NCBI GenBank assembly: GCA_013239625.1
Contig: MU053513.1
Location: 1,414,927 to 1,478,926, forward strand
Source: Lama guanicoe
Lineage: Eukaryota
Length of the DNA: 64,000 nt
Direction of reading: 5' to 3'
This document shows positions 1 through 64,000 of the stretch, in pieces; the first letter of the stretch is position 1, and each line of letters opens with the position of its first letter. The translations under genes were made by a program, and so were the position numbers. The notes beneath the pieces were generated by a model, which was given only the letters and a program-made list of their open reading frames with translations, made no database searches and was not told the origin of the DNA.

Positions 1-290
1 AAGTAAAAAACAGTAAAAGATGGTACACTCCTGAGAATTGGGAGCGGGCCAATCCAAGAGAGGAAAAATGGCGCTGTTCCCTCATTTTTCCTGTTTTTAT
101 TTCCTGGTTTCATGATTGAATGATTGATTGATTGATTGACAACTCAGGTTCCCTGTGCTCTGGTTAATTGACAGCTCAGGTTCCTTGTGTTCTGGATGTT
201 CCTCTCCCCTTCCTCTCCCCCTGCCCAGTGCTCATTTCTATCTAAACTGCCTTAGACCCTCACTTGCTCATTCATCAAGCATATATTCAG
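1..290. mobile_element. Probable ERV LTR fragment, truncated by the window edge
   Basis: LTR-like composition with a (GATT)n run at ~113-138 and an internal ~32-bp tandem duplication (TTGACARCTCAGGTTCCYTGTGYTCTGG x2, ~136-196); family not assigned. Confidence 0.4.
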
Positions 291-588
291 CACTGAAAAG
301 GGGTCCCCCAGACCCAATTCCAGGGTGTATGGAGGCTGCCCCACACCAAAAAGCAATTTTCAGATGCCAGCAGGGTGTCTGAGAATTCAACCTGAAGATA
401 AAATCAGATTCCACCCGTAAAGGGCTCAATCCGACAAGACCATCCTCCACTTCAGATGCCATTTGCAAGTCCAGCTGTTATCTGTGCTTCTGACCAACTG
501 ACTGCAACCTGGAGGTTCTACTAACCCTCTCCAACTCAAGATGCCAATCTCAAGTCCAGGTTGCTACCTGTACTTCTGACCACCAATA

Positions 589-965
589 TGGAAGAAGAAA
601 TTCATCACTAAAGGGATGTTGCCTATAAGCTTAAATTATACATAACGGCCCTTCTTCGGGAAACCTGCCTCCGTAATGAGTCTTAAGCTAAAACACCTTT
701 GTGCGGCTCGCAGGAAACCTCCTGACTAGGCCCACCTGTGGGTGGCTACAGGCAAGAAGAAGTTAACACACCCCTTCCTGAGTCTGAGCAGAACCAGGAC
801 TTACGCCTCCCCATTGAGTGTAAAAGAAGCCTGAATTCTAACTCAGAGAAGATGGTTCTTAGGGAAGTCTGCTGGCTTTCCGAGTAAAGTCGCTGTTCCT
901 TGCCCCAGCAACTCAGTTTATTGACCTGTCGTGCGGTAAGTACTATGAGCTCGGACTTGGTAACA
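589..965 (+). mobile_element. ERV1-like solo LTR nested in the MER21-like LTR
   Basis: TG...CA ends (...TTGGTAACA), TATA-like TGTAAAAG ~819, AGTAAA poly(A)-type signal ~882 and U5-like tail; TSD not resolved. Confidence 0.55.
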
Positions 966-974
966 GCATGGAAG

Positions 975-1690
975 TGTTCTGGTTCCCCAGTGTGGAAAGG
1001 GGAAAAAAACAACAAAAAGCTGTTCTTTGGGGGTTTTAGGGAGGCTTCATCGTTGTCGGTATTCCAGGTTCTTGTTCCGTCCCAGAAAGAAATCAGAGAC
1101 AAGACGCAGTGGTTAAAAAAAAAGTAAAGTGAGGATTTATGAAAGGATGGCTAGTACACTCGCAAGGGGAGAGCGGGCAGGCTCAGGTGAGCCGCTGCCC
1201 CGAGTTTCTTTGGCAAGTTGGTTACACAGGGTGTAAAAATGAATGGGCAGAATAGTCAGTAGGGAGGGAAGGGTCTGGGGTCATATTCCCTGATTTTCAT
1301 CACAATTCCACCTTCCCAAAACGAGGAGGGATTTTCATCCTTATTTAATCTGGGTCAGAAATATCATGGCATTGGTGCATGATGGGTACTTCTAATCTGC
1401 AAGGCTAATTTTATTGTAATGAGAGCATAATAAGCAAAAGGTTACATTTGGACACTGGAGATTCCTGCCTTTTCTCACCTTTATTTTTTGGTCTTTGGGC
1501 AGCTTATCACCCCCAAAGGTGTGACCACTTATCAGTCCAGAGGTTTCTACTTTTCTTTCTCTGCCCAGGGACCCCTGGTGCCTACATGATGTATGCATTT
1601 GGCCCGTGTCTCTCCTTTCTGCCCAGTTCCTGCCATTTGGCCTTCGTTCCCCTTTCTCTGCTCATATCTAGCTATCTGCCCTCTCTAACA
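975..1690 (-). mobile_element. Second ERV-like solo LTR nested in the MER21-like LTR
   Basis: TGTT...AACA termini (TGTTCTGG... / ...CTCTAACA), retained CpGs, minus-strand U5/R-like region around 1050-1200; MER21-like sequence resumes right after. Confidence 0.55.
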
Positions 1691-3807
1691 TTATTACATG
1701 TCCATGATTGACTAAATCATTGGCCAATGGCAATTGACTCAACCTCCAGCCCCTCACCCCTCCCCAGAATCAGGGGATGATAATGAAAGTTCCAACCCTC
1801 TAATCACATGGTTAATCTCCTAGCAGCCAGCTCCCACCCTTGGGTAGGACCCAAAAGTCACCTTTCCTAAATCATTTGCAGAAATTGAGGACAAGAGACC
1901 AAATATGCCATTGCTCTTACTGCTTAGGAAATTCCAAGAGTTTGGAGAGCTGTGAGCCAGGAACTGTGAATGAAGACCAAATACATATGTAAAATATATA
2001 TTTGGCCATTTGCAGGAAAAAAAATCACAATATTACAAACAGCCACAGTGGACCAATCAGGGAGGGAAGGGGTTACAAATATCATGAAAATAAAGATACT
2101 GCAGGCTGAGATACCCCCCACACATCTGAGAGAAGCCCAAGAGTCAAAGTGATAGTGGTCCCAGGACCAGTTACCCAATGTGTGATCAGGGGCTGGGGCA
2201 CATAGTCCGGAGGAAAGTCTACTTTCAGCTAAGCCCAGCATCTAACTAGGTTAATCCTGAATCTACTGCATCATTGAAACCCAGCAACAGAGTCCTAGCT
2301 GCAATTAAGCATTTCAAGTTGAAATTTTAAATTAATTGGAAAATGCAGAAGATGTAATTCTTGCCCTCAAAGATCTCCCAATCATATGGAAAAGGCAAGA
2401 AAGCAGTTCATTACAACACAAGGAGATATGAGCTTATTTTTGGTCTAATAAAATACCTCTAATAGCAGATAAATGCCAGGCACAAAAAGAATTTTATCCT
2501 CTCCTGACAGGACGCATGTACCATGTATCACTAATAGCCCATTTAATCACGAGTCAAATTCTAAGGCTGGTTTCAAGTTGAAAACTGCCAACCAAATCTT
2601 TCATCCTAAGAACAAATGAGACGTTTAAAGTGACAAGTCAGCTGGATTTTCTTACTGCACTGAATTGCTTGACAGTAGTTCAGTTTAGGAGATCAACTTC
2701 TTTCCAAAGAAACTACTTTATAATTTCTTAATTGTGGTCTTTTTAGAGAAGACAAGTAGAATAACAAAGTGTTTATCCCCTTTGTCTTAATTGGACGTTT
2801 TCTGCTGAGCATTAGGATGTACTAAGGTGCAGTAACCTAACAGCAAGTCTGCAGATGCATCATTAGAATGAAGTAAGGAAATGAGATGAAACAGGGCGCT
2901 CAGTAACTGCCAATCCAGTCAGCAGCCAACAGGATTTCTGTCCTGCAGTTAATCCAAGAGAGCAGGCACACTGACCAAACACACTGGTACCACAAGACAG
3001 CAGGCTTCTCAAGTGCTAAACTCCCTCTCTTGAAGAAACCTATCAGTGAATGTAGAAGTGTCTTACGAAGAAACAGAAGGTTGGGGGCTCCAGCACGGAC
3101 TCCTCATGGCTGGCAAACACATGGCTGGCAAAGGGTTTCAACCTGCATCATCTTGCTCCCTCTGGCCATTCACCTACTTCTCCTTGATAGTTTCAACTCA
3201 AAAATGTCAAAAGGATGCCCATTCAGTAATGATAAATATGGATCAATAAGACTTCAGGAAATTGTATTTCTCTCAGCTCCTTCCTCCAACCCTGATCTCT
3301 GGTCACAGAAGAAATATTCATTTTAGCTTGTTTGTTCTAGAATCTGGATTATGTTTCCAATTCAAATGTAAGTCAATCTTCTATAAAAAAAAAAAGGGGG
3401 AGGTGGATTGATTCAAATCTTATCCATACAGAAAAAGGCAAAACTATGTTTGAGAAAGAATGTTTTTAATCAAATAGCAAATAGCTTTAAAGTATCTTTA
3501 GAACATATAGTAAGCTCCACAAATAAAACAGAAAATAAAGGTGGCAGGGATTCTGGATAATATCCTCTCCTTACAAAATGTCTGACTCAAGCATACCATG
3601 AAAAGAGTAGAAGAGGACAAGACATTTGATCCCCTGCTTCTTTGTTCCAAATGAAGAGAATACACTGATTTTTAAGCCTCTGGGTATGTTCTTTAAAAAT
3701 TTCCTCGGCTCACCCATCTAGAAAATGATCAAACTTGAGGGATATCACCAGGATTAAGGGAAGTGATACTGGAGAAGCACTTAACACAATAATCAGTCAA
3801 TGACTAC

Positions 3808-3984
3808 TTTTTTTAAAAGAGATTTTAAGTATTTCATTTATTTATTATTTAATTACTTTATTTTGGCCAGGGGCAGGGAGAGATAATTAGGTTTGTTTAT
3901 TTATTTTTAGAGGCGGTACTGGGGATTGAACGCAGGACCTCATGCATGCTAAGCATGCGCTCTACCACTGAGCTATACCCTTCG
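3808..3984 (-). mobile_element. tRNA-derived SINE (vic-1 type)
   Basis: Reverse complement GAAGGGTATAGCTCAGTGGTAGAGCGCATGCTTAGCATGCATGAGGTCCTGCGTTCAATCCCCAGTACC with A and B boxes, followed by AT-rich tail. Confidence 0.9.
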
Positions 3985-4204
3985 CCAATAAGTGCTCTTA
4001 TCCTGTGCTCACTCAGTCAGTGTCTAGTAACAGCCTAACATGTGTCAGACACTGGGCAGTGGGAAGACAAAAATGACCAAAAGAGTCACAGCCCCTGCCC
4101 TTACAGAACTTAAAGTCTAGATAGGTTGCCCAGAGTTCAGTGGTGGGGGATAAAAAACCTTGACTCAGAGGCCTCTTCCTGAGGGTTGCTGTGGTGGTCA
4201 CCAC

Positions 4205-4580
4205 TGCTGTTCAAAAAATATTTCCAGCTCTCCTCTTTCCAAATACATGGTGGGATTTTACTCTTGCTCCCTTGAGATTAGGTATGCCCAGATGAGTTGC
4301 GCTGGCCAACAAAATAACTAGGAGGGACAGTTGTCACTTCTGGGCTAAGTCACAGCCCATGCCTCCACATTCTCTTCTCTCTGGTAAGGTGATGACGGAA
4401 TATTTGTTGATGGAGCCTCCATCAGTCTGGGCTCTTGCGTGACAATGATAAGCAGAGCTCCCCCTGATAATCTGGGCCAGAAATGTAGCATGAAGGAGAA
4501 ATACATTTTTACTGTGTTAAGCCACTGAGATTTGAGCTTGTTTGTTACTGCATAATATTCTATCCCATCTTGATCAGTAT
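4205..4580 (+). mobile_element. Old MaLR (MLT1) LTR
   Basis: MLT1-type 3' end: TGTAGCATGAAGGAGAAATAC...GTGTTAAGCCACTGAGATTTGAGCTTGTTTGTTACTGCA. Confidence 0.65.
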
Positions 4581-4714
4581 AAGTGTTTTGTCTAATCACC
4601 CAAATATCATGGAACTGATGAAAACCAATATGCTGGAAGGGAGATGAAGGGAAGAGATTCGGGATGAAGTGGCAGAAAGACATGCAGGGCCTTGAAGTCC
4701 CCATTAATGCTCTT

Positions 4715-4925
4715 TTTTTAAAAAAAATATTAAAGTGTAGTTGATTTACAATGTTAGTTTCAGGTGTACAACAAAGTGATTCAGTTATACATATACATAC
4801 ACATATAGTTTTTCTTTTCAAATTCTTTTCCATTATATGTTACTACAAGAAACTAAATATAGTTCCCTGTGCTATACAGTAGGTCCTTGTTATTTATCTA
4901 TTTTATGTACAGTAATGTGTGTATA
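4715..4925 (-). mobile_element. L1 3' end (artiodactyl type), 5'-truncated
   Basis: GTAGTTGATTTACAATGTTAGTTTCAGGTGTACA...TATAGTTCCCTGTGCTATACAGTAGGTCCTTG is the reverse complement of the L1 3' UTR seen in many copies in this window. Confidence 0.85.
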
Positions 4926-4929
4926 CTTT

Positions 4930-6230
4930 TAGTTGTTACCCTAAGAGCAACAGGAAGCCCTTAAATGGTTGTAAGTAGAAGATTGTCATGATTATATTTG
5001 TGATTTTGAACATAATTCTGGATGTAGCACAAAAAATAGACAGGACACAGGCAAGAGCTAGCACAGGGAGACTCGTCAGAGACTACTGCAGTTTCAGGGC
5101 AGGCAAGAAAGCATGGTGGCTGGGACTTGATGAGAGTAGTAAAGATGGAGAGATATGTGGGGAAATTGTAGAGATACTTGGGCAGTAAGATCAAAAGGGG
5201 TTTTAATCATAGTCTGGAAACAGGGGTGAGGTGGTTTCCACAGCTGTTTGGATTGTGGTGTCGGTCTCTGAAATAAACACTGAAAGCGAAGCAGGCTTTG
5301 GAAGGAAGATCATAAATTTTGACTTGGAAAACTTCAACAAAAGTCTAAGCTACCAGCATTAATAGGGGCAGTGATTCACTTGCATTTTGGAAAAACTAGA
5401 AAGTCAGAAAAAAAGGGGGGTGCCTAGGATCAACTCTTAAGGAACGTCTACATTTAAAAGCCAGGAGAAGGGTGAGGAGAAGAGAAAAGGAGGCTGAGGA
5501 GGGGCCGAAGAGTTGGCAGGAAAGTCAGAAGCATGGATGCAGCAGAAGTCAAAGGAAGAGGATTCAGCCAGGAGGAGAATCTACTCTGTTAGATGTTGCT
5601 GAGAGGTCAAGGAAGGGGAGCAGTACAATTGCCCACTGGATTTAGAACATGGAGGTGATTGGTAACAGTAGCAAAAGCTGTTTCAGTGGAAGGATAGGAA
5701 TGGTCAAAACAAAGATGGACCTTCGAAAAACCATCACATTCACTCACTCATTAACTATTTAAGACCTATGACCCAGTCTGGGAATAAAAGGGTGAACAAC
5801 ACTGAATGAGTCCCTACTGCCATGGGGCTGACATCTAGTGAGGTACACAAAACAATTGCAAGCTATGTTAAATACTGGGGGTAAACAAAGGTAAAAATGT
5901 ATGTCTGTGTGTATGTGTGTGTGTGTGTATGCATACACACGTAAATGGGAAGGCGGGTAGTGACAGAGGTAACAATTAAACTGAGCCATGAAGGATAAAA
6001 ATGAAGTAGCTATGCAAAGAGGTGACAGTAATAAGGTAATGGGGGGACAATGACTTCAGACACAGGTAACAATGAATGTAAAGACTCTAACGCATCAAGA
6101 AAAAAAAGTCTTGTCATCAAGGAATTTCTAGAAGACCTTGATGACTGGAGTTTAAAGAGCAAGGGGAATTTAGGCAGGATCAAATCATAAGGCTTTGTTA
6201 AGACACAGTAAAATGTTTGCATTTTGCTTA
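4930..6230 (-). mobile_element. L2 fragments (degenerate)
   Basis: Purine-rich L2-antisense signatures (GATGTTGCTGAGAGGTCAAGGAAG, CCACTGGATTTAGAACATGGAGGTGATTGGTAAC, CATTCACTCACTCATT). Confidence 0.6.
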
Positions 6231-6231
6231 C

Positions 6232-6492
6232 CGTATTGGTTTAACAAAGTACCATAGACTGGGTGGCTTAAACAACAGAAATGTATTTCCTGACAGTGCT
6301 GGAGGATGGATGTCCAAGATCAAGGTGTCAGCAAGGTTGTGGGCAAGGTTCATCTGAGGCCTCTCTCCTTGGCTTGTAGATGACCATCTTCTTCCTGTAT
6401 CTTTATGTGGTCTTTCCTCTGTACCTGTCTCTTTCCTAATCTCTCCTTATAAGGACACCTGTCATATTGGATTAGGGCCCACCCTAATGATT
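6232..6492 (-). mobile_element. MaLR (MLT1A/B-like) LTR, partial
   Basis: AACAAAGTACCATAGACTGGGTGGCTTAAACAACAGAAATGTATTTCCTGACAGTGCTGGAGG...GTCATATTGGATTAGGGCCCACCCTAATGA. Confidence 0.8.
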
Positions 6493-6589
6493 TTCTTTTC
6501 CATTTCATAAATGTATTGCAATTTATTTAGTAACATAATTGATGAATTCAATAATATTATGGACAATGCAATTATAAATATTGTTATAT

Positions 6590-7012
6590 ATACATTTTTC
6601 ATTAATATAATGATAACTGAGTTATAACATACACACAAAAGTACAAAAACTATATGTGCATAGCTTGACAAACCATCAAAAAAATAAATATACCTAGGAA
6701 ACACCTCCCAGTTCAAGAAATAGAACTATACCAGCATTCCAGAAGCCCCCTTTGTGTCCCTCCTAATCATTACCCTCTCCCTATTCCCCAGTCTTAACCA
6801 TTTTTTGGATTTCTAGCACCATAGATTATTATTGCCTGTTTACACACTTTGTATACATGAAATCCTACAATATGTATTATTTTGTGTGTGGCCTCTTACA
6901 CTCAATATTGTATGTATGAGACTGATTCATCTTGTAACATTGGTTTGTTCGTATTTGCTGCTGTATACTATTTCATTGCATGAGTATACATACCACAGTT
7001 TTTTTTTCACTG
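6590..7012 (-). mobile_element. Ancient L1 (L1ME/MC-like) 3' fragment
   Basis: ATAGAACTATACCAGCATTCCAGAAGCCCCC...TATTTTGTGTGTGGCCTCTTACACTCAATATT...GAGACTGATTCATCTTG. Confidence 0.65.
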
Positions 7013-7026
7013 ATTAGAAGACTATC

Positions 7027-7651
7027 TTTTTAATTGAGGTATAGCTGATTTACAATATTAGTTTCAGGTGTACAACATAGTGATTCAATAATTTTATAGA
7101 TTATATGCCATTTAACATTATTAAAAAATATTGGCTATATTGTCTGTGCTGTACAATATATTCTTGTAGCTTATTTATTTTATACATAGTAGTTTGTACC
7201 TCTTAATCCCCTACCCCTATCTAGCCCCTCCTCCCTTCTCTTTCCCCAGTGGCTTCACTAGTTTGTTCTCTATACCTGTGAGCCTTTTACTGTTTTGTTA
7301 CATTCATTTGTTTGATTATTTTTAGATTCCACATGTAAGTGATAACATACAGTATTTGTCTTTCTCTGTATGGCTTATTTCACTTAACATAATACCCTCC
7401 ATAGCCATCCACGTTGTTGCAAATGGCAAAATTTTATTCTTTTTTATGGCTGAGTAGTACTCCATTGTATATGTATATCACATCTGCTTTATCCATTCAA
7501 CTGTTGATGAACACTTAGGTTGCTTCCTTATCTTGGCTATTATAAATAATGCTGCTATGAACATTAGGGTGCATGTATCTTCTCAAATTAGTGTTGTCAT
7601 TTTCTTCAAATATATACCCAAGAGTTGAATTGCTGGATCATATGATAGTTC
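7027..7651 (-). mobile_element. L1 (L1MA-like) 3' end, 5'-truncated
   Basis: TTTTAGATTCCACATGTAAGTGA...TTTTTTATGGCTGAGTAGTACTCCATTGTA...GAATTGCTGGATCATATGATAGTTC. Confidence 0.9.
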
Positions 7652-9419
7652 CTCTCTTCTCAAAATGGCAGGGAAAAACACTCTTCCACCAACCCTCCGT
7701 TGCCCAGAGCATTTTCTCTTCTCTCCATCCCTTCTTTCCTTCCTAAAAACTTTATCATGTAGATCAACTTAGTTCCTCTTCTGCAAAAAAAAAAAAAAAT
7801 CTTTGAAGGGAATGAAAGAGAAAAAGTCACTTCACTTAGACTGAAGATTCTATTTGTGAGGTGGAAAAAAAATCTCTGAACATTCCCACTTAATCATTTT
7901 TGCCTTATCTTATGCATTTTCTTAGAGTCTTGGTGTTCATCAGGTTCTCAGAGGGGTTATTATGTACGTTAAGAACCATCAGAAGAAAAAGAGAGACAGC
8001 TAGGGACTGGGAGATGGGGGCAGTAGGCGTCGGGGAGTGTAGATTGTGATTCTGCAGGAACCGACCAAGGCCATCTGACTACTCTCTCACAGTAAGACTG
8101 GTCCATAAATAGGCCACCACATCTGTGGTTATCCACTCTGCCCACATGGCATCCCAAAACAACCAATTGCACATTGATAAGACTTCAAATAAAGCTAATG
8201 GAGTGGTTGAGTACCACCTCAAAGGACAAGCTCATTGTAAATGAATGTATGCTGCTTTGAACCTGACTCATTAGGAAACCCTGAGTAAACTGCCGATTTA
8301 GGTCATCCAATCCAGCAATAAGTGATCTTTTCATTCCAATCAAATAAGAAGTTAATGAAGATATGTAAACAGTGATTCTATCAGACCGCAAACCTGCTGT
8401 GTACACACCAAGAGACTCTGTGGTAAGACACGAGAGAAATGAAACACAGAGTACAGAAGATAGAATTAAAATGTGCCCTAACCTCACTTTCCTTTCCCAG
8501 TTAATTTCTACCCAACCGCAAGTCCCACCTAAGGGACTTTTGTGAGCCCTCACTCCAGGCTTGGCTAAACGTCGCACTCTTGTTCCACAGCATCCTGTGA
8601 ACTCTATCACTCCACTATCACACTGCTATTAAAATTAATCCTCTGCTCAGTTCTGAGTTCCTACAGATAAAGGGCAAGATCTTATTTTTTATTTTCTGAG
8701 CACCTAGCACAGGGCCTGGTACAAGGCAGGTAAATATTCACTGATAAGGCTGGCTTCAAATTTTGTGCTTTCTACTATACTACCATGCTTCCTGGAATAA
8801 AAAGATCCAAATAATTGCCTATATTTAGCATCTGAGAAGTTTTGCAGAGATGCTAGTTCCATACAGAAATTGGAGGTATCCTCAGCCCAAATTTCTGGCT
8901 AAGAATTAAATAGTTGGGCGCCATTTTCTTGGAAAGCAGTGGGTATCAGGGGCAGGAAGCTGATGGGAGCTGGTGGAGAAATTAAGGAACAAAATCTACA
9001 CCCATTCTTCAGTCATTTATGGAAGCATCTTCTTGTATTTCTCAACCTTCCGAAGGGAACTTCCCAAACTGCTTCTAACCATATACTACCCAAAGTTTCC
9101 TTCTGAATCATTCAAGAACCATCTAGATGTGGGTAAGACAACACTAGGTTATTGCAATAGTGTTTCTCTTAATTATCATGTGAGTTACAACATCGCAATG
9201 AGGCTATTCTGAATCAGGATTTAGAGAATCCAACATCTGAGACCCATTTAATGGAAAGAAAAAAATTGAACCCTTCGATGAATCCACCTGTACCAGGATC
9301 ACATGCCATACTGTGTGAAATGCAGATGCTTGAGACTGCCCCCGATCTAGTGAATGAGATTCTTTCAGATTAGAGGCTAGATGTTGCCCTTCTTAACAAG
9401 CTCCTAGATAATCTTACCA

Positions 9420-10225
9420 TCGAAACTCAGCTCAAAAGCTGTTATCTTCAGGGAAGCCTTTTCTGGACACTCACCCAGCTTACAAGCTGCCCGACACCTC
9501 CTCTCGTCCTACCACCACGTGGTCTGCGTCCCCAGCTGTGCTGGGTTCCAAGAGGGCAGCAGCTTTGTCTGCTTGTCCACTGCTGATCCCTCAGTTTCTA
9601 CTGTTGGAGAATCAAATGAATGATTCTTATGTGTCCTGAGGATGAAAGGCCAGGTGTTAGGGTTGAAACTCCTGTCCAGAGCATGCGAAGTGCGCTGAGA
9701 TCTGGCCCCTTCCTACTTCTCTAGCCTTCTCCTCCCCAACTGTCTGCTTCACACTCAGTACTCCAGTGACATTCAGCTGCTTCCTGTTCCTTGCACAGTC
9801 TCTTACTTCCCTATGCCTTTGCCCAATTAGTCCTTTCTTATTCTGAAACGCTATCCCTATATGCAGTCTTCTCCACTCACACCCTCCTCCATATACACCC
9901 TCTTGCCACGGTCTGAATAATTCCCATTCTTTCTTTTTAAGTTTCTAATGAGGCATCTCTTCCTTGCAGGAAGCTTTCCCTTTGCCACTACTCCATCCAC
10001 AATAGCCTCTCTTCTCTAGGATCAGTGACAGCCTATGCACATTTCCATCTTTGCCCTTACCATGTTGTTAAGTAATTATCTCCCTCTATGCTGGTCTTCC
10101 ACATTAGACTATGAACTCCTTGAGGATGTGGACCACATCTTATTAACCTATCCACTCCTAGTTTCTCTCCCAGTTCTTGGCACAGAGTAGCTGTTCAGCA
10201 AATTAATGTTGAATGAATGAATGAT
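9420..10225 (+). mobile_element. L2 3' fragments (two ends)
   Basis: L2 terminal motifs (TAGACTATGAACTCCTTGAGGATGTGGACC...GGCACAGAGTAG...TGTTGAATGAATGAATGA). Confidence 0.6.
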
Positions 10226-10745
10226 AAGCAAACAGAGCCAAATCCTCAGACAGGAAGATGATCATCTGAACATTGCCCACACTGGTGCCTGGATTGGCTG
10301 ATCCCAATGAGGCACCGAGAGTTGAGGACCACTATGTATAAAGCTAGTCATCAGATTGGCAAGGAGGGCTACACCAGAAAGGATCAATGTGGACTGACAC
10401 TCCAAACCAGACAGAGAAGGTGAGAATTCCAAGGCTCACTAACCAAGTCATAGTGAGAAACTAACTCATAAGCCAGGATGAAGGTCAAGGCAAGTGACTG
10501 GACAAAATGGTGGCCAGAGAACACAGAGGGAGGTGAAGAAGGGAGGGAGGGAGGGGTCCAAGAGAAAGTCCGAAAGATGATGAGTCAGTCACAGTGGTTT
10601 CTGGGTGAGTTAGCCCTCAGTTGCTAAGCTTGTCACAGGATCTTAAAGTGATAGTGCTCCCTTTATAGGATCTGAAATAACATGTTACTAAATTCTAGGT
10701 TAAGGGAATGAAAATCATACTGTGGTTTTTACCAAAAGCCCAGAG

Positions 10746-11279
10746 TGTTTGTTTTCCTATTGCTGCTTTAACAAGTTACCACAAATTCAATGACTTAAAC
10801 ATCACAAATTTATTATTTTGCAGTTCTGGAAAAGTCTAAAAAAGAGTCATACAGAGCTAAAATCAAAGTATCAGCAGAGCAGTGTTCCTTCAGGAGGCTT
10901 TAGGGACAATCTGTCCCTTGCTTTCTAGCTTCCGGAGGCTACCCCCATTCTTTGGTTCATGGCTCTTTCTCGCAATAGCGACCTCTGCTTCCATCATCAC
11001 AGCTGCTCCTCCAGTTCTTTCACTCTGACCCTCCTGCCTCCCTCTTACAAGAATCCTTGTGACTACACTGGGCCCACCCAGATTATCCAAGATAATTTCC
11101 CTATCTCAAGATCTTAACTTGATTAAGATCTTAACATTTGCAAAGCGCCTCTTGTCATGTAAGGTGACACATTCGCATGTTCCCGGATTAGGATCTGAAC
11201 ATCTCTTGGAGGCCGTGATCGTATAGTGGTTAGTACTCTGCGTTGTGAACATCTCTTGGAGACCATTCTACCTACCACA
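10746..11279 (-). mobile_element. MaLR (MLT1C/D-like) LTR hosting the tRNA-half insertion
   Basis: TTTCCTATTGCTGCTTTAACAAGTTACCACAAATT...ACTACACTGGGCCCACCCAGATTATCCAAGATAAT...CCATTCTACCTACCACA. Confidence 0.85.
11212..11247 (+). pseudogene. Tailless retropseudogene of the tRNA-His(GUG) 5' half
   Basis: GCCGTGATCGTATAGTGGTTAGTACTCTGCGTTG(TG) matches nt 1-36 of vertebrate tRNA-His(GUG) as I recall it; flanked by perfect 16-bp direct repeat TGAACATCTCTTGGAG (11196-11211, 11246-11261); no 3' half, B box or poly(A). Confidence 0.93.
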
Positions 11280-12196
11280 CTCATTCACAGGAAAAAAAAT
11301 TATTTTAAAAACTGGATCAGGTACAAACTGAATCAGATCTTGATAAAAACAATAAGTAGTTAGCTCTAAACTTCCTATCAGTGACAGGAAAGTAAGAAAA
11401 TGACACAAAAATCTGAAAAACGGGGGGATAGGAAAAGGCAAATTACAATTGTATAATAATTCATAGTTTCAATTGGTTTTTCTCAAGTAAAAATTCAAAT
11501 ATAAATGTGACACCATAATTCCTAAAAGAAGGTAACAATTGGACAGTGCTACCTGCTTTTTCATTGGTTTTGCATGTCCCCTCTCCAGGTTCCCTCTCTC
11601 TATGAGCCCCTCAAACTATAGGTGGTAACTGCTGGCTGTATTGATGCCAGCCAGGCACGCAGCACAGGGATTCAACTGAACAGAGGGGTCAGAAAGGACT
11701 CAACCTAAGACATGAAAAGGAGAAGAGTCCTTTTTCATCCCCAAAGGAAAAATATAGCAAATGCTTTAAAAGAGACCACTGGATTTTATTAAAATTATAA
11801 GTACTCTAGGATTTTGCATTTATAAATTGTTGAAGATAAAAATAGAAAATATTTCAAATGCCATATTTGATCATAATGGGAACACACATTTTCTGACCAG
11901 CTCAGACAAAGGCAAGTTACAAACTCATTAGCAGATAGTGGCAGATGGTGCTAGTAAGGGCCAGTGCTAAGTAAGTCAGGACCGCAAGGGTCGGCCGTTG
12001 TCGCCAAAAGCAATGTAATTTACCCTTCCTTCCAGCCACAGGAGAAGAAAATTTATTATCAGCAGATAGCTGGTAACATTGGCAGACACTCAGTATGTTT
12101 CTTTAATTTATTAACTTTCCTCCTTGCACAAAATGAAAGAGAAACAAAAGGAAAGTTCAGAGCTCTTTTCAAAGCCTTGATTGAGAGTCCACTATT

Positions 12197-12312
12197 ATTT
12201 TTCTTATATAGTGAAAGGTTTTATTTGCATATGTTTATTCCCAGTTTGTGACTTTTCTTTTTGTTTTCTATTTTTTTAATTGAAGTATAGTCAGTTTACG
12301 ACGTTGTGTCAA
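12197..12312 (-). mobile_element. Very short L1 3' terminus plus extra 3' sequence between TSDs
   Basis: Minus strand GACACAACGTCGTAAACTGACTATACTTCAATTAAAAAAA is the L1 terminus; direct repeat AGAGTCCACTATT at 12184-12196 and 12313-12325. Confidence 0.8.
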
Positions 12313-13154
12313 AGAGTCCACTATTTTTTTTAAGACAGCTCAGTCTATCCCTGCAAAATTCTTCTCACATAATTTTAACAGTGTTGAAGACTCAGTTTTG
12401 TTTAAAGCAAGAAAGATGCCAGCATGTTTATCAGCACTAGGGAAGGAATCCATAGAAAGAACTAAAAACATAACAGAAGAAGAAATAATAAATTGAGTCC
12501 TGGAGATGGTTTTTATAAAAGACAAAGTCACCAGAACAGAAGGCATGAGGGGATGTGTCTTTCTCAGAAATTGGAAGAAAACTGAGACAAGATTATGAAA
12601 ACTTGATGGAGACAGGAACCTGAGAAATTTTATCAAGAGAACCTTGAAATTTCATGAAGGACCAGGCAAGCAAAACAAAGTGGAAGACATTTGAGGATAA
12701 TGATGACCTTTTGGAATAGTTATAGTTAGGAAAAGGAGCTGACCAAATTATTGAACAGTTTTGAAGGCCTGTCTAGGGAGACTAGGGACCACAAATTTAT
12801 GGGGACAGAAATCCATACAATTATATGAATTTTCCCAGTAGCCTAAATGAAGAAGTAGAGAAAGTGGATGGTTGAATTTATCCAAGTTTGAGGGTTTGCA
12901 GGACCAATGGAGGAAAGGGAGGAACAATGGGGCCCAGGGGTCCAGGCTGGGCAGCCGTTGAAGCTGTGGGGGAAGAGAGAATCTTTGATAGGTGGAGGGG
13001 AATTACAGAGATTTAGACAAGATCAGAGTGAGCTTTGACTCTACTCTGGTGTACAGTGGAAGGTACAATGGAAGGGGGCTAAGACTGGATGCAGAGAGAC
13101 CATGAGGAAGCTGTCACACTAATTCCAGACAAAGATCTGAACCAGCCAAGGGAG

Positions 13155-13570
13155 TTATTAGTTTCCTGTGGCTGCCATAACAATTTACCACAAACTGGAT
13201 GGCTAAAAATGACAGAAATGTATTTTCTCACAGTCTCACATTTCTGGAAGCCAGAAGTCCAAAATCAAAGTCACTGGAAGCTCTAGGAAGAATCCTGATC
13301 TGTTCTAGCTCCTGGAGGCTATCAGCGTTTTCTTGGCCTCTTTGGCTTATGACCACATCACTCCAATCTCTGCCTCTGTTGTTACCTTCATATTGCTTTA
13401 TCTTCTGTGTATTGATGTCTTCTTTTCTTCCTTTCTCTTATACTCTCATCTTAAGATCCTCAACTTAATTACATCTGCAATGACTTTTTTCCATATAGGG
13501 TAACATTCAAAAGTTCCAGGGATTTGGATGTGAGCATATCTTTTTGGGACCACCATTCAACCTATCATAG
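13155..13570 (-). mobile_element. MaLR (MLT1) LTR
   Basis: TTAGTTTCCTGTGGCTGCCATAACAATTTACCACAAACTGGATGGCTAAAA...TTAAGATCCTCAACTTAATTACATCTGCAA...CCACCATTCAACCTATCA. Confidence 0.85.
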
Positions 13571-13574
13571 GTAA

Positions 13575-14780
13575 CAAATGTGAAGAGGGAGAAACAAATC
13601 TGAGAATTACTAGAGAGGAACAGTCAGCAGAACTTGATGATTAATTGATTGTGGGGAATAAAAGGGAGGGAGGAGTCAAGAATAACTTTAACTAATACCT
13701 AGGTGAGAACTAGGTACTCAACTGAAATAGAGAACTTGGAAAGAAGAGCCCTTTCAATGAAGAAGATGACTTCCTTTTAAACATGCTGATTTTGAGGTGT
13801 CCATGAGACATCTACATGTTGAGCAGATAGCAGGACCGATGCATTTCAATCTCAAGAGAGAGAGCTGGGCTACAGATAGAGATTTGGGAGCCTTGAGCAT
13901 ATAACTGATAACTAAAACCCTCAGAGAGGATAATATTGCTCAAGAAAACAATAGGTGACAAGAACTACAGAGGATTGGAAATGGACATTAAATGCCTGGT
14001 GAGGCAATTAAGAGGTAGACAATAGAAGAGCAACTCATGAAGAGATCAAAAATTAATGGTAAACAGGTACAAATCTAAGACAATGTAATGTCCAGAAGCC
14101 AACAGAATAGTTTCCAGAAGTGGGAAAATAAGCAATATCAAATACAGCAGGAAGGGCAAGTGAGATGAGTAAAGTGTTGAAGCAGATGATAAAGAAAGAT
14201 ACCATGTAGGTCTCCAAATGAAAAGCAGTCCAGACAGTGGGAACACACATGCAAAAGCCATGAGCATTTCATGAACAATCAGAGAACAGCAAGGTAGCCA
14301 GTGTGGTGGGAACAGAGTAAACAAGGGTATAAGTGAGAAAGGGATCGAGAGGTAACAAGAGTCCCTTACCTTCACACAACTAAGACCTACTCCTTAACAC
14401 ACGTAGGACCTTTCCAGCCTTTGTCAGGATGGTGGATTTTATTCTGAGTGAAAATGGGGAGCTATCAGAGGATTTTTCTGTAAAGAAATGACATGATCTG
14501 ACTTCCATTTTAACAAGATCACTTGGGCAACCGTGTGAGAACAAGAAACAAGGCTCAAAAGACACGCTGGAGCCAGATAGTAAAAGCAAAGCTGTAAGTA
14601 GGGAGATCAGTTAGGAAGTTATTACAACATCTCAACAAGTGGTGATGGCAGCTTGGACCAAAGAGGTAGCTCTGACAGTGAGAGGAAGAGATGTAATTAC
14701 CAATGTCCTTGAAAGTGGAGTCAACAAGATAGCTAAAGAATTAGACACAGAGGGAGAAAAAGATGAATCAGATGATTCTA
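13575..14780 (-). mobile_element. L2 fragments (degenerate)
   Basis: CATGCTGATTTTGAGGTGTCCATGAGACATC, TTTTATTCTGAGTGAAAATGGGGAGC...CATGATCTGACTTCCATTTTAACAAGATCACT. Confidence 0.6.
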
Positions 14781-14784
14781 AGAT

Positions 14785-15238
14785 CTACAAAAAAAAAACC
14801 CACAAATGAACTTATTTGCAAAACAGAAACAGACTCACAGACATAGAAAACAAATTTATGGCTAACAGAGGGGAAAGGAAGTGGGAAGGGATAAATTGGG
14901 AGTTCAAGATTTGCAGTTCAAGATTCGCAGATTAGTGTCTGCAAATACTGTTTATCTTGTTAAAACAGATAAATAAGTTTCTTCTGTACAGCACGGGGAA
15001 TTATATTCAATATCTTATAATGAAAAAGATATGGAATCTATGTATGTATGTATACATGTATAAATATATGTGTGTGTATATATATGTGTATATGTATGTA
15101 TACATGTATAAATATATGTGTGTGTATATATATGTGTATATGTATATATATAATATATATATACATGACTGAAACATTATGCTGTGCATCAGAAATTGAC
15201 ACAACCCTGTAAACTGACTATACTTCAATTAAAAAAAT
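14785..15238 (+). mobile_element. L1 3' end with internal duplications
   Basis: ACAAATGAACTTATTTGCAAAACAGAAACAGACTCACAGACATAG...TGTAAACTGACTATACTTCAATTAAAAAAA. Confidence 0.9.
15043..15146. repeat. 48-bp tandem duplication of a TA/TG-rich unit
   Basis: TATGTATGTATACATGTATAAATATATGTGTGTGTATATATATGTGTA twice; explains the 16-aa repeat in ORF 14957-15172. Confidence 0.85.
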
Positions 15239-15516
15239 TGTTTTAAAAGATGATCCCACGGACCTTAGCCAAACTTAGCAGAAGCCTTGAGTTACCATCA
15301 GGGAGCAGCACCCACTCTATGTATAAATAGTGGGCTTGCTGTACAAATGAAACTTCAAGGTAAGGCTCTAATCCTTTATTCCAACCAGATTGCCTATCCT
15401 AAGCCTCTTCTATGTAATCATTTTGGGGCAGCCACTGTGTCTGATGCTTTGACGGGCATGTCAGACTCTGTCACTGAAGTATAAAGGGCAAAAGTGAGAA
15501 CAAGAAATAAGGCTCA

Positions 15517-15725
15517 GAGCTTGGGAGTAGCAGATCCAAACTACTATATATAAAATAGATAAACAGCAAGCTCCTACTGTATAGCACAGGGAAGTATATT
15601 CAATACATTGCAATAACCTATAATGAAGAAGAATATGAAGGAGACTATACATATAATTAAATCACTATGTTGTGTACCAGAAACTAACACAACATTGTAA
15701 ATCAAATATACTTCAATTTAAAAAT
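15517..15725 (+). mobile_element. L1 3' end with 13-bp TSD
   Basis: CCTACTGTATAGCACAGGGAAGTATATTCAA...; TSD GAAATAAGGCTCA at 15504-15516 and 15726-15738. Confidence 0.9.
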
Positions 15726-18097
15726 GAAATAAGGCTCAAAATATATAATGAAGACAGACTGTAGAGAGCTAGAAAAGAAATTAAACTACTTCAGGAAATC
15801 TCACTTGATTGCCTTACAACATGTTGCACTGCACACTACAGACATGAAAATGCACACCCGTTCCTCCCATAATTCACCAGAAAACCCAGTGATTCACTCC
15901 TCAGCAAGAAAGATCCTGGGAAACTTTGATTAGACTGAACCCGCTAGCACCACATCACTGCTGAAAAATTCACGCTTAGGAGGGAGAAAAATTAAGAGTG
16001 TGCTTCATGAGACTGTGAGCCAACTGCGTATGCTCAATATCCCCCCTACATCTCAGGAATCACAAGCTATTAATACTGTGAAATGACACCAGCAAATTGA
16101 ATAGGGTTGCTTCCTGAACTCTCCGGGTGTTGTCTGAGACATTTAACAGGTCAGAGGTTAGCAATAGCTCGGTACTGGATGGAAATGATTGAGGGGCATG
16201 GTGTACCTTTGGAGCCTTTCAGTCACTCAGGAAACTCCGAATTATGGGAATCAGCTATTGCATATGCAAATTGTATTCACCCAGAAACTTATTCCTGTTG
16301 CTCCAACATCTATTCAAAGGCATCCAGATTCTTTCCCAAGGGTGTATGACATCCACTGAGTCCAGGAGAAATTGTGCTGATCTGACAAGAGCACGACGGA
16401 TCCTTCGGAATCTGAAAGGAGAATTAACATTTTAGTGCTGGAAATAAACATGAGCATCCCAGCATTCTTTCCCCTGGAAACATGTTGTACCTGGAGGTTG
16501 GATTCCCAGATCAGGCCACAAACGTTTGTTTAATCCACGCTGTTTCTGAAACACTCTGTAAACAGTACCTGGGACCTACCGTCATGAGAACCTTGTGTCT
16601 GTTGACCTTATGAGTGAGTATTTTTGGAACACTGGTTATGTGCTAGGCACCATGCTTGTACTGGGGCTGCAGAGTGGTGGAACACAGACAACACAGTCCT
16701 TGCCCTCAAAGAGCTCCCAGGGAGTGGTACAGACAAAGAGAAGTCAGATCCAGTAGAAAGCAGTCAATGCTGCAACAGGAACGTGGACGGGGTGCAGGAA
16801 GCGTGGGTACAGGTGAGGGAGGTGTGGAGCCCTAGTGCTGACACCCGAAGGAGGGCTTCCAAGGCAGATGAAAGGGCTTTGCGAAAGCACAGGAGCAGAG
16901 CACACTCAACACTTAAACTTGGGTGGTATGAACACATCTCCCCTAGAGTTGTCACCACCTCTTGTTCACACGGCCTGTAGCCCACCAGGCTGCGACTTCC
17001 CAATGGGGGCTCTGCTGGGCTAAGGCAGGATTTCTAGCAAGAGAAGAATCGCTGAGGAGGGGGAAGAGCCAGAGCAAGTGCCAGGAGGCATGGAGCAAGC
17101 AGGGACGGGCAGAGAGAAGAATGCAGCATCTCCAGGAAACAGGAATGAGGCACTTCCGGGGAGAGAGTGCCAGAGACCCACCATTATGGAGAACGTATCC
17201 TATTACTCGTGCTGCGTAAGTCCTGGGAATATAAGAAACCATACAATGTGTTCCCAGTGAGAAAGACTTTGAGGTCTAATGCAGGTACCCATTGTAATAA
17301 CATGTTGTAAGATGGTGAACATGACAGTGTCTACTTCAGATGGTCACATGGGGATTACAGAACATGGGTCAAAAGTGTAGTACTTGGCCCATGGTTAAGT
17401 ACTCAATAAATGTTAGTATTATTAAATGCAAATATACATTCATGCTTATGCGGAATATACAGGATAAAAGAAGAAGTGGTTAATTCTAACAGGGGAAAGA
17501 CAAAAAAGTTTGGAGGCTCCAACAACAAGGGCGTCTACCACACAGGCTGGGACATAAAGCCGAGAGGACATTCAGGGAGAGCTAAGAAGACACAGGCAGA
17601 GCTGGCCCGGTGTATTGGCCTCAAGCAGAAATTTAAGACGACTCTCTGCTCCTCACCTCCCAACATCCGTTTTTAAAGAAGAGATACTAACATGAATCAG
17701 CTAAGTTCAATGATATTTAATAAATGAAATAATAATAGTGGTTACAAGTACTATTAGCAGTAGCAGAAGTATTGTGTCCCAGATGGAGTGTTGAAATCTT
17801 GACATTCGTGTCAACTAATCCTCACAGTTAGGCCACAGGTGTGATAATGGGTCCCATTTTTCTTGTGAGGGAGGTTCATCTTGTAAGAATCACAGTCTCA
17901 ACCTCTTCTCTGCTGTGGTACCACCTACCACACATTAAGGAAGCATGAGATCAAGTGTACATATTTTGAAATTATCCTTCTTAAATTGGAAGTTTCCTGA
18001 GTCGGGCTGTATTCACTTTTAGAAGAGATTCTAACATTAACATAAAATTATCTCACTCCTGTGGAAACCCTCACTTTTTTAAAAAAAGTTATAATCA

Positions 18098-18224
18098 GTA
18101 ACTTTGATGACAGATGGTAACCAGACATTGTGGACATTGTTTTGCAATGTACATAAATGTCAGACCACTATGTTGTACACCTGAAACTAATATAACACTG
18201 TATGTCAACGATGCCTCAAAAAAA
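18098..18224 (+). mobile_element. Short L1MA-like 3' terminus
   Basis: CACTATGTTGTACACCTGAAACTAATATAACACTGTATGTCAAC...AAAAAAA. Confidence 0.75.
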
Positions 18225-19584
18225 TACTTTTTAAAAAGTTTTAAAATTTTCCAAAAAGTATAAAAGACACCAGCAGCTGCTCTATTTTGTAATACTACAA
18301 GACAATATTCTTGTGAAAGAAAACTTGGGTAAGAGCCTGGGAGGCATCAGGAGTGATGGCTTTTCTGAAATAAACATCTGTGTTGATCGGAAATTAAGAC
18401 ATACACACACATCTGTATTCAGAATTCAAGCAAAATTCCCAAGTGAAATGTAAGATTTCACTGGTTTTTAATGGAAAAAAAAAAAAAGAAAGACGTCCTA
18501 AGCTTTGCAAAATTTTGTGTAACAGCAGCCAAAGTCAAATACATACAATTATATCTTTCCTCTGTGTGTTTTGGGAAACAATTAGGAAAATTAAAACTTT
18601 TTTTAAGTTTTTTTTAACTCACTTGAGCATCTTTAACAGCCCCTGCATCACAGCCTATGGTCCTTCTGTACCACTGATGCCAGCCATGGAATTTGTCTAT
18701 GATGACAGTTTCTTTCCTAGTCCAGTCATTGATTTTTCCATGCTATGAAACACTTAGTCATGAATGTTGTGTTTACAGGCTCTGTTACAGAAGCATTCCT
18801 GTATACCGCAAGCAGCAGGGGCTGTCAGTCATGTGCCACTACCCTGAAAAAAATACATATTCCTCCTTCCCACTCCCATTCTCCCTTCCAAGCACAGCTC
18901 ACCATGGAAAGATTATTGCACTGGCCTTAGAAAATGCACTAGAGCTAGCCCACTTCCCAAAGGAACCACACCCTTGTCATCACAAAAGAACACTAGGACA
19001 TAAGAAAATGACATATGTGAGCTCATCCCGTCTCCTTTTGAATGTCAGTCCCCTGCGGGCAGGAAACATGTCTTCTTGGTGGTCCTTACGGTACCAAGTG
19101 TCCTTTATAGACAAGGGAATTTACAAAACAAACTGATGATGAAACCGAAAAGGCTTTTCTTACTGTTTCCTTTCCTCTGCTTATTCTAAGCATCCCTCTG
19201 TAAAAAACAGATTTTTAAAAAGAGAAAGAGCAAGGAGCAGGGATACATGAAGGGGTGTGAAGAGGAGTAGTACTTCATATACACATCTGCCAGCCTCAGA
19301 GACAGTCCACAAGGTAGCCACTATTATGCCCATTTTACAAATGAAGAACTTGAGGTTTGTAAGTAAGTGGTAACTTGTCCATGACACAACGAATAATTGG
19401 CAGAGCCAAATTTCAAACTCTCACGAGTGCCTAGAATGTCAGCATTTATGTATTTCCAGGTGAGCACAGAGGTTTTGACAATCAATTGAGCCAATAACCT
19501 GAATAAAAAATAAATAAATAAAAACACTCTAATATGATCCTAAAATCTAACAAAACTGGTGAAGTGAAAAACTTATCCTGGCCA

Positions 19585-20297
19585 TACAATGTTGGTGGGA
19601 ATATAATTTGGTGCAGCCACTATGGAAAACAGTATGGAGTTCCTTATAAACTAAAAACAGACTTACTATATGATCCACTCCTGGGCATATATCTGGAGGA
19701 AACTCTAAATCAAAAAGATACATACACTTCAATGTTCATAGCAGGGCTATTTACAATAGCCAAGTCATGGAAGCAACCTAAATGTCCATCCACAGAGGAC
19801 TGAATAAAGAAGTTATGAGATACACACACATACAATGGAATACTACCCAGTCATAAAAAGAATAAAATAATACCATTTGCAGCAACAAATGCATAATCTC
19901 TAGGTCATGGATGGACCTAGAAATGATCACACTAAGTGAAGTAAGTCAGACAAAGACAAATATCATATGATATCACATATGTGAATGTAAAAAAATGACA
20001 CAAATGAACTTATTTACAAAACAGAAAGAGACTCACAGACATAGAAAACAAACTTACAGTTACCAAAGGGGAAAGGATAGGGAGGAATAAATTGGGAGTT
20101 TGGGGTTAGCAGATACACACTACTGTATACAGAATAGGGTCCTGCTGTACAGCACAGGGAACTATATTCAATAGCTTATAATAACCTATAATGAAAAAGA
20201 ATATATAGGTAGATAGATATGTATTTATATATAACTGGGTCACTATGCTATACACCAGAAACTAACACATTTTAAATCAACTATGCTTCAAAAAAAG
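19585..20297 (+). mobile_element. L1 ORF2 C-terminal remnant plus 3' UTR
   Basis: TGTTGGTGGGAATATAATTTGGTGCAGCCACTATGGAAAACAGTATGGAG...; ORF 19534-19803 shows L1-like SMFIAGLFTIAKSWKQPKCPS. Confidence 0.9.
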
Positions 20298-20361
20298 AAA
20301 CCTTATCTTAGCCAGAAAGCAATCTTAGGAAAGCACCTATAAAATCTCTAATTTTACTAGG

Positions 20362-21040
20362 AATAGACTTACCATATGATCCAGTAATCCCACTCCTGGG
20401 TATATATCTAGATGGAACCCCACTTCAAAAGGACACCTGCACCCCAATGTTCATAGCAGCACTATTTACAATAGCCAAGACATGGAAACAACCTAAATGT
20501 CCATCAACAGATGACTAGATAAAGAAGATGTTGTATATTTATACAATGGAATACTACTCAGCCATTAAAACTGACAACATAACGCTATTTGCAGCAACAT
20601 GGATGTCCCTGGAGAATGTCATTCTAAGTGACGTAAGCCAGAATGAGAAAGAAAAATACCATATGAGATCGCTCGTATGTGGAATCTAAAAAAAAATAAT
20701 AATTAATTAATTAATTAATTAGTTAAATACAAAACAGAAACAGACTCATAGACATAGAATACAAACTTGTGGTTGCCAGGGGGGTGGGGGGTGGGAAGAG
20801 ACAGACTGAGATTTCAAAATGTAGAATAGATAAACAAGATTGTACTGTGTAGCACAGGAAAATATACACAAGATCTTGTGGTAGCTCACAGCGAAAAAAA
20901 AATGTGACAATGAATATATGCATGTTCATGTACAACTGAAAAATTGTGCTCTACACTGGAATTTGACAAAACATTTTAAACTGACTATAACTCAATAAAA
21001 AAAAGTTTAAAATAAATTAAAATTAGAAATTAAAAAAAAA
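20362..21040 (+). mobile_element. L1 3' end of a different subfamily, directly downstream of the previous copy
   Basis: TAGACTTACCATATGATCCAGTAATCCCACTCCTGGG...G-tract at 20778-20794...CTATAACTCAATAAAAAAA; (AATT)n at ~20701-20720. Confidence 0.9.
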
Positions 21041-21169
21041 TTTAATTTCTTATTTTAAGCAACATAACCTCCTGATGAGTCCTCTGTAATAAAGCAGCTA
21101 CAAAATGTTTGTCTAATGAGGCAACTTGTTTTATGGGATCACCACCTACAAACTAGTGAAGAGTTGGGT

Positions 21170-21635
21170 GACTGCACTACTTTCCTATTTCTGACTAACA
21201 AATTGCACAAATTTAGCAGCTTAAAAAAAATACCACTTATGAGTGCACAGTTTTGTAGAAGTCCAGCATGGCATGGCTGGGTTTTCTACTTCCAATATTA
21301 CAAGATTGAAATTAAGGTGTCAACCACCTTGTCTGGGGGAATATCCACTTCCAAGCTCATTGTTGTTGTTGGCAGAATTCAGCTCCTTGCAGTTGTAGAC
21401 CTGAGGTCCCCTTTTTCTAGGTAGCCACTGCCAACCAGAGAAGACTCTGTATTTATAGGGGTTCTGTGGTTAGGTTAGAGCCACCTGGATAAGCTCCTTT
21501 TCTAAAGTCAACTATTCCATACAACATGACTTAATCACTGGGCTAAAACCCACCAAACTCCCAGTCTGGGGAATTGGGCAGAATGTATGTACCAGCGGAG
21601 GGGGTAGGAAATCTTGGAGGCCATCCTAGAACTCT
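21170..21635 (-). mobile_element. MaLR (MLT1) LTR
   Basis: TAACAAATTGCACAAATTTAGCAGCTTAAAA...TTGTTGGCAGAATTCAGCTCCTTGCAGTTGTAG...AATCTTGGAGGCCATCCTAGAACTCTG. Confidence 0.75.
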
Positions 21636-22594
21636 GGTACGAAGTAACACAGATTGAGAATAGTACACATGATACACTGAACAAAAGAAGCCAAATAGGA
21701 AAGTGTGTGTGCTGTTTGATTCCATTTACATGAAGTTCAAACTAGGCAAAACTACCCAGTGCTGCAAGAAGTCAAGACTGGTGACCCTTGGAGTCGAGGA
21801 GAGGTAGAAACAATAGCACGTAGGAAAAAGGATTTACTCGTTCAACAAGCACACACTGAACACCGACCAGATGCTAAGTTAAGGGGATTCATGGCAGTCA
21901 AGGTGAGGCCTCTGTCTTCATGGAGCACTGAAATCTATCAGAGAAGACAGAGACCATTAAATCAGCTAGATATCTACAATAAACTGTGATAACATCACAC
22001 AGGGAGAAATAGGAGGTACTCCAAGAGCACACAGCAGGGGGACTTAAACTAACTTAAGGATTCAAAAAATGAGATTTAATCGGAGACCTAAAAGAATTTA
22101 GGCAGGCAAAGAAGGGGTAATTGATGACTTAGCAATTTTGGATGACTGTGGACTGATCACTATTTACCTGTAAGACATGACTAAGAAAGGCCATGTGGTC
22201 TCCATCCCCATCACTGTGAGATTAGTCTCTGGAGGAATGGGAACACTAGTCCTGCCCTAAACTGCATGGATCCAACAACTCCTTTCACGCTATGACATTA
22301 TTGGTTCTGGACATTCTTCCACAAAATGAATATTGACAAGATAGAGTGACCTGAAAGTAACCAGCACGCTGACTCAGGAGCTTGACTCCATGCAGCAGAA
22401 TGCACAGTGGCTTCTCACTCAGGCTCTGGAATCAGTGTCTGAATTGTAATCCTGACTCCACCACTGGCTGCATGTCATTAGTCATTCACCTTCTGTAAGC
22501 CTCGGTTTCATCATCTCTAAAATAGGGGCGATATTGCTACAGGGCTAAGTAAAGTCTTTAAAGGGGAGCTCTTTTAAGAAAACAGAGGGACTTA

Positions 22595-22735
22595 GAGGAG
22601 GGTATGGCTCACTGGCAGAGTGATGCTTAGCATGCATGGGGTCCGGGGTTCAATCCCCAGTACCTCCATTAAAATACATACATACATACACACACACACA
22701 CAAACCAAATTACACTCCTGCCCCTCAAAAAAGAA
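22595..22735 (+). mobile_element. tRNA-derived SINE (vic-1 type) with TSD, next to a MIR remnant (~22400-22560)
   Basis: GAGGAGGGTATGGCTCACTGGCAGAGTGATGCTTAGCATGCATGGGGTCCGGGGTTCAATCCCCAGTACCTCC; TSD AAGAAAACAGAG(G/C)GACT at 22576-22592 and 22736-22752. Confidence 0.9.
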
Positions 22736-23999
22736 AAGAAAACAGAGCGACTATACAAATGTCTTGAGGCAGACAAAGTAGAAGTCATTCTATACAGGTA
22801 CGGTGTTGATAGATTTTAAATGCACATGAGTAAGAACTCGTCTCCTGCCACTCTCTCAGACTCACCAGCCATGCCGACTTGTCATTGCCCAAACACACCA
22901 AGCTCTCTTAAATGCCTGTGCATTTGCACATATCAGTCCTTTCTTCCGGATTGTTCTACCCATTCTCATTTGAAGAGCTTCCATTCATCCTCCAAGTCTC
23001 AACTCATGCATTGTCTATGGGGGAAGGTTTTCCTGATGGCACAAGACAGATTTGTGTGATCACTCGTCCATGGTCTCATACCATTGTGAATATCTCTAAA
23101 GTCACATGTATCATGTTAAACCAAAATGGCTTTTTCATACATTCATCTCCTCACTGTTATGAGCCTCTTGAGAGAGGAGACCATACACAGGTTAGGCAGC
23201 AAAAATGTTCACTGAATGAACTGAATGAATGAATACCAATTCCTTAAAAGGCAGTGAATTCCTGCCACCAGAAATATTTAAAGGAAGACAATTGTTTAGC
23301 AGAGATGTACAGAGAGATTGAAGCATCTAATACTGAACTGGCTGACTACTAAATAGGACCCTCCAGACCTGAGAGTCCTTGGGGCTAGGTGAAGAAAACT
23401 GAAAATCACAAAGGCACAGAGAAGGAAAAGTAGTGTATTTGGGGAATGGCAAGTGGCTCCATTTGTCTGGGCAAGAAAGGACAGGATAGAGACAGGATTT
23501 CAGCAAGAAAGAAATGACATACCCAAAATAGTAAAGGAAACTCATGCAATAAAGTTACTATTTAAGAGGATTGGGCAAGGTAAAATATCCATCATGGAAC
23601 GATAAAGCCTACAGGACCTTGAAAGAGCAGGCAGCCATTCCACTTATGCTTCCAAAGGGGCAACAGGAAGGAAGTGGAGTTACTAGAAACCTGTGAAGGG
23701 GGAAGGCGGGGTGGCTTTATACGAGACGTGGACTAAGTAGAGGAATGGGACTAAGTATCGCCAACATCAGGGCTCTACAGGAAGAGAGCAGGGAGGAGTA
23801 CCCAGGCACTCCGTCTCCCTCTGCTGTCACCCTCTAACAGGCTGCCAGTGTCTGCCAATGGCCAAACCAACGAAAACCAGACAGCAAGGGAGCCGGGAAC
23901 AGGTAATCTGCAGCAGGCTGCCTCCTGAACCCCAGAGCAGGCAGGAAATGAGGGGCAGACTAACGGCATAAACATTGGTGAGCACTCAAGAGCCGCTGC

Positions 24000-25090
24000 A
24001 GAGTTTGGGGCATAAGGGTGACGTGATCCAGGCTCCACCTGAGAATGGTTAATTTGGTGTCTGTAATCAGAATGAACTCTGAATGGGAAGAGAGAGAGAG
24101 GGAGACGGGGAAACAGACTGGGAAGCCATTGGATCGGTTCCAGTGAGAGGGGAGGAGCCTACACAAGGGCACGCCCCCCCTTATTCAAATAAGCCCCGTG
24201 GAAGGCTCCTGATTCGCCGGCAGACTGCAATCCCTGAGCCACTCACCGTTCACGTCAGCCGCCCACCAAGCCACAAAGGTGGAGAAGAAACTTCTCCAAA
24301 CTGAGAAAGCATTTCCTGGTATACCTTTGAATCTCCTCCTGATGTTCGCTTTTCCTCTTTTGTGTCTAAAATTATACTGAGCAAGGTCGGAGGAAATTAG
24401 CTGCAGCAACTGCAGCTCCCAGTTAGAGCAGAGGGCGGTGATTGAGCTTCTTATCATAAAAAGCCAAAAAATGAGTAGAGACCCACGGGAATAAAGCCCC
24501 CTTCGATTGTCAGTAACCACTTCCCCAAGATTCTGACACTTCATTCTTCTCTGGCTGCCCAGCGTCTCTTCACGCAGTGACCAAACCCATCCTTCCTGGC
24601 TTCTCCCTCCCAAAAACTGTCTTTCTTGGCTTCATCACAAAGTGACTGATTCTCAGCTGTTACTTTCAAAACCAATCTGACAACCTTATCAGCCACTAGA
24701 CCAGCACAGAGATGACTAGGAGACGCGCAGCATTTGCTCTGTGAAGCCTTCTCTTGCTGCAGGAGCAGATTCAGGGTCCTTCTCCCATGCCCTCCGCACC
24801 TCGTCCCCACCACGGCATCACACACCAGGTGGGCGCCCCGCCTTGGTGGGTGGAGCCAGAGTGGCCCCCTGACATTTCCTTTTACCAGATGGAGAGGAAA
24901 TACCTCCGTTCTATTTCTTGTTTTCTGTTCAGAACGAGAATTTTTTTTCATCAGTATCATTACGCAAAGTTTCCTGAAATAAAAAGAGCAACACAATGCA
25001 ACAAAGCTGATTGGATTGGGATTTACTTCTTTTCTCCGCTGCCTCATTAAAAGTTCAGCCCCCCTAAAAGGATTACCTGCAATACATTAG
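24000..25090. promoter_or_regulatory. Candidate promoter/enhancer
   Basis: Unique sequence with retained CpGs, CRE-like TGACGTGA (~24019 and antisense ~24250), GC-box-like motifs (~24150, ~24170), tandem ATTGG CCAAT boxes (~25010-25019) and a minus-strand splice donor at 24247. Confidence 0.4.
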
Positions 25091-27844
25091 CACTGAGCAT
25101 GTGGGGAGCCTTTAAAGATTTTTGTTTGTCTCTCAACCAACTCTTCGCCAGGCTTTTCAAAATCGACGTGTAGAAGGAAAGAACATCTGAAGGCTGAGTT
25201 GCCACACACTTAGAAGCTCTTCACCTGCTTGCAGCATCCCCATACATCATTGGCAACATGATTCAACCAAGCCTAATTGTTTCTATTTTCAGACTAAAGG
25301 GGAAACATGATACAAAGCAGCAACACCACGTGTGGGTGTCAGCATGCTCCTCCCTGCACCCACCAACACAAACACACTCATTCTTTCTAACCTGTCCTAA
25401 AGCAATCTTCTTTCCATGATTAGAAGCTGCATTCATGTTGGAGTTCTTAAAACAAAGTGTTCATAAGAATCTTCCCTCCTTCCCACTGCCACCAGTACTT
25501 CCACTCCCAAGGACAGCAGGAACACTAGCTGGTCAATCCCTGGGCTTTTGCTTAGACTCAGGGCTGTGGTGCAGACAGTCAGACGCCCCTCAGTGGAAAA
25601 CAGCAAGGCCAACTGAAGGCCAAAGTGGCCAGAAACCACTTGGAAACCACTCATGGCCCCGAAACAGTAAATAACATTGTGGGGATTTAACGATTCACTC
25701 TGTTGATGAATCCAGCACACAATTATTTATCTTGCTATGGATTTGTTTTTGCTTTCTGACATCTTTTTAAAAACCAGTTTTGATGAAAGAAAACCTTTTC
25801 TTTAGTCCTCCTGATATTGGTCCCCAGATCTGTTTTCTATACTAAAAGCTGCACAAATAAATTACTCCCATCATAATCCTGATGCAATCTGAATCTCTTT
25901 TATTTAACTACACTGTTTCCCTGTCTTTCAAACAGACACAGTACAGCTGCCTTCCGGGTAGAAGCCAGTGCAAGAGGGGGAGGTGCAACGCAAAGGGGGC
26001 CGAGAGATAGAAGTTTCCCCAATGGGGGTAAGAGAACCGGCCAGAGGCAGGAGAGGGTGGGAGGGCCACGTGGATCTGCACTGCTATGACCATCATTCAA
26101 GCAGCTGCTCTTTCTTTCATCTTCTGAGGGGCGGTTCTTGGCTGCTGGCTTAACTTTCAGAAAGCAATCCCTTCTCCAGGCTTCATGGATCAGCTTGTAC
26201 TTTTGCATCTTATTTTCTTTAGCAAAGAGGAAAGGAATCAGCACTGGAAAGCCTGGGATTCAGGGAAAGTGAATCAACAGCATTATCGTTTTCACCTCAA
26301 TGGGAGATAAGCTCTTTGAGAGCAGAAGCAGAGCACAGGTGGTTCATTATGAAGGATTCGTCTACTAAAATAAGCCAATCAGAGGAGTGTTAGGTTTCTT
26401 TTCAGATCAGACCCTGGCTTTGCTCAGGAGGAGTCTGTAAAGGGTCTGGATTTTTTTGATTTTTCAACAAAACATTGTTTTGGTTTTTTTTTTTTTTTCA
26501 AAGAAACAATCGTTTTCCTGGCTGTGATATGAAGTGCTTTGTTTTACCAGCCTGAGTTAAGCAATTCAGCTTATGACTATAAACAGTCTCTGACTTTTGT
26601 CATTAGAATGAGTTGTTCAAGTGTAAGGTACTCAAAGATAATGTCTTCAATTTAAGCATGATTCTTTCATTCTTTATTCAAGTAAACATGTCTTGGATAA
26701 CTTCTCTAAGTCTGGCATGGACAAGGCTGCTCTCTTAGAGACATTTGCCAAGTAGAGATCTGTGGTAATCCCCTCCTCTCACCCTACCAGTTAACAATGG
26801 CACGTGCTTGAGAAGCAGCTGGCCAGGGTCTCACCTGTGCAATCTGGAACTGGAAAAGCTAACTGACATTAAGGCATGGGCGAGAAGTCATACAGCACCG
26901 CCGCTATGCACACTGAAATTTGCCTGGGTTCAGTTCCCGCATCTACCACTTTTTAGGTCAAGCAGAACAATTTAACCTCAGAGTAATAAATACAAAGGAC
27001 TTAGAGAATGACTTAGCACACAGTACGTACTATACTAAATGTTAAGTTATTATTAAGACCCTGGCTTTAACAGGGCTCTGTCACCACCAAGAGGAATGAT
27101 TAGGGATCCAAAGCCTAGCCTTCCTCCTACTGAAGCAGCACATTGCATGCACTGTTCACCAGCCCCTGCTGCTGCCGCCCTGTGTTGCCAGCAATGCCAC
27201 CACGATGCATGACTGTCCTTCCCCTCTGCCCTCTCCAGCCTCTCCACGCTGCCCTTCCGTCTCCCGGGTGACCTTGTTGCTCTCACAAATATAAGGGAGG
27301 ATTCTCTCTCCACTCTTGATGCATCTCTTTATCAGACTGCTAAGCATGACCTTGCTGTCTTTTTTAGTAAATCTCCCATAAAAGTTTCACCTTTTTAGTT
27401 TCCTGAAGGCCATCTTTCAAGTAACATGATAAAAGCTACCCCCTGGACTAAGTCAGGAAACATTTGAGTAGCAGCTCAAATAGCTCACTCAAAAAGTCCT
27501 TTCCCACTGCTTATAAATTGCTGTTCTGAGGAAGAAGTTGAGCCATCTTACTCCCTAGACACCAGTATCATTACACTTTCTGTTTGTTGCCCCACATCCA
27601 CACACACATGGTCTTGCACCATACCTTAGTGGAGGATTTTACTCTCCTTTTCTTGAGGATCAATCAACAATTCCAAATTCTCGTTATAATATTCTCTGGG
27701 AACCTATCAAGTTCACTTGCAAAAGAGCTCTGAAGCCTGTCTGAGACATGCTAAGGCTCTTGGCATTATAGATTGGTTGGTATTATACAGTAGCCCCTTT
27801 TGGGAGAGCCCCAAACATCTATTTTCCTACTGTTTCCATGTCAG

Positions 27845-28000
27845 TGTTTCCTAACTTAACTGAGAACATTGACATCAAAATCATCTGACTCATCGAAAAC
27901 TTAGATTCTCAGCTGAGTCAGAATCTCTGGGAGCAAGGCTCAGGTCTTTGAATTTTTACAAGCTCTTCTTTCCATGCACTCTAAAGTTTGAGAACGACTA
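27845..28000. mobile_element. MER5-like hAT DNA transposon remnant
   Basis: CAGTGTTTCCTAACTT...GAGTCAGAATCTCTGGG...ATGCACTCTAAAGTTTGAGAACGACT. Confidence 0.6.
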
Positions 28001-28289
28001 TTCTACATCTTTTTGAAACAAGTATTAACCACATTACCAAGCGTTATGTCGATCTGACCAATTAAACTGTTGGAAAGTATTACAGTGATCTTTAACATAA
28101 AACCCTGTATTCCATCCTTCATTATTTAAAGTGTGCTCTTGTTATCAACAAGGTAAAGAACACCTGCAGGGGAGGACAGCTGCTGGTCTCAGGAATCAAG
28201 GAAATCAAGTCTGCATGCTTCCTTTAAGGTAAGATATAGTAAAACACACAACAGCAGCCTATAATAGGAGTCTGAACAGCCGATGGGGT

Positions 28290-28515
28290 AACCTAGTGGT
28301 GGACGAACCTTGCAGTCAGTGAGACTAGGATTCAAACCCCAGTATGGACACTAACTAGCTGGATTATCTTCAACCTTCTTAACCAGTCTGTGGCCTCAAT
28401 TTTCTCGCCTATAAAATTTAGATACCAGGACTGACCTCATAGATTTGTTGTCAGGATTAAGTGAGAGAAGTTAAGTAAGGCATTGGGTACAGGACATGGT
28501 AAATATGTGTTCCTA
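28290..28515 (+). mobile_element. MIR SINE
   Basis: GGATTCAAACCCCAG...ACTAACTAGCTG...GCCTCAATTTTCTCGCCTATAAAAT...ACCTCATAGATTTGTTGTCAGGATTAAGTGAG. Confidence 0.7.
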
Positions 28516-31500
28516 TTTCCAGATGGGAGTCATTCCTGATGGATTCTGAAGTAAACCAAAGAGCTCTCACCTGAATAAAGTCTTCAAGATGGTGAGTGAG
28601 TTACCGGCCAGATGCCACTTTGCCTTCTTTCCAGACATCTGGATACCACAGCAGTGTGTTTGCAAAGCACCACAGAGCAAGACAACATGAAGCCAAAATA
28701 GCCAGACATTCTACCCTACAACTCCCGCCCTAGGGAAGAGTCTAAGGAAAGAACAGCGAAACCAGGGTATGAGATGGAGCGTTCAAGGCGGGGGCAGATT
28801 CACTCAACAAACAGTTATAGGACACACGTGCCAGGCACTGTTTGGAGATGGGAGTAGAGCACAGACCGAAATGGACAAAAATTCTTCCCATCTCTAGTGC
28901 AGGGAAGCAGGCAAAAAAAATAACTAAATTAATAAAATATACAGCATATGTGATTGTGAGATGTACTATGAGGAAAATCAAGCACAAAATGGGAATAAGC
29001 AGAGCCAGGGTGGAAGGCAGTTTGTCATGACAAAGAAGGAAAACCCCTGCATGGCTCCATCAGTATCATCCCCTGCCCCGCCCTAAATCCACAAGTGAAA
29101 GGTGACCACAGCATTAATTAAGACTCAGAAACTATTTTCTGAATGAATGGCGTGCCTCAAGAAGAAAGTAAAATCTCAGAGAATAAAGCAACCTTTCCAC
29201 ACCTGTTTCGACTGGATAGAATTGGTGCTTGGTACACTGAAACACACAACAGATAGTTGTTGCATAAATCAGTGGCTTGGCAAATAAGTCAGGGATTACC
29301 GCCTCTCAAGAGGAGTGATTACAGCTCATCCACAGAGCCAGACTGCTCTGTGCAATGACTGCAACCTCCGAAATAAGAATCACAACACATACCTGGTTGC
29401 TTGCTTACACTCTGTATTCTCCCAAGCACTCTCTGTGGATTATCTCATTTGAACCCTTCAACAATATGGGAGATTCAGGTGCAGAACTGCCCAATAAAGG
29501 ACCTGCAGAAGCCTTCTCTGTTGAGTAGAGCCCTTCCCTGTTGAGATGTGCATCCTTAACAGTCAGTAAGTCTGGTCTTAAGTAGACTTCAGAGCAAGGA
29601 TTCTGATTACCAATGGATCAGGTACTCTTCAAATTGTCAAACACAGATGGTCACATTTTCCCATCCAGCTGCCAGTCGCTTCTCAGCAAAGCATGTTTCT
29701 GATAACCTTCCAGTCTAGACTCAGAGCTACGTAGTGTCCTTTTTCTCTCGGTCTTTCTACTGGTGTTACCCAGCACTCACTGTGTCCAAAGCTCGAGATG
29801 CAATCAGAGGTCCCTGCCGTCCAGGAGTATATACAATTATACCCTGAAAGAAAGCTCACTCTTCAGAGTGAAACAAAGGAAAACAACGCACTCACCCTGG
29901 GGCGCATCGACAGAGGCAAGAGAGGACTGAAGTCTTGGATTTACACCTTTGGAGGCTAATTTTCATTTCCAGTTTGGAGAACCACTGAAAGGGGTGAGAA
30001 CAGAGAGAGACCCGTGGGTCAGAAAGGAGGGCAGCTCTGCACCTCGTGGGGAAGAGCTGGGTGGGGCTGTGCTCTGGCCGCACCAAACAAGAGCCACAGA
30101 AGGGCCGCGGCATGAACCTCACCGGCCGCCGGTTGCTAAGGGAAAGCCCATCACAGACAAAGCCAGTAGAGCCCACGCCTGCCCTGCTGGGTCCCATTCT
30201 GAAGATTCAAGAGCTGAAAATCAGTGCTGAATTATCGGTCAGAGCTACCAAAACCTAAACCAGAATTAAGAGAGAATTAGATTTACTGGGAAAACAAACT
30301 GCTTACAAAGGTAGTACTGTAACCAGTTCTGAGAACAAACAGTGCCCTTTTATTCTTTTCTTCCGGAGTTTGAAAAGAAAAGAGGCAGCAATTAGAGAAG
30401 AAGTGGAGGCAACAGTGCAGATGCAGGGACAGACTGCAGGGAGGGGCCCAGGCCCCTGTGCCAGGCGTGGTCCGAGATGGATGCCAATCTGCTCAAGTTA
30501 TTCCTCCCCTGAAACCCCACAGAGGCCTCCCACTGTCCTTTAAACAAAGCCCAAACTCCTTCACCTCACCCACAGAGACTTGCAAAACCTAGTCCTCTTC
30601 TTAGCTTTATCTCCCCACCCACCTCTTCCCTTCATCCACTCTGACCCAGGTCCTCACAGGTGCCTGGATCCCCGCCGCCGTCAGGTCATCATGCAGACCA
30701 CTCTTCCCCTCCCCATCTGCATCTGACTGCCACCTGCTCATTCTTCAGATCTTGGCTTAAATGTCTTTTCTGCAAAGAAACTTTCCTTACCCTGGTCTAG
30801 GTTAGGTCCCCTTGCTCTGTTCGCATAATCCCTTATATTTCCTGACAAGTTACTGGCTCTACTCTCAACAGTCAGTGTGTTTGAGACGCACCAGTAGTGC
30901 TCGTCTATAATGCCTTTGACTTGAGGAGGGACTCTTCAGGGCAGAGAGAAAAAGCTCATGCTGGTCCATGGTGAAACATCACAGAGCAGCTACGCTCTGG
31001 GGCCTGTGACCTTCCCTCCAGGTCACAGGACTGCGTTGCATTTTCAGGGCAGGCCAGCTAGCACAGGCCAGCTGTGGGTAAGGGAAGCGTGGACTAGTGA
31101 CAACCGAAGGTGCCCTCCCTGAGCCTGGCGAATCTCCTCGTTTGTACCCACACCCGCCCCCAGGTATGCTGGGAGAGCCTAGTCAAAGGCAAACAGCTCA
31201 CTCAGAGGGTGCTTGTCTTAAACTCTTATTCACCACTAGTACCTCAACAGCAATTCGTTTAGCTTTTGCTCACTCTGCTCTCACGCCCAGATTCCTCTCA
31301 GCTCTCTCCCTCCTCCAGGTCTTCCTCTTCTCAGTAGTCCAAATTCACTTTCTAAACCGAAGTTGGGTTGTATAATGCCGCTGCTTAAAACACTTTGACG
31401 CATCCAGATGTTTGTAGAACAAACTACTTTGTTAGCATGATCCACAAGGTCCAGAACCCACTCCCCATAATTTGTCCTGTGCTCTCACCCACCACCTCCC

Positions 31501-34500
31501 AAGCCACCTTCCCCTTCATGCCTTCCTACCCTTCTGGTTATTGTCTCCACCTGGTAAGCCCCTCACTGCCTTAACTATAGAGCAAACCCTCATCAGTTCT
31601 TAAGTCCCAAGGAAATATTCTCTCTTCTCTCAGTTTCCCTAGAAAACTTCTCCTGCAACATCCCCTGTAACATTGTATTTTGGTCCTTTCTTTACCTCTT
31701 GGTCCCCTCCAGGACAAGGACTGTATTTTACTCACCAGTGGATTTTCATCTATTGCATAGAAGAGATGCCCAATTGGTATTTGTTGAGTTGGACTGACTT
31801 GAGTCATCTGATGTCTGTCTTGCCTTCAGGGCAGACTCAAATCACACCTTCTTCCAGAATATGTCCTAAGCTATCCTAACTGTAGGTTCAGTCTATGGCT
31901 TGAGTCAACCTAGTTGCTCCCTCTAACCAACTTCAAAACTCCAAAGCAGCCCCAAACTCTACTCCAGGACCCCGTGTGAACTGAGACAAGTGATCTCCTG
32001 GTAATGATAGTCCACATTCCAGAATTCAGCATCAAATCGCCCTTGCCACTAGTCCAATTGTGCATTGATTTATCTGTTTGTTTAATAAACATTTAAAAGC
32101 CTGTTTTGCACCAGGCCCTATATTAAGTGCGAAAGAAATAAGGATGAAGACATTATGAGCTGGGCCCTCAGGGAGCCTTACAGCCAGAGGGGGAGGGCGT
32201 GTGAACAGGCAATCCTGCTGCAGATTCTCTATCATATTTTGCCCAATCCCCAGTCTCTCTGCTCCATTTCTTGTCCTTGGGATTCTCTCTGCCTTGGTTC
32301 TTGTTCCAGAAACCCCAGCTCTCTTCCCAGGCTGGAAATTGAAATCCTACTTGTAATCCTACTGTCAGGACAAAACACTTGTCCCCAGTTTTCTTTTCCA
32401 CATAACTAGCCCTTCTGCAAATCACTCTTTGTAGAGTGAGAGAAGTCCAGCATCTTCACAGGGTCACTGATCCCTTGTTTCAGGGCTCTCTGACCTGGAT
32501 CTCAAGTCTGGCATCTAATATGAATTATCCAGCGCTCTTTAACTAAGTACACAAGATCCTCTGTATATCCTATTTAAACAGATAACCCCAGGTTCCATCC
32601 CCCAGATATTCTAATTATCTGTATTTATTGCAAGTCTCCCAGGTGATTTTGAAATGGATGGTCCAGGGACTTTAAGAAGCATTGTCATAAGATTCACATG
32701 TTCACATAAGTTTTAAAATCATCTGCACTATCTGAAGCTCACCCACCACCAGTTTGGACCCTACAAACCTTCAATGACTGGGCTGATTTCTCAAGTCTCC
32801 TGCCAAAGGAAGTGGAATCCAGCCAGCAGAAGATCTACTGTGCACCACTGTCTGCTTTGACTGTTGAATACTGTCATCCTCTAAATAAGTCCTCATCACT
32901 GACCACTGCCTACCTACTGGGACATCTTAGATGCCTTATCTTGGCTTTTTTGCCAATTACTTCCTTGGATGCTTATCTATTTCCATTACCACCGAGATAC
33001 CGTGTTTTGTCCATCGATACCTGAAAGTCAGCCATTCTCGCATCCTCCTATCTTCTGTCCCTGTCTAACCAGGTTTGGCTGCAGGTTCCAGACCTCCCTA
33101 GCTAGTCTGTTAAAGTGCAAATTATTGATTGTGTCTGCTCAAGTCCTCAGAAATCCCACTCCATGATCACATTTTCTTTATCTGAAATCCCACAGCACCA
33201 ATTGTCTGCATCACTCATTGACACTTGCCGTGTCTAATCCTGTTATCAATGTCCTATCTTCCCAGTGAGATTGTAAATTAATATTACTGAGAATTTGCAA
33301 GTTAAATAATCATATATGCCCTAATGTTGGGAGACACCAAACAATAAATTTATAATAAAAGTAAAGGTCCAGAGGAACTTATATTGCTGGAAAAATCAGG
33401 CTTAGAGGAAATGGTAGAGTTCACTTTGTGAGTTCCCAGGGGAAAAAAAAAAAAGATTTTAACCATCTTCATAAGAGTTTCCATTGATTGAGGACCAATT
33501 TTGTGTCAGGCACTGAACTAGCTGTATCACGTCTTTCTTCTAATCCTCACAACCATCCTTTGAAGAAACAGAGGCTCAGGGAAGTCCAAAATTTTCCCCC
33601 ACTGACAGTGGAGAACTTCCATGCTCAAGCAGAGAAGCATTTTTTACCACCACCAACTTGAATTTGGCTCATTTTTACTTAGTAAGATGTTGCTAAATTT
33701 GTGTTCAATTTTTTATTTGTCTTCAGAGTTCTTCTTAGCTTTCAAATGATTAACTCATCTAAAGGAGTGGCTTACAGCTTGTCTGAATTATAAGGAGACC
33801 ACTAGTGCTCATACTGACAGGTTATTGGATCTTTAAGCTAGAACTATAAAGACATTGCAGAAGCTTCCAAATATCCTTAAGGAACTGCCTGAGAATTTAA
33901 AAACGTGTCCTGGAGTTCACACTGAGGTCTTATTGGTGACACTGGAAATGCTGTGTCAGTCAGTCACAGGGTTTTCATAATGATGCCAAAAATATGGGTC
34001 AACTTTCTAAACCTGTTCAGCTTGCTTTGTCATTTATTATGGACTTCATAGCTTGTTAACAAATGTTAATTTTATTTATTGACAGAATTTGCAGCCTTGC
34101 TAAATTTTAAAAGTACTTAAAAAACTAATGCAAACCTATAGAACTGGCCTCTTTTTCCAATGTGTAGAATTTGACTCAAAAATTAAAAAAACACTGCTTT
34201 CATTCACATTTATTATTTTTGTTCTAAAAGTGATATTACTTCTTTATATTGTACTTATAAAACTTTTTAATTTAAACATTTTTTTTTCAAATAACAATGT
34301 AATGTCCTCCATTCTAGGTGTTCTGGCTCTTAGAATCATGGCAAGAATATTCATGCAAATGTGCACCTATAAACATGTATCTTCCTGTTTCCTCTCTGTA
34401 GACAATTGAAATAAAATACTCATTTTAGTTTTATGCATTTCTAAAATAAATATTTCAAAGTGAGAAAAAAAAACAAGCTCACAGCTAGAAAGTGAAAGGG

Positions 34501-35214
34501 TTGAGATAACAATTTAGGCTGATTCCAAAGCCCATGGTCTTTCTACTACACTATAAATCAAGGAAAAAATTACCACCAACTCCTCAATTTTACCAGAGCT
34601 ATTAATAGAGCACACTATTCCCCCAAAAGACTCTAATATCACTTGGGCATTTCTAACAGGTTCAAAAAAGCATAGGAAAGGAGAAGTTTTTCTGGAATAA
34701 TCCGGGAAGAGCATGCCGCTGAGTTTACAGAGCGCTCAGGGGAACTGTTCCACCCAACAGCTGTGTTCATGCCTCTGTTCAACTCAGTGGTACTAAAGCA
34801 AAAAGAACTCCAGACATTTTAGTATTGTTTTCTCTTTGGAGAATCTGACTTCTACTTAATAGGACAAGAAAACAGCCCACCGAGCAGATTGCTACATGGC
34901 GGCTCATCCTAATAAGGCTTTATGGCTGAGCTTCTGTAGTTTCTGTCTGCTTGAAAGATCCCCTTGCCCCTTTCCTAACTGCAGGGGCTGCCCCAGCATG
35001 AACACTGGATTACTAGCCCTGGTTGAAGAGCACTTAGAGCCAGGCTGGCCAGAACACCTGCCTGGCTTCCAGGCAGCTGCGAGAGATGCCAAGAATTAAT
35101 TAAGTGATGCCAATGGGAGTTGTAAGCCGGAGATAAGGGCACCACAAAGCCTGGAAGCACATGCAGCACGGCCACCAAGCGCACACTCCCTGGCACTCCG
35201 GCTGCCGTGCGAGC

Positions 35215-35400
35215 AGTGATGAGAGCGTTGGGTTTGGAGTCACAAGCCCAGGGCTGGGTCTGTGGGAACTCGGGTCTTGCCAATCTTTCTGAGACTAATT
35301 CCTCATCTGTAAATGAGAAGAACAGTCCCTGCACTGTGCATTGCCGAGGTCTTTGTGAGGCTCAAATGAGGTGCTTGTCTGTGAAAGCTCCACAAAGACT
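35215..35400 (+). mobile_element. MIR SINE
   Basis: TTTGGAGTCACAAGCCCAGG...TTCCTCATCTGTAAATGAGAAGAACAG...TGTGAGGCTCAAATGAG. Confidence 0.65.
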
Positions 35401-36987
35401 ATAACTGGAATAAATGCCTCCCTCAAGGGCTCCCATGGCAATCTGTGCTTCCCCAACGTGCGCTGGTCTTACTTTGCAGTCATTACTCCCTTGTCAGTCT
35501 TTCTCATTTCTATTGTATATACCATAAGGACAGGGACAGCATCAAAATTTCTCATCGCTGTCTCCTATCATCTCCCACAGAGCTGAGCGCTTGGTTGGTG
35601 CTCAATAAATATTCGTGAGATGAATGCATAGATGCTAAACGCCGTCCCAAGGAGTGTTCTTTATTTTATGGACATTTCATGCTGTGGTAAAATAAGTCCC
35701 ATGTCACCATCACTGCCTTAATTTATGTCAGATATTGGCAACTCCTTTTTCACTTAACGACTTGTTTCACACAGAGAGGCGGTCCTCAAGATGTATCTAG
35801 TCCAAAGAGAATAAGACACGTACAAATGAAAAATCAAGTAACAACAAACACAGTAAATGCCATTTCTAACAAGTTCTCCTCTTTATTTCAACTTTTTCAA
35901 AGAATTAACCTCGGAGGTACTTCCCAACATTTTTAAACTGCAAGTTTCTATCTATATAGACCATGGACTGATTAGTATGACCTGATGGACTATTTTAAAT
36001 ATAAATCCCAGACTTTTCGTGGAGGAGTGACTAGTTTCTAAAAGCTCTAAGGACCAGAAGTAGCGGTGTAGAGGAGGGGGGCAGAAGTGGGTCAGAGGAT
36101 GCCTCTGTACATCCCAGTGAGTCTTTTTTGTAGAAATAACTATCCAGATTCAAAACATAAAGGTAGGTTCTATCATTTGCTAAGAGCTACATGCAGTGAG
36201 AACAAATTGGAAAGCAAACACAAAGCATAGGTTCAATGTCCCAATATTTTCAGTACCTTGAAATTACAAATGTTTTTAGCTGCTTTCGTACGGAACAAAT
36301 ATGCAGACTAACCTAACCTTGAACAGGACACAAGGGTTTCTTCTGAGGGGTATTCTCTGTGACAGGTCTTCGGGGGTACCTGAGGACAAGGGCATCATAT
36401 GACACCCAGGAAAGTTGGAGACACTTCTGGCAAGGAAGGGCTTAGTGACGTCTTTATCACTCTTGGGAAGAGCGAGCAGGAGAAAGTAAAGTGGTGGAAA
36501 CAAGCTGCGAGTTCTAATAAAAACGGCTTCCAATAGTCTCGTGATAGCAATTGATCAACTAGTGGACCCTGAAATAATTAAGTTTGCAAAGACAGACTGT
36601 GGAGTTCCTTCATCATTTCTAATACCTCCTGTAAAAAAAAAAAACCAGCAAATTATGATGTGTAGAAATCCCCCTGTATTCATCATCCAACAAATAATTC
36701 TGAGATTGAATCTCAGTATTACTTACTTGCTAAAAGTTAATTTTAAACTTTTACCTGGAATTATGCCTATGCTAGACACTTTGGGGAGTACAATAGACCT
36801 TTGTCATTATCTGATGCCATATTAGGTTAACTCTGTTATCTGTTTTTTTTTTTTCTAGAATAACCAGAATTTCAGTTCTCCAACTTTTTGGTCTCAGGAC
36901 CCCTTTATATTCTTAAAAATTATTATGAGCCCACAAGGAGCTTTGGTTTATGGAGAATAAATCTATAAATACTTACTGTATTAGAAT

Positions 36988-37800
36988 GAATATAAAGTTT
37001 CAGTTATGCAAGATGAATAAGTTATAAAGATCTGCTGTACATCACAGTGCCCATCATTAAGAACACGATGCTGTGCACTTGACATTTTTGCAAAGAGGGC
37101 AGATTCCATGTTAAGTGTTCTTACCATAACAAAAGGGGCAGAGGGACATGAAGAAACTCTTGGAGGTCACAGATAGGTTTATCACCTTGACTGTGCTGTA
37201 GACTGAAATGAACTCACACAGCATGAGAGTTGTGGGTTAAGTTTTATTTGGGGCAAAATGAGGACTATAGCCCAGGAGGCAGCATCTCAGCTGTGAGGAA
37301 CTGCTCCAAAGAGGCAGGAGGAGAACTCGGTATTACGTGTGGTTTCCGTGAAGGGGGACGTGCATCAAGCACACACTTAGGCAGAGGCTGCTGCTAGTCA
37401 GGAGGAGCAGATGTCACTGTTTATGATTTTAGTGCTCTTCTAGATATGAGAAAACACAAGAATTTGGGCTTATAACATCTTCTCCTGAAAATATCTAACT
37501 ATCTGAAGGCCTGTTCATCCAGTTTTCCTGAAGCACAGAGCGCCTTATTCCTGACCTCCACCCTGAACTCCTTTCAGGTTGGATTGGAGGTCAGTGGCTG
37601 CAGTGGCTCATGATTTAATCCAAGCAGAGGCAGGTGGTGAGTGGCAACATGACCCAGTCCTTGTAGAGACAAGTGCCAATTTTTCAGTCAACAGTGCTGA
37701 TGGTTTGATGGGTGTATGCAAATATCCCAACTCATCAAGTTGTATACAGGAAATCGGTGCAGTATTTTGTATATTCATTTTACCTTAATAAAGCTGTTTT
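36988..37800 (+). mobile_element. L1MA/MB-like 3' end split by an LTR
   Basis: ATAAAGTTTCAGTTATGCAAGATGAATAAGTT...ACCTTGACTGTGC | TGATGGTTTGATGGGTGTATGC...CCTTAATAAAGCTG joins seamlessly once the LTR is removed. Confidence 0.8.
37197..37693 (-). mobile_element. ERV1-class solo LTR with 4-bp TSD
   Basis: TGTAGACTGAAA...TTTCAGTCAACA inverted termini; TSD GTGC at 37193-37196 and 37694-37697; antisense AATAAA at ~37243-37248. Confidence 0.88.
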
Positions 37801-40288
37801 AAAATTTTTCACTGATAAATGTTTAAATATTGATTTACGTATTCATTTTAAAATAACAAGAATAAACCCATTTCATGCTAATAAAAATAACCTTTTTATG
37901 GAAAAAAAGGTTTTCAAACAAAATCTTTAAAAGAGTAGAATTGCTTTCTATTTTTGCCGTCTTCCTTAATGTCTGGCCTAATAGAAAACAACTAGGCTCC
38001 TACAGCTGCTTCTGCATTCAATCTGTTGAGATATCACATCTCAGGCATCCTCTGGAAAACTTCACTGTACACACATAAGAAAAGAAAATGAGAGTGAAGA
38101 TGACAAATAACATCTTTTTGTTACTATGGAAACCATTTTTACTTTGCAGACATCTTAAAAGAATCTCACCACCCCTCAGGGGCCCCTAACTAACTCTGAG
38201 AACCACTGAACTAGAATATAAACCCAGTGAGGGCAGAGATTATGTTTTGTTGACTGTTGTATTCGCAGGACCGAGGCCTGGCATAGAGCAGACACTCAAT
38301 AATACTCATTAGCTAAATGCATGAACGTGGCTATATTGTGAAAGACATTGAGTGCCTGGCTAATGAGTTTGCAATTGACTTAGTAGGTAAAGGAGAGTCA
38401 GAGGGGTATCTGAGTGGGAGAATGTAATAATCTGATTCATCTGACCACACCAAGGAGGATGGGTTGGAAAGAAGTGTAACTTGGAGACATTGGTGCCAAG
38501 TAGGATGCTCTTGATTTAGTCCTGGTGAGAAATCATGAAGTTCTGAAGTGGGAGGAAGACTGTACAGACGGAGAGAGGACAGAAGTGAGAAATCAATGAA
38601 TGCAGGGTATTGGCCCTCAACTGGAGATCCATGAATATAACCTGACTTTGTCTATGTGATCTTCTCCAAGTCAATCAATTCATTGTTCATTTTTACTTTC
38701 CTCATCAGTAAAATAAAATAATGTATTAAAAAAAGGATTGTCACTTTCTTTCAACTATTCTTAAAGTAATTTGCAGATGATACAACTGTATCACCAAAAT
38801 ATTAATTTTAAATGTCACAAAATCTTAATTCCTTATTGGTAAATATTCCTGAATTTACTGAGGCTAAGACTGGTCATTAACTAATCTCTTCAAAAGCAAG
38901 ATTAGAGAATAAATATTAAACTTCAATGTTAGCTGAAGTGTTTGCTTGGGGAAAAAATAGTTATCATTTATTAAGGAGGCTTTTTAACTTACTTAAATCT
39001 CAAACAATTCCTACGATGTAAGGATTTTCCCACATTTTGCTAATCAGGCAATATTAAGAAATATACTTGGGGTAAGTAACAAAATTAGGAGTTAAACAGA
39101 TATATCTGATTCTAAAACTTATGGTCTTAACACATAATACTGCCTCAAGGAAATTGAGATACTGATCAAATTTGGCTATGTTGTTATCAGTTTGAAAGTA
39201 TGGGTTGACAAAAAGAAAAATATGGCACCTAGAGAATCAAACTAATTATCACCTTAATCCAGAATTATCAGAGAAAATTAGACTCTCTCAGTTTAACATG
39301 GCAGGAAAAAATGACTCTCTCTAGTTAATTAAAATGTTAGGAAACTCTGGGCAAAAAATGGAGGAAAGAGGACAGAGCTTGGAAAATTTTGAGGGAAACA
39401 GAAAAAAAAAAAAAGACATCATCTCATCTTATTTTCAACCTGAGCATCCCACTGAGAAAGAAACAGGCTCTGTTCTTCATCACTTCTTTGTTCGTTTTTG
39501 GCTAAAGCAAATTCAGGTCATCCACTCTGGGAATAAATGAGATGTGCTCTGAGGTAGTTACCAAATCAGCGGCGGCACAAGCAGTTCTGCTAGTGAAAAT
39601 TCGCCCAGCTGTCTGCCTCAGACATCGGCTCAGACTTCAATTCCCCGGGGCCATTTGGTTGAAAGGATTTCATAATGATTTTCAAGAGGCCATTTAGAGT
39701 TTGTATTTTATCTCAGGGAAAGAGGGGATGCATTTGTTCTCTGCTTCAAAGCAGAAATATGCTTGACTTTGTAAAGATGGCAAAATGAGAACATTCACCT
39801 GGAGTTTTGTAAAAATTATTCCTCATCGCGTCTCTCTTCTGTCCAATTTCCCAGTAATTGTTGGAAGACCAATTCGGTAACCTTTCGTAACCTACTTCTA
39901 GGGTAATACAGTCTTAATTTATAACATCAGGGCTCATTATTATTTTGCAGTGTGCTGAGATGCATCAGTAAACTCCTGGCTATTTTTCATTTATTCAATA
40001 AACTTTGAGAAATTACCATGTGCCAGGCAGTATGTGAGGTACTGAGGATGCAAAAATGAACGAAACAGGTCCTTACCTTCAAAGTGGTCACTAGGTAGTG
40101 AGGAGCTAGACAGACAGGTAAGGAGCTAAGTATTCGTGGGTGTGTTCATATTATCAACACTACGAGCAACTACTATGTTCCAGGTATTCATGTTAGATTC
40201 TGGGGGTCTGCTGTTTGCAAAAAAAAAAAAAGGAATACTATCCAGGTGAAGCAAAGACAAATTCAAAAGTAATTTAAAAATCAGTAGA

Positions 40289-40445
40289 GGGGAGGGTATA
40301 GCTCAGTGGTAGAGTGCATGCTTAGTATGCATGAGGTCCTGGGTTCAATCCCCAGTCCCTCCATTAAAATAAATAAGTAAATTAACCTAATTACCTCCCC
40401 CCAAAACAAAAAATACATGAATAAAATATTTTAAAAATAAATTTT
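40289..40445 (+). mobile_element. tRNA-derived SINE (vic-1 type), well preserved
   Basis: GGGGAGGGTATAGCTCAGTGGTAGAGTGCATGCTTAGTATGCATGAGGTCCTGGGTTCAATCCCCAG with intact A/B boxes; no tRNA acceptor stem, AT-rich tail. Confidence 0.92.
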
Positions 40446-41959
40446 AAAAAATCAAAAGCAGTAGGAAATGAGCATTCTGATACGAGCTATGTGGAAATGA
40501 GACAGACTTTGCCTGAGGTAGTCCTACGCCTTTGGCCATGGGGTGAAAGAACATGAAAAAGGCAGTCAGCAAGGCAGAAGGCAGGCAGGCAAGAAGCGCA
40601 GTAGCCCAGAAGTCCGGCCTGGTGAATTAGTAGCCTAGTAATGTCCCCATCTGGCTTTGAGGAAGCAGACCAACCAAGGTCACTGCGTTCTCCTTTGAGA
40701 TTTTTCCATGAGTTGCATTAATGCCATAAGATTAGCAGAGTATTTACATGACAATCAAGCCTGGGTACTGAGGGTTGGGGGTGGAGGGAAAAGGTAGTAA
40801 CTGCGAGTAAAATGATCCTAACACCACTATTCTGGTGAGAAGTACGATCTGCTTTTTGAACACATCCTTTCACCCACTCACTTTTATACCAACCCAGCAC
40901 CATTCTTTATATTTACTAACCTATGGGGCTTATATTGACTTCCAATTATTTCACTTGAGTAATACTCTTAATTAGTATAAACACGAGTCCTTTAGTTTCT
41001 CTGAACCACTGCCAAGTTCAGCTTTCCCCTCAGTGAGTGGAAACTTAATTAACATTTTGTTCATTTCTAGAATGGTTTCAATTTTCCCTTCTCTGGGGTT
41101 TCCACCTGCTCAGAGCAGGGGCAGAATGTTCACAGATAAAAAATACAGTAGATGAGGCATAAAAGTTCACATGGAACGAATCCAGTTCTCAGGATGATTC
41201 AGAAAACTCTGACTGCTTTAGAAACTATTGTGGCTGGTTGTATATGAAGTATTGATTCCTATATAACAGGGGAAGGGGGGGCTTGAGATAGCCTTACAAT
41301 CGTTTTGTTTATGCTATAGCTCCCAGGGCTTCTTTAAACTAACCCTGGCCTCTGCTGCCCCAGGAAAGCTTAGACCACAGTTGAAATTCAAACAGAAACA
41401 AAAGAAGTTAATTTTTAGCTTTTACACTTACAGAGCTGAGATCCTGCCATAAGCAATAGATTTGCAAGACTATTTAACCAGCCACATCTTCCATCCCTCC
41501 TTCATCCACCACCTGGGACTGCAAATAAAACCTTTGTGGACTGGAGGGGGTGGCAAGTGCTTGGCGACAAAGCAAAAGAATTAGAAATGTTATGGGAGTT
41601 TTGCTCTTTGCCCGCCCATCCAGGGACTTGTGGGATCAAAGAGGGGTACAGGTGGTTCTCCCGTTAAGCCCAAGGATCTCAGACAGACCTCAGGAAGGAG
41701 CCCCCAAGCCTGCGAGCCCTCAGTCACACAGAAGAACAGTGGGCCGCCAGACGGGCCTGGAAAGAGCCCTGAGTTTCCTCTTGGTCCCGGAGTGGCACAG
41801 CAAAGCATCTGAAGTTCCTATGCCCCACCCACTGTGAGAGACACAAAAGTTAGCAGAGAGAACTAGATCCCTGAGGGTCCCACAGCGTAGCTGGCAGAAT
41901 TCTGAGCTGGTCCCAAGAGTCCCACCCACTTGTGTCTGCCCCCTAGAGTGTGGGTAGCA

Positions 41960-43046
41960 TTTGTGTATCGAATGAGATCTTACAACCGGGCTAAGGCTAT
42001 CTAATATAACAAAAGTGAAGGTAATCTGAAGATGTAATCAAGACGCCTAATCTGTCAACTTGGAGTTAGTCAAGAAGTTCATCCTGGGTGGGCTGACCTA
42101 ATCAGGCAGCCCTTTAGCAGGCATTCCCTGGAAGGAGGGAATGGATGTGACAGATTCTTCAAGTCATCCTGAAGAAGCAACGAGCTGTGTTCGAGGAAGG
42201 CCCGCGAGCGGGCCACACGGCCAGGACCTGGGAGCAGCACTGGACGCTGAGAGTGGTCCCTGACCGACAGCTAGCAAGAAAATGAGGACCTCAGTCATTA
42301 AACCACAAAAAAATAAACTCTGCCAACAGCCTAAATGAGCTTAGAAGCAGATGTTCCCAGTCGAGAACACAGCCTGGCTGACCCCCTGATTTCAGACTTA
42401 CAAGACACTGAGCAGTAGGCCTAGGCCAGCTAAACTGAGCTAAACTCTGCCTGGACTTCTGACCCATAGAAACTGTTGGATAATATGCATCTTGTACAAA
42501 CAGACCACTCAAGACAGCGGTTCTCTTGCTCTCTGTACATCCCCTGCTCGACCAGTGCCTGCCTCACCTACACTCTGTTCACCTGACTGACCTTCCCTCT
42601 TTACATACAGCCTAAGCAGCAACTGTGTAAGTGTTTGCCCTCACCACCCCTGGCCCCAGCTAGTGATTGTTCTAATCTTTAGATCAGAACGTCCCCTCTA
42701 TGATAGTTCATCAAAAGGGAAGTGAGGGATGTGCCCTCTGCCTGTTTCCCCGGTAATCGATGAGCCAACCTGATGTCAGTTCCCCCGAAAACTGGTAACC
42801 TCCCTCTCCCGACAGCGGCAAAGATCGCTGCCCCGCCTTCTGTCTGCTGTACACAGTGGGGCGTCATTCCAGGGCCTTGCTTTGGGCGTGTAAGGTCCCC
42901 TGGCCCATGAACCACTGAGGTCTCTGTCGCTGACTCCTGGCTCTTTCTTTGGTCTTGCAGCCAGCCTGCGGGGCACAGCCCAGCAGGTGTTGCTTATGCC
43001 GCTGGGCTTGTGGTCATCTGTTACACAGCAACAGAAAACTAACTCA
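41960..43046 (+). mobile_element. MaLR (MLT1E/F-like) LTR interrupted by a ~490-bp LTR-like insert (~42493-42986)
   Basis: GCTAGCAAGAAAATGAGGACCTCAGTC...GACTTCTGACCCATAGAAACTG, then resumes GTGTTGCTTATGCCGCT...TGTTACACAGCAACAGAAAACTAACTCA; insert has TG...CA ends. Confidence 0.7.
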
Positions 43047-43047
43047 C

Positions 43048-43380
43048 TGGACCTAGAGATTGTCACACTAAATGAAGTCAGTCACAGAAAGACAAATACC
43101 ATATGATACCACTTACACGTGGACTCTAAAATACGATATAAATGAACTTACTTACAAAACAGAAACAGATTCAGAGACACAGAAAACAAACTTATGGTTA
43201 CCAAAGGGCAAAGGGATGCAGGAGGGATAAACTGGGAGTTTGGGATTAGCAGATACAAACTATTATATACAAAATAGATAAACACCAAAGTCCTACTGTA
43301 CATACAGCACAGGGAACTTTATTCAATATCTCATAATAAACCACAATGAGAAAGAACATGAAAAAGCATATATATATATA

Positions 43381-43413
<33 letters not shown>

Positions 43414-43414
43414 G

Positions 43415-43449
<35 letters not shown>

Positions 43450-43530
43450 TATGTATAACTGAATCACTATGCTGTACACCAGAAACTAACACAACATTGT
43501 AAATCAACTATACTTCAATTTAAATAAAAA
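43048..43530 (+). mobile_element. L1 3' end with expanded (TA)n/(CA)n
   Basis: TGGACCTAGAGATTGTCACACTAAATGAAGT...TGTAAATCAACTATACTTCAATTTAAATAAAAA; microsatellite ~43368-43450. Confidence 0.9.
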
Positions 43531-45074
43531 AGAGAGAGAATGAACTTTGGCAAAAGTAAAAAAAAACAAAATAAAACAGAAAAACTAATTCTCACAGCCA
43601 GGAATGAGAGGATATAGGATTGGATCATGAGGCTAAGGACTGGATGAGAAATGGGTAACAACTCTGTGGATGCTGGCATGGATGGGGACACTGAAGGCTC
43701 GACAAGACAAGCACCTTCTCAGGGGACAGCAACAATGACCTAGAAACGTTTGACTGAGACACAGAACCTTCCCACCTTCTTGGGATGGTATTTGCATCTC
43801 TCCCCAAGCCATGCTTAGCAGCAACTCCAAGGACAGGAAAGTTGTGGAAGATAGTGTTGAAAATCCTAAATGTGACTGAGTTTAAACCTGAAACATGTAA
43901 GAAAAATGTCAGAAGGACCTTAGTTTATTTCTAAACGTTGGGAGTCAGATTTCTGCTTTAAAACAGAACAAGGATTCAGATTAGAAATGTTTAGTCAAAG
44001 GAGAAGGGAGAGGCTTCATTTTCAGAGTCCGTCTGCAGCATGTGAAATCCGTTCCCACCACCTTCCAAGGGACTTTTGCCTCAACGGGCAGGGCCCTCCT
44101 AGAGGAGCACAGAGTCAAGGGTTAACATAATCTCCTCTCTCTCCCCACATTGTAACCCAGCAGAAATTGGTTTAAATGAACTCCAAGGGTAGCCTTCAAA
44201 AGTTGCCTCAGAGACTTCCAGGGTGAAAGGGCAGAATGAAGCCAGAAGGCAGACCCTGGCCCACTCCAACCCTGGCAAAGGGGACACCAGACCAATGTTA
44301 AGAACCAGCAGCACGCAAAGGAACACAACTTCAAGACAACGTTTGAAATAGTGACTGGACAAAAAGAAATAGAAGATTCCAGGAATCAAGGTATGTTTCC
44401 TCCCCCTTCACTCTCTCTCCCTTACCCACCCCCCACCCCCACTCCTCAAACAACCCATAGGACGAAAGGTGAGGGGATAGAGTCCTGGGAAAAGTTCATT
44501 AACGTCTTCAAGGAAGAAACAGGTAAATGAAGATGGAAAAAAGCAGCCAGGAAAACACCCAGGAGACCCCTTAACACGAGAAACGTCTTCACCAGAAGCT
44601 CACCATTTTCTTCTTTCTAGCTGATGGAAAACAAGCAATGGAAAATTCTACCCAAAATACATAAATAACATTAAAAAAAAGCTATAAGAAAGATAAATAA
44701 TCCAATAGGAAGATGGGTAATATTCACAAACGAATGTCTCAAAAGAGAGGAAACAAATATTGTAAGTATGTAAAAAAGACACTCAGCCTCATTAGTAGTC
44801 AGTAAAGTGCATTAACACCACAGTGAGATTTTATTTTACACCCAACAGATTGGTAAACACTAAAATGCATGGCAATGGCAATCATGAGTGTGAAGGAATG
44901 GGGGTTCTCATCCACTGGCAGTTGGGGTAGAAATTACAAGCTCTGAGAAGCGATTCAGCTTTGTTTCCAGTGGGAAGAACTAATACCACATTTGAGCATG
45001 CTGCTTGGACCCTTTTAGCAAATAACCCGTTAGGCTACTTGTTTTTAGGTGGGTCCAGAATTAAAGAAGTCTGC

Positions 45075-45308
45075 AGCAGCCACTCTGGAAAACAGTACTG
45101 AGTTTCCTCAAAAAATTAAAAACAGAACTACCATATGATCCAGCAATTCCACTCCTGGGTATTCATCCAAAGAAAACAAAAAGACTAATCAAAAAGATAC
45201 ATGCATCCCCATGTTCACTGCAACATTATTCACAATAGCCAAGATATGGGAACAACCTAAGTGCCTAGGATATGAATAGATGAATGGATAAAGAGGATGT
45301 GATACATG

Positions 45309-45357
<49 letters not shown>

Positions 45358-45645
45358 GAATATTATTCAGCCATAAAAAAGAGTGAAATCTTGCCATTTG
45401 CAGCCACATGGATGGACTTTGAAGTCATTATGCTAAGTGAAATAAGTCAGAGAAAGACAAATACTTTATGATCTCACTTATATATGGAATCTAAAAATAA
45501 GAAAGTAACAAAAAAATGAACTCACAGATACAAACAGCTGGTTGCCACAGACAGAGAAAACTGTGGTTAAAAGGTACAAACTTTCAGTTATAAGATAAAC
45601 AAGTCTTGGGAATGTAATGTACAGCATGGTGACTACAGTTAAGTA
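45075..45645 (+). mobile_element. L1MA-like ORF2 end plus 3' UTR
   Basis: CAGCCACTCTGGAAAACAG...GAACTACCATATGATCCAGCAATTCCACTCCTGGGTAT...GTACAGCATGGTGACTACAGTTAA. Confidence 0.88.
45308..45355. repeat. (GC)n(CA)n compound microsatellite
   Basis: GCGCGCGC followed by about 20 uninterrupted CA units. Confidence 0.95.
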
Positions 45646-45860
45646 AAAAGGAAAAAAATATCTCTGCAGAAGGTCCCAGTTTTGATGCACTACCCCCTTC
45701 CACTCACTGCTCAGCACCAGCAAATCCAGGGGAACTCCAGGTGTCTGTAGTTAGTAAGGACACAGCATGGAGTCTCTGGCAAGTCCTAATAAAAGAATCA
45801 CAGTAAAGACCCCCAATCATCCACCTCTACTGGTAACAACTCACCTTTTGAGAAACAGCT

Positions 45861-46120
45861 CATTGGGAATCAGCAGATACAAACTACTGTATATAAAATA
45901 GATAAACAACAAGGTCCGACTGTATAGCACCGGGAACTGTATTTAATATCTTGTAATAATCTATAATGGAAAGAATCTGAAAAGGTATATATATATATAT
46001 ATATACACACATACATATAGAATATATACACAATTGAATCACTATGCTGTACACTAGAAATTAACACAACATTGTAAATCAAATAAACTTCAGTTTTAAA
46101 AATTAAAAAAGAAAAAAAAA
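45861..46120 (+). mobile_element. L1 3' end with 10-bp TSD
   Basis: L1 3' UTR plus A tail; TSD AGAAACAGCT at 45851-45860 and 46121-46130. Confidence 0.9.
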
Positions 46121-48397
46121 AGAAACAGCTTCTAACTACCAGACCAATTGAGACTAAGTGCTCACAAAGACCCCAGCTGCCCATCACAAACTATTTGATC
46201 CACCATGTCCATCATCTCTTGCTGCATAACAAGTTACCTCAAAACACAGCAGCCTAAAACAACAATTCAGATAACAGAGTTCACCATGCAACCAGCAGAA
46301 AGGAGAGGATCTGCTTTATTCAATGTATCTATATCCAAATGGTGATTTTTAAATTATATTTGCAGATTTTAATAATCAAATGGAATAATTTTAGTAATTC
46401 AACCAGTGAGTACCTACTGCCTCACTCTGCAAATAATTCTTAGATTTTTACAGACTTAAGTAGTTATGTCTATGAACTGTAGGAACTATTGGAATAATCT
46501 ATAGTAAGGAGTAGGTAAAGTATTTCCTGTATAAATCCTCATTTTCCCAGAATTACAATACTTGAGAAAATTTTGGAGCACAGTTATCCTGAAATCATAA
46601 TGTAAACACAAGTTAGTGTTGCTGCTTATTCTCAAGTGAATCCTCACCAGGAAATCGACCTGACAGACCCTGGCTGCAGAGAAAGATGGTAAATACCTCT
46701 GGTCTCTCCAGCGTAACTCTCTCAGCTGCATCTTCCCCCAAACAGTCACAGAGATGGTTCTCCTGAAAGTGCATTTTAAAGAAAAGGAGATGAATCGATG
46801 ACAATAACCAGAACTAAACAAATGGCTGTCCCCGGGCTCCCACAGATGAGCTATGGGCTCTCTGCCGTATCAGCATCTGGAAGCACATTCATGCAACATC
46901 TGTACAGCCAGGCATTGCCAGACAAGGCGAACAGAATGAACACATGTATGTACCATCTGAGCCCCCACAACCACCAAGAACAAAATCTTTGGTGAGATTC
47001 CCAGTGAAGATTTAGAATACTTAACCAAGTTTCAAAAATATCCCCAAACCCAGCAATCTACTAGAATTTCCAGGTTAGGAAGTAAGCAGCTTACTGTCAT
47101 TTCTCCCATCCCATAAAATCAGCAGAAATTTTGATTATTCTGTAGGTACATCTTATCCTGCTCTGGGCTACATCCAGCAGAAATTACATATGAACTATTT
47201 CAGGTCACTAGAGTCATTTAAATCATTTCTGCTTCAAGCTGATGAAAGCAAGGTCAAGGTTTCAGCCCTCTGTTGGATCAGGCAGCGTCTCTCCGTTCTT
47301 TGAGCGGTGTTTAACCCTCCAGAGAGCACCCCAAGGTGCTGTCAGAACCAACCTTATTATCTTGCTTCCTCGACTCCTTGCATGGCCCCTTTAAATCAAA
47401 AATATTAATTCGGAACCCCTTCTTCACTATTTGACCCACGGTTTACCTTCCCATGCTTGTTCTTGATTGTTGAACTACTGATTTCATTCTTGACTCAGGT
47501 GTGGGTTTCTTAAACCCTATGTCTCCCATTCCTCTCCTGGAACTATAGGCTGGTTCTATCTCCTTCAAACGCTCAGATGCCTGTACCTGTTCCCTGTTTA
47601 GCACCACTAGGAAAGCACCTTCCCTCACTGCACTGTAATTGTGGGGCTTCCTTTCTGCATCAGAAGCCCCTGGCACTGTGCTTTGGTCACTTCAATGACC
47701 TCAGTCCTTAGCAAAAGGCCTGACACGTGGTAGCTTCTCAATCAATGTTTTTTGAATGAATGACCTGGTTTCTTGACTATAGCTCTGGATTGCTCTTTTG
47801 AATTTAGCTTCCAACCACACTTTCTTTCCCAAGGATGAGATCTTTTACTTAAATACTGGCCTAGACGTCCCTTAGCAGCCCACCCAGGTGCAGAGACTTC
47901 GGATCAAGATAGTATGTGACATTCTGCTGCTCCCTCCTGGCCATAGCCAGCCGTGTGCCACTCAGCAACCTTTTCTGTACCCCGGGTGAGATGTAAGTGT
48001 GTCCTTGGACACAAAGGGACTGGGCAGAAGAAACAGCACAAATCTATGTCCACTATTGAAATAAAAATCCATCTGATCTGCCAACATACACAGTTGAGTG
48101 CCTACCAATTAATGGGCACCATGCTGGCTTTACTATGTCCCCTCATTTAATCCTGTCAAGCCTACAAGGAAGACATCATTATCTCCATTCTACACACAAG
48201 AAAAGTAAGACACAGAAGTTTATGTAACTAACCAAAGATGACATAGCTAAGTAAACAGTGAAGTTGGGATTCACACCCAGGTCTGTCCAACTTCAACAAC
48301 ACCGAGGCTATTTCCACTATACCACGAAGCCATACTATGGTGCTCTTAAAAATTGGGCACTAACAAATATACCAAATATACCAAATATACCTGATAC

Positions 48398-48715
48398 TTT
48401 TTTTTTAATTGAAGTATTGTTGATTTCCAATGTTGTGTTAGTTTCTGATGTACAGGATAGTGATTCAGTTATACATTTATCTTTATATTTATATATTATA
48501 CAAATATATATTTATATATTATATTTATATATTATACTATATATATATATTCTCTTTCGTGTTCTTTTTCATTATAGGTTATTACAAGATATATTGAACA
48601 TAGTTCCGTACGCTATACAGCAGGGCCTTGTTTATCTATTTCATATATAGTAGTTTATATCTGCAAATCCTAACCTCCTAATTTTTCCCTCCCCCAACTT
48701 TCCCTTTTGGTAACC
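48398..48715 (-). mobile_element. L1 3' end
   Basis: TTTTTTTTTAATTGAAGTATTGTTGATTTCCAATGTTGTGTTAG...TTTCCCTTTTGGTAACC; AT-rich internal tract. Confidence 0.9.
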
Positions 48716-51019
48716 TAATAACTCCTGAAACAACGAAAAACATATCTTCAAAATAGAAGACCAAGACTAAGAAAAGAGTAAGGCTTTGTAAACAAGGGAA
48801 AACAAAGTCCTTTGGTCAAGGGAATCTGATGACAGTGAAGACAGACGTAGCAATGCAAAATGTTGTAACTATGGATGAACTGAATTAATGATGGTGCAAC
48901 ACATTAATGAATCATAGTAAGGTTTAAAATAATTAGAAAAGTCAGACTGGACTTCACAAATAAGAATCTCTGATCTTTTTTTTTTTAAACAACACTATTT
49001 GAACAAAGAGAACGCTACACAAGAACCAGGAGTTAATTATAAAATTGTAATCGTTTTTCCCACTCTGCTTTTTCAAGCACACAAACTGTCTCATTAGTTG
49101 TTGTGAATACTAAATAACCCAGGCCAGAAGTCGACTAGCACGCAAATAACTGTGCAACACAAAATGTTCTCCTACTATCAGATGACTGAGCAAGATTAAT
49201 CAGAGAAAGCATTTTCACTTTCAGATCATCTTCCAATACTTACCTGGAGAAAGTATTTAACTATTTCCTTGATCAAATGACAGATAATAGTACAGACAAA
49301 ATTTACATGAGGGAAAAAAATGTTTTAGAAAAAGCCGGAGTTTTCATATATAAGTCTGGGCTTTTTAAACTAGTTGCAAGTCACCTCTCATTTGCCTCCT
49401 TTGCCAACACCCCTCCCCAACTATCTGACTGACTTGATAAATTGCCAACATTAAAAAAAAAAAAAAATCCACTCCCTAGCACGTTCCAGCCACCACACTG
49501 ACCTTCTTTCAGTCCCTGAAACGTGCCAGCTTTTTCCCATGTCGAAGTCTTCACTCCATCTGCTTCAGTTTCTGCATCCTTCCGTCCCAGCCTAAGAGTG
49601 GTACTTCCTCGGGGAGGCCTTTCCTGACCACTGAATGCGAAGCCATCTCCCATGCTATTTCCTCTTGCATCACCCGTCTCTCTCCCACCAAAGCACTGGC
49701 TGCTCTTTAGTACGATATGTTCCAGTGAGAACGTACATTCTCAACTCTCTCCTTTACTAACCCCAAGAGGATAGGCACCTTGGGATTTTGTGCATCCCTG
49801 TTTATCCAAGACCTAGCCTAGTGTTCAGTAGTTAATAGGAGCTCAAAAATATTTGCTAAGTAGTGAATACACAAGTGTCAAATTCAGGGGAGGCATTTGG
49901 GCTACAGATTTGACTTTAGAAGCTATTAGCTATTAGTATATCTGAAGCCACGAGGCTTATATTACAGAAATGTTCCTGAAATTGATATCAAATATTTGTT
50001 TTTGTAAATTGTGCTCCTCCCCTTTGCTCTAACTAAGCCCAATGGGGACCACTGATGGATCACAGGCCCCCTAGCTAGGATGCTGATGCTCCCGGTGGGT
50101 CTCAGAACAGAGATGACTGTAGGGCACAAATCTTTTCACTGCCTGACCCCTTGATTCTCCACTATACCAACAGATCACACTTTACCAACAAGTTAGGTGT
50201 AGCCAAAGAAAATTATCATGTGGAGGGTGAATATTCTTAACCATATGATAAGTAGGACTGCCATTAGAATCCAAAGGAAAAACAAAAAAAGATAAAACCT
50301 TTCACAGTGCTGTCCTCTTAGTCACATCCCAGTTTCTAATCTTGCACCCTTGCCTTCATCAAACCCCTAGAATGGGACTCTCCACCCTATTTTAGGATAA
50401 CCTCACCCTCTTTCCACTGGCATTGGACTTACTCTAGAGTACACCCTCCAATTCGCCACCCATCCCAGCTCTGAGTGGTCTGCAGGATACAGTAACCACG
50501 CAACAAAGCATTCCCCCAAATCTGAGTTATTCAAAATAGAATTTCGTCACTGGGGACTACTTCAAGGCAGTTCAAGGCAGGCTTTGGCAGGCTCACGCCT
50601 GGCTTTCTGGAGTCTCCTGACCACTGCGAGAGGCACCTCTCCTTACTTGTACTTCTTGATCATTCAGTGGTTAACTATTGGCTCACTACTGGCTCAAACA
50701 CACACACATTCACTTCCGAATGACAAATATTAAGCCTTAGAGTCAATGTAGGCCAAATCCAGACAAAGACAGACAAACGCTTTTCCCAGTGCATATAATC
50801 TGCACCTCTACCTGTCCACGACAGAGACAGCAACTTGTATTATTGTGCAAAGTCGTGGGAATTCCCCTCTGTTCATCCTCTTCTTTTGATCTGATGCCTT
50901 GGGGTTTATCAACGAATAAAAAACATCTAAGATATTTTCAATAGTTTTGACCCACTAAAGAGCCATCTATCCCTTCTCAGTACTACTGAGCTGAACCACC
51001 CTCCAGCTGAAACCACGAA

Positions 51020-51600
51020 ATTCAACATTTTTAATTCAATTTGTGAATCAAATTTTTGAGATGGGCATTCTCTAGCAATCTGTTAAATTATGGTTTAGCT
51101 GGATATATAGAATTCTAGGTTAGAGTTTATTCATTTAGCTTCCCCTCAGAATTTTAAAGATAACATTCCATTTTCTTCTGGCCTCTGTTAATGCTGACAA
51201 GATGTCACTGTCAGTATAACTGTCCTCAGTAAGTACTCTGTCTCTTCTCTCTGGAAGCCCTTAAGATTCTTTTCGGTCTTTGATCTAGTTTTTCCACAAT
51301 GTTTCTAGATATAAATTTTGCTTTTTTTTTTTAATCTTGACCCAGACTGATGCTCTTTTAACCTGATGATTTATGTCTTTTTTTAATTCTAAAAATTATT
51401 TCTCTTCAGATATTGTCTTTTCCCCCAGTCTGTTCTGTCCTTCTTGATCCTATTAAATAGATGTAGAAACTTTTCAGTATAATCTCTCTGTCAGACTCAG
51501 TATCTCTTCCCTGTATACTGTATTGAGTGACTTTCTCAAACCTACCTTCACGTTTACTAGTGTTATATTCTACTATGTCTAGTCTACTATTTAAGTTCAG
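51020..51600 (-). mobile_element. Ancient L1 internal fragment
   Basis: TTAGCTGGATATATAGAATTCTAGGTT...CATTCCATTTTCTTCTGGCCTCTGTTAATGCTGACAAG resembles antisense old L1 ORF1-region sequence. Confidence 0.6.
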
Positions 51601-51829
51601 GAAATAAAAAGGTAGCTCCTATACAATTTGCATATCAGATTTGGGGAACGGCTTAAATAACTCCTCAATCAGTCCATAATCCAATTTCCCCAATGTGTAG
51701 CCAGGCATCTTAGGGTCCATGTCAGATATTATTAACTGCCCAGTCAACAGCTCTTCCCCTCTGTTTCCTGCTAAGAGGATCCTGGTTTGATTAGATCAGC
51801 AATGTACTCGCCTCGATGAGTGAATTGTA

Positions 51830-53005
51830 CATTCATCCCATAAATATTTATTCAGTACCTCTTACGTGCCAAGCACTCGAAGGATATGAGTGCAAAAGCA
51901 AACTCCTGCTTGTTTGCAGTTTCCATTCTAGTAGAGGAAGAAGATCAGAAACGATAAATATACCTAAAGAAACACTGTTTCTTCAGGGATCATATTTGTA
52001 ATAATGGTTTGTTACAAGATCAATGGCCTTATAAGGAAAAAGGAGAGCTGAGTAAAGGGAATGGAGATGCCAGTGATACAGGCAGGGAGCAGGTTGCAAT
52101 ACTAAACAGGGTGGTCAGGCTAGGCCTTGCTGAGAAGGTGAAATTAAAGCACAGACTTGAAAGAGGTGCAGGAGTGGGCCATGCTGGTGGCAAGGAGAAA
52201 AGCCTTCCAGACACAGGCGCAGCTAAAGCAAAGACTGAGGTGGGAGCACAGCTGGCACGTCAGGAACAGCCAGGGGGGCAGCAGGGCCGGAGCGCAGTGC
52301 AAAGGGGAGAGCAGCTGAGGATGACGTCAGAGAGTCACAAGGGTCCAGATGGTGCAAGACCTGGCAGGCACTGTGCAGTGTTTGGTTTTTTACTCTAAGT
52401 GAAATGGGGACCTTTGGGTGGGTTTTGAACAGAGGAATGACCAACATAATTTCAATTTTGAAAGGATCACTGACTACTGTGTTGAGAACAGACAGAGTAG
52501 TAGCCAGTACAGACACAGAAAGATTCGTTTGGAGGCTGTCACAGTGACCAAAGGAAAGAGCACTGTGTCTTGTACCAGCATGGTGGAGTGGAGGTGGTTA
52601 GCAGAGATCAGATTCAGGATATACTTTGGAGGTAGAGCCAATAGGATTTGCTTGTAGGTTGGATACAAAGTACGAAAGAGAAGTTAAGGTTGTCTCCAAG
52701 GTTTTTAGCCTGGCTGACGACAAGGGTGAAGTAGCCATCAGGTGAGAAGGGAGCTTAGTGTAGAGTGGATCCATGAAGGAACACCAGGAGGTCGCTTTTA
52801 GACATAAATTGGGTGGGAGGGCTGGGCTGGAGTATAAATGTGGGAGTCACTGCCATATAGTTGGTACTTAAACCATGTGACTGGAAGAGATCTCCAAGAG
52901 TGATTGTGGATAGAAAAGAGAAGAGACTCAAAGACGAAGAGAGCTTTTGCCGACATAAGGAGATCAGGAGAAGAAAACGACACCAAGGGAGATTAAGAAG
53001 GACAC
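51830..53005 (-). mobile_element. L2 (about 1.2 kb)
   Basis: ATTCATCCCATAAATATTTATTCAGTACC...GGGTTTTGAACAGAGGAATGAC...TTTTGAAAGGATCACT...GTACTTAAACCATGTGACTGGAAGAGATC. Confidence 0.75.
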
Positions 53006-53164
53006 TAGTCAGGTGACTGTGGCGCGACGCCCCGCCAGGCTCCTCCTCTCTGCCGCCCTGACAGAGGACGAGGGGACCCCGAGGGAGCTGCCAGTAACTG
53101 GAGCCCCCACAACAAAGGCCCAGCAAAAGCATAACTCTGCTTATTTCCAGATGCCTGGCTTTCA

Positions 53165-53690
53165 ATCAAAATTTTCAAATTGAGTGAAAATGAACGTACA
53201 GCATATCAAAAGTTGTGGGATGCAGCTAACACAACAGTTAGAAGGAAACCTGGAACATTAAATGTTGATGTTAGAAAGTAAGAAAATTCTCAAATCCATT
53301 ATCTAAGTTTCTGCCTTTAGAAATCAGGGGGGGAATGAGCAAAGTAAACCCAAAACAGGCAGAAAGAAGGAAAGAAAAAGGAAAACAGAAGAAACCAATA
53401 AAACTGAGAAAAGAAAAGCAACATGACAAACAGTACAATAAGGCAAAGAGCTGATTCATAGAAAAGATCAGTAACATTTGTAAACTCCGAGCAAGACTGA
53501 TCAAGAAAAGGAGAGGAGGCACAAATGACATAACACCAGGAATGAAAGAGAAGATATCATGACAGACAGTAAAAGAATAATAAAGGGATATTATGAAACA
53601 CTCTACACCTGTAAATAAAAGGACAAATTCCCTGAAAACCCCTGCTAAATCTCAGTCAGGAGGAAACAGATAATTTGACTAGTCCTCATC
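53165..53690 (+). mobile_element. Old L1 ORF2 internal fragment
   Basis: CATATCAAAAGTTGTGGGATGCAGCTAA...GAAAAGATCAGTAACATTTGTAAAC...AATAATAAAGGGATATTATGAA; reading frame broken. Confidence 0.75.
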
Positions 53691-54229
53691 TACAAGAATT
53701 TATCTGTATTTGCTGTTCCCTGCAATGTTTTCCCCCAGAGCTTTATAGTCACCATTCAGCTCAAGATCAGGTCTTCTCTGACCCCTCTAACTAAAGTAGG
53801 AATTTGTTTTTATAGTCTTCCAAGTATTTATACCACAGGAAGTTAAAGCTTATTTACTTTGATGTATGTCTGTCTCCCCACTTATCTGGCTTGTTCACCA
53901 GCGTATCCACAGGGCTCAGGACAGTGCTTGGAATGTGGCAGGCGCCCAACATTAAATGAACAGGACTTCACAGCCATTTCTTATCAGTCACCAATTTGGC
54001 TGGACTAAGAGAGGTCCATCTGGGGTGCAGACTTCAACAAGCCCTACTTCTCCATCCAAAGCCCGAGCTGATGATTCCTTCTGCTTAGTGTGTATCAGGC
54101 TGCTCTCTCGGCCCCCATCCAAAAGATTAAAGAAGTCAAATAAATTCAACCAATCTGCAGTAAAACACCAACCAGGAAACATTGTTTTTGCTTAAACGTA
54201 AGTGTGGTAGAAAGATGGTTTTTTCCCCT

Positions 54230-54338
54230 CCACAAACGACAGATGCTGGAGAGGCTGTGGAGAAAAGGGAGCCCTCCTACACTGCTGGTGGGAATGCAGT
54301 TTGGTGCAGCTGCTGTGGAAAACAGCGTGGAGATTCCT
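54230..54338 (+). mobile_element. Isolated ~110-bp L1 ORF2 C-terminal fragment
   Basis: GATGCTGGAGAGGCTGTGGAGAAAAGGGAGCCCTCCTACACTGCTGGTGGGAATGCAGTTTGGTGCAGC; peptide [18 protein letters not shown]. Confidence 0.85.
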
Positions 54339-55393
54339 GTTTACATATACATTTAATCATCTCAACACCCTGAGGATTAAGTATTATTATAATTCCTCCT
54401 TTATAGATAAGGAAACTGAACATACAGAAAATCTAAGTCACACAACCATCAACCATAGAACAAGGGGTGAAGTCCTGGCTGTCTGGGTCTGGAGTCTGGG
54501 CTCTCGGACGTGACACTAAGCTCTTACACTGAGGGGTAGGTTCCCTGCCTGGAAGACCCAAGGCACCTTCCTGTCCCAGCCCTCCCCCCATCCTTGTCGA
54601 CCAGTCACCCAGACCAGACACCGAGCAGACTAAGAGGCAAGTCCCTGGGCAGCACTGTCCTATCAGGGGAGGGCAGGCGGAGAGGGAGGGTTCCAGAAGG
54701 AAGAAGATCCAAAGGAGGAAGAGGAAGTATTTGGGGATTTAGTTCTTTTATTTTTTTCATGGGAGGAGAGGAAGTTTTTTCCCTAATCACCACAATAGAC
54801 CTCACCACGTGGCATGACCCCAGGTGTCTAGAACCAAGACTCACTCTCTTTGACTCAAACCCAGAATAAAGTACTGTTTTTTACCTTTTCCCAACAATTT
54901 TTATATGACTGACTGCAGATCAGAACATTTTTCCCAACGTGTTCCTGGCGCCAGCCTCCTCATAACAATTAGTAACAGGGAGACTTCCCAGTTCCAGTGT
55001 GAAGGGCCTGCATGCTTTTCACCTTCCAAGGGATATTTTTCCCAAGAGGGAAAAAATAAACCTAAACCACAGAGTTTTTCTCTTTTTCCTGCCAAGGTTG
55101 TTCCCTCGAATGAAAAACACAACTTTGTCCAGCCAAGAGGACAAAAATTAACTTAAAAAACGAAAAAAAAGACCCCCTGAAAAGTCCGATTCTCCAGGGC
55201 AAGTGAGGTCGGGTAGCCTGATGCCTACGCCACAGGATACGGCCTCCTGAAAGATTTAATAATTCTTCCACATCAGGCCCAGTAATGTTGCCCTCATAGC
55301 CAACAGCCCTTCGGGGAAAGTCAATTAACTCTAGGGTTTTCTTGCAAAAAGAAATTTGCTCTTTACTGTTTCCAAATGCTGCGCTTCTGACCT

Positions 55394-56440
55394 CAGTGGT
55401 TCTCAACCTACTAGACTCACCCCTTTTTATAGCAAATATTTTTCAGTGCTCCCTGGACTCCCCTAAAATGGAATTAATATAAGCATACCGACACCTACAG
55501 CTTTTTAACAAAACAACATAATGCCCTGACGATAACACAAAGGAGAAACAAAAAGAATGGAATTTATAATCAAGTAGCATGTCTGCCAGGAAGCTCAGGC
55601 ACGGCTGCACAGGAAGGCTAGGGAAGCCGTCAGTTCATCCACACATGGATTCTGCGGCAACGTGACATTTAATAGGGCCGGATTTGGGCGTGTTGTCGTG
55701 GGCATGCGGATGCCAAAAGCAGCCTGGCCACTGGGTGATGTGGTTTTTGAAACTGGGGAACAACTCTTGGTAAAGTTTGAAACAAGTCAAGTATATGTTC
55801 TTTCTTCAATTTACACAGCTGTTGAAGTCATGGAAAATTCAACCTTTTTTTAATCCATGCAAAAAATACTATAGACTAATGGACATAGAAAACAAACCAT
55901 GGTTACCAAAGGGAAAAAGGCGGGTAAGAGATAAACTAGGGGGTTAGGATTAACAGATACTCACTACTATGTATAGAATAGATAAACAACAAGGACCTAC
56001 TGTATAGCACAGGGAACTATATTCAATTTCTTGTAATAACCCATAATGGAAAGCAATCTGAAAAAAATATATATATGTATGTATATGTATGTATACATAT
56101 ATATATATGAATTGCTTTGCTGTGTACCTGAAATTAACATTGTAAATCAAGTACACTTCAATAAAAAACAAAATTTTTTTAAATACTATGAGTTTACACG
56201 TAAAATGTTATTAGGTTTTAGACTCATAATTATAAACAAAGTTTTTACCTACCTGAGTGACTGGTGAGACTCAAAACTTACATAGGACATCAAACAATTC
56301 TTCCCTGTGTAGGACGGCCCTGCGAATTGCAACTTTCTAGTATCCCCAGCCTTTGCCCATAAAACACCCATAGCGTCCCCTCAGACAACCAAAACTCCGA
56401 TTTTCCAACATGTCCTCTAGGGGACAGTGTCCTTCCTATG
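55394..56440. mobile_element. hAT/Charlie-like DNA transposon containing an L1 3' end
   Basis: Starts CAGTGGTTCTCAACC; MER20-like right part (~56290-56440); L1 3' UTR at ~55872-56175 (+) flanked by AAATACTAT repeats. Confidence 0.6.
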
Positions 56441-56912
56441 ATGATAGGACATACATTTGTCCGTGTTCTTATGAAATGAAAACACATATATTTTAAAAGA
56501 AATCTCACTTTTAAGTTCAATTTTTCAGACTTAGCATTGACTTTATTATCTGCATCAGAAGAGTGAAAATGTGTGAGTTTTGAAGTCATATCAGAGTTTA
56601 AACCTCAATTTCACCACTAACTACTGGGGTGATCTTAAGCAATCCTTTAACCTCTCTGATCACCAGTTTCTCAATAAAAGGGACAAATGATGCCTTTACA
56701 GCAGAACCACAAATTTAACTCATATCCAACTCAGCAATGTCTTGATTGTCCATAAACTAACCTGGCATTTCTCCCAGGCTCCCAATCACTGGTTAATGGG
56801 GAAAGGATTAACTGTATGTCCAACGTAATTTAAAATTAATTTAATCTGATAATTTAAACAATCCCTCTGGGCAATGCTGAGAATGTCTAAGGGGAAAAAA
56901 TGTTTAGGTTCT

Positions 56913-57060
56913 CAACTGGCTTCATGGGTCTGAGACCTGCGAAGTGGGGCCTCACATCTGGTTTAATGCTCTGCTATCACAGTCTTAAAATTCTTAATTT
57001 TTGAACAAGGGGCTTGTATTTTCATTTTCCACTCAGCCCAGAAAATTATGCAGCCAATGC
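56913..57060 (+). mobile_element. MER45A-like hAT-Tip100 element
   Basis: GGCTTCATGGG...GGTTTAATGCTCTGCT...AAATTCTTAAT...TTTTGAACAAGGGG...TTTTCATTTT...AAATTATGCAGCC. Confidence 0.8.
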
Positions 57061-58264
57061 CGGCCCTTGGGCAGCTGCCTTCTTCCCCTGCTCCTCTCCC
57101 TAAAATGACATGTGGATATCTGAGGAGAGGGGTGACTACTGTGTCCCTCACCCACCCTTACTGTGTTGGCTGCAGACTGTAGAGTGACCACTGTGTCCCT
57201 CACCCAGTCTACTGGCCTGGCAGTCCACCCTGCCTTGTCAGGCCTGGCTGGGAAGATGGTGCCTTGGAAGTCCTACCGGCTCTGGTCACACCAGCCATAA
57301 AACTTGGGACATAGGAGCAGCATAGGAAAACAAAACCACAGGATCTCCTTCTGACCATGGTGTTGCAGTCACACACCCAAGTTGGTACAGATGGACAGAA
57401 TAAAAGATGAGCTTTCCAGAGCCCCCAACTTGGAAATGAGCAATATCTCCCCCTCCTTGCCCTTACTATTACCCTCATTTTTGTGACACAATTTTTTCCC
57501 AAGCCATGGGAAAAATTACAAGACACAAATTATTATCTTCTCTTCCTATTCCTTTCACAATCTCCTTGGCCAAAAAAGATGTGGTGTGGGGGACGTCCTT
57601 ACATTCCTTATATCAAATCCTCCTGCTTCTTGATGTCAACATTGTTGAGCCTTAACTGTGTACAAGGTGCCTTCTCTACATACGATGGGGACCCTCTATG
57701 ATCTGAGTTTTCTGGGCTCAGCTAGTGATGTGTAAAACAGGAAATGAAGTAATTCGGCAAACCCTCCATCTCCAACACTACCTAACTAAAAGGTCAAGAG
57801 CTTGCCTTCTCTTTCTCCAGGACAGTAAATCTCACGTCTCCGTCTTAGAGGTCTGTCTGCCCTTTGCAATAAAATATCTCATAAGAGGGAAATTAAAATG
57901 TGTCCATTTAATGTTTGCAAAAATATTAAGCAAAGAACATTTGTCTTGCAGGTTGGTTTTGAGTTTTGGTTTTTAGTTTCCTTTCCTTTCAGCAACCCTA
58001 CCTTTTCCTTTTACAATTAATTCTTGAGTATATACACTATCTAAAGCAAGCAGAAGGAGAGCGTGCACGTGAGTATTCAGGGATGGAATCAGCTCCACTC
58101 CAAGTCTCCTATCTGAACCCTAGTCCTGTATCTTTCCCTGAATGGTCCGCTAGGTCCTCATACTCAGCATACCTAGAATTGAATCCGTTCCCCTTTCCCC
58201 AAAACTACCTTTCCTTCTTGACCTTCTTCTTTGATCAGCTGTTAAAAATAAAATGAGTTTAGAA

Positions 58265-58830
58265 CAACAATTCCCAACCTTTCCTAGTTCACGGCATCCT
58301 CAGCATCTTGTTAATTTTTTCACAGTGGCCCCAGACTGAAAGAAATTCTTGATAGTTTCATTTATTAAGTACTTAGGTCCATGTAAGTAGGCATGTCCTA
58401 ACAACTTAATTACATTTGAAAAATAGTACACATAAAATTTTAAATATTTATTTCTTAACCACCTTTACTTAGTAATGGGATGTATGCACCTGTTGAGCAC
58501 TACACAATCTTGGAATCAAATTGGACACCACCACCCTCACTTCCTGCTTCCCAATAATTTTCATGCAGTACTTGCTCTTTTTTTTTTCAGTACTTGCTTT
58601 TTATCACAGTAACCACCAAAAATCCAGCTTTGCAAAGATACAACAGCAGCAAAAGAAATGTATCATTATGATGTTGACACTGTGACCTACATCAAGCTAG
58701 TAATTTTTGTGATGTCCAGTAGTCATAGAATATAATTATGTTTCCCTCAAAATTTTAAAATATCCTATAACACCCCCTGTGAATTCACTGTGGTGTCCCA
58801 GTGCACCTCAGCCACAGTGTGGGAACTTCA
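58265..58830. mobile_element. hAT-like DNA transposon remnant
   Basis: Ends TTCCCAACCT... and ...CACAGTGTGGGAAC form a degenerate TIR; Charlie-like internal sequence. Confidence 0.55.
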
Positions 58831-58867
58831 GGGTTAGAATGATAGTTTGGAACACGCTTTGATAGAT

Positions 58868-59265
58868 CATTGCAGTAGTAACCCCCATGAACCACACCTC
58901 CCTGTACCCATGCTGCCACGCCAATGTGACTACTTTGGCCAATGGGACTTTAGTAAACGTGACACAGGCAGAGGCTTGAAAAATACATATACTTTGGGGT
59001 TTTCCCTCTCTTGCTGCTGGAACCCCTTCTACCGTCCGAGACAACCAGGCTACCCCCCTGGGGGATAAAAGACCTCATGGAGAGAGGGCCCAGTCATCCC
59101 AGCCACCCCAGATACGTGAATGAGGCCAACCTAGACCATGCACCTCAAGCCAAGATAACCCAGACCAAAAGAGTTGCCCACTGACCCCCAGAATCACAGA
59201 ACATAGTGAAACATTTTTTGTTTTAAACCACTATATTTTGGATGTTTTTTAGGCAACTAAATTCA
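58868..59265 (+). mobile_element. MaLR (MLT1) LTR
   Basis: TGTGACTACTTTGGCCAATGGGAC...GACCTCATGGAGAGAGGCCC...TTGTTTTAAACCACTATATTTTGG. Confidence 0.7.
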
Positions 59266-60169
59266 ATGATAGGATATTAAAACAATTGCACTTTATACTT
59301 TAGGTGATGGAAAATCAGTAAGAGAATTAATTTCTTAATTAAGTTGAATAGAGTTATTAAATAAATGAATGCATGATCATTCAATTATCCCCTTAAAATT
59401 CTTTTAGAAACACCTTGCGATTTCCAGTCAGAGCCTCAGGAAGAGCTCCTGAAGTTCATAAACATTTCATTGCCAATGAGATTAGGAAATTGACTTCATT
59501 TGTTTGAACCACAGTTCCTAAAATTATAATGTAAGTGATCATTAATCTATAAGAAAGCCTAATTGGAAAGGAAAATGGGAATTTTAATTTGGTTGTCAAA
59601 AAGGTGACTCGAAATCTTGTGAAGTATAAGAATAGCCCATTCAACCAGAAGCCAGGCCACTGACCACGGTAACTAAGTGGCTGAAATCCAGATGCAAACT
59701 CAGAACCAAATGGAAATGGCCTCGCAGCGGCAGAAATGTGTCTGCCACACAATGCTGAATCTGGATGCTAATCAGAGCCATTCCCAAGCAAATGCTATTT
59801 CAGTATAGCCACGTCTCAACCAGAACACACAGTCAGATGGAGCAGCTGTCAGCGGGGAGAGGAGGCTAACCATCCAAAAAACACGGGCATGACCTCCAAA
59901 GTACACCAGGGGCTCCTCTGCAGGACCACATGTTTCAGCGTGCTCAGGGAACATGACCTTTCTACAGCACAGCAAAGTCTGTTCTTTATAAGGATGAGGC
60001 TGTGTCATCAAGAAAATATTGAATGCTTGTGGAAATAAATTGAAAGCCGTTTGGTACGATTTCCATTAAAAATGATGAAGAAAAATAGTACAAGCTCTTA
60101 AAGGAATAAATGCTAGTTATCTAGAAATGTCACTTGTGTGGAAAATTCCACTTCCCAGGAGCCGCTGGG

Positions 60170-61400
60170 AATGATGACGATTTGGGCATGGCGGCGAGTT
60201 AGAGGCAACAGTGCAGCAGCAGCTCACCCTGGGCGGGTTACCATCTACGGCTTCAGTCTCTTCAGTGGAAGCAGCCTCCCGACCCTCAGCGCGCCCAGGG
60301 GGGACTGAGGCACGGGCTCTCCTCGGACAGCAGCCCAGCTTCCTGGGAAGGGGACGGAATGGGCTGGTGGAGGAGCAGGATGACCACTGCCTCCTTTAAG
60401 CCCGCAGGTGCGCTCCTTTCTGACCAGGTGAGGCTCGGCAGAGAAGGGAGAGGGATGGAGTCCGTAGCCACCGATCTCGAGGGGGCCAGGTCCTGTGTGA
60501 GAGTCCACGTGAGGAGGTGCCCAGCTGGAGAAGTCCAGCCCGATGCCCCATCTCCCGCCTGTGACCGAGAGCCTGCTCACCCCGCCCGGGAAACTGCCTG
60601 TGAGACAAAAGAATAAGGGAAAGCACCAGCGGCCACCGTGAACGCCGTGAACATGGCGGCGCAGACAGCCCACGCACAGGCAAAAATCTAATTAACCTGT
60701 TTTATGTAGTCACAGAAACTTTAGAAAATATAGACGAGGAAAGAGTGAGAGGGAAAAAGAACAAACTGTATACGTATATAACAAGTGTGTTCATATACAA
60801 AATGCTATATTAGAATCTTTTCTTCATTAATCAACATGTGCATCAGTGGAATCATTTTGAATCACTGCATCATATTCAATTTTGTACACACATGTTTTTC
60901 ATCAATCCTATGTTTTTCAGTATCCAAATTCTCTTTTGTTGTTGCTGTTATTTCTGGAGAATGTCGAGAAGCCCCAGTTCAATACTCAACGGAGCAACAG
61001 AAAGGAGTCTGCCAGATGGAAGTCAAAACTTCAGCCTTATTTTTGATAGAAGTTTGCTAGAGGACATGCGTTAGGTATGCTGCCCACTCAGACTCCTAAC
61101 ACGGTACCTGGAATTAAACGGAGTTTCCCAGACAGGCACAGACAGAGCCGGAAAACTCGGGCCTCCCCGGTGGAGGGAGGCGTCCCCAGAAAAGCGCCAC
61201 CTGGCGGAAGCTGATGAGAGCGCATGCTCCCTGAAGGCCCCCGGGTCCCAAGCGTGAGAGCGGCGGGAGCAGAGCCCTGACTCCACAACCCAGCAAGCCG
61301 CGTCTTTTCCCCTGGACAGGAGCGGGGGGTCAACCAGAAGGATTACGGAAGCGGCTGTCCCTCCACACGGAAACCAGGCAACAGCGGGTTACCCGCCCAA
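60170..61400. promoter_or_regulatory. CpG-enriched patches with CTCF and YY1 motifs
   Basis: CpG-rich 60170-60680 and 61080-61400; CATGGCGGC at ~60187 and ~60652; CCGCCAGGTGGCGC on minus strand at 61194-61207. Confidence 0.5.
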
Positions 61401-61499
61401 AGCCACTGTAAAACCAAGGTTGCAGTGAATATGCTTAACTTTATACCTTTCATTTGTCCTATTATTGTCTCAGAACAAATTTCTGAAAGTGGGATTCCT

Positions 61500-61712
61500 T
61501 ACTATATATAAAATAGACTAACAGGGTTCTACTGTATACCACAGGGAACTACACTCAATACCTTGTAATGGCCTAGAATGAAAAAGAATATGAAAAGGAA
61601 TATATATATATATACACACACACATACATACATACAACTGAATCACTATGCTGTACACCAGAAATTAACACATTATATATCAACTATACTACAATAAAAA
61701 TAATAATAAATA
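61500..61712 (+). mobile_element. L1 3' end with 14-bp TSD, inside an older antisense L1 remnant
   Basis: TSD AAAGTGGGATTCCT at 61486-61499 and 61713-61726. Confidence 0.9.
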
Positions 61713-62653
61713 AAAGTGGGATTCCTAGTCAAAGCTAAAAGCATTTCTGAAACTTCTCACATATACTATCCAATTGCAGAGAAATTCACACCCTTCGCTA
61801 TTGTGATAGGTTCAAATAGTATCTCATTATTGTTTGGTTTGCATTTCTCCACATACAAATTTTTCCATATATGTATTGGCCATTTTATTTCTTCTCTTCT
61901 AACTGCTTTAATATGCCCTTTGCCCATTTCTCTACTGAAATTTTCATATTCTTCTTCATTTGTAAGATGCAAAAATATTTAAGCAAGTCACTCCTTAATC
62001 TTAGAATTGTGATGCGTCGTGTAGCACTTAGAATCATAAGCTTAACAAAGCACGATACTGAGACTGAGAGTGGCATTTCCATATTTATTAGAACTTCTAC
62101 TCATACGAAAACAAGAACCCATTTGAAGAAGAGACAGATTTCTGGCAAAGGTCAGTGTCTTCTGATATTAAGTCTATGTGCTGATATTCTTATTCCAAAT
62201 TTTAAGAAACTTGATCATTGATCCAGAAATTTCAAATCTGAAAAATCTTTATGGATGAGCTTTATTTCATTACATATTCAATACATGAAAAACTGAAATT
62301 TTGGAGAAAAAAGTAACTACTTATCTTCTTTATGGAAAGATCACCGTCAGAAGCTTCAGGAATAAACTCCTGACGGAGGCAAGGTGCACTGCCAGAATGA
62401 CTGAACTCATACAGACGCTATAGAACTAACAGTTCCCAGGATGTTGATCCACAACTGGCTGAGGATAACTACTTTCTATTTCTAGGCGTTACCATTGGCC
62501 ACTGACAAATGGAATACTCTTTAAAAAACTTTTTATGGATTATTCAATGATGTTTTTATAAAAGTCTTTAAGCAATGGATATTGAACAATTGCTAGTAAA
62601 CAATGCCTTCCAAAAATGCCCTTAGCCACTCTTTCTGTTAAGAAAATTACCAA

Positions 62654-64000
62654 ATACCAAAACCAGGCAAAGACACTACAAAAAAAGAGGATTATAGGCC
62701 AATATCACTGATGAACATAGACGCCAAAATCCTCACCAAAATTTTAGCAAATAGAATCCAACAACACATAAAAAAGATTATACATCATGACCAAGTGGGG
62801 TTCATCCCAGGGACACAAGGCTGGTTCAACATACGCAAATCAATCAATGTAATACATCACATCAACAAGAGAAAGGACAAAAATCACATGATCATCTCAA
62901 TCGATGCAGAAAAAGCATTTGATAAAATTCAACACCCATTTATGATAAAAACTCTCACCAAAGTGGGTATAGAGGGAACATATCTCAACGTAATAAAAGC
63001 TATATATGACAAACCTATAGCCAGCATAGTTCTCAACGGTGAAAAACTCAAAAGCTTCCCACTAAAATCTGGGACAAGACAAGGATGCCCACTATCACCA
63101 CTCCTATTCAACATAGTCCTGGAAGTCCTAGCCACAGCAATCAGGCAAGAGAAAGAAATAAAAGGGATCCAAATTGGAAAAGAAGAGGTAAAAGTGTCAT
63201 TATATGCTGACGACATGTTACTATATATAGAAAACCCTAAAAGGTCCACAAAAAAGCTACTAGAGCTGATCGAAGAATTCAGCAAGGTAGCAAAATTAAT
63301 GTTCAAAAATCAGTTGCCTTTCTTTACACTAACGATAAATCAACAGAAAAAGAAAGTAAAGAAACAATCCCCTTTAAAATAGCACCCAAAGTAATAAAAT
63401 ATCTGGGAATAAATCTAACCAAGGAGGCGAAAGAATTATACACAGAAAACTATAAACCATTGATGAAGGAAATTAAAGAAGACTTTAAAAAATGGAAAGA
63501 TATTCCATGCTCTTGGATTGGAAGAATCAATATTGTTAAAATGGTCACACTGCCCAAGGCAATCTACAGATTTAATGCAATCCCTATCCAATTACCCAGG
63601 ACATATTTCACAGAACTAGAACAAATCATAATAAAATTTATATGGAACCATCAAAGACCTAGAATTGCTAAAGCATTACTGAAGAGAAAGAAAGAGGCTG
63701 GAGGAATAACTCTCCCAGACTTCAGACAATACTATAGAGCTACAGTCATCAAGACAGCATGGTATTGGTACCAAAACAGACATATAGACCAATGGAACAG
63801 AATAGAGAGCCCAGAAATGAACCCACAAACTTTTGGTCAACTCATCTTCGACAAAGGAGGCAAGAATATACAATGGAATAAAGACAGTCTCTTCAGCAAA
63901 TGGTGTTGGGAAAACTGGACAGCAGCATGTAAAACAATGAAGCTAGAACACACCCTTACACCATATACAAAAATCAACTCAAAATGGATTAAAGACTTAA
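62654..64000 (+). mobile_element. Young 5'-truncated LINE-1, ORF2 reverse transcriptase region with one frameshift; continues past window
   Basis: IPKPGKD...[14 protein letters not shown]...[18 protein letters not shown]...LYADD; after frameshift near 63292 continues [12 protein letters not shown]...KYLGINL...[17 protein letters not shown]. Confidence 0.97.

What the first reader, a model, noticed from the sequence alone, without database searches (positions are those of the whole stretch)
11196..11261. Genomic copy of exactly the 5' half of tRNA-His(GUG), tailless, between perfect 16-bp TSDs
Seen: TGAACATCTCTTGGAG + 34-nt insert GCCGTGATCGTATAGTGGTTAGTACTCTGCGTTG + TGAACATCTCTTGGAG; removing the insert and one repeat restores a continuous MLT1 LTR. 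Known: the insert equals tRNA-His(GUG) nt 1-34, ending at the first anticodon base, which is where the angiogenin-generated 5' tRNA-His half ends; tailless retropseudogenes made by L1 are a described class. The next two bases (TG) belong to both the tRNA and the TSD, a microhomology expected for priming without poly(A). The G before the insert could be the Thg1-added G-1 or the last TSD base; this is ambiguous. Inference: a recent L1-mediated germline retroposition of either a cleaved tRNA half or an internally primed full tRNA. It could also be a false or real source locus for tRNA-half reads.
Basis: partly seen in the sequence, partly recalled or inferred. Interest (0 to 1): 0.8.

Follow-up and report, generated by a model that had tools for sequence, protein, structure and literature searches.

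The report
Tailless tRNA-His retrocopy in an old LTR
A 34-36 base DNA copy of the front part of histidine tRNA was pasted, without a poly(A) tail, into an old repeat; this is a young member of a known class of LINE-1-made "tailless retropseudogenes".

Summary
A perfect 16-nt direct repeat (11196-11211, 11246-11261) brackets a 34-nt insert. The insert is identical to nt 1-34 of the 7 identical full-length tRNA-His(GTG) genes of this genome, and the next two bases (TG) match nt 35-36. Three of 4 old paralogous LTR copies carry the repeat region once, so the host repeat was continuous before insertion.

The locus is not unique. The genome holds 21 such truncated tRNA-His copies. None has poly(A) and all stop at G36. 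Twenty have clear target-site duplications (TSDs), and 18 of those 20 begin with TG. Eight copies carry pre-tRNA 5' leaders matching live genes, and 4 carry an extra G at -1. The target consensus TY|TGAA is LINE-1-like.

This is the class described by Schmitz 2004 and Noll 2015: tailless retropseudogenes, processed or unprocessed, truncated in loops, with 2-18 nt target complementarity.

Its "angiogenin half ending at G34" detail does not: the family endpoint is G36. That is the published RNase L cut site in tRNA-His. The leader-bearing copies, however, favour priming on nuclear (pre-)tRNA.

No orthologous empty site could be tested. Interest is low to moderate.

The parts
11196..11211 (+). 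5' copy of the target-site duplication (16 nt). Its last base G (11211) could instead be the G-1 of mature tRNA-His.
   Evidence: G-1 ambiguity judged from family copies
11212..11245 (+). Retrocopied tRNA-His(GTG) nt 1-34: acceptor 5' strand, D arm, 5' strand of the anticodon stem, and the loop up to G34. It contains the A box but no B box.
   Evidence: 34/34 identity to 7 full-length tRNA-His genes of the same genome
11246..11261 (+). 3' copy of the TSD. Its first two bases TG (11246-11247) also equal tRNA nt 35-36 (U35 G36) and are the priming microhomology.
10946..11287 (.). Old interspersed LTR-type repeat that received the insertion.
   Evidence: Paralogues L038-L041 align at about 70-72% identity to window 10946/11048-11216. 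Three of 4 continue across the insertion point to 11280-11287.
11190..11201 (-). Inferred first-strand nick site. The bottom strand reads 5'-TGTTCA/GATCC-3', and the freed ...CA-3' end can pair with U35-G36.
   Evidence: Inference from TSD boundaries. Family target consensus T(15/20) Y(16/20) | T(19/20) G(18/20) A(15/20) A(10/20).

Best explanation
The feature is a tailless, 3'-truncated tRNA-His(GUG) retropseudogene.

Proposed steps:
1. A LINE-1-type endonuclease nicked the bottom strand of an old LTR copy at 5'-TGTTCA/GATCC-3'.
2. The freed DNA end ...CA-3' paired with U35-G36 in the anticodon loop of a tRNA-His molecule. These are the same two bases that a His codon CAY pairs with.
3. Reverse transcription ran from G34 to the 5' end of the RNA (G1, or G-1).
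4. Second-strand nicking 13-16 nt away gave the direct repeat.

No poly(A) was involved. The RNA 3' of G36 was either absent or simply not copied. I lean towards priming inside an intact nuclear tRNA or pre-tRNA, with U33 (U-turn) and the modified G37 limiting the pairable stretch to 35-36.

The copy lacks the B box and the whole 3' half, so it is an inert pseudogene. Its only practical effect is as a perfect 36-nt multi-mapping site for tRNA-His 5'-fragment reads.

What is shown and what is inferred:
- Shown: tRNA identity, TSD, absence of a tail, a previously continuous host repeat, the family-wide G36 endpoint, TG microhomology, and an RNA intermediate (leaders with fixed 5' ends; extra G-1).
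- Inferred: LINE-1 as the enzyme, the exact nick, and intact rather than cut template RNA.
For: (1) Anatomy of the locus.

(2) A pattern search of the 2.05-Gb genome with the 34-mer at <=3 mismatches found 29 places; the reversed-pattern control found 0. Eight are full-length tRNA-His genes. Twenty-one are truncated copies that all read ...GTTGTG and then diverge.

(3) An independent BLAST with a full 72-nt gene gave 27 hits: 8 full length, one degenerate hit covering 1-70, and 18 truncated, all ending at 36 (one at 37). There were no 3' fragments and no other breakpoints.

(4) TSDs of 9-61 nt were found in 20 of 21 copies. In 16 the TSD starts at tRNA position 35. Eighteen of 20 start with TG (binomial P about 1e-19 against a TG frequency of 0.066). 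The target consensus is TY|TGAA, which on the bottom strand reads TTCA/RA, against LINE-1's TTTT/AA.

(5) An RNA intermediate is indicated in two ways. Eight of 21 copies carry 16-21 nt of 5' leader matching the upstream flank of particular live genes, and copies from the same gene type start at the same base (L012/L023; L028/L032). Four of 13 leaderless copies have an extra G at -1 that neither the TSD nor any of the 8 genes supplies; the genes have C or T at -1.

(6) Decay of the older copies is CpG-biased: 13 of 28 mismatches.

(7) The published class matches point for point. Noll et al. [quoted passage not shown] They give the consensus TT/WAAAAWW and favour internal priming.

Against: - No orthologous empty site was seen; only paralogues stand in for it.
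- The enzyme is inferred from TSD length and target motif only. The window's own site (TC|TGAACA) is a weak LINE-1 motif.
- Internal priming by a CA-3' end could equally use U33-G34, yet 0 of 21 copies end at G34. A real RNA 3' end at G36 would explain that invariance more simply.
- G36|G37 is exactly the in-cell RNase L site of tRNA-His (bioRxiv 10.1101/087106, passages).
- tRNA-Asn, whose loop is A-rich, has only 1 truncated copy among 15 hits, and Arg-TCG has 0 of 20. Loop accessibility plus complementarity therefore does not predict everything.
- The pattern and BLAST searches cannot see copies shorter than about 30 nt, so D-loop breakpoints would be missed.
Confidence: 0.8

Rival explanations
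1. Same retroposition, but the template was a pre-cut tRNA-His fragment ending at G36. This is the product of a UN^N endonuclease such as RNase L (-1..36 with a 2',3'-cyclic phosphate), and the nicked DNA end annealed to its terminal UG.
For: - The endpoint is G36 in 21 of 21 copies and never G34 or G37.
- Donovan et al. (bioRxiv 10.1101/087106, passages) map the RNase L cut of cellular tRNA-His at site 36 and describe the fragment as nucleotides -1 to 36. [quoted passage not shown]
- Four to 7 of 13 leaderless copies have G at -1.
- A 2025 preprint (10.1101/2025.02.02.635956, section 30 and passages) proposes cleaved halves (1-37) as the tRNA parts of LINE-1 chimeras.
Against: - Eight of 21 copies carry 5' leaders, so their templates were unprocessed nuclear pre-tRNAs.
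- The same paper reports that unmodified tRNA-His transcripts are cut at all three UN^N sites of the loop, and that site-36 specificity needs cellular processing.
- Noll 2015 found no matching truncated RNAs for 5S and U2 (section 16).
- Nothing here shows RNase L activity in germ cells.
Confidence: 0.15
2. One reading: the template was the angiogenin-type 5' half ending at G34 (or U33), and the TG that follows belongs to the target only.
For: A G1-G34 5'-tRNA-His half is a described species: about 80% of the extracellular-vesicle 5'-His halves, with U33 the major end inside macrophages (PMC7745994, passages). In the window copy alone, the 34 + 16 reading cannot be excluded.
Against: - In L022, L026, L028 and L030 the TSD starts after position 36, yet U35-G36 are present. 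In L035 (TSD unclear) they are present too.
- Eighteen of 20 targets starting with TG would need an unexplained target preference.
- Angiogenin cuts 3' of pyrimidines, which G36 is not (PMC11840711, passages).
- For Lys-CTT the truncated copies end at 37-39, whereas the angiogenin cut is C34/U35.
- Leaders in 8 of 21 copies are not expected for a cytoplasmic or secreted nuclease acting on mature tRNA.
Confidence: 0.03
3. Not retroposition: a DNA-level event, such as a short tandem duplication with filler DNA copied from a tRNA-His gene during break repair, or an assembly artefact.
For: The insert is very short and there is no tail. A second direct repeat of 17 nt at 52-nt spacing in the window (57138) looks like a plain tandem duplication.
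Against: - There are 21 independent loci with the same endpoint, different TSDs and a shared target motif.
- Leaders start at fixed bases, and some copies have an untemplated G-1. Both point to RNA.
- The stretch is held at 0.97-0.98 of its sampled words by 8 runs under four organism labels. An empty allele could reach only about 0.94-0.95 by my estimate.
Confidence: 0.02

Closest known systems
Tailless retropseudogenes (Schmitz et al. 2004, Genome Res 14:1911; Noll et al. 2015, PMC5322556)
   Same: - 5'-complete, 3'-truncated tRNA copy.
- No oligo(A).
- TSD within the 8-35 nt range.
- Truncation in a loop.
- Target complementary to the last 2 nt of the copied RNA.
- Both processed and unprocessed (leader-bearing) templates occur in the family.
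- LINE-1-like target.
   Different: Nothing essential differs. The His family has a G at the second TSD position in place of the A-rich WAAAA core, and a single invariant endpoint (G36). The published description speaks of preferred positions, and 'one or more defined positions'. The 2004 paper itself was not held, so I could not check whether tRNA-His/G36 is already tabulated there or in the supplements.
tRNA-half/LINE-1 chimeric insertions (bioRxiv 10.1101/2025.02.02.635956)
   Same: The tRNA part is half-length (1-37 highlighted), lies within one TSD pair, and has a LINE-1 endonuclease motif. The authors suggest cleaved halves as the source.
   Different: Here no LINE-1 sequence is attached. 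The copy stands alone between its TSDs.
RNase L-generated tRNA-His half, -1..36 (Donovan et al., bioRxiv 10.1101/087106)
   Same: Same 3' end (G36, a UN^N site) and an optional G-1.
   Different: That is an RNA species made in the dsRNA response of cultured human cells. Nothing links it to reverse transcription, and 8 of 21 genomic copies have leaders that such a fragment should lack.
Angiogenin 5'-tRNA-HisGUG halves (PMC7745994)
   Same: The 5' part of the same tRNA. A G1-G34 form exists.
   Different: Those halves end at U33 or G34, not G36.
tRNA-derived SINEs
   Same: tRNA-related sequence spread by LINE machinery. Two ARAGORN 'tRNAs' of this window are such SINE heads.
   Different: SINEs keep the A and B boxes, have a body and a LINE-related or A-rich tail, and amplify from master copies. 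The His copies arise independently from the tRNA genes themselves, as the leaders of several different genes show.

Membership tests
Tailless retropseudogene (criteria as written in Noll 2015, Methods passage) | 5' end (almost) complete relative to the source RNA (<=5 nt overhang) | tested here: met
   The insert starts at G1 directly after the TSD.
Tailless retropseudogene | 3' truncated by at least 10 nt, length >=30 nt | tested here: met
   34-36 of 72 nt are present.
Tailless retropseudogene | No oligo(A) tail between element and 3' TSD | tested here: met
   The TSD follows the tRNA part with no intervening base.
Tailless retropseudogene | Flanking TSD of 8-35 nt with >=70% identity | tested here: met
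   16/16. None in 50 shuffled windows.
Tailless retropseudogene | Truncation in a loop or single-stranded region | tested here: met
   The end lies at anticodon positions 34-36. Loop positions were assigned from the gene sequence and the ARAGORN anticodon position.
Tailless retropseudogene | Target site complementary to the terminal nucleotides of the copied RNA | tested here: met
   TG is shared by the tRNA and the TSD here, and in 16 of 20 family copies. Eighteen of 20 TSDs start with TG.
Tailless retropseudogene | LINE-1-type target consensus (TT/WAAAAWW) and dependence on LINE-1 | tested here: inconclusive
   The family consensus TY|TGAA resembles it. The window's own site, TC|TGAACA, is a weak match. 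The enzyme cannot be tested in silico.
Functional tRNA-His gene | Full cloverleaf with A and B boxes, called by tRNA finders | tested here: not met
   ARAGORN finds 0 genes at the locus. Rfam has no hit there at gathering score. The T arm and B box are absent from the sequence.
Retrocopy of an angiogenin-type 5'-tRNA-His half | 3' end at U33 or G34 (PMC7745994) | tested here: not met
   The family endpoint is G36 in 21 of 21 copies. The window copy alone is ambiguous between 34 and 36.
Retrocopy of an RNase L-type tRNA-His half | 3' end at G36 | tested here: met
   cut site from bioRxiv 10.1101/087106
Retrocopy of an RNase L-type tRNA-His half | Derived from mature, processed cytoplasmic tRNA (G-1, no leader) | tested here: inconclusive
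   The window copy has no leader, and its G at -1 is ambiguous. In the family, 8 of 21 copies have leaders, which does not fit, and 4 have an unambiguous G-1, which does.

The most novel reading that the evidence does not exclude
The invariant G36 endpoint is not a priming preference but a real RNA end. On this reading, tRNA-His (and its precursors) are cut at the UN^N site U35-G36^G37 by RNase L or a related nuclease in germ cells or early embryos, and LINE-1 copies the resulting fragments. Tailless tRNA-His retrocopies would then be a genomic fossil record of innate-immune RNA cleavage coinciding with LINE-1 activity in the germline.
Probability: 0.12. Interest if true: 0.65.

Novelty: new member of a known kind. 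Interest (0 to 1): 0.3.

Why it matters
As a single locus it matters little. It is an inert 36-nt pseudogene, useful as a young presence/absence marker and as a caution for mapping tRNA-His 5'-fragment reads. This genome has 6 perfect 36-nt copies outside the genes.

The family behind it is a clean small data set for an open point in the field: whether tailless retrocopies come from cut RNAs or from priming inside intact RNAs. Noll 2015 argues for internal priming, and the 2025 LINE-1 chimera preprint argues for cleaved halves. Four features of the family bear on that question:
- one endpoint (G36);
- a 2-nt complementarity in 18 of 20 targets;
- both leader-bearing and G-1-bearing templates;
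- coincidence of the endpoint with the RNase L site rather than the angiogenin sites.

Tried and rejected
- Orthologous or empty-allele test: the look-up of sequencing runs listed 20 holders under organism labels A-F. The shares of words are used only as a hedged inference.
- Schmitz et al. 2004 (PMC524414) is not held. I know it only through citing passages.
- The search of earlier findings gave nothing by relatives, by words or by nearby place.
- I first read L010 as a chimera, with a tRNA part joined to another RNA, which would have argued for template switching to an RNA end at G36. A longer alignment showed a 61-nt TSD starting at position 35 instead. The idea is withdrawn.
- The window's own 'tRNA' calls (Thr-AGT, Ala-AGC) failed as controls. 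They are SINE heads with 1771 and 1247 candidates, and only the 40 best, all full-length, were scored.
No tRNA-Pro or Gly-GCC gene was obtained. The sharpest control was therefore not run: does Pro end at the RNase L site 35?
- A link between tailless-copy number and known abundance of 5' halves is only partial. His, Glu-CTC, Val-CAC and Lys-CTT fit. Gly-TCC, Gln-CTG and Cys-GCA also have many copies, while Asn has 1 of 15 and Arg-TCG 0 of 20.
- The MLT1 name and the camelid origin were not tested.

Full report
OBSERVATION

The window reads TGAACATCTCTTGGAG (11196-11211), then GCCGTGATCGTATAGTGGTTAGTACTCTGCGTTG (11212-11245), then TGAACATCTCTTGGAG again (11246-11261), and continues ACCATTCTACC.... 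The repeat finder reports the pair. Read with one mismatch it runs 19 nt.

In the whole window only one other perfect direct repeat of >=16 nt at 16-100 nt spacing lies in complex sequence (57138). Fifty block-shuffled windows gave none. ARAGORN and Rfam see no tRNA gene at the locus.

IDENTITY OF THE INSERT

The window is part of a 2.05-Gb assembly that can be searched. The 34-mer, allowing up to 3 mismatches, occurs at 29 places; the reversed-pattern control gave 0.

Eight of these places are full-length 72-nt genes that ARAGORN calls tRNA-His (gtg). Seven of them are identical and one has a single change. They sit in clusters with Asn, Lys, Gly, Glu and Val genes. Their sequence equals the human tRNA-His printed in the Methods of bioRxiv 10.1101/087106 (passage).

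The insert is identical to nt 1-34 of these genes. The following TG equals U35-G36.

HOST SEQUENCE AND THE EMPTY SITE

Four old paralogues of the flanking repeat (70-72% identity) align to window 10763-11216. I aligned them separately to the upstream flank and to the downstream flank.

In 3 of the 4 (L038, L039, L040), one single copy of the 16-mer region aligns to both flanks and continues into window 11262-11287. Scores were 31-35 against a maximum of 20-23 in 200 shuffles. L041 gave no significant downstream match. The repeat was therefore continuous before the insertion.

I did not build the joined sequence.

An orthologous empty site could not be examined. Eight runs under four organism labels hold 0.97-0.98 of the sampled words of window 10800-11700. 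By my estimate an empty allele could reach at most about 0.94-0.95, so these runs probably carry the insert. This is an inference, not a laid result.

THE LOCUS IS ONE OF A FAMILY

The other 21 places are truncated copies.

- Endpoint. All 21 read ...GTTGTG and then diverge from the gene. None has an A-run. A BLAST with the whole gene gave 27 hits: 8 full length, one degenerate hit covering 1-70, and 18 truncated, ending at 36 (one at 37). There were no 3' fragments and no other breakpoints.
- TSDs. Twenty of 21 have clear TSDs of 9-61 nt; L035 is unclear and was left out of the target table. In 16 copies the TSD begins at tRNA position 35. In L022 and L030 it begins at 37. In L026 and L028 a few extra bases (TG repeats) lie between the tRNA part and the TSD.
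- U35-G36. Wherever the TSD does not cover them, U35 and G36 are still there, and nothing continues into G37. The copied RNA segment therefore ends at G36, not G34.
- Microhomology. Eighteen of 20 TSDs start with TG, against a TG frequency of 0.066 in the window (binomial P about 9e-20).
- Target site. The consensus is T (15/20), Y (16/20) | T (19/20), G (18/20), A (15/20), A (10/20). On the nicked strand this reads TTCA/RA, against the LINE-1 consensus TTTT/AA.

EVIDENCE FOR AN RNA INTERMEDIATE

Eight copies (L010, L012, L023, L028, L031, L032, L033, L035) carry 16-21 nt between the TSD and G1. This sequence matches the upstream flank of particular live genes (L015, L016, L017 and L018-L020 types). 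Copies from one gene type begin at the same base: L012 and L023 at -19, L028 and L032 at -18. That is what a Pol III start site would give.

The 13 leaderless copies divide as follows:
- 4 have an extra G at -1 that neither the TSD nor any gene supplies; all 8 genes have C or T at -1;
- 3, including the window copy, have a G at -1 that could be the last TSD base;
- 2 have an extra A;
- 1 has an extra T;
- 3 have nothing.

Passages of PMC7745994 state that about 60% of cellular tRNA-His carries G-1, and that the rest carries U-1 or lacks the -1 nucleotide. Both unprocessed and 5'-matured tRNA-His have therefore served as templates.

AGE

Across the 21 copies there are 28 mismatches in 36 nt. 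Ten fall on the three internal CpGs and 3 on the C-1/G1 CpG of leader-bearing copies. The window copy is one of 6 with no mismatch. Its three CpGs are intact and its TSD is 16/16, while the host repeat is about 29% diverged from its paralogues. The insertion is young in relative terms. I give no absolute date.

COMPARISON WITH WHAT IS KNOWN

Noll et al. 2015 (PMC5322556; abstract, passages, and sections 15 and 16 read) summarise the class discovered by Schmitz et al. 2004. [quoted passage not shown]
- they lack oligo(A) tails;
- they are truncated in loops;
- their insertion sites are complementary to the terminal 2-18 nt of the RNA;
- the target consensus is TT/WAAAAWW;
- they are made by LINE-1 target-primed reverse transcription.

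Noll et al. argue for internal priming, because no matching truncated 5S or U2 RNAs were found. Every defining feature that I could test is met by the window copy (see the membership table). Only the LINE-1 motif is weak at this particular site.

A 2025 preprint (10.1101/2025.02.02.635956; section 30 and passages) finds half-length tRNA parts (1-37) in LINE-1 chimeras and favours pre-cleaved halves. The template question is therefore open in the literature.

WHICH TEMPLATE?

Angiogenin cuts 3' of pyrimidines (PMC11840711, passages). The described 5'-tRNA-His halves end at U33 or G34 (PMC7745994). G36 fits neither.

For Lys-CTT, the truncated copies in this genome end at 37-39, whereas the angiogenin cut is C34/U35.

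G36|G37 is exactly the RNase L site of cellular tRNA-His: UN^N, 'site 36', fragment -1..36. The same paper says unmodified transcripts are cut at all three UN^N sites of the loop (bioRxiv 10.1101/087106, passages). This coincidence is the most interesting lead.

However, the leaders in 8 of 21 copies point to nuclear precursors. On that ground I rank priming inside intact nuclear (pre-)tRNA first. The absence of G34 endpoints I tentatively explain in two ways. U33 is tied up in the U-turn, and G37 (m1G in mature tRNA-His) cannot pair. Both statements are textbook knowledge recalled by me, not tested here.

OTHER tRNAs OF THIS GENOME

These figures use BLAST ends, and where candidates exceeded 40 only the top-scored hits were examined. 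Counts are 5'-anchored truncated copies among scored hits.

| tRNA | Truncated / scored | Where they end |
|---|---|---|
| Glu-CTC | 19 / 40 | 36-37, two at 39 |
| Val-CAC | 15 / 33 | ten at 38, three at 36 |
| Lys-CTT | 15 / 40 | 37-39 |
| Gly-TCC | 33 / 40 | 27 at 37-39 |
| Gln-CTG | 16 / 39 | scattered |
| Cys-GCA | 13 / 40 | not summarised |
| Phe-GAA | 8 / 33 | not summarised |
| Asn-GTT | 1 / 15 | not summarised |
| Arg-TCG | 0 / 20 | none |

[quoted passage not shown] This agrees with the published class.

FUNCTION

None is expected. The copy keeps the A-box region but lacks the B box and everything 3' of the anticodon. The copy is a perfect 36-nt match for tRNA-His 5'-fragment reads, so it is a false mapping target rather than a likely source.

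VERDICT

The element is a young member of the known class of tailless tRNA retropseudogenes. The 'angiogenin half ending at G34' detail is not supported; the family endpoint is G36.

Noticed in passing
window 57138-57154 and 57190-57206: The only other complex perfect direct repeat in the window: 17 nt at 52-nt spacing, enclosing 35 nt. The bases just before each copy are also similar, so it looks like a ~52-nt tandem duplication rather than an insertion.
   Followed up: partly
window 3910-3982 (-) and 40291-40363 (+); also 22598-22668 (+): ARAGORN calls tRNA-Ala(agc), tRNA-Thr(agt) and tRNA-Ala(agc) here. The first two have 1247 and 1771 first-look candidates genome-wide, with dozens of full-length 93-100% copies. 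They are therefore heads of tRNA-derived SINE families, not ordinary tRNA genes. The third was not tested.
   Followed up: partly
loci L022, L025, L031, L037 (tRNA position 32); L029, L033, L034 (position 13): In the truncated tRNA-His copies, position 32 is changed in 4 of 21 (twice T>A, twice T>C) and position 13 in 3 of 21 (T>C). This is more than at other non-CpG positions. Possible causes are variant source genes or misreading at a modified base. Unexplained.
   Followed up: no
locus L010 (G000:C1724, around 4317040): This leader-bearing tRNA-His copy has an unusually long TSD: 61 nt with one mismatch.
   Followed up: partly
window 11212-11214 versus 11262-11264: After the 16-nt TSD, the tRNA starts GCC and the downstream flank continues ACC. 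The direct repeat therefore reads 19 nt with one mismatch. This could be 5'-junction microhomology or chance.
   Followed up: no
G000:C5171:4929727-4929796: A degenerate, nearly full-length tRNA-His-like copy (86% identity over nt 1-70) lies inside a cluster with Glu, Val and Asn genes. It is probably a decaying gene copy rather than a retrocopy.
   Followed up: no
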